From positions 1 to 56,855 of the forward strand of contig CALSSJ010000029.1 of the NCBI GenBank assembly GCA_943788985.1: a stretch of DNA of 56,855 nucleotides. Reading direction: 5' to 3'. Source of the stretch: an uncultured Lentisphaerales bacterium (GTDB taxonomy: Bacteria; Verrucomicrobiota; Lentisphaeria; JABSQK01; UBA12247). The notes below the pieces were generated by a model, which saw only the letters and a list, made by a program, of their open reading frames with translations, did not search any database and was not told the origin of the DNA. Below are positions 1 to 56,855 of this stretch, piece after piece. The position numbers and the translations under genes are program-made. Position 1 is the stretch's first letter. Each line of letters starts with the position of its first letter.

Positions 1-1352
1 CGATGCATGGCCAGGCAGACGTGGGCTAGAGCGCTGTGAATCCCCGGTTGCTGGGCTGTAAGGCGACCGCCTTGAGAAACAGCGCCTCCGCTTCGACATA
101 GTCCCGCCGATCTTCCAAGGCGCGCCCAGGTTGGTCAACGCGATCACGTTCTCGGGGTGCGCCTCCAGAGCATCCTGCCACAGCGTCACGCTAGATCGCC
201 AGGTCCGTGCCTGCTGGGCTGCGACGCCCAGACAGACCAGCAGCACGGCGCTGGTCGCCATGATGCGCAGCGTTCGGTCCCGCACTCGCGCCAGAGCCAC
301 GCCTGCGATCAGCCAGATTGGCACTGCCGTCAGATACAGATAGCGGTCGGCCATCGCCGTCGAGATCGCGATCAGGTTACTGACCGGAGCCAAGGCCACT
401 GCCAGCCACAGGCAAACGAACGCCGGGAAACGCTTGCCGGATTGCGAACTCCGCAATGCCCAGATGATCGCTCCCACGAGGCAAAACGGCACCGACAAGA
501 AAGGCGGCAGACGCCGGCGACTCGATCGGGACGCGGGGATAGCGAGGGCTCAGCCAAAACGGTGCCCCAAGATTGATTGCATAAGCCGGGATAGTCCCGA
601 TCATGGTCAACGCCCGGACCAGCAGCGAGCCCCCCTGCACGGCAGTGCTTTCGGCGGGCGTCGCCGAGGATCAATGCCCGAAACAGGACTGGAGCCATCA
701 CCATCGAGACTGCCAGGGCCCAGACATTGCGGAGCAGGCGCTCGCGCCACGATGACGCGTGCTCGCTCGCCCAATCCCCCACCAGCAACAGCCCCGGGAC
801 CATGATCCCGAACGGGCTCGACAGCGCGGCTGCCAGGCAGAAGCCACCAGCCCGCCGATGCTTTCCCGAAAGTGCGGCCAGCCAGGCGGAAAATGCGAAC
901 ACCGCAAGCAGGCCGTACTTGCGCGACGAGATCCAGGCTACGGCCTCCACGTTGACCGGGTGCAAGCAGAATAGCGCGGCCGCGATCCAAGCCGCTAGAG
1001 CCACTCGCTCAGCGCTGGGAATCAACCGCGGGATCGCCTGCCGGAAGGCCAGAAACAACAGCGCGGCAGCGAGTGCATGCAGGAGCAGATTGCCCAGGCG
1101 ATAGCCGAAAGGCGAGTGACTCCAGACGGTGTAGTCGATGGCGTAGCTGACCACGCGCAGCGGCTGATAGGTCTCGCCAGCCCGGGGCACAAAGGCTGGC
1201 AGCAAGGCAGCGGGCGACAACGAGCGAATCGCCGGATTATCTCGCACCAGTTTGGGGTCGTCCCAGTTCGTAAACTCCCCGGACAGAGTGGGCCCGAAGG
1301 TGATAAGGGCCAGCGCAAACAACGCGAGAATGCCTTTGCGCCGTGTACTCAT
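1..1352 (-). CDS. TMTC-like polytopic membrane protein (GT-C-like) with C-terminal TPRs; runs off the left edge; several frameshifts
   Basis: ATG at 1352 overlaps menD stop (ATGA). Motifs FTNWDD, YQPL, NLLLH, HPVNVEAVAWISSRK, MADRYLY, TWRSSVTLWQDALEAHPEN and TPR-like YVEAEALFLKAVALQP are read across frames. Confidence 0.75.
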
Positions 1353-2786
1353 CGGCAATCCAGCTCGATGATGGCGCTGGTCCCACTCTGCCGGTAGCGG
1401 CCAATCACGGTGGCCAGCTCCTGCGTAGCTTGGGGCGATTCGTAGGCGATCCCAAACTGTTGCGCAGCTGGTCCGAAAGTCATCCCATGCGGTGTTGGTA
1501 AACCACGGCTCCAGCAGCTCTGGGCGCGTGGCGATGGGAAGTCGCTCGAAGATGCGGCCGCCATCGTTGTTCAGCACGACGACCAGGACGTGCGAACTCC
1601 GCAATAGTGCCAGGCTGTTGAGATCGTGCAGCAGGGTGATGTCGCCGAGGATCGCGAGGACGACCTCGCCAGCACCGGTCGCGATCCCCGCAGCTGTAGC
1701 AACGCAGCCGTCGATCCCGCTGACGCCACGATTGGCGAACACCCGCATCATGCGCGGTAGGCCGACGGCGTTGGCATGTCGAACGGGCAGGCTGGCGCCC
1801 AGGAACACGCAGCCATTTTCAGGCCAGGCCTCCAGCGCCGCTGCGACTGCTGCTTGCTCATCCATGGCGCAACACCAGTTGCTCACAGAACGCAGCCAGG
1901 TCCAGCCGCAGCTGCTGTCGCGCGCTGCGCGTTGCGTCGACGCAGCCGGGAACATCTTCGACGATGGTGCGATCTCCGCAACGCCCGAGCCACTCGACCA
2001 GGTGCTGGTCAGTAAAGTGGCTGCCCAGCTGCAGGATTTGGGCCGGGACTTCGCTCGGGGCCGCGCCCTTGGGCCAACCCGCTGGTGATGTCGCAGATGT
2101 GTGCCCAACCCGTGGCAGCCAAGAGCTGCGCGACGGCCGCGCGTTCACGCTTGCTGGGCAGCCCGCCCACGGCCACGAACGGCTGGGTCCCAGGTTGCGG
2201 AGTTCGCACCCCGCGCCGGCGGCTTGAGTCGAAGAGTTGGGTGGCTGGCTACGGGCGGAAGCTCGCCCTCGGGCAAAAATGGCTCGCGAAACTGGCAGTT
2301 GAGCTGCACCGGGCCGCGCTCGTAGCAGGCGAACTCGGTCGCGGTGGCAGTTGCGGAGATCGCAACGCTCACGGGTGCATCCGGAGCCAGGGTCTCAGAC
2401 CAGCGGGCATGGCTGCCAAAGTAGCGATGTTGGTCCATCGCCTGATTGGCACCACAGTGTAGCAACTCGGGTGGTCGGTCCGCAGTGAGTAGAATGAGCG
2501 GCGTGGCTCCGGCGGAAGCTTCGGCAACAGCCGGTGCGAAGTTCGCAACGGCGGTGCCGGAGGTGCAGACGAGCGCAACCGGACGCTCGGATGCTTTGGC
2601 TAGGCCGAGTGCGAAGTACGCAGCGCCACGCTCATCGAAATGGCTGTGCGGGTCTAAAGACGCGCAGCGAATGGCGGCGACAGTAAGCGGGGTGCAGCGT
2701 GAACCGGGGCAGAGCACAACGTCGCGAACGCCGCCCGCGACTAGTTGGGCCATGATCGCATCGCAGCGCTCGATATTGGCACTCAC
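1349..2786 (-). CDS. menD: SEPHCHC synthase MenD, split over 5 reading-frame segments (likely sequencing indels)
   Basis: CPGSRCTPL, HFDERGAAYFALG, CTSGTAVAN, LTADRPPEL, GANQAMDQ, FREP, ANRGVSGIDG, GDITLLHDLNSL, NNDGGRIF, TPHG motifs in order. Confidence 0.92.
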
Positions 2787-4067
2787 CACGGCTCCTGAAG
2801 CAGCTCCAGCATCCAGGCGAGCTTGGCCTCGGTCTCATGCCACTCGGCGAGCGGCTCGGAGCCATCGACGATCCCGGCTCCGGCAAACAGCGAGAGGGTC
2901 CCGGCCTCGACGGCTCCGGCGCGGATGCCGACGGCTAGATCTACCTCATCTGCGGAGATTACACCGACGGGCCCGGCGTACCAGCCGCGGCTGAATGGCT
3001 CGAGGCGTTGGAGCAAGGACAGCGAGGTGGCGGGTGGTTCACCACAAACTGCGGGAGTGGGATGCAAGGTGCTAAGAACGCTGTCAGTCGTCACGCCAGC
3101 GGGCAACTGGCAGTCGATGCGTTTGGTAGAGGTGCTGAACCCGCGGAAGCTTGCGCAGGGATGGCTGCTCTTCTGCGGTGACGTCGCCGCCGAGCGCACG
3201 CAGTGTGCGCACGACGTGTTCGACCACGTTGCGATGTTCGCGACGGTCCTTGTCGGACTCCAGCAGCTCTTCGCCCAACTTGGTATCGTGGGGATCGTTG
3301 TGCCCCCGCAGCCGGGTGCCGGCGACAGCCTCGGACTCGACATGACGGTCACGCATGCGAAACAAGCGTTCTGGGGTAAGCGCGAAGAAGACGTCTTCCC
3401 CACTCTTGTGCAGGCAGTGAAAGGCGGCAGGCGTGCGATCTGCGAAGTGCGCAAAGAGGCGGCCGATCGGGAGCGATTTCTGGAGGTCGAAGACGACTTT
3501 TCGCGAGAGCACGACCTTGGTCAGGGTCCCGATGCGTAGCTCGTGAAGGGCGTGTGAAACGGCTTCGCACCAGCCAGCCTGATCTGGCACGCTGTGCCCG
3601 GAATCAATTGCAAATGGCGAGTTTTGCGAACTCCGCAATTCCGGGAAGGTTGCGTCTGGCATGCGGTTTACGGCCAGGTAGCTGTTCTCTCCGAGGTCAA
3701 TGATCTCAATTGCGGGTACGACTAAGCGGCGGCGGCCGAGTGCGCCGATTCCTTCGTCACCGGCGGCAAAGGATGCGCCGAGATAAGCGCGGGCTCGGCG
3801 GGCTTCTGCCGGGGCCTCACCAATCAGCTTGGCGCTGGCAAGCAGCTCTTGGGTGGCGGTTAGGGAAAGGTCAGGGCAGGCGGCGACTCCGAAGCCAGCG
3901 ATACGGATGTCGCGATCGCGGTAGGCCCAGTAGCAGAGGTCATGGGCGGTATAGGAACGGATCACGTCCCGCGCGGTCGTGTCAGCAAGGGGGACGATGG
4001 CGCGCGCGAGTTGTTGCGTGTCGGCGAGGCTGTGCCACAGGGATTTTGCCTGCTCAGGCAGTGTCAC
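2783..4067 (-). CDS. menF: Isochorismate synthase (one frameshift near 3120)
   Basis: KVVLSR, TPERL, EAVAGT, KDRREH, LHPTPAVCG, RGWYAGPVG, FAGAGIVDGS, EWHETEAK; lies between menG and menD. Confidence 0.9.
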
Positions 4068-4782
4068 GCTTGTCTCCGCAGTAGATAGTGGCGATGCCCA
4101 GAGAAAGCCGGGTGGCGGTGACGGTGTCGAATCCGGCTTCACGCATGAGATCGCAAAAGGCGTCACCGTAAGGAAAGGTCTCTACGGTCTGATTGAGGTA
4201 GCGGTAGGCGCTGCCATCGCCGGAGAGAAGTGCGCCGATGCGTGGCAGAATGTGCCGCAGATAGAACAGATAGAGGCCGCGCAGCGGCCGCCTCGGCAAG
4301 GAAAACTCGAGGATGATGGAGCGACCGCCGGGCTTGAGCACGCGGTGCATTTCACGTAGGCCAGCCACGACATCTTCGACGTTGCGAATGCCAAAGCTGA
4401 TGGTGGTGGCGGTGACGGACTGATCTCGCAGTGGTAGGCGCAAGGCATCGCCGCGAGCAAAGCGCGCAGTCGCCTGGGGATTCCGTGCCCGGCGCTTCTT
4501 TTCTCCGAGCTCCAGCATGCCGCTGGACATATCGATGCCGATCACGTGGGTGACCTGTGGGAGCCGACAGAGGGTGAACAGCTGATCGCCGGTGCCAGAT
4601 GCGATGTCCGCCACAATCTGCGAGCTAGCGGTGGGGATCTTGCGCACGACGGCACGGCGCCAGATACGGTCGACCCCGCAGGAGAGGATGATGTTTAGTG
4701 CATCATAGCGGGGGGCGATTCGGTCGAACATGGACCAGACGCGGGTGCGGGGAATGCCCCCGGAAGGCTCGGGCGTGGTCAT
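4054..4782 (-). CDS. menG: Demethylmenaquinone methyltransferase (UbiE/MenG)
   Basis: MFDRIAPRYD, DIASGTGD, SFGIRNV, EMHRVLKPGG, ILEFS, AYRYL; in the men cluster. Confidence 0.93.
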   Translation of the reverse strand: MTTPEPSGGIPRTRVWSMFDRIAPRYDALNIILSCGVDRIWRRAVVRKIPTASSQIVADIASGTGDQLFTLCRLPQVTHVIGIDMSSGMLELGEKKRRARNPQATARFARGDALRLPLRDQSVTATTISFGIRNVEDVVAGLREMHRVLKPGGRSIILEFSLPRRPLRGLYLFYLRHILPRIGALLSGDGSAYRYLNQTVETFPYGDAFCDLMREAGFDTVTATRLSLGIATIYCGDKRDTA

Positions 4783-5936
4783 GATCTTCGCTCCATGTGG
4801 TCGACAAGCACGAGGCTGTCGCGATGGATGGCTTCGTCATGGTGCGGGAAGTCCGTGAGGGCCGCGGCGAACTGGTCGCTGCGAAGTCCGCAAAGACGGG
4901 ACAGATCGACATGATTGTAGTTGGAAACTCCGATGGCGATGACGTCTCCTTTCTGATTGAGAATTTGCACGGCGTCGCCTTTGTCAAACTCACCGGTGGT
5001 GTTGAGAATGCCGCTGGGCAACAGGCTCGAGCCGCGCTCGAGAATAGCGGACTCCGCACCCTGGTCGATGACGAGATCACCGACGGGTTGGCTGAAGAAT
5101 GCGAGGTAGCGCTTCGAGCCAGCCATCTTGGTCTGGCTGGGGACAAACAGGGTCCCGATGTCGTCACCGGCCAGAATGCTGCGTAGCACTGAGAAGTCGT
5201 GTCCATCGGCAATCCAAAGATACTCACCAGCTGCCATGCAGATCTCTGCGGCCTCGAGCTTGGTGTTCATCCCACCGACTGAGAACTCGTTTCCGTCGGT
5301 GCTGCCGGCGAGGGACCAGATGCGCTCGTCAATGTTGCCTACGAGGGAGAGTCTCTCGCCGAGCGCGTCTCCGACCCGGTCGCGCAGTCCATTGACGGTG
5401 GTGAGCAAGATGGTCAGGTCTGCCCGCACCATTGCTGCCACTTTGGCTGCGAGGGTGTCGTTATCCCCAAAGCGAATCTCGTCTACGCTGACTGCGTCGT
5501 TCTCGTTCACAATGGGCAGCAAGCCATGGGTCTGAAGCATATTCAGACAGTTGCAGAGATTAAGATTACGCCGCCGGGATTTGACGTCTGCGGCACAGAG
5601 GAGGACCTGCGCACAGTGAAAGTCGTGGCTGTTACAGGCATTCTCGTAGTGCTTCATCATGCGGCTTTGCCCGACGGCGGCGAGGGCCTGGAGGCGGGAC
5701 AGGTCGGTGGGGCGCTTGGTCTGCTTCATCACGCCCATGCCAGCCCCGATGGCACCGGAGGTGACCAGGAAGATTTCGAGCCCGCGATCGCGCAGCGCGG
5801 CGAGTTCATTCACCAGCTCGGCAATGCGGGTTTCTTCACCGGCGCCAATGTCGCAGAGTAGGCGCGAGCCTACTTTTATTACCACACGGCGGACGCTGCC
5901 GACGAGGGCCGCTCTACTTTCGCAGCGAACCGTCAT
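4779..5936 (-). CDS. proB: Glutamate 5-kinase with PUA domain
   Basis: VVIKVGS, VTSGAI, AAVGQ, NENDAV, FGDNDTL, GGMNTKLEAA, SLLPSGI, IHRDSL. Confidence 0.96.
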   Translation of the reverse strand: MTVRCESRAALVGSVRRVVIKVGSRLLCDIGAGEETRIAELVNELAALRDRGLEIFLVTSGAIGAGMGVMKQTKRPTDLSRLQALAAVGQSRMMKHYENACNSHDFHCAQVLLCAADVKSRRRNLNLCNCLNMLQTHGLLPIVNENDAVSVDEIRFGDNDTLAAKVAAMVRADLTILLTTVNGLRDRVGDALGERLSLVGNIDERIWSLAGSTDGNEFSVGGMNTKLEAAEICMAAGEYLWIADGHDFSVLRSILAGDDIGTLFVPSQTKMAGSKRYLAFFSQPVGDLVIDQGAESAILERGSSLLPSGILNTTGEFDKGDAVQILNQKGDVIAIGVSNYNHVDLSRLCGLRSDQFAAALTDFPHHDEAIHRDSLVLVDHMERRS

Positions 5937-5939
5937 GAC

Positions 5940-7376
5940 TTACGCCCCGATTATGAGACGAGTGAACATCACCAAGATGGTAATCCATAGACCTACCCAC
6001 ACTGCGAACATGAGGTAGGTCAGTGGCGTGGGAGGAATGTCGTCAAGATAGTCGCCATCTTCCGCGTCTTCGTCTTCCTCCAAGGCTTCGTATTCAAAGA
6101 GCTTCTTGGATTTCTCGGGCGAGACGGCGCGGGTGGCTGCTTCTCCCCGCTGCCTGATGTGCTGTTGCGCCTGACGGGCGACGTCATCGGCTAGCTCGTC
6201 TGAGTCATCATCACCGGAAAACACCTCCAGGGAGGGCTGCAGCGGCCGCAGTGAGGTTTTGATGGAGGACGAGCTTACGTCTCCGGCTGGCGTGCCGGGC
6301 GCGCCTTTATTCTTCTTGCTGAGCATTTCGATGACTTGGTCGCGCACGCTGTGGTCCACTTTCACCTTGCCGGGCTTGGGACGCTTGCGCTTGGGATGCG
6401 ATGCGGTCGTAGGCACTGGCGCGGACTCAGGCTGCTCCGTGGCCATGCGGATGACTTTGAGCTTCTTCCTTTTCTTCGGCACTGGTGCGGCGGCCTCTAC
6501 CGCTGCAGCCTTGGTCTTCCGACGATATTCCACAAGCGAGTCCTCGGGAAGATAGACGATTCGGAATCCTCCGAAATCGATCCGCTTAGTCGCCGGGTAG
6601 GAGAAGGTACGAGACAGGCAGTTGGTGTATTCGAGGGTATTGCACCAGCTGCCACCACGGAGAATGTGGGGATCTCGGGGATCATCGACGCTGTCAAGGC
6701 AGAACTCCCAGACGTTGCCGATCATGTCCATGCAGCCGTAGGGAGCGCGGTTTCCGGGAAAGGTGGTGACCGGTACGGTGCAGTTGTATTGATGCGGGCC
6801 TTGGAAACAGGCGATGTCTTGGTCCGGCATGGGTTCCGTGCCCCATGGAAAGAAGCGCCCGTCTTCGCCACGCGCAGCTTTCTCCCACTCCAGCTCTGTG
6901 GGCAGGCTGTAATACTCTTTGGTCTGGCGCCGCAACCACCGGCAATAGGACTTGGCATCTTCCCAGCTAATGTGCGAGACCGGACAGTCGGGCTCGGGCG
7001 AGACTAGATAAAGTCGCTCGAGATCTTCCTGCGGGAAGTGGTGTCCGGAGTCGCCCAGAAAGTCTAGGAAATCCTCCTGGGTGATTGGGTATTTGCCGAG
7101 AAACAAGTCGGCTGGCATTTCCTCCAGCGTGTTGTCATCTCCGGCCATAAACGGACCGCCGGGAATCTGACAGAACGGGCGCCCCAGAGAGTCAAAAATT
7201 TCGGCACGGGTGACCAGTCCGGTAACTTCCTGGACTTCTTCGCCGGAATCACGGATGATTTGCAGCAGTTCCCACTTGAACTGCTTGTATTCTGACTCGA
7301 GTATTTCGCCGAGCACAAATTGGTCTTCCAACTGTGCCAGCAGCTCGTGTGGAGTCGGCTCGCTACCCTGTGCCAA
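5940..7376 (-). CDS. FGE-sulfatase/SUMF1-like domain protein with N-terminal SHOCT-like helix pair, charged linker and C-terminal TM anchor
   Basis: PVSHISWEDAKSYCRWL, LPTELEWEKAARG, PYGCMDMIGNVWEFC, RGGSW, GFRIV; hydrophobic C-terminus. Confidence 0.8.
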   Translation of the reverse strand: MAQGSEPTPHELLAQLEDQFVLGEILESEYKQFKWELLQIIRDSGEEVQEVTGLVTRAEIFDSLGRPFCQIPGGPFMAGDDNTLEEMPADLFLGKYPITQEDFLDFLGDSGHHFPQEDLERLYLVSPEPDCPVSHISWEDAKSYCRWLRRQTKEYYSLPTELEWEKAARGEDGRFFPWGTEPMPDQDIACFQGPHQYNCTVPVTTFPGNRAPYGCMDMIGNVWEFCLDSVDDPRDPHILRGGSWCNTLEYTNCLSRTFSYPATKRIDFGGFRIVYLPEDSLVEYRRKTKAAAVEAAAPVPKKRKKLKVIRMATEQPESAPVPTTASHPKRKRPKPGKVKVDHSVRDQVIEMLSKKNKGAPGTPAGDVSSSSIKTSLRPLQPSLEVFSGDDDSDELADDVARQAQQHIRQRGEAATRAVSPEKSKKLFEYEALEEDEDAEDGDYLDDIPPTPLTYLMFAVWVGLWITILVMFTRLIIGA

Positions 7377-7518
7377 ATTCAGGCCCCATTACTCATTGAT
7401 GACTACGGTGAAAAACCTACCATTGCTCCACGACCTTGGCAATCCTGCGCCGCGTTCTCTACGCCATGCGGCACACGCATGGCAACTGCTGCGGCGGCGG
7501 GGGTCTTGCCACCGGCTG

Positions 7519-8829
7519 CTATCGCGCGAACAGCGCCTGCTGGAAATTTAGCGAGCCATCGGTGGCAAGGTGCCGAATCAGGCAGCGGGGCCCGTCTTTG
7601 TCTTCGGTGACGGAGACGGCCAGATAGCCACCGCTACGGGCGGCATACTTGCTCAGTGCGCTCTCGGTGGCTGAGGGGGAAACTGCAGCGGCCTCGGTCA
7701 CGGGACCGGCGCCGAACTCCCAGAGCCCGGTTGCGGAATCATGGCTGGTATATTGCCAGAGACGATTTCCGGTGAGGATGATGACGTTGGGCGTCTGGGA
7801 CAAGACTCCGCGCAGCCACTTACCCTCAGCAAGGTAGCCATTGGCATGGCTGTCACGGAGCAGACGCGCGTCCGGTCCGATAATGGGGGTAGGGCAGGCA
7901 ATAAATTTGAAGGTGGATTGAGACGCCACCAGCGACTTTTCAAGCCAGACTTTCTGCTCGTGGCCCAGTAATTCGTGGAGCCTTGGGTTGCTGAACTTAC
8001 GGCTGTCCAAAAACCAGATCTGCGCGTGCCGACCATAAGATACAGTCCGAAAGTCGCCACCGTGCGGGGTCTGTTTGTCGAACAAGCTAAGCGCGTCCTC
8101 GAAGTCAAAACTGCCATAGCGGGCACGCCGGCTACTGACGTCATCTCTGAGCCAGTAGGACGGGGTGTAGCGATAGAGCTCCACGGCGCGTTTGAAATTA
8201 TGGGTGCGGGCCCACAGCTGCTGGGCAGCTGCCAGATCACGAACGACGAAGTCGGCGTCTTCGTAATCCACCGGGCGGCCTGCTTGAATCACAAAGTCGT
8301 ACTGTTGCGTGGCCAGCGCATGATGGGTGCGAAATCCGCGTTTGAGATCTTCGCAAAGCAGAGCGGCCTGCTGGCCGAGGACGGCAAAGCGGAGGTCGCG
8401 GTGGCCAAAGGCCGACGGCGGCGTGGAAAAGTGCCCGCTAAATGAGGATATCCGGTCATGCGGCGTGCTGCGGGTCTGGATCTCGACTAGATAGCGACTG
8501 TATGGCCGTAATTTACGCAGAGTGAAGTTGATGATATACTGGTTCTTGGCGTGAGCCGATGACCAGGCGGTGTGGCGAGTATCTGCGCCGTCATCGGAGG
8601 CATAGACCACGCGGATCTGGCCCGCGCGGCTTGATTCAGCGATGTCTGAGGCGCGAGTCGCTGGAACAGCGCGCGTCCAGATAACTGCCGAGGTAGAGGT
8701 GACTTCTCCGACCTTGAAGCCAGAGGGGAGCGTGGGCGGGAGGGCGAACTGGTGCGGATTGGTCACCGGAAATTCCTCGGAGACGGCAAGAATCGCACTC
8801 AGTAGGGTGCAGATGAAAAGGTAGCGCAT
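7519..8829 (-). CDS. Secreted PhoD-like (alkaline phosphatase D fold) protein with degenerate metal ligands
   Basis: Signal peptide MRYLFICTLLSAILA; GEVTSTSAVIWTR, LDSR, LLGHEQKVWLEKSL, FKFIACPTP. Confidence 0.75.
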   Translation of the reverse strand: MRYLFICTLLSAILAVSEEFPVTNPHQFALPPTLPSGFKVGEVTSTSAVIWTRAVPATRASDIAESSRAGQIRVVYASDDGADTRHTAWSSAHAKNQYIINFTLRKLRPYSRYLVEIQTRSTPHDRISSFSGHFSTPPSAFGHRDLRFAVLGQQAALLCEDLKRGFRTHHALATQQYDFVIQAGRPVDYEDADFVVRDLAAAQQLWARTHNFKRAVELYRYTPSYWLRDDVSSRRARYGSFDFEDALSLFDKQTPHGGDFRTVSYGRHAQIWFLDSRKFSNPRLHELLGHEQKVWLEKSLVASQSTFKFIACPTPIIGPDARLLRDSHANGYLAEGKWLRGVLSQTPNVIILTGNRLWQYTSHDSATGLWEFGAGPVTEAAAVSPSATESALSKYAARSGGYLAVSVTEDKDGPRCLIRHLATDGSLNFQQALFAR

Positions 8830-8914
8830 GGATGGCCTGCAAGGTCGGAAGGGCAATGGGGCACATTGCCCCGTATCGGCGTGGGAATCAAGCGGGATCA
8901 AGCGTCTTCCTGCC

Positions 8915-10345
8915 CTAGCTGCTGGCTATTGGCGCGATCGGAAGGCGTAGGGTGGCAACTGCGCCTACCTGTTCGCCGTTCACCAGCGTAAAATCGCCGC
9001 TGTGCAGCTGGGCGACCTCGGAGACGATGCTCAGGCCCAGGCCGGTGCTCTTGGCGGAGTTCGGGCGAGCTAGGGAATAGAACCGCTCGCAGACACGCGA
9101 AAGTGCGTATTCGGGAATGCCCGGCCCTTGATCTTGGACGCGGAGCACTGCCGCTGCGTTCTCGTTCCTGAGCGTCAGGCTGACCTCGCCAGCAACTGGC
9201 GAGAATTCTACGGCGTTCTGCACCAGATTGCCGATGGCCTGACGCAGCAGCGCCTCATCCCCTGTGACCACGACTGGAGCGAGATCTGTGCGCACTCGCA
9301 CTGCCGCTTCGGACGTACTTGCGGAGTTCGCAATCGCGGCACAAAGCACGTCGAGTGCGACAGCTGTGGAATCCTCTAGCGCAGTCTTGCCTTCGACGAT
9401 GGAAAGGCGCAGCAGTGAGTCTGCGAGGCGGCTCAGGCGCTCAGACTCCCGCTGGATGTTGCCGATGAAGCGAGCGCGGTCTGCGGCAGGCATGTCCTCT
9501 TGGAGGAGTTCGGCAGCGCCGCGGATTGCCGCGAGCGGGCTTTTCATTTCGTGGGTGAGAGTCTGGATATAGCGCTCTGCGTAGTGTCTTCCGGCGAGCT
9601 CATCATGGAGGCCCTGGAAGGCGTCTCCCAAGCGCGCCATTTCGCCCGCCCCGAGGTCGGGGCGACTGGCACGCCTGCCTTGTCGGAGTTGCTCGGCGTA
9701 CTCGATCAAGCGCCGGATGGGGCGCGTGACCCAAAGCGTGAGCAGGATCAGCATGCCGGCTACGGCCAGGGCCGCCCACTGCGATGCACGTATGGTATTG
9801 CGCCTGGCTACGTCGATGAACTGCCGGACGCTCCCGGCTGGCTTGCCCACGGATAGGACGCCGATGATCTGGTCGCCATCAAGAATCGGCGAGGCCACAT
9901 AGAGCGTACTGGTGTCTGGGTCGTCTGGGTCTTTGCGAGTGGAGCGCGCACCATACTCGCCGCGCAGCGTTCGCAGCACGTCATTCCAGCGTGAAAAATC
10001 CTGTCCCACCACTTCATCGTACGAATCGAAGACCACGACTCCTGCGGCATCGGTAGCCAGCACATGGAGATTGACGGCTGACTTGGCCTTGCCGTAGATT
10101 CGGACGTTTAAGGTGCGGTTATGGACGGCAATCATGGCATGGCGCATGGCCTCATCGACGGTGGCGCCATGCTCGAGGCGCTCGCTCACGATACAGGCCA
10201 GCACAGTGGACGCGTCGACCATGGTCTCTTCCATGCTCTCCAAGTATTGCTGGCGGACGTCGCCGAGCACAGATCGGGCAAGCAGGTAGATACCAAGTCC
10301 CAGAACCGGAAGGATGGTCAGCAGAAGGCGGACGTGGAGCTTCAC
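8915..10345 (-). CDS. creC: Sensor histidine kinase CreC
   Basis: ESMEETMVD, GQDFSRWNDVLRTLRGEYGARSTR, LSVGKP, THEMKSPLAAIRGAAELL, NLVQNAVEFSP, ERFYSLARP, STGLGL. Confidence 0.92.
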   Translation of the reverse strand: MKLHVRLLLTILPVLGLGIYLLARSVLGDVRQQYLESMEETMVDASTVLACIVSERLEHGATVDEAMRHAMIAVHNRTLNVRIYGKAKSAVNLHVLATDAAGVVVFDSYDEVVGQDFSRWNDVLRTLRGEYGARSTRKDPDDPDTSTLYVASPILDGDQIIGVLSVGKPAGSVRQFIDVARRNTIRASQWAALAVAGMLILLTLWVTRPIRRLIEYAEQLRQGRRASRPDLGAGEMARLGDAFQGLHDELAGRHYAERYIQTLTHEMKSPLAAIRGAAELLQEDMPAADRARFIGNIQRESERLSRLADSLLRLSIVEGKTALEDSTAVALDVLCAAIANSASTSEAAVRVRTDLAPVVVTGDEALLRQAIGNLVQNAVEFSPVAGEVSLTLRNENAAAVLRVQDQGPGIPEYALSRVCERFYSLARPNSAKSTGLGLSIVSEVAQLHSGDFTLVNGEQVGAVATLRLPIAPIASS

Positions 10346-10384
10346 GCTCGCGCCATTCCAAGGCCGCCCCGCAGACAGGCTCTA

Positions 10385-11138
10385 TTATTGCTCAGTCTCA
10401 AGATGATGCCGATAGCGGCGCAGTAGTTCGAGGATGGTGGCTGGCTTGTGTGCGGCGTAGCGCCGAGGCCGAGAGCTAGGACCTTTCAGGATACCGGCAA
10501 CGCACTGAAAAAGGTCCAACAGGAGACCATCGCGCGTCGGCCCCAAGTCATCCACGGTGAGGCTCAGCGTGTTTACGCGTTCGCGGCTCTCAGCTTGGCT
10601 TCCCGGGGGCACAGACATAGACTGCGTGCGCTCAATCGTGCGCCGTAAAGCTGGATCCATGGCCACGCGATCAAGATTCTGGCGGATGAATCCCGAAGCG
10701 TTTCTGACCGTAGAATGCACCTTGGTCACCACGTTTACTTGGCCGCTGCCCATCTCGTCGCCGATGTCGAAGGCGCACAGCGCCGCCATTTTGTCTCTCA
10801 TCTCAAGCTTGCCGATGCGCAGGTTTTCGTTCTCATGAGCGAAGCAGGTCTTCACTAAGTGGGCCACCACGCCCCCCGAATCTGGATTCCGAATCAGCGT
10901 TGCTATGGAAATCCGCAGCGCATACGAAGTGCCCACCTTCCGAGAGCACCAGTGCCCAGCCCATGCGCTGATGATTCAGGTACCACTCAAACATGCGGTC
11001 GCTCAGCGCATTCTTCCGATCGAGGATGCGGCAACGGTCCTCGGTTTCGTGGCGCGCAGGCGCGCTGGAGGCGTCCCGGAATTCATCTTCCCGCGCCCTG
11101 CGGGCGGCGCGCTTTTTGAAGTTTGAGGTGACAAACAT
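10385..11138 (-). CDS. Hypothetical protein (two overlapping ORFs, possibly one frameshifted gene)
   Basis: ORFs 10833-11138 and 10385-10936 on the same strand fill the gap; no recognised motif. Confidence 0.3.
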
Positions 11139-11158
11139 AAAATGTACCGGGTGAATTA

Positions 11159-11189
11159 TTGCATGTCCGTTTCACAAACCGACATGCAA
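11159..11189. promoter_or_regulatory. Inverted repeat in a divergent intergenic region (operator or hairpin)
   Basis: TTGCATGTC-N13-GACATGCAA, with an inner GTTT/AAAC pair. Confidence 0.4.
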
Positions 11190-11314
11190 AACCGGCTCCC
11201 TAAATGCTACGATGGGTATACGAGTTACGCGCTTAGGAAAAAGTTGGTTACAATACTGGCCGGCGGCAGCGCGGCAAGGGCAAGATTAAGTGTGACATTT
11301 AAGCGTGAAGAACA

Positions 11315-11883
11315 ATGAATAAAAGCACAATCGGGTGTAGGCCTGCATCATTCTCTGCCATGCTGTTTATGGCTGGAGCTTTGTGCCTGCCCGCGCACGC
11401 GCGCCCGCTTCGAGGCACGGAGCGGAAGTGATATCTCCGGAACGTACGTCGGGCGCGATCGAACACACGTTTCGATTCGTCTGAAGGGCGACATTGTAAA
11501 GCGCTACCCGCTCACCAAGCTTACGAACGAGTGTCGCTACCAGATCGAGTTTGAAGACCCGCGAACTGGAATCTGGACCAGTGCGTCCGGTGAGACCGTC
11601 CAGGCGCTTTATAAGGGCTTCGACCGCCCCAACGATCGGGTACTCCTGAAGACCCTTGGAGGCAAGAAACGGACGATCCCACTGCAGCAACTGGTTCGGG
11701 GACGATCGCGATTTGGTGCTCTACATTCTTGCGAGGACCCCGCTAGCGGACACGCTCCCGCGGCAAGAGGGTCCATTTGAGCGGTTGCAGGCACGGTTTG
11801 GCGAGCGCGGGGCGGATTTCATCCTGCTTGGGGGCGCGGTTGGCCTGGTCCTGATGCTCCTCTTCATCCGTGCTCGTGCCTGA
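11315..11883 (+). CDS. Exported protein with two SHD1-like domains and a C-terminal TM anchor (2 frameshifts; only its tail is in the ORF track)
   Basis: Signal-like MNKS...LCLPAHA, then RFEARSGSDISGTYVGRDRTHVSIRLKGDIVKRYPLTKL and IWTSASGETVQALYKGFDRPNDRVLLKTLGGKKRTIPLQQLVRDDRDLV, then FILLGGAVGLVLMLLFIRARA. Confidence 0.65.
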
Positions 11884-12009
11884 CTTTCGGAAAGAAGTTA
11901 CGCTTGATTCTGCAACCACACAACCAATGGGCGCATCGTACCAGATCGGTGCCCCTGCTTCGTTCCAGACAGAGAAAAGACGGAATCCGTTGACCTCCCC
12001 AGCCAAGCT

Positions 12010-12658
12010 CACCAAGGATCACACAGTCTCCGGTTGCAGCATGTGAGTATGCTCGATGGCTGCGGCTCGTCACACGGTGTGGCTGGCTGTGGGCGCTTGG
12101 GGACACCCACAAACAGCGGATCGGCGGGGTCAAGATTGATGACCTGGTGATTGTCGAGATAGACGCTGGGGACGCGGTCGTTGGTCGAAGGCAAGAGGAA
12201 GGAGTAGTCGAGCCCAATCTCCAAAGGCCCGGGCTTGACGTCGCCATTCCAATCGCTTTTGACGCCCTTACGCCTAGCCCGAGGTGCCACTTTCCGATGA
12301 CCGCGGTCTGGTAGCCGGCTTTCTTGCATAGCTTGGGCAAGGTCAGGAGTCTGTTGGGATGGAAAGAGGCGCTTTGGGCGCAAAGATGGGCACGCCATTG
12401 CGAAAGCCATGCCGCCTGGTCAACAGCCAGCAGCGGGACGGGGTGCAGGTGGCCGCTGAGCAATGCCCATCGTTGAAGCGAAGGCCCACCGCGGCAAGCT
12501 GGTCGATATTGGGCGTCGGGATCAATTCACTGCCGGAGACGCGGACATCGCCCAGACCAACGTCGGCCCCATAGATGATGACGACATTTGGTTTGCTGGC
12601 AGTGGCCTCTGCAGCGATCAATGCGAGTGGAAGTAGCAGAAGGGCTGCGAGAAATCAT
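12010..12658 (-). pseudogene. Truncated, degraded arylsulfatase (N-terminal part only)
   Basis: KPNVVIIYGADVG, TPNIDQLA, CTPSR, TAVIGKWHLG, PGPLEIG, PSTNDRVP across several frames; ends near 12060. Confidence 0.8.
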
Positions 12659-12659
12659 T

Positions 12660-14559
12660 TTATTGCTTCTTTTTTCTTTTTCCTTCTTCCTTTTTTCGTA
12701 CGTCACCAGTCCCGCCAGTGAGATAGTCGACTCGGTGGCAGACAAGGCCGGGGAGTTTTGCCCATACGGAGTTCGCAACAGCATCGGGATCGACGGTAAC
12801 CCCGGCGGCGTCGCGAAGCAGGACTACGCTATTCAGAATCAGGTTCACCGCCACCGGGTCGTCACAGCCGTTGAGCGCGGCAAAGATGGCTGGCATTGGG
12901 TCAGCCAGTCCGGTGAGCCCGAGGAATTCGGCTGCTCGTACACGTACCAGCCGATCAGGATCGCTCGCGGCCAGCGTCTTGATGGTCTCTGCAAAGGCCG
13001 CGGCAGACTTGCCAAAGCTGCTGCAGGTGATCAGTGCCCAGTAGCGCTCCAAGGCTTCATCGGCCCCGAGTGCTTCGCGGAGCTGTTGCTTTGCCTGGGG
13101 AAATGGCAGCAGCTGAAGATCGGCGATGGTGATGAGCCGGGCGATAAGCGCCTTGTGAGTCTGGCCGAAGGTGGCACCGTTTTTGTCGCTTTCTCTCAGG
13201 AAGACGGACTCTGGGAAGAAGCTGAGGTCTGGGAGGGAACGGACTTGCTGTTGCAATGTCTGGCGCAAGTCGAGGAGGACTTCTTGGTAGGCAGGATCAT
13301 CGGCTAAGTTGTGAACCTCATGTGGATCCTTGGCGAGGTCGAAGAGCATTTCCGGGGGACGAGCTTGGTAGAACTGTTGCTTTGCCTGGTTCAAGGTCCC
13401 GGCTTGTGCCAGGTCGCGCCACTCGCAGAATGCGGGTTGCTTGTAGCGATAGAAGCTGTGAAGTCCATCGTAATTAAACGGTTGGTAGCTGCGCCAGTAG
13501 GTGTAATTGCTTTTGCGCAGAAAGCGGACCATGTCGTACTTCTCATCGAAGCGGTCGGCATAGCCAAAGGCGGTGTCGCGGCGGTCGAGATCTTCACGAG
13601 ACACGCTCTTGCCGAGGAAGGGCGTGCCATCCATTTCGGCTGGAACCTCAAGGCCGGCAAGGCTCAAAACGGTCGGTCCAAGATCGACAAACTCGACAAT
13701 ACCATCCACGCGAGTACCGGGTTCAGCGGGAGCGAGGTGGCGCCAGTTTTTGGGCACATGCACGACCATTGCGACCTGCAGACCGTCGTTGTGCGCGTAG
13801 CCCTTGCTGCCTGGCAACACACCGCCGTGGTCGCCGTAGTGAAAGATAAAGGTGTCATCGAGCAGGCCGTCCTTTTCTAGGGCAGCGATCATGTGGCCCA
13901 TCTGTTCGTCGATTGTCGTGTGCAGGGTGAGGTACTGCGCATATTTCTTGCGGAAGGTGGGCGTATCTGGGTGGTAGGGGAAGACCTTGACATCGGCTGG
14001 CTGTACGGTCAGTTGGTCCGCTGGAAGGTCCGCGAACAGCTTGCCTTCGTGAGTCGTGCCATAGTTCTGAACGTGAAAGAAAGGCTGTCCGGGGGCGCGG
14101 TTTGCGGTAGCTGGCCTTGGAAGACGAGTTGTCCCACGCCGCCTTCATGTCGAGGGCGTAGTTATAATCGGTCTTGTGGTTGTTGGTGGTGTAATAGCCG
14201 GCTTCGCGCAGATAGGCCGGAAAGGGTTTCAGACCGTCTGGCAGTTTCACCCTCTGCTGGCGGCGATGGTAGTGCGCGCCAGTGCGCGGGCCGTAGCAAC
14301 CGGAGATGATCGTGGACCTGGCAGCGGAGCAAACAGGGGCACAGGAATAGGCATTATTAAACACCAGACCGCTCTTCGCGAGTCGCTCAATATTGGGCAT
14401 GGGGGCGCCATGGTCGGGATTGTAGAGCCGATACCAGCAGGCCGAGTTATCCTCGGTGGTCAGCCAGACGATGTTCGGGACCTTGGGCGTGACGGTCTCA
14501 GCAAAACCCTGTGCGGGCCATAGCGTCAGGATGAGTGCGGCGAGTGCAGATGTCTTCAT
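12660..14559 (-). CDS. Sulfatase (S1 family) with C-terminal HEAT-like repeats; one frameshift at ~14102
   Basis: PNIVWLTTED, CSAAR, GDHGG, DRFDE; removing one base from TTT at 14101-14103 gives YRNRAPGQPFF and joins the two ORFs. Confidence 0.88.
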
Positions 14560-14580
14560 TTTTCGGCCCTTTTCTTTTTC

Positions 14581-16059
14581 TTATTCTGCGGCCCTTTTCT
14601 TTTTCTTATTCTGCGGCTTGGGCTTTCGGGCTATCGGTTTGACGCCGTTTAGTCTGCAGGCTTCTGCGACGTTGTAGCACCGCCCGGGGTGATCCTTGTC
14701 CCATAGCGCGCTGGGCTCGTGGGCATTCAGCATTGCCTTGCGAATGCGATCGACAACTTCTGGATGCTGGGCCGCCACGTTCTGCAGCTCAGCCTCGTCC
14801 TTGCTGAGATCGTACAACTCAATGTCCATGCCCTTTTTGCGATTGAGTACAACGCCCTTCCATTTCCCCATGCGCACTCCGCAATTGGGGTGGCCTTCGT
14901 AGAGTTCCCAGTAGAGGTACTGGTGCTGCTTCTGTTGGTCGTCCTTACCAAGCAGCGTTGGCAGCATCGATAGGCCATCGGTGTCTCCGCGAACCGGCTC
15001 GCCGGTGAGGTCGGCCATGGTGGGCAGAAAGTCCCAGAATGCCGAGAGATGATCGCTAGTGGAGCCCGCTGGGATCTTGCCGGGCCAATACGCCATCATT
15101 GGCGAGCGCACGCCGCCTTCATACATGGTGCGCTTTTTGCCCTTCAGCTCTCCAGACGTGGAAAAGAACTCGCGCGTTTCGCCTTGGCCATGAGCACCGT
15201 TGTCGGAGTTGAAGACCACCAACGTGTTTTCGGCGAGCCCCAGTTTCGCGAGTAGCCGTGCAATCCGCCCGATGTCTCGGTCCATGCGGCTGACCATGGC
15301 GGCCTGGACCTTGTAGTGCGCCTTGGGCCAGTCCTTGTCGGCGTACTCGCCTAACTCTGGTACCTGCCAATTGGTGTGTGGGATGCAGTAGGCCAGGTAG
15401 AGGAAGAAGGGCTGGTCCTTGTTTTGGGTAATCCATTGGACCGCTTCCTCAGTCATCAGGTCATGGCTGTAGTCATTCTTGCCTTTGCCGGGGCCATTAT
15501 TCAGCCGGACCATCTCATTATTGCGCCAGAGGAAATCTGTGTAGTAGTTATGGGCACGGCGTTGGTCTAGGTAGCCGAAGAAATGGTCGAAGCCTTGCTT
15601 ATTGGGATGGCCGCTGTTCAGGACCGGATTGTCCACGTTCTCAAGCACCCCGCCGAGTCCCCACTTGCCGATGACCGCGGTAGCATAGCCGGCCCGTTTC
15701 ATGAGCTTTGCTACGGTTTCTGTTTCGGCAGGCAATGGTGTCTGACCATTGGGGTAGCCGGGGCTGTTCGCGCGAATGTAGGCGTGGCCAGGATGCTTGC
15801 CGGTCATCAGTGAGCAACGAGTCGGAGCGCAGACCGCATTGCCGCAATAGTGGCCTGTGAACCGCATGCCTTGGGCTGCCAAGGCATCGAGCTCCGGAGT
15901 TTTGATCATTTTTTGGCCATTGTAGCCCACCTCACCGTAGCCAAGGTCGTCCGCCAGAATATACACGACATTGGGGTTGCGGCTTGATCCGGCTGAACCC
16001 AGCACTGGTAGGACAAAACACAAAAGAGTGAAGAGGATACGGATCGGGCTGTGGCGCAT
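14581..16059 (-). CDS. Arylsulfatase A-like sulfatase, secreted
   Basis: Signal peptide; PNVVYILADDLGYG, CAPTRCSLMTG, GKWGLG, SDNG, YEGGVRSP, ELYDL. Confidence 0.95.
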   Translation of the reverse strand: MRHSPIRILFTLLCFVLPVLGSAGSSRNPNVVYILADDLGYGEVGYNGQKMIKTPELDALAAQGMRFTGHYCGNAVCAPTRCSLMTGKHPGHAYIRANSPGYPNGQTPLPAETETVAKLMKRAGYATAVIGKWGLGGVLENVDNPVLNSGHPNKQGFDHFFGYLDQRRAHNYYTDFLWRNNEMVRLNNGPGKGKNDYSHDLMTEEAVQWITQNKDQPFFLYLAYCIPHTNWQVPELGEYADKDWPKAHYKVQAAMVSRMDRDIGRIARLLAKLGLAENTLVVFNSDNGAHGQGETREFFSTSGELKGKKRTMYEGGVRSPMMAYWPGKIPAGSTSDHLSAFWDFLPTMADLTGEPVRGDTDGLSMLPTLLGKDDQQKQHQYLYWELYEGHPNCGVRMGKWKGVVLNRKKGMDIELYDLSKDEAELQNVAAQHPEVVDRIRKAMLNAHEPSALWDKDHPGRCYNVAEACRLNGVKPIARKPKPQNKKKKRAAE

Positions 16060-16291
16060 ATGGGTATCGGCTAGTCGTTAGTTCTGGGTCTTGCTGCGGT
16101 GTTGCAATTTTGATAAACGCTGTGCCAGACGATCTAACGCTGCCAGCGCGTCCGGACGGCCAGTGGCAGTAATACCCAAATCCATGAGATCTCTTTCGCG
16201 CATCTTGCGTGTTTTGTAGTTGTGCGTTTGGATTCAAGCTAGTTGAAACTATGAAACACGCGAAGGGGAACCGTTCCCAAAACTACACTAG

Positions 16292-16308
16292 CCTGCATAA
16301 TTCATGCG
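16292..16308. repeat. IS1380 terminal inverted repeat
   Basis: CCTGCATAATTCATGCG matches the reverse complement of 17268-17284 at 15/17. Confidence 0.85.
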
Positions 16309-17267
16309 ACTTCCTGCACCTCTGATCAGAGGTCGCCAGGCCTCAGTTTTCGCCAGCCAGAGCAACTCAAGTGGAGTTTTGGCAGTTTTGCAGTCATTTT
16401 GACAGCATCCGAGCACACTTCCCCTGATCCCCGTTGTGAATCCGGCCGGGTTAGCCCTTGGGGCATTCACTCGGTAGCGAAGTGAGAAACCCGAGTAAAA
16501 ATCTCTGAAACCAACCTGTCGAACTCGCCAACCGCGTGCCAGCAAGTAGACGCTCTCGAAGACGGTGCGTTATGACGTAGGCGTTCTAGTGCAGCATCAA
16601 CCGAAACTGGTTGGCCAGGTGCTCCCGACAACTCAAACGATCGGAGAACAAGTGACACTTGTGCTCCTTGATCATCAATCTGGTGTTGGCGCGGTCGCAA
16701 TAGATTTTCTCCTACAAGTGCTTGGCCGTGCACCCGGTAAAATCCGTGACGACAAAGCGGCTGTCCGTGCCGAGCCAGCCGATTTCTACACGTGCGACCA
16801 CGCAACGCTGATTCTTGCCCCAGGACTTGGCCGCATAATAGAAGTCGTGATGCTTGCGTAGCTTTGGCTGGTGAAGGCGATCCGGCTGGGCGTAGACCGC
16901 TGCTTGGTATGGTGGCTATCAGCACGCAGCGTGAGAGCGGTGCTCGCAAAGCGAGCCCGAATCCGTGTCACCAGTAGCTTAAGTAGTGCGACAATCTCAG
17001 GCAGTATCATGGCCCCACCATCCGTTGTGATTTGGGGCTCGTCGAAGACGGCTTCGACGCGAACGCCAGCTATGAGAGTGAGGGGCAAGGTCGGGGACTG
17101 TATGCGGTTTTCGCGTTCGCACTTTTCGCTGACGCATTTGGCGACATACTGAAACTAGGGGTTGCGGTTTTTTAGATGTTTTGGTCGACATCCTAACCAA
17201 ACCCCAAGCCCCGACTATCCACACACAATCAACTGAACCTAAGTGATCTGGGGCGACCTTTTCCGGA

Positions 17268-17284
17268 CGCATTAATTATTCAGG
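17268..17284. repeat. IS1380 terminal inverted repeat
   Basis: CGCATTAATTATTCAGG (reverse complement CCTGAATAATTAATGCG). Confidence 0.85.
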
Positions 17285-17364
17285 CCAGTATGAATTAGGT
17301 AAACCGACGCAATACTGCATGTGCATAGGCACGGAAAGGAGATTTCGGCACACATGAAGGCAAC

Positions 17365-18759
17365 TCACCACTTCTCCAATTTTGACAGTACTGCAGATTT
17401 TTCTGCAAGTTCCTGGCTCAGCGCCCTTTCGGGATCTCCCGGCCATTGGGGGTCCCGCGCTTCGCTGTCGGTTGCGGAGTTCGCAAGCTCCTGCTGCATG
17501 GCAGGCGTGGTTACGTGTTCGAGCTGCTCGGCTGCGAAGTGCAGCTCGTGCAGCGGGACCCCAAGGTGATGAGACAGATACACCTCCCAGAGGCGATGCG
17601 AGCGAATAATGTCTGCCGCGGCGGCTCGTCCAGCATCGGTCAGCCCACAGCCAGCGCCAGCGCGAACGATCTTCCCGTCCCGAGTCAATTTGCGCAGGGC
17701 AAGCCTGAAGCCAGTACTGCCCACTCCGCCAGACGCCCGCAGGATCGAAGACATGTCAGGCAGGGTGACAATGGTCCCTTGAGTCACCGGAGATTCGAGA
17801 CGGTACAACATGCCCAGTATGTCCTCGGCTGCGATTCGTTGACTGAGTGTAATCCGGCGCACGATTCGACTGACGATGCCCTGCTGGGGAGCCAACAGCA
17901 CGGCCACGGCCAAGAACACGCCTGACATCACGGCCATCATCCCCTGCGTATTTGTCGCTGGCTGGTTCACGAGTCGAGGCAGCAGAATTGCCCCCAAGTG
18001 TCCTAGGACTGCGCACCCGCAGCCAAGGCTAACCGCTACTGCCAGCATCGTCCCGAGTTGCTTGGTCCACAGCTGCGCGGTCGCAGCCGGGACGACCAGC
18101 ATAGCGATGACCATGATGCTGCCGACCGCCTCGAAGCAAGCTACGACTGTCACCGCCACCAAAGTCATCAACCCATAGTGCAGAGCCATCGCGTTGATCC
18201 CCAACGTGGTTGCCAGATCGGGATCGAACGTGGCGATGCGCAGTTCCTTGAAACAGACGAAGACAAACAAAGCGTTGAGCAGCGTGACCGCACCGCAATT
18301 CAAAGCTGCTTGCGGAATGTCCATGCCCAGCACGGAGACGGAGTTAAGCTTGACCAGCTCCAACGCGCCATAGAGCACGCAGCCCGGATCAAGGTCTACA
18401 TGATGCGCGGCATTCTCGATCAGCAACAATCCCAGTGCAAACAGGGTAGTGAAGACCACGCCCATGGACGCATTCTGCTCGACCTTGCCAATGCGGTGTA
18501 CGGTCTCGGTGAAAACTGCGGTGAGCACGCCAACGACGGCAGCTCCAATGAACATGACCACGCTGCCTCGGCTCTCGGTGACGATGAAGGCGATGGCTAG
18601 TCCGGGGAGAACGGCGTGGCTGATGGCGTCTCCCATCATGCTCTGCTTGCGCAGCACCAAGAAGCAGCCCAAGAGGGAACAGGCAACCGCGGCCAGGGCA
18701 CCCGTTGTAATGATCCAAGTGTCGTGGGCCGTCCAGCTGTTTGCGAACTCCGCAATCAT
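17365..18759 (-). CDS. troD: Mn/Zn/Fe ABC permease (TroD-like) fused to a C-terminal DtxR/MntR-like domain
   Basis: GDAISHAVLPG, FTTLFALG, FDPDLA, EAVGS; C-terminal LTDAG...RSHRLWEVYL...AEQLEH. Confidence 0.88.
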   Translation of the reverse strand: MIAEFANSWTAHDTWIITTGALAAVACSLLGCFLVLRKQSMMGDAISHAVLPGLAIAFIVTESRGSVVMFIGAAVVGVLTAVFTETVHRIGKVEQNASMGVVFTTLFALGLLLIENAAHHVDLDPGCVLYGALELVKLNSVSVLGMDIPQAALNCGAVTLLNALFVFVCFKELRIATFDPDLATTLGINAMALHYGLMTLVAVTVVACFEAVGSIMVIAMLVVPAATAQLWTKQLGTMLAVAVSLGCGCAVLGHLGAILLPRLVNQPATNTQGMMAVMSGVFLAVAVLLAPQQGIVSRIVRRITLSQRIAAEDILGMLYRLESPVTQGTIVTLPDMSSILRASGGVGSTGFRLALRKLTRDGKIVRAGAGCGLTDAGRAAAADIIRSHRLWEVYLSHHLGVPLHELHFAAEQLEHVTTPAMQQELANSATDSEARDPQWPGDPERALSQELAEKSAVLSKLEKW

Positions 18760-20081
18760 GGATGGTGCCCATTGATCACATGAGGGCTTGGGGGCATCCG
18801 CTGGCCGTCCAGCTCATTGCCAAGCTTCTTCTCTAAGCGAGCGACCATGACCTCGCCGAGCACATGCTCGATCCGGTCAGCCTCGCGGTCGACGCGGCTG
18901 GTCGCAACATCAGCATGGCTCACGAGGTAGATCTCCCAGAGGCGATGATTGCGCACAACCCGATGGGCCTGCACGCCGCCTGCCTCGGTGAGACACCAGA
19001 GGTCGCCAGCCTGCCGCACATAGCCAGCGCGGACGGCACGGGCCAAGGCATGGCGAACGGCACGCGGGGTCCAGCTGCGCTTCTGGACCAGTGATTCCAG
19101 TGGGACTGCTTCGTCACCATGTTCGCGCAGCTCAAACAGGGCCCGGAGAATGTGTTGGCTACTGGTGCTGGTATGTAGATGCCGCCGCTGGAGCAAGCGC
19201 ACGATCAAGCCACGCTTGGCCCCAAAGACCAGGCTGATTGCGAACATCGCAGACGCGATCAGCACGATCACCGCTCCAGCTGGCAAGCGAGGCACCATGG
19301 CGCTGGCTAAGGCCCCAACCAGCCCGCTGGCCGCTCCGATCAAAGCAGATCCCCACACCATCCAGGCCAAGCGATCGGTCCAAAACCGCGCGGCCGCAGC
19401 GGGCGTAATCAGCATTGCAACCACAAGGACCAGGCCAACCGCTTGCAGCCCAATCACGGTCACCACCGCCACCAGAAACATCAGCAACGAGTCGAGAAAT
19501 AACACCGGCCAGCCTTGGGCTCCGGCAAAGTCCTGGTCAAAGCACAGCAGCGTCAGCTCCTTGAACAGCAGCGCGCAGATCAGGCTGGCGACTAAGGCTC
19601 CGACCACAATGAGCCAGGCGTCTGCCGCCAGCATGGATGCGGTGCGGCCGTAGATGAAGGAACTCAGGCCTGCGGCTTGGCCCTGCTTCATGTTTACGGC
19701 CATGCCTTGGAGCACGACGCCCAGGCCGAAAAACACACTGAGCACAATGCCAAGAATGGAGTCCTCGCGCAGTCGCGTCCAATGACGGAGGAACAGCATG
19801 ACCCCAAGCCCACTCAACCCCGAAATCATGGCACCACTCAGCAGGACTGGCAGCGACTTCCCGGTGCCGCCCAGTTGAACGCTGAGCATAAAAGCCAGGC
19901 AAACACCAGGAAGCGTCGCGTGACTGAGAGCATCGCCAGTAAGGGAGCGCTTCCGAAGCAGCATAAAGGCGCCGATCACGCCAGCAGTGGCCCCGAATAC
20001 CGTGACCCCACTTACCACCACGCGCGTATTGTAGTGGTGCAGTTGCAGGCTCTGAAGAATCTGCGAGAGGAAATCCCACAT
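18756..20081 (-). CDS. troC: Mn/Zn/Fe ABC permease (TroC-like) fused to a C-terminal DtxR/MntR-like domain
   Basis: GDALSHATLPG, LSVFFGLG, FDQDFA, LQAVG, TPAAAARFWTD; C-terminal LTEAG...RNHRLWEIYL...ADRIEH. Confidence 0.88.
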   Translation of the reverse strand: MWDFLSQILQSLQLHHYNTRVVVSGVTVFGATAGVIGAFMLLRKRSLTGDALSHATLPGVCLAFMLSVQLGGTGKSLPVLLSGAMISGLSGLGVMLFLRHWTRLREDSILGIVLSVFFGLGVVLQGMAVNMKQGQAAGLSSFIYGRTASMLAADAWLIVVGALVASLICALLFKELTLLCFDQDFAGAQGWPVLFLDSLLMFLVAVVTVIGLQAVGLVLVVAMLITPAAAARFWTDRLAWMVWGSALIGAASGLVGALASAMVPRLPAGAVIVLIASAMFAISLVFGAKRGLIVRLLQRRHLHTSTSSQHILRALFELREHGDEAVPLESLVQKRSWTPRAVRHALARAVRAGYVRQAGDLWCLTEAGGVQAHRVVRNHRLWEIYLVSHADVATSRVDREADRIEHVLGEVMVARLEKKLGNELDGQRMPPSPHVINGHHP

Positions 20082-20088
20082 CGTGGCC

Positions 20089-20904
20089 CTACTTCTTGGC
20101 GCGGTGCTGGGTGACGGCCCGCACTGCTTCATCGAACAAGGTCAGTCTGCCGCCGTACGTCTTCACCAAGTTTTCCTCGGTGAACACCTCCTCAGTAGGC
20201 CCGTGAGCAACAACCCGCATGTTCAACATCACGACATGATCGAAATACTGCGGAACTGTCTGCAGGTCATGATGCACCACCAACACGGTGCTCCCGGACG
20301 CGCGCAGGCCTTGCAGAATCGTTACAATCGCCTTCTCTGTCGAGGCATCCACCCCGGCAAATGGCTCGTCCATAAAATAGATCTCGGCCTCTTGCGCCAA
20401 GGCGCGGGCCAGAAAGACGCGTTGCTGCTGGCCACCTGAGAGCTGGCTGATCTGGCGGTCTGCGAAGTCCGCCATGCCGACCCGTTCGAGTGCGGTGTAA
20501 GCCGCTTGGCGATGTGCCTTCGAAACCCGCCGAAACCAGCCGATCTGACGATAGCGTCCCATCGTTACCACGTCCTGAACCGTGACCGGAAAGTCCCAAT
20601 CCACGGATTCGCGTTGCGGCACATAGCCCACGCGGTGACGTTGCTCGCGATAGGACTTGCCGTAGAACTGCACCCGGCCGCTGGCCCGAGGCGTGAGATC
20701 CAGGACCGCTTTAATCAGGGTACTCTTGCCGGCACCGTTCGGCCCAACGATGCCGATTAGCTTTCCTTTCGGCAACACCAGGTCCACATCCCAGAGAACG
20801 GGCCGGCGATGATAAGCGACCGTCAGGTCATGGATCGCCAACGGAGCGTCCGGGTGTTCGCTGCCTTTGCGGGTTGCGGAGTTCGCAACCTCCGCGCCGT
20901 TCAT
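20089..20904 (-). CDS. troB: Metal ABC transporter ATP-binding protein
   Basis: GPNGAGKST, YVPQRESVDWDFP, LSGGQQQR, DEPFAGVD, VHHDL. Confidence 0.93.
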   Translation of the reverse strand: MNGAEVANSATRKGSEHPDAPLAIHDLTVAYHRRPVLWDVDLVLPKGKLIGIVGPNGAGKSTLIKAVLDLTPRASGRVQFYGKSYREQRHRVGYVPQRESVDWDFPVTVQDVVTMGRYRQIGWFRRVSKAHRQAAYTALERVGMADFADRQISQLSGGQQQRVFLARALAQEAEIYFMDEPFAGVDASTEKAIVTILQGLRASGSTVLVVHHDLQTVPQYFDHVVMLNMRVVAHGPTEEVFTEENLVKTYGGRLTLFDEAVRAVTQHRAKK

Positions 20905-21914
20905 TCTTCCGACTCGCCTGAGTGATCTGCACCCGCAAAGCCACCCGCTGGGACCGTGCCGCCGAGAGCACGCGCAATCGTAGTCACATTGTGCGCAATC
21001 ATCCCGACATAGGTGCCCTCATACGTGCCCGGTGCGCCCATTGCGTCCGAGAACAACTCGCCGCCGATCTTGACATCATGCCCCTTCGCGTGGGCCCCCT
21101 CCTGGAGGGCCTTTATGTTTTCGTCTGACACACTGGATTCCACAAAGATCGCGGAGATCTTGCGGGCCACCAGCATATCGACCAGCTTATTGATCTGGTG
21201 CAAGCCCGCTTCTGATTCGGTGGAGATGCCCTGGATGGCCAAGACCTCGACGCCATAGGCTCGGCCAAAGTAGCCAAAAGCATCGTGCGCAGTGACCAGC
21301 ACTCGGTTTTCCGCCGGGACGGTATCCACAACCGCCTTGGCATACGCGTCCAAGGCTGAAAGTTCAGCGACGTAGGTGGCAAGGTTGGCATCGTACTCGG
21401 CAGCATGGGCCGGATCGTATGCTTTGAGAATGGTGGCAGTGTGGCGAGCCACCTCCTGCCAGATTTTAACGTCCATCCAGACGTGCGGATCGGGATGCGC
21501 TTCACCGGCAGGGTGCAGCAGTGTCTCGTGGTCGAGGCTGTCGCAGACCCCATGCACAGGCTTGTTCTCCGCCAGGCCCTTGACCGCCTGAATCACCTTA
21601 CCCTCGAGGTAGAGACCACTGTAAAGAATGACATCCGCAGCATCGAAGGCGACGACATCGTCACGACTCGGCGAGAACAAATGTGGGTCGGAGCCCTCAC
21701 CAATCAGGTTCTCGACCGCCGCGTGCTTACCGGCGATCGCGGCCGCGGCGTCCTTGACCATGCCGGTCGTCACCACGATCCGGTACGCCTTGTCACTTTG
21801 GGCCTCGGTTGAGGGCTTAGTGCTTGAAGACTCACCGCAACCGCAGAGCAGCGTGAGTAGCGAAAGCCCGAGTATACAATGGATAAATTGTGCTCGAACC
21901 ATGAGCGTTACCAT
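20901..21914 (-). CDS. troA: Metal ABC transporter substrate-binding lipoprotein
   Basis: Lipobox-like LLCGC, DPHLF, DPHVWMD, TAHDAFGYFG, ESSVS, LFSDAMG. Confidence 0.93.
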   Translation of the reverse strand: MVTLMVRAQFIHCILGLSLLTLLCGCGESSSTKPSTEAQSDKAYRIVVTTGMVKDAAAAIAGKHAAVENLIGEGSDPHLFSPSRDDVVAFDAADVILYSGLYLEGKVIQAVKGLAENKPVHGVCDSLDHETLLHPAGEAHPDPHVWMDVKIWQEVARHTATILKAYDPAHAAEYDANLATYVAELSALDAYAKAVVDTVPAENRVLVTAHDAFGYFGRAYGVEVLAIQGISTESEAGLHQINKLVDMLVARKISAIFVESSVSDENIKALQEGAHAKGHDVKIGGELFSDAMGAPGTYEGTYVGMIAHNVTTIARALGGTVPAGGFAGADHSGESEE

Positions 21915-21922
21915 TCAATAAA

Positions 21923-21938
21923 TTTAGTCTTGACTAAA
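21923..21938. promoter_or_regulatory. Palindromic operator, probable DtxR/TroR-type metal repressor site
   Basis: TTTAGTC-TT-GACTAAA, a perfect 7-2-7 palindrome between the promoter and the troA start. Confidence 0.7.
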
Positions 21939-21945
21939 AGGTTTA

Positions 21946-21974
21946 AACGTATCGCCGAATTATGTGCTGTGCAA
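21946..21974 (-). promoter_or_regulatory. Sigma70-type promoter of the tro operon
   Basis: Minus strand TTGCAC-N17-TACGTT. Confidence 0.55.
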
Positions 21975-22029
21975 TGCGGATTGTGAATTCGCAGTTTGAC
22001 CCATCGTGAAGTTGGGTCAGAGCGTATCT

Positions 22030-22272
22030 ATGTATTCGTTAAGTCCGGATTCCACCGTGAGATATCTACGAGTTCTATTGGCTGGGGTTGCTTGCTTTGG
22101 CGCATCCCGGGCAGCTGATGAGGTGTGGCTGGAAGTGGTGCGAGAAGAGCTCTCACGGCAGGTGTATGCCCGCGGCTGGTCGTTTCGTAACGAGCTGGCC
22201 CCGCTATACTTTGAGTGTGCCGATGTCTACATCCGACTGGCTGAAGTCACCGGCTACAGGTCATCGAACTAA
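22030..22272 (+). CDS. Small hypothetical protein
   Basis: 80-codon ORF divergent from troA; no motif recognised. Confidence 0.3.
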   Translation: MYSLSPDSTVRYLRVLLAGVACFGASRAADEVWLEVVREELSRQVYARGWSFRNELAPLYFECADVYIRLAEVTGYRSSN

Positions 22273-22332
22273 CGGGAGAGAGTCAGCGCCTAACCGACAA
22301 AAAATAGTCAAAAAGTAAAGCACTGAGGAATT

Positions 22333-22433
22333 TGACCGTAAGCGCCCCCATCGGGGCAGCCGTTGCCCCGGAGGTTCAGCCCCCGTCTCTGGATCGACAG
22401 CTTCCTCCAACGCTTAGCTCCCTTCAGGGTCTA
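22333..22433 (-). ncRNA. Putative structured RNA of unknown family
   Basis: Nested stems GACC/GGTC, TAAGCG/CGCTTA (extends by G-U on the minus strand), GGAGG/CCTCC, CGGGGCA/TGCCCCG, CCCT/AGGG; T-rich tract downstream on the minus strand. Confidence 0.5.
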
Positions 22434-22580
22434 GGCAACTTATACTTCCGCCAGCAACTCCGAGCCCAAAGAGTCTTTCCCGCCCAGAACCCTCAAAACC
22501 AAGGTGGTCCCCCTGTCAATGCAAAAAGTGGCCCCCTTTTACTTGCAAATTTACAACCTAAGGTAACGGGTCGGCTCACC

Positions 22581-22613
22581 TCCATCAGTATCCATCGGTG
22601 TTCATCGGTGGTT
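22581..22613. repeat. 10-nt-period short tandem repeat (solo arm)
   Basis: TCCATCAGTA TCCATCGGTG TTCATCGGTG GTT; related copy at 53671-53700. Confidence 0.55.
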
Positions 22614-23065
22614 GCGCTCTTACCAGTCAACGCTTTCGGACACCGGCCGGTGGGATGCCAGGTGATGGCTGCCAGAGTCTGCCTACCTACTTGGGACAGT
22701 GGGCGCAACCGGTGGACGACTGCAACATCCAATGCAAGCTCCGAGATGCACTCAGCCATGTCCACTCCTCGGGCGGGCAGCCCTTCCAGTTAACCACTAT
22801 TCTAAACGTGTCATCTCCGGCGCCGAGAAGAGCATCCGTAAAGACCGACATTGCCATCCATGGCATCGACCTTGCCTACTCCAGCTTAATCCGCAAAAAA
22901 ACGAGTGGCAAGCCGTTAACTCCCGCCCGATCCGTCTCCCAGCCATTCAGCCCAGCAACTAATTCGCAGCACAACTCCGGGGCTATATCAGCAGTCTCGC
23001 CCGAATTACCCGGACTTCCTTGCCAGTATTTTGGCGGAAGGAGGACGGCGCTTGGCGACAACTGC

Positions 23066-23205
23066 ATGCGGCTGATCTTGGCCCCGCTTGCAGCTGACGA
23101 TTTGACCGCAATATGGCTTGGAATCGCAGATGATTGCTGAAATACGGCAACAGCTTTTGTTTCAGCTTCGCACCAACGTCGTGGAGCAACTCGCCGAGTT
23201 TCCGC
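23066..23205 (+). pseudogene. ParE/RelE-family toxin N-terminal remnant
   Basis: MRLILAPLAADDLTAIWLGIADDC*NTATAFV then, after a frameshift, QLRTNVVEQLAEFP; matches the ParE pattern AxxDLxxIxxxIAxD...LAEFP. Confidence 0.55.
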
Positions 23206-23431
23206 CTCTTCTTTTCCTTCTTCTCCGCGCCTCCGTGATGAACTCCGGATTCCCGATCTTCCTAGTCCAATTCTGCCTCGTCCAGATAGCACTGGGCTAG
23301 AAACTGGGCAACCGGACTGTGTTCGGTTCGATAGGAGTTGGGACGGCCTCCACGATGAGGGCAGCGACGGCGCAAGGCCTGCTGATGGGGTTGTCCTTCC
23401 GGATTTCACGACCTGCTACACTACTAGAGGT

Positions 23432-23529
23432 CACAGAGGAACGGAGAAGAGCCTGAGAGGAGGTCCTGCAGACGCCGAAACTCCTTGTTCTTCTTTCGTT
23501 CTTCTCAGTGCCTCAGTACCTCCGTGGTA
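23432..23529. repeat. Degenerate inverted repeat of 8-nt CACGGAGG-type units
   Basis: CACAGAGGAACGGAG... / CTCAGTGC CTCAGTAC CTCCGTGGTA; same family as 53524-53608. Confidence 0.55.
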
Positions 23530-23592
23530 AGACCGGGAGTGCGGTGCCACAGAGTGGGCAAGGTTAAGCTGTTATTTCCTACTTGCAGCGCT

Positions 23593-23771
23593 TCAGTCAA
23601 CCCCGAGCTGTTGCCGTATCAGTCGACAAAGTGACTCTTTGACCTCCGAGTGCCTGGGGATGGGGCGCTCTTTCCGCTGCTCGGATTCTCCCAGAGATCG
23701 TGGCGCTTTCCGTGCCGCTGCAGCCGACAGCCTTCGGCGCTGAGGCGCTTCAGGGACGCTCCTCGCTTCAA
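23593..23771 (-). pseudogene. hicA: HicA-family toxin (frameshift in a C-run)
   Basis: MKRGASLKRLSAEGCRLQRHGKRHDLWENPSSGKSAP / IPRHSEVKESLCRLIRQQLGVD; TTG start overlaps the hicB stop. Confidence 0.8.
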
Positions 23772-23974
23772 ACCTCCAGCTCCAACTCCTCCATCGTCCC
23801 ATCAGAAGTCGCTGGCTCCGGCGCGTCAGCGAGCACGAGCCCAAGGGCATCCTGGATGTTGCTCCGAAGTTCGATAAGGGTTTCTCCCTAGCTGAATATA
23901 CCCGGGACTTCTCGCAGGCGCCCGACGTACCAATCATCGTCCAACCGATAGTCCAGCGTGAACAGACGCTTCAT
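23768..23974 (-). pseudogene. hicB: HicB-family antitoxin (in-frame TAG at 23888-23890)
   Basis: MKRLFTLDYRLDDDWYVGRLREVPGIFS*GETLIELRSNIQDALGLVL...; the stop replaces Q of the SQGET motif. Confidence 0.82.
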
Positions 23975-24125
23975 TGAATCAGCTCACAGGTTTCCCAGCA
24001 TAACAGGAGTTCATCCGACACCGATTGCGCAGCTGCATCGCTTACCGTAAGGGAAAATCTCGCACCTTTCAAGTCGCAGTTGCGGACGTTTACAAGTGGA
24101 GCTGGGTGGACGGTGTCCACGCGGA

Positions 24126-24977
24126 TCACAAGCCGATTGGGTGCCAGGTGGTCTTGATCTCTTGGAAGGCGAGAATGGGCTGCGGGCCAGCGGCAGCGCC
24201 GGAAGTGCTGAACACAAACCGCTTGAGGTTGTCCTCGTCCAAGCTGCGGACTTCGCACTGCTCCTCAGTAGAGCTGTCCCAGACCGAGAGGGCGTTGACG
24301 TCCATGTGGACTTTGAGGTGTGGCAGCAATTCGCTGCGGTCGCCAGTGAGCATGTTGACAACGCCAGCAGGCAGGTCGCTGGTGGCGAGCGCTTCGGCCA
24401 GCGAAATGGCGCAGAGGGGCGATGGCCCGGAGGCAATGACGACGGCGGTGTTGCCGCCAGCAATGACGGGGAGCAAGGCAGAGAGCAGCCCTAGAAAGCC
24501 TTGGGCAGGCGGACAGACGACGCCGACGACGCCGATGGGCTCAGGGACGGAGAAGTTGAAATGGGGGGAGGAGACTGGGTTCACAGTGGCCGCAATCTGC
24601 TGGAACTTGTCGGTCCAGCCCGCGTAGTATACGATGCGGTCGATCCCGGTACGAACTTCTTCTTGCGCAGTTTTAGTGGAGACTTCGCCGGTGGCGGTCA
24701 ACTCCCGCACTATCTGCTCTTGGCGGTCTTCAAGCATTTCTGAGAGCCGGTAGAGGATCTGGCCCCGCAGGAAGGGGGTGGCTTTGGCCCAGGCTCCGGT
24801 GGCTGCACGAGCGGCCTGGACGGCCTGACGGAGGTCTTTGCGGCTGGCGAGACTGACGTTTGCCACGAGGTCTCCTGTCTTGGTGCGCAATGGGAAATAT
24901 CGTCCGGACTCGGTGCGGGGAAATTTGCCGCCAATATAGAGTTTATAGGTCTTAAGGACTGGGAGGCGATCGCTCAT
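24126..24977 (-). CDS. Short aldehyde dehydrogenase-family protein (NAD-binding part only)
   Basis: KTYKLYIGGKFPRTESGR, YYAGWTDK, EPIGVVG, GVVNMLTG, EIKTTWHPIG; no ELGGK or catalytic Cys segment. Confidence 0.88.
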   Translation of the reverse strand: MSDRLPVLKTYKLYIGGKFPRTESGRYFPLRTKTGDLVANVSLASRKDLRQAVQAARAATGAWAKATPFLRGQILYRLSEMLEDRQEQIVRELTATGEVSTKTAQEEVRTGIDRIVYYAGWTDKFQQIAATVNPVSSPHFNFSVPEPIGVVGVVCPPAQGFLGLLSALLPVIAGGNTAVVIASGPSPLCAISLAEALATSDLPAGVVNMLTGDRSELLPHLKVHMDVNALSVWDSSTEEQCEVRSLDEDNLKRFVFSTSGAAAGPQPILAFQEIKTTWHPIGL

Positions 24978-24980
24978 GGG

Positions 24981-26468
24981 TCAGCCTCCAACCTTAAGAT
25001 AGGCACGGAGCCCGTGGAGGCCACCTTCGCGGCCAATGCCACTTTCTTTGTAGCCACCAAATGGTGAGGCTGGGTCGAAGCGATTGAAGGTGTTGGCCCA
25101 GACGACACCTGCCTGGAGCTTGGTGGTGATGGAGAAAATCTTGCTGCCCTTGCTGGTCCAGACGCCGGCGGAAAGGCCGTACGGAGTGTTGTTAGCCTTG
25201 GCTACGGCCTCTTCGGGCGTGCGGAAGGTCTGGATGGTGAGCACGGGACCGAAAATTTCGTCTTGGACGATGCGGTGGCTCTGGGCCACACCGGTAAAGA
25301 TGGTGGGGGCCATGAATAGACCGCGCTCAGGCAGCTGGGATTGGGGCTGGTAGAGGCAGGCTCCCTCGGCTACCCCGGCATCGATAAGTGTCTGAATGCG
25401 CTCGAACTGGGCCCGCGAGTTGATGGCGCCGACGTCGGTGTTTTTGTCTAGCGGGTTGCCAACGATCAAGGTCTCCATGCGACGCTTGAGCTTCTCGATG
25501 ACGATCTGCTCGACGCTTTCTTCGACGAGGAGTCGTGACCCGGCACAACAGACGTGACCCTGGTTGAAGAAGATGCCGTTTACGATGCTTTCGACGGCTT
25601 GGTCGATGGGGGCATCTGCAAAGATGATGTGTGCGGCTTTGCCGCCTAACTCGAGGGTGATGGGCTTGCCGCTGGGGGCGACTTGCCTGCGGATGAGCTT
25701 GCCAACGCCGGTGGAGCCAGTGAAGGCGATCTTGTCGACATCGGGATGGCTGACCAAGGCACGCCCGGTCTCGCCGGCGCCGGGGATGATGTTTACAACC
25801 CCGGGGGGGAGCCCGGCGTCTTGAAACAGCTCGGCGAGCTTGAGGGCGGTGAGTGGCGTGGTCTCTGCGGGTTTGAGCACGACGGTGTTGCCACAGGCAA
25901 GCGCTGGTGCAATCTTCCAGGCGGCCATGAGCAGCGGAAAGTTCCAGGGAATGATCTGGGCGGCGACGCCGTGTGGCGCGAAGGACTGGTTGGGAAAGGC
26001 GTATTCGAGCTTGTCAGTCCAGCCTGCGTGGTGAAAGAAATGAGCACAGACGAGCGGCAGATCGACATCGCGAGACTCGCGAATGGGCTTGCCACCATCC
26101 ATGGTTTCAATGATGGCGAATTCTCTGGCGCGTTCTTGGAGCAGGCGGGCGATGCGAAAGAGGTATTTTCCGCGTTCGGCGCCGCTGAGCCGGGACCAAG
26201 TGGTGTCGTATGCCTTGCGGGCGGCCTGGACGGCGAGGTCGACATCTGCTTCGCCAGCTTCGGCGACGGAGGCGATGGTTTCCTCAGTAGCCGGATTGGT
26301 GGTGGCGAAGTGTTTGCCTGATTGCGGGGCGCAAAACTCACCGTCGATGAAGAGGCCGTATTCGTCTTTGATGGAGACGGGCGAGGTCTCGGGAGCCGGT
26401 GCGTAGGTCTCGTCGTCAACGAACGCGGCGAAGGGCGTCTGTTCTGGGGCTTTGTCGTTTTTACGCAT
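24981..26468 (-). CDS. Aldehyde dehydrogenase
   Basis: [54 protein letters not shown]. Confidence 0.95.
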
Positions 26469-27358
26469 CAGTCGTTGGAGAAATAGATGGGGGATTGATA
26501 GGCGCCGGTGGCCTGCTTGCGAAGTTGCATCAACAGATCATTGGCCAGAGAGCTGGCACCGAAGCGAAACATGTCTGGCGTGAGCCATTCGGGGCCAAGG
26601 GTTTCTTTGAGCATGACCAGATACTGAATGGCGGTTTTGGAGTCGCGGATCCCACCAGCGGGCTTCATGCCGATCTTCTTGCCGGTCTCCCGGTAGTAGT
26701 CGGCGATGGCCAGCAACATGACGAGGGTGAACTCGAGAGTGGCAGCTGGGGAAACTTTTCCGGTGCTGGTCTTGATGAAGTCAGCACCGGCACGCATCGC
26801 TAGGTCACTGGCAAAGCGCACGTTGTCCAAGGTCACGAGCTCTCCGGTTTCCAGGATCACTTTCAGATGGGCAGTGGCGCAGGCTTCTTTGAAGGTGGCA
26901 ATCTCGTCGCTGATGGCGTGGTATTCGCCAGCGAGGAATTTGCCGCGTGAGATGACCATGTCGATCTCGTCGGCGCCTTCAGCTACGGCGTAGCGGACGT
27001 CTGCGATTCTGGTCTTGAGGTCTGACATGCCGCTGGGAAAGGAGGTGGCGACAGAAGCAACGTGAATGGACGTGCCGGCCAATGCCTTCCGGGCGACAGC
27101 TACCATGGTCGGGTAAACGCAAACGGCGGCGACCATCGGTAGTTCGGGGTGCGCAGGGTCCGGGCAGCGTGCTTTGGCGCACAGCTGACGCACTTTCCCG
27201 GGGGAGTCGCTCCCTTCGAGGGTGGTCAGGTCGATCATGGACATGGTCAGTTTCAAGGCGGCGATCTTGGACGCGTTCTTGATACTGCGAGTCTTGAAAC
27301 GGGCGGCGCGCTCGGCGACGCCGACCTCATCGATAATGACTGGCATGGGCTGGTTCAT
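26468..27358 (-). CDS. deoC: Deoxyribose-phosphate aldolase
   Basis: IDLTTLEG, AAVCVYP, ADEIDMV, LKVILETGEL, ADFIKTSTGK, KPAGGI, RFGASSL. Confidence 0.96.
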   Translation of the reverse strand: MNQPMPVIIDEVGVAERAARFKTRSIKNASKIAALKLTMSMIDLTTLEGSDSPGKVRQLCAKARCPDPAHPELPMVAAVCVYPTMVAVARKALAGTSIHVASVATSFPSGMSDLKTRIADVRYAVAEGADEIDMVISRGKFLAGEYHAISDEIATFKEACATAHLKVILETGELVTLDNVRFASDLAMRAGADFIKTSTGKVSPAATLEFTLVMLLAIADYYRETGKKIGMKPAGGIRDSKTAIQYLVMLKETLGPEWLTPDMFRFGASSLANDLLMQLRKQATGAYQSPIYFSND

Positions 27359-27407
27359 TGTCCCGCAATCTGCGGGATGGACTGGAGCACGTCAAGCAGC
27401 GAACAGC

Positions 27408-28049
27408 TCATTGGGCTTTGATGGAGGTGAGGTTTTCATCATAGTCGCCGATCGCGTAGGCGATATCTATACCGCCTTCATCGGTAAATCCGGGGGACCA
27501 GCCGACTTCATAGCCCATGGCTAGCAGGTACTCGCGCACTTCGCGCAGGGCGGCGAAATCTTCGGGCCAGGCGCGCAGCGAGATAAAGAACCGGTCTTTG
27601 GGCAGGCGCGCCACGGTCTCATCCAAAAAGCGGGTAAGCTCGACGACGTTTTTGACGGGGACGCCGCCGTCAGGCAGCAGGCGGTAACTAAAGCGAAAGC
27701 CGGTGAACAACGGCGCGAGCTGGATCTCTCCCCAGACTCCGCCTTCAGTGAGGTCCAGCGTCTCAAGGATTTTCCCCGTCTTGGAGTGCTCGGCGACCGC
27801 TTTTAGCAGCTGCTCCTGGGGAAGCTTGTAGCACTTGCCGTGACGCAGACAGAGGGTGAACGAGCTTTTCTCTGGTATATAGGGCATTGGAAAGGCGATC
27901 GGCTTGGCGGTGGTAGCCTGTGGCTGTTGGCCTTCCTTATTATGTTGCATCAATACGGCCATACAGGCGAACATGATCATCATCCCGCCCATGTTGGAGA
28001 TGATGTCTACCAAGGCACTGAAGTCGATTTTGATGTCACTGGTCTGCAC
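27408..28049 (-). CDS. ExbD/TolR-like single-TM protein
   Basis: GTG start after GAGGAG; N-terminal DFSALVDIISNMGGMMIMFAC helix with Asp; C-terminal GYEVGWSP. Confidence 0.5.
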   Translation of the reverse strand: MQTSDIKIDFSALVDIISNMGGMMIMFACMAVLMQHNKEGQQPQATTAKPIAFPMPYIPEKSSFTLCLRHGKCYKLPQEQLLKAVAEHSKTGKILETLDLTEGGVWGEIQLAPLFTGFRFSYRLLPDGGVPVKNVVELTRFLDETVARLPKDRFFISLRAWPEDFAALREVREYLLAMGYEVGWSPGFTDEGGIDIAYAIGDYDENLTSIKAQ

Positions 28050-28572
28050 GGTAGATCTCCTCACCGGGAAAAATGGGCAGCATCCCGACTCTGAGGGGGA
28101 GTTTCCAGCGGTCAATGAGATAGCGAAGGGTCAATGCCATCCGGCCACCGTCGGGCTCGACCCAGATGATCAGGGTGTTCTGCTGGTTACTGTAGCTAAG
28201 TTCACGGTTCTCAAACGTCTTATCGACCAGCAACTGCCGAAACTGAATGGCGCTGACGACATCGCTGCTGAAGAGACTTTCTCCTTGAAGCATGCCGACA
28301 ATACCGGTTTCGCCAAAGTAGCTCCAAGTGCCGTCAGAGCGCTGCCAGAGGACTTGTTCCTGGCTACAGCGCACATTGAAGGCACGAAACCCGGCTGGGA
28401 TGCCCACCATCTCGACGCCCTTGATATCCTGCTTGTCGGCTCGCGCTTCGACGGTGAGCGCAAGGCTAATGAGCGCCATGACGCTGAGCATTCCCAGCAT
28501 GATGGAGAGGAAGGGCAGCGCGGGTAGTTCGAACCAGTTGGCTGTGTCTTGTCTTCTGCGTCGTCGGCTCAT
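28036..28572 (-). CDS. ExbD-like single-TM hypothetical protein
   Basis: MSRRRRR...LPFLSIMLGMLSVMALISLAL; C-terminal IWVEPDG...VGMLPI. Confidence 0.5.
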   Translation of the reverse strand: MSRRRRRQDTANWFELPALPFLSIMLGMLSVMALISLALTVEARADKQDIKGVEMVGIPAGFRAFNVRCSQEQVLWQRSDGTWSYFGETGIVGMLQGESLFSSDVVSAIQFRQLLVDKTFENRELSYSNQQNTLIIWVEPDGGRMALTLRYLIDRWKLPLRVGMLPIFPGEEIYRADQ

Positions 28573-28581
28573 GCGATTCCC

Positions 28582-29817
28582 CTAGCGCCAGGACATCTGC
28601 AGGAAGGCGAGCACTTCGCTGGCAACCAGGCTGGCACTTGGGCGCTGGCCAGGCTTTTTAGCTAACATGCGCATCAGCAATGTCGCGAGCGGGATCGGCA
28701 GTGACGGTTGAATCGCTGTCGGGGACAAGGGTTCCTCGTATTGGACGGCACGCGCTGTGGACTCTGAGTCGTCCCGCAAGAAGGGGTGAATCCCGAGCCA
28801 GAGTTCGTAGGCGACGACGCCAAGAGAGAAGACGTCTGAGCGGTCGCTCACGGTCGTGGCGTGAAACGCCTCTGGCGCACGGTAAGGAACGGTGCCCCTG
28901 ACCCCAAAGCCCTGTCGGGTACCGCTCATATCCTCGACCGCGCCAAAATCTGTGAGTTTCGCCTCCCCAGTTCGCGTCAGGAGAATGTTCTCTGGCTTCA
29001 CATCGCGGTGACAGACATCGGCCGCGTGCAGGGCGGCCAGCGCATCTGCGAGATCGCCGATCATGCGCACCTTCACGGGAAGAGGCCGGCTCCGGCCGGC
29101 CATTTCCTCGTGGAGTGGGCGCCCGTCTACACGCTCATAAAGGATGAATGGGACAACCGGACGGCCGCCGAGGCCATATTCCAGGGCGCGCACGATGTTT
29201 GGATGGCGAATGGACATCGCTACTTCTCCTTCCTGAATGAAGCGAGGCACCAGGTTCTCTATTCGCGGCGCGCGCCCATCCTCGGGGCGGCGCAGCACTT
29301 TCATCGCGTAAAATTTTCCGGTCCGTTTATCGCAAACTTCGAAGACGACGCCAAAGGCACCGTAGCCAAGAACCCGCTCGAGTTGGTAGCCAGCGATTGA
29401 ATGGCCGATGCGTTCAGCGGCCACGACCAGCGGATTGAAGGGAGGGGGAAAGGTGCCGCCAAGCATTCCCTCTACGCGCTGACGAATCGCGTTGGGTGGC
29501 GCGCTCTTCATCAGACAGTCAACCACTCCAGCGAGCATGCAGTCTGCGGCCACATAGACGGATTCCTCGTTGGTAACGACCAGCAGCGGGGTTTCTGGAT
29601 GACAATTGCGGAGTCCGCGAATCAGCTGGGCACCGTTGCAGCCGGGCAAGGCGACGTCCACGACCATAAACATGTAGGTGACCTCGCTCAGAAGCTCGTG
29701 AGCTTCGGCTGCGGTCCATACGTGATCAATCGCCAAGCCGGGAATCCTGCGAATCGCATCGTAGGTAACCGTCTCGTGGTCTATCAGCAGGATTCGTGCG
29801 GCAATGTGTGTGGGCAT
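28582..29817 (-). CDS. Receiver domain fused to a Hanks-type Ser/Thr kinase
   Basis: REC: ILLIDH, VDVALPGCNG, CLMK; kinase: LGYGAFGVV, AMKVL, HRDVKPEN, TDFG, GTVPYRAPE, DVFSLG. Confidence 0.9.
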   Translation of the reverse strand: MPTHIAARILLIDHETVTYDAIRRIPGLAIDHVWTAAEAHELLSEVTYMFMVVDVALPGCNGAQLIRGLRNCHPETPLLVVTNEESVYVAADCMLAGVVDCLMKSAPPNAIRQRVEGMLGGTFPPPFNPLVVAAERIGHSIAGYQLERVLGYGAFGVVFEVCDKRTGKFYAMKVLRRPEDGRAPRIENLVPRFIQEGEVAMSIRHPNIVRALEYGLGGRPVVPFILYERVDGRPLHEEMAGRSRPLPVKVRMIGDLADALAALHAADVCHRDVKPENILLTRTGEAKLTDFGAVEDMSGTRQGFGVRGTVPYRAPEAFHATTVSDRSDVFSLGVVAYELWLGIHPFLRDDSESTARAVQYEEPLSPTAIQPSLPIPLATLLMRMLAKKPGQRPSASLVASEVLAFLQMSWR

Positions 29818-29937
29818 TGGTGGATGGCGCCGGTTCGAGGAGAAGGCCGTACGATACGGGCAGTATCCGAATAATCACATCACAGGCAGTGAAACAACGG
29901 GAGTGGTGGACAATTCACCACACGACCTCGAAACCGG

Positions 29938-30489
29938 CTAACCGATGTAGCAATCACAGGGGAGGGTGACATCGGATTCCCCTGCAGCGAGGACCTCCAA
30001 AGGAACGATGAGGCGATCCACGGTCTCCTCGGCCTCTTGCCGTACCTCGGCTGATACTCCATGACCAAGGACGCAGATCAAGTGACCGGCGGCTGTTCCG
30101 TCACAGATTCGCACCAATATGGGGCGCCCGGAAAGGCGAATGATAGCGCGCGGTAGCTGGGTGATTTCTGCAGGGCTGGTGCAATCGGGCCCCCCGCCCA
30201 AGACTAACAGCGCCTGGGCGTTGTTAGCAAGGTCGAGCAACCACCGGAGTGGGTCGCCGCGAGGGGTCGTGATGTACGCGGGTTCGATGCGCCGACATAG
30301 CGTTTGACGCTGCGTCTCCAGACGATCGTGCGAGGTTACGGGGCCGTCTGGGGAATGCCAAGCTGGATCTACGTGAAGGAGCCCGAGCTCACAGTTCAGG
30401 AGCCGCGCCGTCTCCGCCGCGTGTTGTGCGACGACGTCTGCTTCGCTGCCGAAATTTACGGCCGCCCAGACTTGTCGGAGATTCTTCAC
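29938..30489 (-). CDS. Universal stress protein-like
   Basis: VWAAVNFG, LLHV, GDP, LLVLGG, PILV; coupled to the upstream usp (ATGA). Confidence 0.65.
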   Translation of the reverse strand: MKNLRQVWAAVNFGSEADVVAQHAAETARLLNCELGLLHVDPAWHSPDGPVTSHDRLETQRQTLCRRIEPAYITTPRGDPLRWLLDLANNAQALLVLGGGPDCTSPAEITQLPRAIIRLSGRPILVRICDGTAAGHLICVLGHGVSAEVRQEAEETVDRLIVPLEVLAAGESDVTLPCDCYIG

Positions 30490-31376
30490 TTTGTGTCACC
30501 TGAGTCTGAAAACAGGCATTCTTCGCCGATCACCAGAATGGTGCACGGCACATCGCGGACGATCCGAGTAGTCACATTCCCGAGGATTCGGTGGACAAAT
30601 CCACCAGCCCCATGGCTGCCAACGACAAGCAGGTCCGGCTTGGAGCTTTCGCAGGCCGCGAGGATCTCCGCGACTGGGGCTCCCGAGCGCACCGAGATGC
30701 TGGTCTCGACGAGGGGAGGCACGTACTCGCGGACAAACTTGCGCAAGCGCTCGGTGTCGGGCTGCGTGCAGGGTGAGCTTGCTGGATATGCCTGATATGA
30801 GTAGAGATCTGCGTGGGCCAGGGAGCTGGTCTCGATATGCACGGCTTCGAGCTGGGCACCAAGCCGCTTTGCCAGCTCGCCGGCATTGGCCAAGGCTCGC
30901 CGGGAATGATCGGAGTAATCCACGGCGCAGAGAATCTTGCTGATGCTGTGGGAATCTTTCGGGTGATAGAGGAACACCGGACGGACCGCTGACTGCACGA
31001 TCTTCTCGGCGGTTACGCCAACGACGACACGCTCGATGGTGGGCTTGTAGGCCGCACCGATGACAACGGCTAAGGTGTCAGTCTTCTTTGCGACTTCGAG
31101 CAGCACGTGATGCGGCTTGCCAATGCGCGGCGGCAACGCCGTGGCCGGACAATCGGAAACGAGGGAAGCAAGTCGCTCCAGTTCTGCCGCATTCTCTTTG
31201 AGCATTTGCTCTTCTGCCAGAGGTCCGGCTGAGTGAATGGCATAGGGGAGTGACTCCATAACGTGGCACAACTGAAGCCGGCAGTCGAGTTTCTTTGCCA
31301 AATCAGCTGCAAAGCCGATCGTGGCCTCCGTGGTATCCCCGTAATCCGCGCCGACGAGCAGTGAGTGTGATTTCAT
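30486..31376 (-). CDS. Tandem-domain universal stress protein
   Basis: LLVGADY...GVTAEKIV and ILCAVDYSDHS...GAP...DLLVVGSHG...LGNVTTRIVRDVPC. Confidence 0.92.
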   Translation of the reverse strand: MKSHSLLVGADYGDTTEATIGFAADLAKKLDCRLQLCHVMESLPYAIHSAGPLAEEQMLKENAAELERLASLVSDCPATALPPRIGKPHHVLLEVAKKTDTLAVVIGAAYKPTIERVVVGVTAEKIVQSAVRPVFLYHPKDSHSISKILCAVDYSDHSRRALANAGELAKRLGAQLEAVHIETSSLAHADLYSYQAYPASSPCTQPDTERLRKFVREYVPPLVETSISVRSGAPVAEILAACESSKPDLLVVGSHGAGGFVHRILGNVTTRIVRDVPCTILVIGEECLFSDSGDTK

Positions 31377-31413
31377 GGTAAAGCCTCTCTTTTAAGTTTC
31401 GTAAGAACATGGT

Positions 31414-31430
31414 AGCACGGCTCGTGCCAA
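31414..31430 (-). promoter_or_regulatory. Sigma54 (-24/-12) promoter for the usp genes
   Basis: Minus strand TTGGCACGAGCCGTGCT = GG-N10-GC, about 38 nt before the usp ATG, divergent from a GAFTGA activator. Confidence 0.75.
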
Positions 31431-31465
31431 CACAGCGGTAGACTCGAAGGCACTTGGAAAGCAGT

Positions 31466-31507
31466 CCGATACCGGCAAACACGGCAACATCGGATTCCGC
31501 ATTCGGA
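31466..31507. promoter_or_regulatory. Candidate enhancer (UAS) sites for the NtrC-family activator
   Basis: CCG-N4-CGG at 31466-31475 and TCCG-N4-CGGA at 31496-31507, 31 bp apart. Confidence 0.4.
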
Positions 31508-31623
31508 TAGCAACGCGGGCAAAGCAGCGTTATGGTCCTGAACGGCCGGTGGGGAAATTCCCAGCTCGCAATAGGCCAGTAAATCTGCGTGCTGCGAGTA
31601 TACAATTTGACCAACAGGTGATC

Positions 31624-32982
31624 ATGGATTCAGAGTTTACGATTCTGGTTGTTGACGATGACGAAGCGGTCCGCGACAGTCTGAGCGGGTACTTGGAAGC
31701 AGAAGGGTGGACCGTAAAGCAGGCAGCCAGTGGCCCCGAGGCATTGGAAGTGGTGCGCACTGCTGCGATCGACGCCGTAATCTCAGACATTCGCATGCCG
31801 GGGATGGACGGTATCACGCTGCTGAAGAAGCTGAAGGAACTGCACTCCGATGTGGAGGTGCTAATTACCACGGGACACAGCAGCGAAGATACCGCGATCT
31901 CCGCCCTGAAGGCCGGGGCATTTGACTACTTTCGCAAGCCACTGGAGGGGCAGAAGATTTCCGCTTCTCTGCGGCGGACCAAGCGCCTCTGTGAGTTGAA
32001 GCAGGAGAATCATCGCCTCTCTGCATTGGTTGAACGACTGAATAAGGGAACAGACCGGTGCGCATTTGTGGGTGACTCACCTGCGGCAAAGCGCCTTCTG
32101 GGTATGATCGAGAAAGTCTCGGCATCGCCGCACTCAACCGTATTGGTGACGGGAGAGAGTGGGACCGGCAAAGAGATTGCGGCTCGCTTGATTCATTACC
32201 TTACTAACGGCGGAGAGGGACCATTCATGGCCCTGAACTGCGGGGGGGTCGCCGAGACTTTGCTAGAATCCGAGCTGTTCGGGCATGAGCGAGGCGCCTT
32301 CACGGGCGCGGACAAGCGCTCCCCAGGCATCTTCGAAATGGCCATTGGCGGCACGGTATTTCTGGATGAGATCGGCGAACTCAGCATGGCAGCACAGACT
32401 CGGTTGCTGCGTGTGCTCGAAGAGCGCACCGTACGGCGATTGGGCGGACAACGCGAGGTCTCGGTGGCAAACACCCGCGTGATCAGCGCGACGAATCGAA
32501 ACCTGGCTGACTGCGTGGAGCAGGGGACGTTTCGTGAAGATCTCTACTATCGCATCCAAGTAGCCCCCATTCTCGTCCCGCCGTTGCGCGAGCGCAGGCA
32601 GGATATCATTCCGCTTGCCCTGCACTTTCTGCAACAGCTGGGACAGCGCATCGGCCGTACTTGGTCACTCAGTGAATCTGCCCATCAGGCATTGATACAG
32701 GCTGAGTTCAAGGGAAACATTCGCGATCTCCGAAACATGATCGAACGCGGCGTAATTTTCGCCGACAATGACGTCATTGAACCGCGGGATCTAGGCCTGA
32801 TGATTCAGGGCGAGACGAGGCTGCCGGATACGGGTTCCTACAACCTACGCGACCACGAGGTCATGTTGCTTCAAGCCGCGTTGAAGGAACACCCGGGCAA
32901 TCATTCCGCGGCTTCCCGCGCGCTCGGCATATCGCCCCAGGCACTCTACCGAAAAATCGAGAAGTTCGGGCTTACGATGTAG
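31624..32982 (+). CDS. Sigma54-dependent response regulator (NtrC/AtoC family)
   Basis: ILVVDDD, SDIRMPGMDG, GESGTGKE, ESELFGHERGAFTGA, FLDEIGE, FREDLYYR, Fis-type HTH. Confidence 0.95.
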   Translation: MDSEFTILVVDDDEAVRDSLSGYLEAEGWTVKQAASGPEALEVVRTAAIDAVISDIRMPGMDGITLLKKLKELHSDVEVLITTGHSSEDTAISALKAGAFDYFRKPLEGQKISASLRRTKRLCELKQENHRLSALVERLNKGTDRCAFVGDSPAAKRLLGMIEKVSASPHSTVLVTGESGTGKEIAARLIHYLTNGGEGPFMALNCGGVAETLLESELFGHERGAFTGADKRSPGIFEMAIGGTVFLDEIGELSMAAQTRLLRVLEERTVRRLGGQREVSVANTRVISATNRNLADCVEQGTFREDLYYRIQVAPILVPPLRERRQDIIPLALHFLQQLGQRIGRTWSLSESAHQALIQAEFKGNIRDLRNMIERGVIFADNDVIEPRDLGLMIQGETRLPDTGSYNLRDHEVMLLQAALKEHPGNHSAASRALGISPQALYRKIEKFGLTM

Positions 32983-33501
32983 GGGGAGGGTCGTTGGTTT
33001 CGCTGGAAACATCCTCGAAACAGACTGGGAAGCGGGCACAATCGGTGTCCTGTGGTCAGCTGGCAGGGCACTGTGCCCAAGCCTTCACGCCGTCTCCAAT
33101 CAACTAACAGTAGACACAAGCCCATCGATGACAATCGCTCGGAATCCAGCCCCATGGGATTCGCCGAATCACTCTCAGCATCAGTCGCAGTCGTATGCCA
33201 TAGATTTGCCAAGACACGGCCCAGAGTCACAACTCTCTCGGCCATCTGCCACTTCATTGACGGCGCGCTTGCCTCAGGAAACGAGCACTTCCTAAAAACC
33301 TAAAGACCCTTCGATTTTCAGCAAGGCTCGACCAGTGATCTCAGCGTTGCTATCCAAATAGGTGTGGCCGATCGGACCTCTCACCAACGTAAGCCAGCCA
33401 TCAGTGCACTTGCCTGGGAATTGATCGCCGAAGACAGCCCGTGCTGGCGCGTGGGACTGGGCGAAGGCAAAAAGATGGTCGGAACTGAATGAAAGGACAA
33501 G

Positions 33502-33867
33502 GTGCGGCAGATCGTCTACCTGATCCCGTTTGTACACAGCGGCGCGGGCCGCCCGGCTCTGCTGGTCGGACGCGGCGTAAACTACTCGACAGAAGAGAAG
33601 ACTGTCAAAGTCCTGAATTATGCGCCGAAGTATGCTCATTATGAATCGTACCGCGTCCAGTATATGGCGGAGCTGTTGCCCGAGGAACCGGTGCAAGAAG
33701 ATGTGTACCGCCTCGTACTGGCGGCAGCTACGCATCCCTCCGAGCATTTGTCCGATCTCGCTGTTCGGGAAACGAATGTGGCGGACCCGTATTTTGCCAC
33801 CAGTGGCACCAAGCTTAGCGAATACTTGCTCAATCCAGACGGCATGATCAGCGAGATTTGCGTCTAG
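33502..33867 (+). CDS. Hypothetical protein, possibly the 3' part of a longer interrupted frame starting at 33052
   Basis: The same frame is open 33052-33867 apart from TAA at 33301 and TGA at 33490. Confidence 0.35.
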   Translation: MRQIVYLIPFVHSGAGRPALLVGRGVNYSTEEKTVKVLNYAPKYAHYESYRVQYMAELLPEEPVQEDVYRLVLAAATHPSEHLSDLAVRETNVADPYFATSGTKLSEYLLNPDGMISEICV

Positions 33868-33969
33868 GCAAGCTGACGGCACGAGTATCCGCCGAATGCG
33901 AAGTGAGACGACAGGACGCAGCCTGATATGGTAGGCGTTTTTTCCGATCCAAGGCAGGAGACCGCCCCC

Positions 33970-34956
33970 ATGCTCGACCAACTTCGAGCCCTGCAAGCGA
34001 CATTCCAGGATGCGTCTGAAGCTGCAACCTCTCTCGAACAGCTTGAACAGCTCCGTACTGACTTTCTCGGGCGCAAGGGCAAGCTCACCGCACTCCTCAA
34101 GGGGTTGAAGGACGTCGCGCCAGCAGAGCGCGGAATAATCGGCAAAGCTGCAAACCTGATCAAGACTGAGATCGGGCAAGCCCTCGACGCAGCTCAGGAA
34201 AAACTGGATCAGGCGGCTCTGGAAGCCAGGCTCGCCTCAGAATGGCTGGACGTAACGCTACCTGCGGCCCCGTCGCGGATAGGCGGTCTGCACCCCGTAT
34301 CTCGGATCCAGTATGAGATCGAGGATATCTTCAAAGGGATGGGCTTTTCCGTGCTTGACGGGCCACACGTCGAATTGGATTACTACAACTTCGAGGCGCT
34401 CAACATCCCGCAAGATCATCCCGCGCGGGACATGCAGGACACCTTCTATTTTGATAACGGCGCAATCCTACGCACCCACACCAGCGCCATTCAGGTACGC
34501 GGTATGGAGCACATCAAACCACCCTTTCGCATCATCGGTCCTGGTAAAGTCTTTCGCGTCGAGCGCCCGGACTGGTGCCATGAAATAGCCTTCCACCAAC
34601 TCGAAGGCATGGTCGTAGGGCGCAACATCACCGTAGCCCATTTGATCGATTGCATGAAAACCCTGCTGCGCGAAGTCTTTCAAGAAGATGTAAACGTACG
34701 GCTGCGCCCCGGCTATTTTCCGTTTGTGGAGCCCGGCTTTGAGCTTGACATCGCCCGCGGTGATTCGTGGCTGGAGCTGATGCCCTGCGGGCTGATTCAT
34801 CCAAGCGTCCTTCGCGCTGGAGGGATTGATCCAGAGGAGTGGTCCGGGTTTGCCTTCGGGCTTGGCCTTGACCGCCTAGTAATGATGCGCTACGGGGTTG
34901 AAGACATTCGACACCTGCATAGCGGCGACCTGCGTTTTAGCAGCCAGTTTGTTTAG
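33970..34956 (+). CDS. pheS: Phenylalanyl-tRNA synthetase alpha subunit
   Basis: GGLHP, NFEALNIPQDHPARDMQDTF, LRTHTS, FHQLEG, FPFVEP, GFAFGLGLDR; RBS CAGGAG. Confidence 0.97.
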   Translation: MLDQLRALQATFQDASEAATSLEQLEQLRTDFLGRKGKLTALLKGLKDVAPAERGIIGKAANLIKTEIGQALDAAQEKLDQAALEARLASEWLDVTLPAAPSRIGGLHPVSRIQYEIEDIFKGMGFSVLDGPHVELDYYNFEALNIPQDHPARDMQDTFYFDNGAILRTHTSAIQVRGMEHIKPPFRIIGPGKVFRVERPDWCHEIAFHQLEGMVVGRNITVAHLIDCMKTLLREVFQEDVNVRLRPGYFPFVEPGFELDIARGDSWLELMPCGLIHPSVLRAGGIDPEEWSGFAFGLGLDRLVMMRYGVEDIRHLHSGDLRFSSQFV

Positions 34957-34971
34957 GAAGGGCGAACAATT

Positions 34972-37398
34972 ATGAAACTCTCTCTTTCCTGGATTCAGGA
35001 CCATGTGGATTACCACCTCGACCGCCCCGCAGAAGAGCTTGCGGACCTAATCTCACTGCGCGTGGCAGAAGTCGAGGGCGTCGAACGCCTCGGTGAGGCA
35101 CTGCAGCAAGTGCGCGTGGTAGAAATTCTCGCGACCGAGCCACATCCTGATGCGGACAAGCTTCGCATCGCGACTGTCACAGACGGCGAAGGCGAAACGC
35201 AACGTATTGTCTGCGGTGCAACCAATTGCCGGCCAGGAATTCGCGTGCCATTTGCGGACCTGGGCGCTGTTCTGCCCACGGTCGATAAGGACGGAAATGT
35301 CTCCACCTTCACGATTAAGCGCGCGAAGATTCGCGGCGTTGAAAGCACGGGAATGCTCTGCGCCGCGGACGAGCTTGGCGTGCCGGGCGGGCATGACGGC
35401 CTCCTCGAGTTGCCGCTCGACGCCCCCGTTGGCACCTGCTTGGCAGAGATAGAGCCTTTCAAATCAGCGGCTGACCTGCTATTTGAGATCGACAATAAAT
35501 CACTAACCCATCGCCCGGACCTCTGGGGGCACTACGGCTTTGCCCGAGAGTTTTCCGTGATGTTCGACCTCCCCTTGGCTCCGTACCCACAGGGCGCGGT
35601 GAGCACGGGCCCCAGCAGCTTCTCAATCGTCAACGAAGTGCCCGACCGCTGCTTCCGCTACTCCGGACTCTTGATCGAGAACATCACGGTGAGCCCTTCC
35701 CCCGACTGGCTACAGCAGCGCTTGCTCTCGGCCGGCGTGAATGCAATCAACAATATAGTAGATATCACGAACTTCATCCTGCTTGAGCTTGGCCAGCCGA
35801 TGCACGCCTTCGATGCCGACAAGCTTTCTGGCACGACGATCGGTATCCGGGCCGCGACCGACGGCGAGAAATTTATCGCTCTGGATGGCCAAACCTACCC
35901 TTTGTCGGCTGCTGACCTAGTGATCGATGACAACGGTCGTGCTGTTGCACTGGCTGGCGTCATGGGCGGCTTGGATACTGGTGTCGAAGCCGGTTGCACC
36001 AGAGTCTTTTTCGAATCGGCGACTTTCGCCGCTAGCTCTGTGCGCCGTACTGCCGGCCGGCTCGACCTGCGTTCCGAGTCCAGCGCGCGCTTCGAAAAGT
36101 CACTGGATCCGGAGCATACCACCATGGCCCTGCGCCGCGCTTGGCAGCTGGTGCAGGAGATCTGTCCAGATGCGCGCCTGGCAGGTGAGATTGTGGATGA
36201 CTTCCCAACGCCCTATCCCGAAATCACGATCCAGACCTCACATGCATTCCTGCGCGATCGCCTAGGCACAGACGAGGTCACTGACGCGTTCATCGACCGC
36301 ATCCTGGCGGGCCTCGGCTTCACGCTGGGTGGTGATCTGGCGCTGGATGTGCCGTCGTGGCGTCGCACCAAGGACGTCTCGCTCGCTGAGGACATCGTCG
36401 AGGAAGTGGGACGGCATTTTGGCTACGACAACATCACGCCGTGTGCGCCGCAGTTTGACCTGCAGGTTCCGGCGGAGAATCCCGCCCGCCAGTTCGAGCG
36501 TGGCGTGAAGGCACTGCTCACTGAGGGCTACGGCTGCACAGAGATCATGATGTACCCAATGGTCGGGCCCAAACTGCTCGGTCGCGTCGGCTTGGACCCA
36601 ACGACGCCGCTCAAGCTTACCAATCCGGTCAGCGAATTCGAGCAGATGATGCGGCCGGAAAGCGTGCCCCAGCTGCTGCAGGCGATTGCGGAGAACGCAA
36701 AACACTTCCCCCAGTTTCGTCTCTTCGAGTACGGCCGCGTCTATGACACCAGTGAGATGAAGGGCCTGCTCCCCACGGAGCGCACGCGGATTACTGGTAC
36801 CTTCGTCCCGGCTTTCGAGCGCGACAGCCTCCAGCAGGAGACCTTCTTCCAAGGCAAGGCTCTTATTCAGGACATCTTGCGTCTTGCCGGGGTCGATAAC
36901 GCCAAGACCATGCCGCTCACGGACTCAGAAGCGGCCTGGATTCATCCCAACATTCATTGCGGCTTCTACCGCGGCAGGATGCTGTTGGCCTCTCTGTTCA
37001 AGCTTCATCCGAGCTGCGCAGACGAGTTTGGAGTCTCCCATAATGCCTACATCTTCGAGGTCTACGCGGACAGGCTGGAGACGCTTACGCGCAATCTCAA
37101 GTATCAGCCCATCTCCAAGTTCCCGACAGTGCGCTTCGAAGTCACCGTGGTGGTCGCGGCGCAGACCCTGAGTGGCGATATTGAAGCAGCAATCGGTCGT
37201 GCGGCCAAGCGGCAGCTCCGCTCGCTCGAGGTCCTCACAATCTACGAGGGTGACCCAATCCCAACCGGGAAGAAGGCAATTTCGTATCGGATGGAATTCG
37301 CCGCCAGCGATCGCACCCTCAGTCATGACGAAGCGGAGTCGGTGCAGAATAAAGTGGTCGCCGCGCTCGAAAAAGCTGGCTATCCGCTCAAGCAGTAG
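34972..37398 (+). CDS. pheT: Phenylalanyl-tRNA synthetase beta subunit
   Basis: HPDADKL, IVCGA, IRGVESTGMLC, HRPDL, NNIVDITN, GQPMHAFD, DIVEEVGR, C-terminal anticodon-binding domain. Confidence 0.97.
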   Translation: MKLSLSWIQDHVDYHLDRPAEELADLISLRVAEVEGVERLGEALQQVRVVEILATEPHPDADKLRIATVTDGEGETQRIVCGATNCRPGIRVPFADLGAVLPTVDKDGNVSTFTIKRAKIRGVESTGMLCAADELGVPGGHDGLLELPLDAPVGTCLAEIEPFKSAADLLFEIDNKSLTHRPDLWGHYGFAREFSVMFDLPLAPYPQGAVSTGPSSFSIVNEVPDRCFRYSGLLIENITVSPSPDWLQQRLLSAGVNAINNIVDITNFILLELGQPMHAFDADKLSGTTIGIRAATDGEKFIALDGQTYPLSAADLVIDDNGRAVALAGVMGGLDTGVEAGCTRVFFESATFAASSVRRTAGRLDLRSESSARFEKSLDPEHTTMALRRAWQLVQEICPDARLAGEIVDDFPTPYPEITIQTSHAFLRDRLGTDEVTDAFIDRILAGLGFTLGGDLALDVPSWRRTKDVSLAEDIVEEVGRHFGYDNITPCAPQFDLQVPAENPARQFERGVKALLTEGYGCTEIMMYPMVGPKLLGRVGLDPTTPLKLTNPVSEFEQMMRPESVPQLLQAIAENAKHFPQFRLFEYGRVYDTSEMKGLLPTERTRITGTFVPAFERDSLQQETFFQGKALIQDILRLAGVDNAKTMPLTDSEAAWIHPNIHCGFYRGRMLLASLFKLHPSCADEFGVSHNAYIFEVYADRLETLTRNLKYQPISKFPTVRFEVTVVVAAQTLSGDIEAAIGRAAKRQLRSLEVLTIYEGDPIPTGKKAISYRMEFAASDRTLSHDEAESVQNKVVAALEKAGYPLKQ

Positions 37399-38355
37399 CC
37401 TGCTTGGTACGATATCTGTGGAAATCTCGCCAGCTGCTTGGCCGCCAGGCTAGCGAGATCTACCTCCCCAAGCCGAGAAGCATCGAGTCTTGGACAGCGT
37501 TCCGCCAACAACTCGCCAAAGCTGACGCCTTCGGTGGCGAGGGCGGCTCGGCGCCAGTAGTAGGCCACGTCCGCCTCATACTTAGGCAACCAGAAGGTAC
37601 GGCTTCCGGCCTCGTAGGTCGTGCAGCGCTCCGGCGGATAGGCCGGTGATTTGTACTGAGACTCGATGAATTCCGAAGCCAGCTTTCCACTGCGCAGCAG
37701 ATCCGTTTCAGTCTCCTTGATGCGCAACGGCGTCTCGACCCCAGCCACATCGAAGCAGCCCTCTAGATAGACCAGCGTAGCCCCCTGATAGTCACGGAGT
37801 CGTGCCTGGCAACGCGCATGAAAACCGTCAAGGATTTCTCCCGCACGAGCGCTCCCAATGCTGCCAAAGAACAATTACTCAATGATTCGGCCCTGCGCCT
37901 CCACGTAGGTGAGCAGGCTGCCAAGCGCAAAGTCCAGACTCGTTCCTGTCGCCACCACGTCCCCGAAGATGATCGCCGCCTGATTCTGCAGGTAGACCTT
38001 GGCGTAGTCACGCTCAGTGATGTGCCAAGCTTCCTCGTTATCTGCCTGCCGGGCCCGCTGGGCGCTGACGAATGCAGAAGCATGGCGATTCCAGCCCTTG
38101 GCATCGGCCCAAGGGTCACGCAGGCCAAAATTCAGTCCGCCACGAAGGATGTGCAGCACCACTGCCTACTGCTCATGATTCGGCAAGCCGCTGTCGACTG
38201 GGCGAAATACACTCGCACTAGCAGCGCGCAGCGTCCCCGTATATGAAACTCGACGCGAAACGAATGATTGCAGATCTCGCGGGTCTGCGGCGTGCTTGCG
38301 ACGTATCGGCGAGTTGATAGAGCCCGAGCTCGTTATTTCGAAAGTTGAGTTGCAT
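37380..38355 (-). pseudogene. Type I phosphoribosyltransferase-like gene (UPRTase-like), interrupted
   Basis: ILRGGLNFGL and IIFGDVVATGTS (PRPP loop); in-frame TAG at 38166 and TAA at 37875, plus 5' frameshifts. Confidence 0.7.
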
Positions 38356-38544
38356 GCTGTCTCCAGTGCTTCAGACTGTGAAACGGACTTCACGCGGCTT
38401 AACCATAACTTTGTATCGCTCAGGTGCTTACGTTGTGGCGGAATGTGCTATTTGTATGGCTCGAAATGCAGGTGCGAGTCATATCTGGCTCCGACATATG
38501 CGGGACGAACTACAGAACTAACACCCAAACAGGAGGGGTCCAAG

Positions 38545-38751
38545 ATGAGCGCCACCACCACGAAACGCAAGAAACGATTCCCCAAAAAAGAACTTAACGC
38601 CTGGGTCCGCAGCCGTGCTAGCTGGAGTCACGCAGACTGGGAAGCTTTGCTAAGTGATTTGACTAGCCAAGGGTTCGAAGAATGGACCGAGACCGCGGAC
38701 GGCCGCGATGAGATTGGGGCCCATCTCGAAATGAAGCGCGCCAACGCCTGA
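38545..38751 (+). CDS. Small hypothetical protein (68 aa)
   Basis: AGGAGG RBS; MSATTTKRKKRFPKKELNAWVRSRASWSHADWEALL... Confidence 0.7.
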   Translation: MSATTTKRKKRFPKKELNAWVRSRASWSHADWEALLSDLTSQGFEEWTETADGRDEIGAHLEMKRANA

Positions 38752-38854
38752 CGCAAGAAGGGGGCTATGCGTTTGCAGGCTAGTACCTAGATAGCTATCC
38801 CGGGGCCCGCAGCCCGGATTTTCACGGCCCAAGCTTCGGTCCATAGGAGATATA

Positions 38855-40369
38855 ATGAGCGAAAAAAGCGCTCGCATTCTAATCTGCACACCCGAAATTA
38901 CCTACCTTCCGGATGGGATGGGGAACATTAGCAACAAGTTGAAGGCTAAGGCTGGAGGCATGGCAGATGTGACCGCAGCGCTTGTCGGTGCCCTATTCGA
39001 GCAGGGAGCCGACGTGCACGTCGCACTTCCCCACTACCGCCGCATGTTTGGCGTCGAAATCGGAAACCTGATCGACAAGGAACTCGCACGCTATCGCGAA
39101 ATTCTGAGCGAAGACCGCATTCACCTCGCCGAAGACCGCGCGTTTTACTATCGCGATACCGTTTACAGCTACTCTAATTCCGGAGCCAACGACAAACTGG
39201 CCCTAGCATTTCAGCGCGAACTCATCAACAACATCATCCCGCGCGTGAAGCCAGACGTGATTCACGCAAATGACTGGATGACCGGACTAATTCCGGCCTA
39301 CGCCCGTCGACTGGGAATTCCCTCGTTGTTCACCGTCCACAATATCCATACCCATAAAGTATCGCTGGCAGATATCGAAGACGCAGGTATAGACGCGGCC
39401 ATGTTCTGGAACCTGCTCTATTTCGACCGACCGCCCGCACACTACGAAGAGACGCGCGAAACCAATATGGTGGACCTGCTCTGCAGCGGAATTTTTGCGT
39501 CTCACTTCATCAACTCCGTCAGCCCGACCTTTCTCGAGGAAGTGGTCGAAGGCCGGCACGACTTTGTGCCCGGAAATATCGCCCACGAATTGTGGAACAA
39601 GTCGTCTAATGGCGTTGGCTGCGGCATTCTGAATGCACCTGATGAAGAACACAACCCGTCGACCGACGACAGCCTGCACACGACCTACAACACGACGACC
39701 GTGGTGGAAGGAAAACGCGAAAACAAGGTCGCCCTACAGCGTGAGCTGAAGCTGACTGAGGACCCGGACGCGCCGCTTTTCTTCTGGCCATCCCGCTTGG
39801 ACCCGGTCCAAAAAGGCTGCCAGTTGGTCACTGACATCCTGTTTCACATGGTCTCAAAATACGCGGATTCTGGCCTGCAGGTTGCGGTCATCGCAAATGG
39901 CCCGCACCAAGAACACTTTCACAATGTCGTACACCACCATGACCTCGCCTCACGCGTAGCTGTAGTTGATTTCGATGAACGACTCAGCCATCTTGGCTAC
40001 GGTGCCGCGGACTTCGTCCTCATGCCGTCGCTATTCGAGCCTTGCGGGCTGCCTCAGATGATTGGCTGCCTCTACGGATCGCTTCCGATCGCACATGACA
40101 CAGGAGGCCTGCATGACACCGTGCAGCACCTGCATGCGAATCAGGGCAACGGCTTTGTCTTCGAGGATTTCGGCAGCGATGGCCTGATGTGGGCTGTGGA
40201 CCAGGCAATGGCGTTCTACAGCCAGACTCCCAAGAAGCGGGAGCGCGAGGTCCAGCGCATCATGAAGGAAGCACAGGCGCGTTTCACGCATGCGGAATGC
40301 GCAAAGAAATACGTCGAACTCTACCAGAAAATGACCGAGCGGCCAGTATTGCCTAACGTCGCGACCTAA
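38855..40369 (+). CDS. glgA: Glycogen synthase (GT5)
   Basis: KAGGMADV, HANDWMTG, TVHN, SRLDPVQKG, MPSLFEPCGLPQM, TGGLHDTV. Confidence 0.94.
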   Translation: MSEKSARILICTPEITYLPDGMGNISNKLKAKAGGMADVTAALVGALFEQGADVHVALPHYRRMFGVEIGNLIDKELARYREILSEDRIHLAEDRAFYYRDTVYSYSNSGANDKLALAFQRELINNIIPRVKPDVIHANDWMTGLIPAYARRLGIPSLFTVHNIHTHKVSLADIEDAGIDAAMFWNLLYFDRPPAHYEETRETNMVDLLCSGIFASHFINSVSPTFLEEVVEGRHDFVPGNIAHELWNKSSNGVGCGILNAPDEEHNPSTDDSLHTTYNTTTVVEGKRENKVALQRELKLTEDPDAPLFFWPSRLDPVQKGCQLVTDILFHMVSKYADSGLQVAVIANGPHQEHFHNVVHHHDLASRVAVVDFDERLSHLGYGAADFVLMPSLFEPCGLPQMIGCLYGSLPIAHDTGGLHDTVQHLHANQGNGFVFEDFGSDGLMWAVDQAMAFYSQTPKKREREVQRIMKEAQARFTHAECAKKYVELYQKMTERPVLPNVAT

Positions 40370-40387
40370 GCCGCGGAGTACGCAAAC

Positions 40388-42409
40388 ATGTCACGCACAA
40401 GACAGTACCATCTGGCTCCACTGTCCGACGACCCGGCTTTGGACCTCTACAGCGGCGCACTCTGCAACCGCAGCGACCGGGTGGACGAACGGGCGGGCGA
40501 GATCGCCGGGCTCGGCGCGACCGGCCAGGATCTGCTGGAAGCATCCAGACAGCACGAGTGGTTTGGCCTGCACCGAACCACCTCTGCCTGGACCTTTCGC
40601 GAGTGGGCACCCAACGCGACGACAATCTACCTAGTAGGCGATGCCACGGACTGGCAGGAACGCCCTGACTACCAGTTGGAGCGTGGAGAGTACGGACAGT
40701 GGTCGCTGGAGCTTCCGCCCGAAGCGCTCGCGCATGCTCAACACTATAAGCTCTCGATGCACTGGGATGGCGGTCAAGGCTTCCGACTGCCTGCCTACGC
40801 CAGGCGCGTGGTCCAGAATGATTACACCAAAATCTTCTGCGCCCAAGTCTGGGATGCGCCAGCGTATGAGTGGCAACACGCGTTCAGTGTTCCGCTCCAG
40901 GCGCCGCTGATTTACGAAAGCCACATAGGCATGGCCCAAGAAACGCCTGGAGTCGGCACCTATCTGGGATTTCGCGATCACGTGCTTCCGCGCATTGTGG
41001 CTGCTGGCTATAATACGATACAACTTATGGCAATCGCCGAACACCCATACTATGGCTCATTCGGCTACCACGTGGCCAACTTCTTCGCCCCCAGCTCTCG
41101 CTTCGGGACCCCTGAGGAACTGAAGTCGCTGGTAGACCGCGCCCACGAGCTGGGCCTGACCGTGATCATCGATCTGGTCCATTCGCATTCGGTAAAAAAC
41201 GAGGACGAAGGCCTCGGAAATTTCGACGGCACCCAGTGGCAATACTTCCATGACGGCCCGCGCGGCATGCATGAAGTGTGGGATTCACGTTGCTTTGACT
41301 ATTCCAAACCGGACGTCCTGCGATTTCTGCTGTCGAACTGCCGGTACTGGCTCGAAGAGTTTAAGATCGATGGCTACCGCTTTGACGGCATTACCAGCAT
41401 GCTCTACACGCACCACGGCCTAGGCGTGAACTTCGTCCACTATGACCAGTACTTCGACGGCCAGGTCGATGTCGATGCATACGCCTACCTGGCGTTGGCC
41501 AACAAGGTCATACACACTCTGCGCCCTGACGCGATTACCATCGCCGAGGACATGAGCGGCATGCCCGGACTGGGGGCTCCGGCTAAAGACGGAGGCGCAG
41601 GATTCGACTACCGGCTTGCGATGGGCGTCCCGGACATCTGGTTTGACTTTGTCAAGAAGCTGAAGGACGAGGAATGGCATCTGGGACATCTCTGGTACGA
41701 GCTCACCAATCGTCGGCAGGACGAGCAGTCTATTTCTTACGTCGAGTCCCATGACCAGGCGATCGTGGGGGCCAAGACTTTTGCCTTTGAGCTGATCGGA
41801 TCGGCCATGTACGACAGCATGGGCGTGGGGGCCGAGAACATGATTGTGGACCGCGGCATCGCCCTGCACAAGATGGCACGAACGCTCACCATGTTCGCGA
41901 CTGGAGATGGCTATCTGAACTTCATGGGCAATGAGTTTGGCCATCCGGAATGGATCGACTTTCCACGGGAAGGCAACGGCTGGTCCTATCAGCATGCCCG
42001 CCGGCAGTGGTCGCTGGCTGACCGCCAAGATTTGCGATTTCACCAGCTGGCGGCCTGGGACCGCGCTTGCGTTGGGCTGATTCAGCAGCACCGCCTGATT
42101 AGCGATCATTACCCCGAACAGCTAATGGTGCACGACGACGATCTGGTACTGGCAGTTCGGCGTGGACCGGCAGTCGTGATCTGTAATTCACACCCAGTAA
42201 ACTCCTACACGGACTATGCAGTCCAGCTCCCGCCCGGAGAGTATCAGCTTGCTATTAACAGTGACGAGGCTCGCTTCGGCGGGCATGCACGACTCACTCA
42301 TGGTCAGCGTTTTTTCACGCAAAAGCACGATGATCGAACGATCGTGCAGCTCTATCTCCCCAACCGCACTCTATTGGTTCTTCTGCCTGTAGATCAGGCT
42401 AGCGCGTGA
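40388..42409 (+). CDS. glgB: 1,4-alpha-glucan branching enzyme (GH13, eukaryote/Bacteroidetes-like type)
   Basis: FREWAPNA, IYESHIGMA, EHPYYGSFGYHV, DGYRFDGITSM, AEDMSG, ESHDQA, NFMGNEFGHPEWIDFPR. Confidence 0.95.
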   Translation: MSRTRQYHLAPLSDDPALDLYSGALCNRSDRVDERAGEIAGLGATGQDLLEASRQHEWFGLHRTTSAWTFREWAPNATTIYLVGDATDWQERPDYQLERGEYGQWSLELPPEALAHAQHYKLSMHWDGGQGFRLPAYARRVVQNDYTKIFCAQVWDAPAYEWQHAFSVPLQAPLIYESHIGMAQETPGVGTYLGFRDHVLPRIVAAGYNTIQLMAIAEHPYYGSFGYHVANFFAPSSRFGTPEELKSLVDRAHELGLTVIIDLVHSHSVKNEDEGLGNFDGTQWQYFHDGPRGMHEVWDSRCFDYSKPDVLRFLLSNCRYWLEEFKIDGYRFDGITSMLYTHHGLGVNFVHYDQYFDGQVDVDAYAYLALANKVIHTLRPDAITIAEDMSGMPGLGAPAKDGGAGFDYRLAMGVPDIWFDFVKKLKDEEWHLGHLWYELTNRRQDEQSISYVESHDQAIVGAKTFAFELIGSAMYDSMGVGAENMIVDRGIALHKMARTLTMFATGDGYLNFMGNEFGHPEWIDFPREGNGWSYQHARRQWSLADRQDLRFHQLAAWDRACVGLIQQHRLISDHYPEQLMVHDDDLVLAVRRGPAVVICNSHPVNSYTDYAVQLPPGEYQLAINSDEARFGGHARLTHGQRFFTQKHDDRTIVQLYLPNRTLLVLLPVDQASA

Positions 42410-44158
42410 CAGCGCCGCCAGCAGTTTATCACATCCGCGTCTTCTGCGGGACGACCTGCCTCTACGATCGCAGGATCGATGTCCTCGACACGCCAGCCAC
42501 GGAAGCAGTGCCTTTGACCATCGGCTACAACCAGGAAGTGAGCTTTGAGATTGAGCGTCCACACACCGGACACCGGCTCCGGCTTTCCCTGGCAACAGAG
42601 GCAATCGCCTACGCAGGCGCTGATGAGCTGAGCCTGCGGGTACCAGGCCAGTACTGGTTCATGAACGAAATGGGCGAGAGCGAGATTCGCATCGCTGAGG
42701 ATGATGAAGAAGACGCGCTGCGCTTCACACCGGTGGCACGGATTCCCGTGGTCATCTCCCCACACCCGCAGACCCAGGCACATTTTGAAGTTATGATCAG
42801 TGATCTCACGGAGATTCACGCAGGACTAGCGCACGATGTCGTTTCGCGGGGGATGATTCGCCGGCGCGATGTAGTCAGCCACGAAATCAGCGAACTCTAT
42901 CCAGAAACCGTGCTTCCTGAGTTACAGCGCACCTACAACTGTCTCGCGAAAGCGTTAGAACAGATCGGGCTTCAGCCGGTGCGGCGGATGAAGCGGCGCT
43001 CTCAGATCGCTCGCTATCGCCCGGGTGACCGACTCTCTCAGTCTGCGTTGCTCAGCATGGTGCGTTCTCCCCGGCACTGTGGTTTCTTCCAGTGGTGAGG
43101 TCAAGGCACTGGGAAAGATCACACTCCCGCGCGTGGAGTTGAGTGAAGATTTGGCAGAGCACCGTCATCTGGCGCACCGTATCCATGCTCTCTCCGACCT
43201 GTCTCAAGAGTTGGCCAGGCATTGCAGCCGAATGGCCGCCTCGCTCGCGGAAGAGCAGGAGAATTGGGGAAACGCCGGCTCAGACCAAATCAGCGTATTT
43301 GAAAAGCGCGATGTGCCGAGAATCACCCATCTTCACAGCATGGAACACAGCGCGCTGCATCTGGCACGGGAGTTTAAGCGCCTCATTGAGCGCTACGCCT
43401 TTCTCCGGGTTGGCCGACCGCGCACGAGATTTCAGCCGACACCTATTTTTACCGGCCGCAGTGGCTACCGCGAGGCCTACAGAGCACTGCGGGATTCGCA
43501 GCACCTGCTCGGCGTCATGGTAGATGGCCAGAGTATTCAGGTAAATTACCGCTCGCTCGCGCAGCTGTATGAATACTGGTGCTTCATGAATGTCATTCGC
43601 TGCCTTCGCCAGATCCTTGGTAATCCCGTCTCCAATGACTCCTTCGTGCTGGTCGACTCGATCTACCGGCCCGAAATGAAGCCCGGGCAGACCTTTGAAT
43701 TCGCCGCAGGCCCTAAGCGCGTGATTGTGACCTACGAGCCGTCGATCTATGATTGGCGCACCGCCCGACGTCGTGGCGATCGCTATGGCGCGACCTTGAC
43801 CAAGAATCCGCTTCGCCCGGATATCCTGCTGGAGATTGAAGCCCCGGGTCGACCGACCATGGCCATCGTCCTAGACGCCAAATCCACGTGCAGCTTCCAA
43901 GACCGGATCTTCAGGGAAATCTCAGACTACGCGCGCCAGATCATCAGCATTCGCACCGGCGTTCAGCCAGTGCGGGCCGTCTTCCTGTTGCATCGAGACC
44001 ACAACCGTACCGAGCGCTCAAATCTACCTGCGGAATGGCGCCGCCGCATAGACTCCTACCAGTACCAGGAAATCGGGTCCATTCCCTGTGTACCAGAGCA
44101 GGTCGGGACGGTGCCGGAGACCTTGGAGCGCTTACTGAGGCGACTGCTAGGCGTCTGA
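42406..44158 (+). CDS. DUF2357/PD-(D/E)XK McrC-like nuclease (one frameshift in the C-run at ~43070)
   Basis: GYREAYR, LAQLYEYWCF, RPDILLE...IVLDAK, IGSIP; GTG start overlaps the glgB stop. Confidence 0.78.
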
Positions 44159-44278
44159 CTACCAGAACTCCCCGATGAGTGCCCCCGAAACCGTATATGA
44201 ATATCCCACAGCCGGAGGCAGCCGAAGCCAACGAATTTCCAATTGAGGAATGAAAAGCATCGAGTACGCATTCCAGGT

Positions 44279-44317
44279 CTTGGACATTGGAAATTCCATG
44301 TTGGCTGTTGGACATTC
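44279..44317. repeat. 7-nt-period TTGGACA-type repeat (solo arm)
   Basis: CTTGGACATTGGAAATTCCATGTTGGCTGTTGGACATTC. Confidence 0.5.
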
Positions 44318-44398
44318 AAAAATTCTTTGCAACTCGCCCGTCAGTCCGCGAGTTCCTAGCCCTTTTGGGCCCTTTGTCGCCAGCCAACTCTGGAAGAT

Positions 44399-44975
44399 CT
44401 AGTCGACCGCTTCACGAGAGCTGCCGACCCGAATGCCTCGTTTGAGCGGCGCCTTGCGAGTCGGGCTGTAGTCTACATGGCAGAACAAAAAGGCGGGAAA
44501 GGAACTGTCCAACTCGTGTTTATGAGTCTGCCAGGTGATGAGCGTGCGGACGCTGTTGGCGCCGCGAGACTCCTCGACGTAGACGTGGCGTTCCAGCACT
44601 TCACTGCGGGCGATGTCTCGGCTCCGGGACTCGGTCTCAAGATTCTCCAGCTCCACATTTGGCTGCAACTGCGTAAATAGCGCGTGGTTCCCGTCGCCTT
44701 CTTTATACAATGAGGGAATGGCTCCGAAGTCGAATTCCCCTTTCTTGCCGAATCCCATGGCAAGACGCATGTTCGTCCAATTCAGTAGATTATCGCTCTC
44801 GGCGACAAACGACTGATATCCTTTGCCGTCATAACCGATAAAGGCCATGTACCATTTGTCGTCACCCGACATCTGAAAGATCGTAGGAACATCTGTCGAT
44901 CGAACATCCTCAAAGCCCTCAATGTTCGGTTTCGCGAGAATCACATGGTCGGGATAGTAATGCCCCCCGGAAAGG
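44399..44975 (-). pseudogene. Chimeric remnant: beta-propeller glycosidase fragment joined to an unrelated C-terminal fragment
   Basis: HYYPDHV...DVPTIFQ...WYMAFIGYDGKGYQSFVAESDNLLNW...GEFDFG, then an abrupt switch to ...SEVLERHVY...DYSPTRKAPLKRGIRV. Confidence 0.6.
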
Positions 44976-44990
44976 AGCGGATTACTTCTT

Positions 44991-46532
44991 CTAGTTCATC
45001 TGGAGGTTGACGTCGGAGTGATAATCGCTGCGCCAGGGCGGCTCGTTGCTCTGATTCCAGAGGCCCTGCAGGTTGGCCGGCAGACTGCCGGGGCGCGAGC
45101 AGGAGATCATCAGATAACGAGCGTAGTTGAAGATCAGCGTTTCGAGTTCGGGGTCATGGGCTCCGCCACGATATGCACCAAGCCTTTCCGCGGCGTCCAG
45201 CGCGCGGGCGCTCGCCGGGTTTTGACCGAGCTGCAGGGATAGCCTGTTGAAGAGGCTATGATAGTCGGCGATATGCTCTTGGAGGAGGTCTTGATAGCTA
45301 CAAGCGGAGGCATTGGCGAGCCGCTGACTGATCGCCTGATGCGGGTGCTCCTGCGTCCAACCCTTGTCGTGTCGATTGAGGTAGTTGGTGTCGCCACTGA
45401 GCATTAGCACCAGAGAGTCGCAATCCTCGAAGGTGATTGTGTTATTGGTCGCCTGTATGCGTCCACCCTGGTTGAGGACAATGACCTGTGCCTCGTAGTC
45501 GAGGCGGATGGCGTAGTTCTCCTTTGGTTTGCGGTATTTCCCCGAGAGCGTACCGGAGAAGGAGAGCGTGTTGCCCTCGGCCTTGGTGATGCCATCGTGC
45601 GCGCCCTTCAGTGAGATGGCACCGCTGTAGCAACCGGCTTTGTCTGCTGACAACCGGAGCACGATGACGTCCGCAGGATTGCTGGCAAAATACTCACGTG
45701 TGAAGGTGACTCCGCGGAGATCGTAGCAGGTCGTGTGCACGGCGCGACCGATATCGAGCTCCCGGCGATACGCTTCTGCTGTCGCAGGCTTGATGGCATA
45801 GGTCGCATCCAGCGAAACGCCGTTGAGCGCAATCTCGGAGAGCTGGTAGAGCGGGTCGCCATTATTGGCCAGCAGCGTCAGCCGGTAGAAGCGGTAAGCC
45901 GTGCTGTTCTCAAAGGTGAAGGCCTTCTCGTGTTTCCGTTTCGGAAACGGGTCCTGCTCCGTGCGCTGATCCAGCAGCACCCAAGTCGTGCCATCGTGTG
46001 ACCCTTCCCAGTGCCAGTCCTTGGGATCACGCGCGGGAACGTCGTTAGCAGATGCCAACATGTACTGGTTCACCACGACCGGTTGATCCAGCTTTACCTG
46101 CCATTGAAGCGGGCGGCCTCCATGCGGCACGCACCACTTCGTGTTCACATCACCGTCAACCGACATGTCGATCTGCTCGGGACGTTCGCTCGAGGCCATT
46201 TGCCCCGAGCTACACCGCAGCCATTTCGGCCCTGGATCGGTCTCTTTCAGCGTTATGTAGAGATCGCCAAAGGCCTGATAGGCCCCGGTATCGGTTTCAT
46301 CCCCGATCCATAGGCTGTCCTCATTGAACTGGATGCGCTCGTTGGACACGCCGCCGAAGATCATTGCGCCCAGGTGCCCATTGCCGATGGGCAAGCATTC
46401 CTGCTGCCAGTCCGTTGCCGGGCGGTCCGACCAAATCGTTTGGTCCATTGCGGACTTCGCACAAGCGGCCATTGCGGAGATCGCAATGCTCAGCGCAGTA
46501 AGCAGGCGGGGAAGGAAGAGGGTGTTTTTCAT
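44991..46532 (-). pseudogene. GH95 alpha-L-fucosidase-like gene with F5/8 (CBM32-like) insertion, 3'-truncated
   Basis: LPIGNGHLGAM, IQFNEDSLW, GAYQAFGD, SANDVPARDPKDW, RYLMISCSRPG, PANLQGLWN, SDYHSDVNLQMN then TAG where YW is expected. Confidence 0.85.
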
Positions 46533-46549
46533 GATTTGGTTCCCGGTGT

Positions 46550-46624
46550 AATTCGGACTGATGGACTTGGGGACTTGAGGGACTCGCGTCTTTGGACTCT
46601 GGGATACGCGAGTCCGCCAGTCCT
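46550..46624. repeat. Arm of a long imperfect inverted repeat flanking the four-helix-bundle gene
   Basis: GGACT units at 8-9 nt spacing; complementary to 47409-47482; inner 18 nt match 17/18. Confidence 0.85.
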
Positions 46625-46626
46625 CT

Positions 46627-47372
46627 TCATTTCCCAATGTTCACAATTCCTCGGCAATCCGGGAACCCGGTGCAGCCCGAGAATGGTTTGCCGGCGTTCT
46701 GGCCGGATTTAGCGGTGCAGCGGCGCATCGGCTTGCCGCAGTCCGGACAGCTCGGCGCATTCGGGTCGGCGTTTTGTCGGTCCCGCTCATCAAGCCGGGC
46801 GCTGTTCATGCGTTCGCGGAACCCACCTTTCTGCAGGAACTCCTCTTCCTGTGCGGCAAGCTGCTTCTTGAGCATACCGCTCGTGCGCTGCAACAGCACG
46901 ATCATGGCGTTGGCGATCACGTCGGCAGTCGTCCGATTCGAGCCAGCGCTTGAACTTCTCCTGCTGCGAGAAGAGGTACTCCGCTGGCCTTGTGCAAATC
47001 GTCACCGGGCTGCAGCGGGTTCGCGTCGAGCAGGACCCTTTTGAGTTCTAGGAACTCAGGAGAGTTGGTGCTCCAAGGGAGCTTCTTCTGGTTCGACAGC
47101 CAGAACTCATAGTCGCCCTGAAGTTCCCCCAAGCTGGCACGGGCCACGTCGGTGAGCTGCATCTCGGTGGTATTGGAGGTGCCGGCACGCTCCGACCCTT
47201 CGACGATGTTGGCTCTGCCGGAGCGAGCTGCCTGCGTCATCTGGTCGAACTGACGTCCGCAAGGATCGTTCCGCCTGTTCAGGAACTGGCTGCAGAAACG
47301 CCAGGTGGCAAGCTGAATACTCGAGGCGTAGGTGAAGGTATTCAGCTTTCGGTAGCCGCCGCTCTTCTTCAT
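46627..47372 (-). CDS. Four-helix-bundle (23S rRNA IVP-like) protein with suffix domain and topoisomerase-type C4 zinc ribbon; 2 frameshifts
   Basis: GGYRKL, DQMTQAARSGRANIVEG, LTDVARASLGELQGDYE, ANAMIVLL...FLQKGGFRERM, CPDCGKPM...GCTGFPDCRG. Confidence 0.88.
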
Positions 47373-47408
47373 GTCGAATCTCCTTTGTTCTTGGACTCAA
47401 GGTCTGAC

Positions 47409-47482
47409 AGGACTAGCGGACTCGCGAGTTCCCACGTCCAAGGCGTGAGTCCCAAAAGTCCCGCGAGTCCGTTCGTCCAATT
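47409..47482. repeat. Second arm of the inverted repeat flanking the four-helix-bundle gene
   Basis: AGGACTAGCGGACTCGCG...AGTCCC AAAAGTCCC GCGAGTCC GTTCGTCCAATT. Confidence 0.85.
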
Positions 47483-47539
47483 TCTATCTCTAAATGGATC
47501 CCGATCCACACTCCCTCCTTCCTGGCCACAGGCCCCTTC

Positions 47540-48886
47540 TCATCCGTTCAGCGTCCAGCCGGCTCGGTAGGGCTTGGTCAGGTACTGATTGGCATCAGCA
47601 ACGTTGGTGACCCGACCGGCCACGCCGTCGTACTCCAAGTCTGCTCCGGCGCGGAAGCTTGCGTGCCCCAGATTCAGGGTCTCGATCATGCTGGCGGCGT
47701 ACTCGAAGTTGCAGGCAGTCTCCCAAGGCCGACCGCTCTTGCAGGCCGTGGTCCATTGATGCTGGAAGTGGCCCAGGTTCGCAGCGACGTCCTCCCGGCT
47801 CCGCGGCCGGAAGTAGCTCAGGTCAGCGCTCTTGCCATAGGGAATCAGGAGCCGCCGCTTAAAGTCAGCGATTACGTAGCCTTGGTCACCTTTGAACAGC
47901 GCGCCGTGGGCAATCGTATCGAGATCGATCCAGTCCAGAGGCGACTTGGGCCCGGTCTTGCCTTGAAGCCAGGTCACGCGAATTTGGTCGCGCCAGTCGT
48001 TGGCGGGCATCATGAAGGAAGCGCGAAACTCGGCGGGCGTCGTGTCTGGATTGGGCGTTTCGCTGGATGCGGTCTGCACCGATGTCGGGCACTGGGCGTC
48101 GATCACATTCCAGACCAGGTCGAAGGTGTGGCTTCCCCAGTCTCCGGCATAACCCATGCTGAAGTCCCAGTACTTGTTCCAGCTCTGGCAGCCGAGCCCA
48201 GCCCGGTCGCCGAGCGCGAAGTATCCGGGATTGTACGGATGCTCTGGCGACGGCCCGAGCCACAGGTCATAGTTCAGGTGTGCCGGAGGCGCCCCGGCCG
48301 CTGGCAGGTAGCCCGGTCGCGAGCTGGCGCGCCGGCCCCAGGCGTATGCTTCCTTGAGTTTGCCAATGGCGCCGTCCTGGATCATCTCGCGCAGACGGTC
48401 GAAGTTTGGATCCGCATGCCGCTGGGTTCCGACCTGCGTGGCGAGCTTGTCCTTCTTCTTTAGGTATGTCTCACGCAAGGTACGCGCTTCATTCACCGTG
48501 ATCGCGATTGGTTTCTCCACGTAGACATGAAGGTCGCGGTTCATGGCCCAATTGGCCACAAAGGCATGCGTGTGGTCGGTGGTACAGCAGAGCACTGCGT
48601 CGAGTCCGGGATGATCCAGCGCCTTGCGCCAATCCTCATACGGGGTGGCATCCGGATACTCAGCCATGCCCTTGGCCAGGTTCTTCTTGTGGACATCGCA
48701 AACGACAACCACGTTCTCGCCCTTGAGGGCGCCATAGTGCTGGCTGGCACGGCCCCAGGCCCCGATCAACGCAATGTTGAGCCGATTGCTCGGCCGGTTC
48801 TGCCCAAAGACCGTGCCACTGGGAAGGATGAGCAGCCCGGCAGCACCGGCTTTGAGAAACGAACGGCGATTCAGTTTGGTTTCCAT
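47540..48886 (-). CDS. Tat-exported Gfo/Idh/MocA oxidoreductase
   Basis: NRRSFLK Tat motif, [39 protein letters not shown]. Confidence 0.93.
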
Positions 48887-48932
48887 CGTATCACTCCTGT
48901 GGTTTAACGCTTTCCAAAAACATCATGGAACT

Positions 48933-51332
48933 TTATTTCGTGACCTGCAGCTCACCATTGAGTCTGAATACATCGCCTGCAGTGCAGTCCAGCGAACGGG
49001 TTTCAGCGCCATAGTTCACTCTGATATGGTCGTCGGCACCAGCGTGCAGAACGGCAGAGGTCAGGCGCCCATCGCTCCAGGAGATGTCGATGACATGCCC
49101 GCCACGGACCAACACTCCTGTGATCGATCCCTCCGCGAATTCCTCGGGCCAGGCCGGCAGCAGGTCGATGTGCCCCGGGCGTGAGAAGACGAGCATTTCC
49201 ATGAGCAACCGCGGCAGGCTCAGGGAGGCATCCAGATTGTAGATTCTGTCCGGATCATGAGACGTGACCAAGCTGGCATAGTGATAGTTTCGACGCGCAA
49301 ATAGATCCAGATTCTTCGTGACCTTGTCGACCTGCTTGAGGCGGGCTGCCATCAAGGCCACATGGATCAGGCCGTGTGCGCTATTGGTTTGATGGGCGAA
49401 CCGCTTGTCTAGCGCAACACCAGCGGCCTGAAGCAAGGCAGGGGGACTCTCAGGTTCCAACAGTTCCATCCCGGGATAGATCGGGTAAAGGTGGGAGCTA
49501 TGACGGTGATTGTAGTTGTCCCCGTACTGTTCAGGAATCCACTCCGCCAGCGCGCCATCTTGATTGATTCGGTAGGTAACCAAGTTGTCGCGAATCTGCG
49601 TCCAGCGTGCGATCTTCTCTGGGGCGAGGTCGAAGCGTTCCCCCAGTTCGATCAGGATCTGAAACACCTCACGGGCCACGGCCACATCAAAGGTGGTATC
49701 CTTCAACACCAGCTCATGTTTCATATCAGGCGGCCAGTTCTCCGGCGAGAGGCCCGGATTGATGTGGTAGACGCCCTGCTCATCCTTGGTCAGGTAATCC
49801 TCGTAAAAGTCCCCCATCTCCAAGTACAGCGGCAACACTCGGTTCTCCATGAACGCCCAGTCGCCATTCAACAACGCATAATCGTAGAACGGACGGATGT
49901 TCCAGCCCCCGCCGCCGATCCAATACATCCAGGCCCAGAAGCCCGCAATGTGCGTGAGATGGCCCTTTTCAGGGTCCGCGTAATGCGGCACCAAAAAGCC
50001 GCGACAGCCCAGGTAGCTCTTGGCATTCAGGCGCCAGCCGGGCAGGATGCGTTCGACATAGCCAAAGTATGACTCGGCACATTCGGGCAGATTCCCCATC
50101 GCTGCGGCAGAGATCGCCAGGTTCAGGTTTGAGTCCAGGACAAAACCACCAGACCACGCCGGTTTCCAGTCCCCACCCCAGATGCCTTGGAGCGGCGCGG
50201 GGTAGCGCCCAGAGGTCGAGATCAGCAGGTAGCGTCCCATGGCATGGGTCTGTTCCAGGAACAACGGGCTGACGCCTCCGGATGCCGAATCCTTCCGGAA
50301 CTGTTCGGTGGACGTCGTCGCCCATTGCTCCTTGCAGCCTAGATCCAAGATCACACGCCGGAACATGTCGCCGTGTGATTTGGCATGCGGCTCCAGCAGC
50401 GCCTCATACGCCTCGGGCAATGCAGCCAACTCTTGTTCGATCTCGCTGCGAGCGGAAGTTGAGCCGTCATCCAGCGGGTGAATCCGGAGCGTAATCAGCA
50501 CTTCGTCGGCATCGGAAACCTGAAGGCCCTCTCGGGCCTGAACCAGCGATCCTCCCTTTGTGGTGACTCGGGCCACGCCCTCATAGCCACCGCGGTCCAG
50601 CGCATAGTCTGCATGGAAATGCAGGCCGTGGTTCGCCGTCGCTTCGCTCTTCACCGAGCGAAACACCTTGGCCAGATCGAGTCCCTGGTAGTCTCCGGTT
50701 CGCCCAGGCGTTTCTGCCAGCCAGAGCGAGAGGGCCAGCTTGCGCTCTCCCGTCGCCCGCAGCGCCACCACCGTCACATTGCTGTCTCTGGAGGAGAATA
50801 CCCGCTGTTCCGTCCCGCCTCCCTCATGCTGCCAGCGGGAGATTGCCTCGCCGGTTTCGAGGTTCAACGTCCGCTCGTAGGCGGCGGTTTCCCCGGTGCC
50901 ATGGTGTGCGATTCGCAGGTCGAAAGCGGGATGCGGGGTGACCGCATTCGCATGCCCGGTTCCATTTTCGCGCAGCAACCTGCTGGCTTCATGGCTTGCC
51001 GGCACCGGAGCCTTTGGCTCCCCGGCGTCAATCCTCCGGCGGACCTCTGGCACGAGGTGGGCGATATCCACGACCGCTTCAAGGTCGCGGTCCCATTTGC
51101 GGATAAACAGCTCCTCATGGACACAGATAATCTGCTCGTTCTCGGGCTGTCCCATGACCATGGTGCCTTGCCTGCCGTTTCCGGTGACGAATGCGTCTTC
51201 CCATTTCTCAGCAGCTTGCTCAGAACGAATGGTCCAGCGTCCGTCTGGTTCCCCTTGCCGCGAAAATGCCGAGATCGTTGCGGCCATTGCGATACCTGTG
51301 ATGAGTGTTGTTAGCTTGTGCCTGGTGGTCAT
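48933..51332 (-). CDS. GH95-like glycoside hydrolase, secreted
   Basis: WEDAFVTGNG, GRYLLIS, LQGIWG, SPEN, LAEW, HRHSSHLYP, EMLVFS, LLPAWP, GVLVRGG. Confidence 0.88.
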   Translation of the reverse strand: MTTRHKLTTLITGIAMAATISAFSRQGEPDGRWTIRSEQAAEKWEDAFVTGNGRQGTMVMGQPENEQIICVHEELFIRKWDRDLEAVVDIAHLVPEVRRRIDAGEPKAPVPASHEASRLLRENGTGHANAVTPHPAFDLRIAHHGTGETAAYERTLNLETGEAISRWQHEGGGTEQRVFSSRDSNVTVVALRATGERKLALSLWLAETPGRTGDYQGLDLAKVFRSVKSEATANHGLHFHADYALDRGGYEGVARVTTKGGSLVQAREGLQVSDADEVLITLRIHPLDDGSTSARSEIEQELAALPEAYEALLEPHAKSHGDMFRRVILDLGCKEQWATTSTEQFRKDSASGGVSPLFLEQTHAMGRYLLISTSGRYPAPLQGIWGGDWKPAWSGGFVLDSNLNLAISAAAMGNLPECAESYFGYVERILPGWRLNAKSYLGCRGFLVPHYADPEKGHLTHIAGFWAWMYWIGGGGWNIRPFYDYALLNGDWAFMENRVLPLYLEMGDFYEDYLTKDEQGVYHINPGLSPENWPPDMKHELVLKDTTFDVAVAREVFQILIELGERFDLAPEKIARWTQIRDNLVTYRINQDGALAEWIPEQYGDNYNHRHSSHLYPIYPGMELLEPESPPALLQAAGVALDKRFAHQTNSAHGLIHVALMAARLKQVDKVTKNLDLFARRNYHYASLVTSHDPDRIYNLDASLSLPRLLMEMLVFSRPGHIDLLPAWPEEFAEGSITGVLVRGGHVIDISWSDGRLTSAVLHAGADDHIRVNYGAETRSLDCTAGDVFRLNGELQVTK

Positions 51333-51375
51333 GACATGCGCCTTTTCATGGATGGTTCAATATTGGAACCTACCA

Positions 51376-52494
51376 TCAGATGCTCCTTGTACTGAATGTG
51401 TCGAACGCGTGCATCCCCGGCGTATACAGCACATTGGGGACTCCCATGTCAGCATTCTGCAGGTCCAGCAGTTCAAAGCACTTGCATAGCACCTCGCTCC
51501 ATGGATAGCTGGTTCCGGCAAACCATTTCTCGCAGCACTTGGCGGGCCCGGGTTGCAGCGATGCCACGCTCAGGTCTTCCGGAATCCGAATGCCCAGCAG
51601 TTCCGCGACATCAGCGACAGTTTCCGTAACGCTGGCGTGGTAGGTGATGATAGCGGTTTGCTCCGAGAACGTTTCCAGAAAGCTCTTAATCCGCGCCATC
51701 GTCATCGGCGCCGGATCTTGCAGAAATGCGTAGAGGTCAGTGTCGGGCGTTGCTCCGTATTCCGCCAGGGCCTGCAAGTGGCCCTGCCACGCCTGATGAA
51801 AGTGGTTTCTGTTCCAGGAAGGATCGGAGAGAACGCCAATCTTGGTGTGGCCAAGATCCAGCAGGTGCTTGGCCAGCAGGTAGCCCGCATAGAAGATATC
51901 CGCGGTAATGCGTGGGAAGCTGAACGGGTCTTCTAGCCCCAGATATACCACCGGATAGTCTTGCGACAGCCTGTCTCGAATCTCGACTATTGCTGCCGCG
52001 GGTGAACAGGAAATAATGCCGCGCAGCGGGTTTTGCCCATGCTCTTCAATCTCTGGAAACAGCTCGCCATTCGTACCAATATGGTGCAGCGAGATCAGCA
52101 GGCCGTGCTCTGACGCGATTGCCTTGATGCGACCAAGAAGAAGCCTACCGAAGATACTCGTAGTTGCATACGGGTCCAAGTCGTGACCAACACCGTCAGT
52201 GATCAGCAAGGCCACCGTACCTGCTGTGCGCACATTGCTGCACGCCCCCTTTTTCAGAAAGATCCCCTTCTTCGGAACCGTGGTCACAAAGCCTTCGTTT
52301 GCCAGGCGTTTGAACACAGCCTGAAGTACGGACCGGCTCACGCACGAACTCTCCGTCAACTCAGCGTATGCGGGAAGTTTCTCTCCTTCCCCCCAGCGCT
52401 GTTGGCGAATCTCGCTTAGAAGAATCTGGTAGACTTGCTCGCCGAGTTTCCCCTGATCGCGGTCAATCGGAACCCCAAAAAGGTTCTCTTTCAT
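51376..52494 (-). CDS. GntR-family regulator with LacI-type ligand-binding domain
   Basis: GEKLP...VSRSVLQ...L...EGFV...KKGIF, then HLLDLGHTKIG and GIRIPEDLSV. Confidence 0.88.
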   Translation of the reverse strand: MKENLFGVPIDRDQGKLGEQVYQILLSEIRQQRWGEGEKLPAYAELTESSCVSRSVLQAVFKRLANEGFVTTVPKKGIFLKKGACSNVRTAGTVALLITDGVGHDLDPYATTSIFGRLLLGRIKAIASEHGLLISLHHIGTNGELFPEIEEHGQNPLRGIISCSPAAAIVEIRDRLSQDYPVVYLGLEDPFSFPRITADIFYAGYLLAKHLLDLGHTKIGVLSDPSWNRNHFHQAWQGHLQALAEYGATPDTDLYAFLQDPAPMTMARIKSFLETFSEQTAIITYHASVTETVADVAELLGIRIPEDLSVASLQPGPAKCCEKWFAGTSYPWSEVLCKCFELLDLQNADMGVPNVLYTPGMHAFDTFSTRSI

Positions 52495-52599
52495 CCATGC
52501 ACTCCTAGTGTCCTGACAGCCCTTGCACAATATTCAGTATTAACCGAGCAGTACAGGATTCATAACACAATACACCAAAAGTCGAGGGAATTGTATCCC

Positions 52600-53263
52600 C
52601 GACTTCCTTGCGGATGGCCAGCCAGTCGAGGGAGTTGATCAGATCGTTGACGCCCATGATCTGCGCGTGTTTGTTGCCGTGCCCGAATGCTCCCCAGTAG
52701 AAGAACAGCGGGTACTTGCGGCTATTCATGGCGCGGGCAAAGGCCTCGTGGCGAACTGACCAGGCGTCGATGCCCCCGGAATAGTCGATCACGATCGGGG
52801 GATCGGGAATGCTCAAACCCTTGGGAATGACAGGATCAGAGAGGCACATGCGGTCGCTGACGTGCGTAATGCTGGCGGGAACGTTGGCCTTGATCGACTC
52901 TAGCACCTTTGCTTGCGAGACTCTCTGATGCCAGCAGTTCCAGCTATTCCAGCCCAGTGGCGGAGTCAGCGCTATTTTATCGCCAACCACAATCCGGAAC
53001 GCTTTTGCATAACTCCCTTTGCTGTTTTTAGCCTGCAGTGTGACGTTGTAGGTTTTCGTTTCCGCAGAAGTGATGCGACCGGCAACTTGGCCGTTTTCCG
53101 GATACATGCTCAGCCCCTCTGTAAAATTCTCCACGGAAAATTACATCGAACGCTCACCCGTCGCCGGAATGGCATACAAAAAGGGATTGCCCGGGCGAAC
53201 TCCGAAAATACTCGGACCGTTAATCCGCGGCGTAGCTGCTGCTTCGGGGGTTAAAATGTAGCG
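52600..53263 (-). pseudogene. GH27 alpha-galactosidase fragment (Ig-like domain plus start of catalytic domain) joined to unrelated fragments
   Basis: YILTP...PRINGPSIFGVRPGNPFLYAIPATGER, in-frame TAA at 53141, IALTPPLGWNSWNCW; similarity ends at ~52890. Confidence 0.78.
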
Positions 53264-53523
53264 CCCTTCACCAACGTCAGGATCGTATACCTCTTGCGCG
53301 ACTGAGCGGCGCTCCGCTCCGGGCCGTGCCGTGCAAGACGGGCACTCTGCGCTGGAGTACGTCCAACGTTGGAGTTCACAACTTTAGTTGTGCCCCACGT
53401 AGTATGGCTGTTGCACCGTGGCACGTCTAAAGCCGTGAACTCCAACGGGTTAGGCACACCTGTTCGGATGCAATCAGGGATTTGTTTCAGGGGAGTGTTG
53501 AAGTTATGCAGCAAGAGAAGACT

Positions 53524-53608
53524 TACCACGGAGGCACGGAGGCACAGAGATAAGAGGAGCGGATCTTGTGGCTTTTGCGTCGTGCCCAGCCTCCGTGTCT
53601 CCGTGGTA
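53524..53608. repeat. 20-bp inverted repeat of 8-nt CACGGAGG units with a 45-bp spacer
   Basis: TACCACGGAGGCACGGAGGC ... GCCTCCGTGTCTCCGTGGTA (19/20). Confidence 0.8.
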
Positions 53609-53662
53609 GACCCTGCTGTGCTCTGGGTGCCTGTCGGCGATATCCTCCTAATCTTAGGCAGT

Positions 53663-54370
53663 TCAGATCGATCCGTGCCCATGAGTGTTCATCAGTGGTT
53701 CGTTCTTCCTGTAACCGCGCGTTTGCCAACGAGGAAGACGGATTGAATCGGGCCGATCGGAATCGCCGTGAATGATAAACATCGGCACGCCCGCCTTCAC
53801 GAGCCCGTCCAGATTTTCAGACGGATTCAAGAGATCCAGCTTTTTCATGATCTCCTCTTCCGGCATGCCGTAATCCGCCAGCACCGACGGTTTGGAACGC
53901 TGAAGCGGCCAGCTGGCGATATTGCACACTGGATAGATCCCGGCAAACGCCCCGACCTTATCCGGGTTGCGGAACGCCCAGCACAGCATCATCAGCCCGC
54001 CCCGGCTCTGGCCCAGCAAAACCGGTTTGGGCGAATAGCCTTTTACGACCATCGCGTCGTAAAACCCGGTGAACGCCTTTGAACTGACCGGTGCGCCGCG
54101 CACCTCGCCCAAATCATAACCGGCAACCGCGATTCCGTGTTCAAGCAGCTGTTCAAAATAATACCGCTGCGAGTGGTGCGGATAGCTATGCAAGGTCGGC
54201 GCATACCAGACCCACGGACTTCCCGCCGCTGGCTTTTCCGGCTGCATCACAAACGCGCGCCTTCCGTTCACGTCAAAGATCTCCGCCGGCAGCGGCAAAT
54301 TCGAAACAGCGAAGGTACTCGCCGCAAGCAGCCCAAAGGCCACAACCATTCTCACATTCATACATTTCAT
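53663..54370 (-). pseudogene. Secreted alpha/beta hydrolase, 3'-truncated
   Basis: PWVWYAP, GQSRGG nucleophile, GIYPV, IIHGDSD, then unrelated sequence running into a repeat. Confidence 0.7.
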
Positions 54371-54377
54371 ATCAACC

Positions 54378-56855
54378 CTATTTTACGAGGTGGGCATCGG
54401 CCCAGCTGGCATGATCGCCGCCCTTGCCGTTGCCGCCATCCGTGACGATCAACGTCAACTCCCTGGCTCCGACCACGGGGAGTGTCAGGGGCTTCGCTTT
54501 AAATCCTGAACTGCTTACGGCACCGCTGGCATAGACTTCTTTGCCATCTACCAGAATCTTCATTTCCAGCAGACCTTTGTGGGCGTCATCCGGACCGGGC
54601 ACGACATGAAAGGCGGCAAACGCGCCATTCAGCGGGAAGCTGATTTTGGAGTCGGCATGCACGCCCAAGCCGCGATCGTACTGTTTGCCGCCGACGCTGA
54701 GTGGCTTGCCTTCAACACCCCTATCATCAAGCACACGCCAGAACGTTTCACAGGCACTCGCCATCTCACCAGTCAGATAGACTTTGCCGTCCTTGTCCGC
54801 CACAGGTGTAGAAGGTGTCTGCGCCTCCGAGACCTCCCATTTGAATGCAGCAAAGATCACCTTGGTGATATCCTCCCCCGGCTTCGGCTTGAAGCCGATT
54901 GTCTTGACCGTTGACCAGTCAGCCAAGGCCTGTCCTGATTGCTGCTTCAACGTGCGTGTCTGTACGGTCATGCTCTGCCACTCGTCGGAAGCGGAAATTT
55001 CGATGTCAGTCGCAAACCGGTCCGCCCAGAGCACCAGCGATTGCGGTTGTGTGCAATAGAATTTGAAGGTCAGATTCGCGCCGCGCGGCGCTTTCCATTT
55101 CGGGTCAGCGAACTGACCGCTTTGGGTTCCCCGGCGATTATCAATCGGCCGGAACCCTTCGATGCCGCCGACGCCCTCGGCAGGCGCCACATGGCTCCAG
55201 CGGTCGGCGCCGCCCGGAAGCACATCGGACCGGGTATCCGTGGCCACGGCGTTGCCAAGTTTTGCAGGAATCACCGCTTCAAAGTCGGACGACACGACGC
55301 AGTCGTTGTCGTAGCGGATATTGGCATAGGAAAAGACGTAGTCGGCCACGTGCATGACCGGCAGCTTAGCGATCCAGGTGTTGCCTCTACGCTCCGACGG
55401 CACGTCGCGCCAGTAGCGTTCAATATTGTTGGCGGTCTTGAGGCACTGATACACCTGGAGTTCCTTGATCCGCTCCGGGCTCGCAGGCGTGAGCTGTAGT
55501 TCCGGCACACCCGCAGCATCGAGCTTGATCTCGGACTCTGGTCGCGCTGGCCAGAAGTGATTCTTGTCGAGCACGTGCTTCTCCAGCCAGAGCCTGCAAT
55601 CGTCCCCCAGCTTCTCGGTGTTGTGGTGACCGCGGGCCTGAATGGCGAAGTCCCAGGGCACGCCTGCTTTGAAGCTCTTGAAGGTCTCGCAGCCTCGCTC
55701 GTGGCCGCCATGGTGATCGTTGGAACCGTTCAGCCAGAGACTCGCTGCGGTGATGTGCGGCGCGTGTGCCTGGGGCGCGACGGCGGACAGAAAGAGTGCC
55801 TCGCCCGGGGTCTTTGCTGGGTTCTTGTGCGGGACGTTATAGCGCCACACCGCGCGATTTCGGTAGTAGTCGATCCAGCCGATACCGAAGTAGGCGACGA
55901 CCGCTTTCACCCGTGCGTCCATGGCCAGGTTCCACATGATCGTGCCGCCATACGAATAGCCCTTGGCGCCAATGCGATCGTGGTCCACTTCTTGCTGCGC
56001 GAGGAGGTAGCTGAGCGCCCGGCGCTGCACCGCATTCCAGAGGTAGTGCGACGTGGCTTTGGGGTCGGTCAGCTGGCTGCCGTCGGGCATTTTGCCGTAG
56101 ATAAGCGAGAACCCCATCTTGCGCGCGTCCATGTGGCCATGGGCCAACGCCTTGGGATACTTCGTAAAGTGGGGACGGTTTGTGATGCCGGAATAGTCGT
56201 GGGCCATGACGGCCCAGCCATCGTGCACATACGCCATGTCGATGGCCGGTCCCCCCATCCAGCCATGCACATTCAACAGTCCCGGCGCATTCTTGGCCCC
56301 GGCCTTGACCGCATATTTGCAGTAGACCCGCACGTCTTCGCCGTGCACATAGGCCGAGATGTAAGACTCTTTGTAGTAGATGCCGTCCTTTGTCTCCTCG
56401 CTGATGATCTCCTCGTTGAGATTGCCGGCGTCCGGATCGTAGTCCTGCCAGACGTCCGGCGGGGCGAGGGACGGCTGGACGTATGGCTCGCGCTCGTAGG
56501 GCTTGGTCCGCGCCACGTACGCCCCACCTTCCCAACGAAGGTTGCGGAATCGCTGACGGGCCAGCACGTCATCCTTGGTCGTCATGTTGAACTTGGTGTA
56601 TTCATCCCCGGCTTCCTGGTAGTAGGCTTCGTCCCAGCCGCTGACCTTGTCTGGCACCGCGCCCAGATTCAGGACATACTTCGAATCTCCGGCGCCCTGG
56701 CGCTGGGCCACGCTGCCCGCCACGCGAGCGAGGTCGCCTTCGATCTTCTTCTTCAAGCTCGGCGCGGACATCAGGGTCAGGCGGGACACCTTGTGCCAAT
56801 CGTCCAGGGCCCAGCCGAAGGGATTGCGGAGATCGCGCGTCTTGATCCGGATCGT
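54378..56855 (-). CDS. Large multidomain alpha/beta hydrolase (dienelactone hydrolase/acetyl-xylan-esterase-like) with CBM-like and NPCBM domains; 5'-partial
   Basis: HGWMG, RIGAKGYSYGG, NGSNDHHG, RGLGVHADS...VTDGGNGKGGDHASWADA; frame open to the window edge. Confidence 0.85.
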   Translation of the reverse strand, partial: TIRIKTRDLRNPFGWALDDWHKVSRLTLMSAPSLKKKIEGDLARVAGSVAQRQGAGDSKYVLNLGAVPDKVSGWDEAYYQEAGDEYTKFNMTTKDDVLARQRFRNLRWEGGAYVARTKPYEREPYVQPSLAPPDVWQDYDPDAGNLNEEIISEETKDGIYYKESYISAYVHGEDVRVYCKYAVKAGAKNAPGLLNVHGWMGGPAIDMAYVHDGWAVMAHDYSGITNRPHFTKYPKALAHGHMDARKMGFSLIYGKMPDGSQLTDPKATSHYLWNAVQRRALSYLLAQQEVDHDRIGAKGYSYGGTIMWNLAMDARVKAVVAYFGIGWIDYYRNRAVWRYNVPHKNPAKTPGEALFLSAVAPQAHAPHITAASLWLNGSNDHHGGHERGCETFKSFKAGVPWDFAIQARGHHNTEKLGDDCRLWLEKHVLDKNHFWPARPESEIKLDAAGVPELQLTPASPERIKELQVYQCLKTANNIERYWRDVPSERRGNTWIAKLPVMHVADYVFSYANIRYDNDCVVSSDFEAVIPAKLGNAVATDTRSDVLPGGADRWSHVAPAEGVGGIEGFRPIDNRRGTQSGQFADPKWKAPRGANLTFKFYCTQPQSLVLWADRFATDIEISASDEWQSMTVQTRTLKQQSGQALADWSTVKTIGFKPKPGEDITKVIFAAFKWEVSEAQTPSTPVADKDGKVYLTGEMASACETFWRVLDDRGVEGKPLSVGGKQYDRGLGVHADSKISFPLNGAFAAFHVVPGPDDAHKGLLEMKILVDGKEVYASGAVSSSGFKAKPLTLPVVGARELTLIVTDGGNGKGGDHASWADAHLVK

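Follow-up and report, generated by a model that had tools for sequence, protein, structure and literature searches.

A four-helix-bundle gene enclosed in a long inverted repeat of tandem words within a sugar-degradation operon of an uncultured Lentisphaerales bacterium

Why would a small gene for a four-helix-bundle protein lie inside a long inverted repeat in the middle of a sugar-degradation operon? We address this question for a locus on a 56,855-nt stretch of DNA from an uncultured Lentisphaerales bacterium (contig CALSSJ010000029.1 of assembly GCA_943788985.1, positions 1 to 56,855), which we call the window. An initial annotation, made from the letters alone, had proposed an intervening-sequence-like cassette between co-oriented Gfo/Idh/MocA and GH95 genes. 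The gene order bears this out, as both neighbors lie on the minus strand (47540-48886 and 44991-46535). In the coding sense, the genes of the region run as follows:

48933-51332, minus strand, GH95 gene, first of the region in the coding sense
47540-48886, minus strand, Gfo/Idh/MocA oxidoreductase gene (glycoside 3-dehydrogenase-like), the upstream neighbor of the small gene
46627-47372, minus strand, small four-helix-bundle gene, third in the coding sense
44991-46535, minus strand, GH95-type gene with an F5/8 type C insert, the downstream neighbor of the cassette

The downstream GH95-type gene is truncated, covering positions 1-101 of the 408 of the catalytic domain, or about a quarter, and the metagenome contig L043 carries the same 514 residues of it. 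The cassette is located between the Gfo/Idh/MocA and GH95 genes and not in a 23S rRNA helix. An Rfam scan of the locus returned no family at a meaningful score, its weak microRNA- and sRNA-hairpin-like matches falling far below the gathering scores. We found no sigma-70-like promoter on either strand of the cassette region in a scan for the sigma-70 consensus only, and terminator-like sites were absent from the coding strand and numbered two on the noncoding strand versus 1.5 expected from shuffles. The elements that enclose the small gene are these:

46550-46624, minus strand, 3'-side arm; in plus-strand order AATT (46550-46553), five GGAC words (starting at 46555, 46563, 46571, 46580 and 46594) and two GTCC words (starting at 46612 and 46620)
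47380-47385, minus strand, Shine-Dalgarno-like AAGGAG at a distance of 7 nt from the start codon, unpaired in the loop of the long stem
47409-47482, minus strand, 5'-side arm; on the plus strand GGAC words at 47410 and 47418, five GTCC words (47436-47475) and AATT (47479-47482)

Each arm is made of five outer words, spaced by 8-14 nt, and two inner words of opposite sense, and the two arms mirror each other. Together they form an inverted repeat of ~75 nt, with 46550-46624 and 47409-47482 reverse-complementary end to end: on the coding strand, the 71 aligned positions, interrupted by small gaps, comprise 61 Watson-Crick pairs, one G-U pair, five A-C mismatches and four other mismatches. The arms reach a Smith-Waterman score of 60, against 16.0 for dinucleotide shuffles (SD 2.4, maximum 28, n = 1000) and 20 for the same flanks compared in direct orientation. 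Shuffles that permute the intact GGAC and GTCC words score higher (mean 27.5, SD 5.4, maximum 49), and none of 1000 reaches 60. The ~75-nt inverted repeat is real, and the earlier description of the arms as reverse complements built from GGACT units holds beyond what low-complexity chance provides. The finer anatomy that had been described is also correct. The inner 18 nt pair at 94.4%, the single mismatch being C-A on the plus strand and G-U on the coding (minus) strand. One arm ends at 46624, 2 nt past the stop codon, which ends at 46627, and the other stops short of the ribosome-binding region, with position 47409 lying 24 nt before AAGGAG and 36 nt before the ATG (47372). On the downstream side, 14 nt separate the arm end (46550) from the start of the next gene (46535). 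The pentamer GGACT is not enriched genome-wide (3690 occurrences seen versus 4934 expected), the arms of the window have no other copy in the genome, with or without a gene, and local hairpins inside each arm are weakly better than those of shuffles (z = -2.2 and -2.1).

The assembly breaks the enclosed gene into ORFs at 46917-47372 (151 aa) and 46627-46920 (97 aa), with a middle part in the remaining frame. Alignment with the metagenome contigs L043 and L038, which are 98-99% identical to the window and are free of the extra bases, traces the split to two single extra bases, near 46984 and near 46928. In contigs assembled from two DNA runs, base 46928 is absent at all depth and base 46981 or 46984 at part of the depth; the frame break may be either strain-specific or an assembly error. 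The intact allele from L043 (P0003) encodes one 247-aa protein. Alleles differ mainly at synonymous sites (dN/dS 0.18-0.23, pS 0.05-0.09), and a dN/dS ratio of ~0.2 implies that the protein is under purifying selection; these comparisons indicate that the gene is functional in the population.

The predicted protein is of the long form and consists of an S23p/Avd-like four-helix bundle, a TIGR04258 suffix and a Top1-type C4 zinc ribbon. The model TIGR04258 (four helix bundle suffix domain-containing protein; cut-off 40) matched the C-terminal ORF of the window at 66 bits and P0003 at 66.1 bits, as well as two paralogues from the same genome, described below (P0001, 59.8 bits; P0002, 64.6 bits). 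Scores for the bundle itself were lower: TIGR02436 gave 26 bits for the window ORF and 24.7 bits for P0003, barely above its cut-off of 24, and PF05635 (23S rRNA intervening-sequence protein) gave 24.5 and 23.2 bits against a cut-off of 33.8. The Top1-type zinc ribbon PF01396 (cut-off 32) scored 24.3 bits in P0003 and 36.4 and 40.8 bits in the paralogues, and its CPxC...C...C pattern is kept in 11 of 12 aligned sequences, the twelfth, from L034, being without the whole domain. The predicted structure has a mean pLDDT of 82, and its best Foldseek matches in the PDB were 2gsc (Xcc0516) and 2rld (BT_0352), with probabilities of 0.99-1.0, TM scores to target of 0.57-0.75 and weak E-values of 0.03-0.12. 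The model agrees with a four-helix-bundle fold like that of Xcc0516 and BT_0352; a sequence search of the PDB returned nothing below E = 0.67. NCBIfam and Pfam matched the four-helix bundle, the suffix and the zinc ribbon only, with no recombinase, nuclease, transposase or HUH/Y1 domain, and a PADLOC search for defense systems gave no match.

Differences between strains are concentrated in this gene. L043 differs from the window by 19 mismatches in 3592 nt, 14 of which are inside the 746-nt ORF, and in the 1300 nt surrounding the cassette, aligned column by column, all differences fall within the ORF. L038 differs by 40 mismatches in 2993 nt, and 15 of the 16 differences of the aligned stretch are inside the ORF. 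Neither arm has a single difference between strains. The alignments indicate that variation in the loop is much older or faster-evolving than that in its surroundings. As a separate observation, contigs from the DNA runs also break inside the ORF.

The same genome encodes two intact paralogues, P0001 at locus L006 (G000:C38) and P0002 at locus L005 (G000:C10), which share 77% identity; their identity to P0003 is 47% and 44%, respectively. Each gene is embedded in a tandem array whose repeating unit, 171 nt long at L006 and 179 nt at L005, is palindromic and consists of two inverted blocks of 7-8-nt words and a ~50-nt spacer with a small hairpin. The words of these units are TTGACTC/CAAGAGT and GACTYGGT/GTCAT..., and the GGACT words of the window's arms are related to those of the paralogues' arrays. 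The two genes are seated differently in their arrays. At L006, the ORF segment (1341-2141) occupies the exact center of a palindrome, between ~26-nt direct copies of that center; at L005, the ORF has taken the place of the interior of a unit, whose outer inverted repeat of 15 nt is still perfect, and there is no duplication. Counting the gene-bearing sites, the L006 unit occurs at 8 loci (7 gene-free) and the L005 unit at 16 (about 15 gene-free). Gene-free units were intergenic where inspected, for example, the 6.6 units of 203 nt at C39:3879-5218. A short-form gene on contig C15 has a copy of a third hairpin repeat on either side; this repeat is dispersed at ~15 loci, one of them in the window near 44270-44320. 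Three other four-helix-bundle genes of the genome are thus each within a repeat family of their own, which is also dispersed gene-free, and the genome as a whole holds three such gene-plus-repeat-family pairs and one solitary cassette, that of the window. Several arrays in this genome and in genome G055 lie at contig ends.

Homologues are present in 33 of the 61 genomes of the class, often several to a genome and often with internal stops, and a scan of species-representative genomes returned more than 600 matching stretches from many phyla. The locus scan used the narrower alignment A2, alignment A1 being too diverse. From 109 loci, we set aside 11 with short flanks, N or incomplete matches, together with the refetched duplicates L157, L124 and L119, and surveyed the 250-nt flanks of the remaining 95 nonredundant homologous loci with an inverted-repeat threshold of a score of at least 30. 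A flanking inverted repeat was found at 19 of the 95 loci and a short-period array in a flank at 32 of them, compared with 0 of 400 (maximum score 28) and 7 of 400, respectively, for control ORFs of this genome, a main control set that has the weakness of being drawn from one genome only. Windows shifted within the same loci had a flanking inverted repeat in 2 of 81 cases. Enclosing inverted repeats, which the initial annotation would lead one to expect around homologues, are recurrent (19 of 95 loci versus 0 of 400 control ORFs), and this comparison indicates that the gene-in-inverted-repeat layout is a trait of the gene family. Within the survey, the arrays are not obligatory: roughly one-fifth to one-third of long-form homologues pass the flanking-repeat thresholds.

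Word periods in these arrays are mostly 9 (20 arrays) or 8 (10 arrays), with a median of 4 copies, and the words differ by locus, within one genome too. We considered the host genome as the setter of the words and ruled it out, since the words differ among the cassettes of each of the genomes G037, G043, G035 and G012. A universal GAC/GTC core was likewise rejected; it is present in 19 of 38 arrays, which is not clearly above chance. The dispersal of arm arrays is variable among five other cassettes, with many extra copies in G055, G054 and G037, one nearby copy in G043 and none in G003.

Our results somewhat favor a model in which the locus is a resident, hairpin-bracketed four-helix-bundle cassette, like an intervening sequence (IVS) or a REPIN/RAYT system, whose protein is partnered with its own word arrays. 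The protein probably recognizes these arrays, a proposal that draws indirect support from the three other genes that each lie in their own, also dispersed, repeat family. According to this model, the cassette would have no promoter of its own and would rely on read-through from the sugar-degradation operon for its transcription. The protein, probably oligomeric like the pentameric S23p and Avd, would bind the tandem words of its own arms, and the zinc ribbon might help on single-stranded or hairpin nucleic acid. On the mRNA, the arms could zip into a ~70-bp stem that would be a plausible substrate for RNase III, as in rRNA IVSs. The partnership between protein and array would keep the element alive, as a RAYT gene does with its REPINs, and in the paralogues it may also have multiplied the arrays. 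Because the protein has no recognizable catalytic domain, copying of the arrays would need host enzymes.

A rather unlikely alternative is that the arms are a purely cis-acting RNA stem (an RNase III cut site, insulator or stabilizer) that releases or isolates the mRNA in the manner of an excised IVS, with a protein that has nothing to do with the repeats. Folded at minimum energy, the 971-nt RNA of the coding strand has its two arms paired along their whole extent (z = -5.5 versus 20 shuffles). The placement of the arms suits such a device, as they end 2 nt past the stop codon and cover neither the ribosome-binding site nor the start codon, and the Coxiella IVS stem, which RNase III cuts (PMC4990558), offers a precedent. 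The neighbors are co-oriented, and RNA-library contigs of one study, which may contain DNA, cross both arms (45842-46740, 47288-47639 and 47049-47557). These arm-crossing contigs are compatible with read-through transcription; the RNA data are assembled Logan contigs, which cannot show transcript ends. Run X17 is without cover at 46510-47011 and run X16 has low cover at 46761-47262, neither of which is readable as processing, and we do not rely on a 39-nt skip (46741-46779) in X16, X1 and X2, whose shorter side is just 26-28 nt.

The base pairs of the arms count somewhat against this cis-acting device. If complementarity were kept for a stem in the sense RNA, G-U pairs would be expected to outnumber A-C mismatches. 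Across 19 cassettes, the arms contain 38 G-U versus 53 A-C, along with 102 other mismatches and 818 Watson-Crick pairs, and the window itself has 1 versus 5, so that no sense-strand G-U bias was found. The mismatch pattern gives an RNA stem no support and fits a feature that is read as DNA or on either strand. Moreover, a stem has no need of periodic 8-9-nt words, the gene-free arrays are dispersed in intergenic DNA, co-orientation is partial among homologous loci (61 of 89 for the upstream and 44 of 84 for the downstream neighbor), and the orientation of the words relative to the gene is not fixed but varies among these loci. The initial annotation had an ORF looped out on a long mRNA stem; the arms do pair in the predicted fold, whereas selection for pairing in the sense strand finds no support.

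We regard as unlikely a second alternative, in which the arrays are independent repeats of the REP/BIME type and the gene is a small mobile unit that homes into palindrome centers, the arms being its target. The arrangement at L006, where the ORF segment interrupts a unit at the palindrome center with a ~26-nt direct duplication of that center, fits such homing, and gene-free units outnumber gene-bearing ones. However, arrays flank homologues in many phyla with a word that differs by locus and are rare beside control ORFs (7 of 400), the L005 ORF replaces the inner part of its unit without duplication, the genome has no gene-free copy of the window's arms, and the ORF segments have no visible conserved ends.

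A third alternative, which we consider still less likely, is an active transposase-free mobile or excisable cassette, a 0.93-kb stretch of DNA that can move or loop out, with the AATT as a target duplication. Terminal inverted repeats with AATT at their outer ends would suit such an element. The AATT is indeed present at both outer ends, as the initial annotation stated, but as a sign of target duplication it is uninformative, since AATT is a palindrome and a target duplication cannot be distinguished from the end of the inverted repeat; it may be just the repeat end. Candidate empty sites were also considered. Three metagenome relatives whose Gfo genes are 76-81% identical (L039, L041 and L042) have no cassette after the Gfo gene, but their downstream gene order also differs, and we rejected them as empty sites. 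One contig of run X1 departs from the window just past the Gfo stop codon, and we rejected its loose end at 47538 as well, as this breakpoint falls 56 nt beyond the repeat. The contigs of four runs contained no junction that bypasses the cassette. Among 40 GTDB relatives, none had a Gfo orthologue at E <= 1e-60, and this genome is the sole member of its family among those searched. The cassette does not qualify as an insertion sequence or MITE, with its one copy, the absence of a transposase domain in the cassette and an uninformative AATT, and the protein has no recombinase or nuclease domain. The earlier proposal of a mobile or excisable module finds no support, given a single genome copy, the lack of a clean empty site and the shared position, with identical arms, in both near-identical strains, and the copy in the window looks solitary and immobile. 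Finally, an origin of the inverted repeat by chance in low-complexity, GGACT-rich DNA is practically excluded, even though the arms are made of a repeated 5-mer, given the word-preserving shuffles and the direct-orientation control above and the recurrence of the same architecture in homologues.

The resident cassette that we favor resembles several known systems in part. ORF-bearing 23S rRNA intervening sequences are reportedly the subject of work by Ralph and McClelland in 1993. In those of Coxiella burnetii (helix 45) and Leptospira, as outlined in PMC4990558, an S23p-family ORF likewise sits in the loop of an inverted-repeat stem; short tandem words lie beside the ORF, there is no recombinase, the host transcript is the carrier, and the ORF is decaying in some strains. 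In Coxiella, according to the same paper, RNase III cuts a terminal stem of 28 bp, and the decaying S23p ORF is preceded by GACAGAT heptamers, two or three in number. S23p is pentameric, and its very large family has had no known function since the discovery of rRNA IVSs in the early 1990s (PMC4990558). Unlike these IVSs, our cassette lies between protein-coding genes and has arms of ~75 nt of 8-9-nt words in place of the 28-bp stem of the Coxiella IVS (PMC4990558). Its protein also has an extra suffix helix and a zinc ribbon, and RNase III cutting, known for the Coxiella IVS, is for this cassette a possibility only. Of the initial label of an intervening-sequence-like cassette, the anatomy and the family membership stand, whereas the mobile or excisable and RNA loop-out parts stay conjectural. 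Family members are found in other settings as well; PMC3936711 reports 18 such genes within cas loci, for instance in the interval from cmr3 to cmr2.

The likeness to REPIN/RAYT systems (PMC3116915, PMC3337134) lies in a single-copy gene with its own palindromic repeats, inversely oriented, on both sides and, for the paralogues, in repeats dispersed gene-free in intergenic DNA, with a repeat family of its own for each gene. In contrast to a RAYT, which is an HUH tyrosine transposase, the cassette protein combines a four-helix bundle and a zinc ribbon. The repeats also differ from REPINs in being tandem arrays of 7-10-nt words, often in units of 171-203 nt, and the arms of the window are undispersed. 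Avd, the accessory protein of diversity-generating retroelements (DGRs), belongs to the same four-helix-bundle superfamily, has a nucleic-acid-related role and forms an oligomer like the pentameric S23p. Unlike a DGR, the contig of the window (C29) has no match to the Pfam reverse transcriptase RVT_1 (PF00078); the genome has two, on C31 and C21. Foldback (FB) transposons, which are eukaryotic, have long inverted terminal repeats composed of short tandem subrepeats, and some of their loops are coding and many are not. Here, the likeness is one of form only, as FB transposons are far larger and their proteins are unrelated. In the literature searched, we found no description of this cassette class outside rRNA, and the gene-plus-repeat package is widespread and, it seems, undescribed.

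These results have practical implications for annotation, as such cassettes within operons may cut or insulate polycistronic mRNAs, and the arrays break assemblies. More broadly, it is possible, and we put it forward tentatively, that a large class of repeats, as yet undescribed, has S23p/Avd-superfamily proteins as its trans-acting partners. These repeats would be hairpins with arms of tandem 7-10-nt words, in which a gene-bearing copy acts as master, gene-free copies spread and amplify in intergenic DNA, and each protein matches its own word family. If this were true, the classical 23S rRNA IVS would be one special landing site of the repeat class, and the class would be a REPIN/RAYT-like replicator run by a nonenzymatic nucleic-acid-binding protein that borrows host enzymes. 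The recurrent gene-in-hairpin package, with its own arrays for each gene, provides a concrete candidate ligand for an S23p-family protein. It also ties together rRNA IVSs, the tandem repeats of short period (7-10 nt) of many bacteria and the dispersed REP-like palindromes of phyla in which there is no RAYT to explain them.

Strain variation around the cassette was concentrated in its gene. Against L043, a metagenome contig from a near-identical strain that carries an intact 247-aa allele, 14 of the 19 mismatches over 3592 nt fall in the cassette ORF (46627-47372), where pS is 0.05-0.09; the arms show no strain differences, and outside the ORF there are 0 differences across the 1300 aligned nt surrounding the cassette. 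Contigs of one RNA library (X16) and both DNA runs (X1 and X2) weakly suggest that 39 nt in the linker and zinc-ribbon region (46741-46779) may be skipped in frame; the shorter side in these contigs measures just 26-28 nt.

The region 3' of the cassette contains three features:

44991-46535, GH95-type gene, covering catalytic-domain positions 1-101 of 408 and then ending
44399-44944, unrelated 181-aa ORF following the GH95-type gene
44195-44330, copy of a dispersed hairpin repeat, chiefly one arm

The identical 514 residues of the truncated GH95-type gene are also present in L043, so the truncation (44991-46535) is not an artefact of the window's assembly alone. The hairpin repeat occurs at about 15 loci across the window's own genome (G000), and many contigs from X1, X2 and the RNA library X17 have loose ends at 44208-44319, a pattern expected at repeats. 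Two copies of the same repeat flank, one on each side, a short-form four-helix-bundle gene (G000:C15:83588-83905; locus L001, 1353-1999), which has a single internal TAA.

Word arrays also occur in G000 as long tandem arrays of palindromic word units lacking the four-helix-bundle gene, and as a distinct period-10 family, TCGACTnnAG, with 3.7-4.5 copies at four loci:

G000:C39:3879-5218, gene-free array
G000:C7:73742-74267, gene-free array at a contig end
G000:C2:107522-107621, gene-free array
G000:C14:38205, C17:133562, C22:205823 and C39:19431, TCGACTnnAG arrays

The gene-free arrays and the units that surround the paralogous four-helix-bundle genes are members of the same families, and one such array, with 6.6 units of 203 nt, occupies a 1.45-kb intergenic gap. 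Inverted word arrays take an extreme form in another genome, at locus L203 (G035:C1:5293146-5294742), where six copies of the 9-mer CCAGTGGAC and then over 20 copies of GTCCACACT in tandem lie 3' of a four-helix-bundle gene.

Finally, one further neighbourhood in G000 contains a reverse-transcriptase gene:

G000:C31:42897-46048, reverse-transcriptase gene (PF00078, 135.7 bits) and surroundings

About 2.3 kb separates this gene from word arrays of TGACTGGG (4.6 copies) and from a zinc-ribbon fragment belonging to the four-helix-bundle family, and the neighbourhood may represent a retroelement context for one member of the family.
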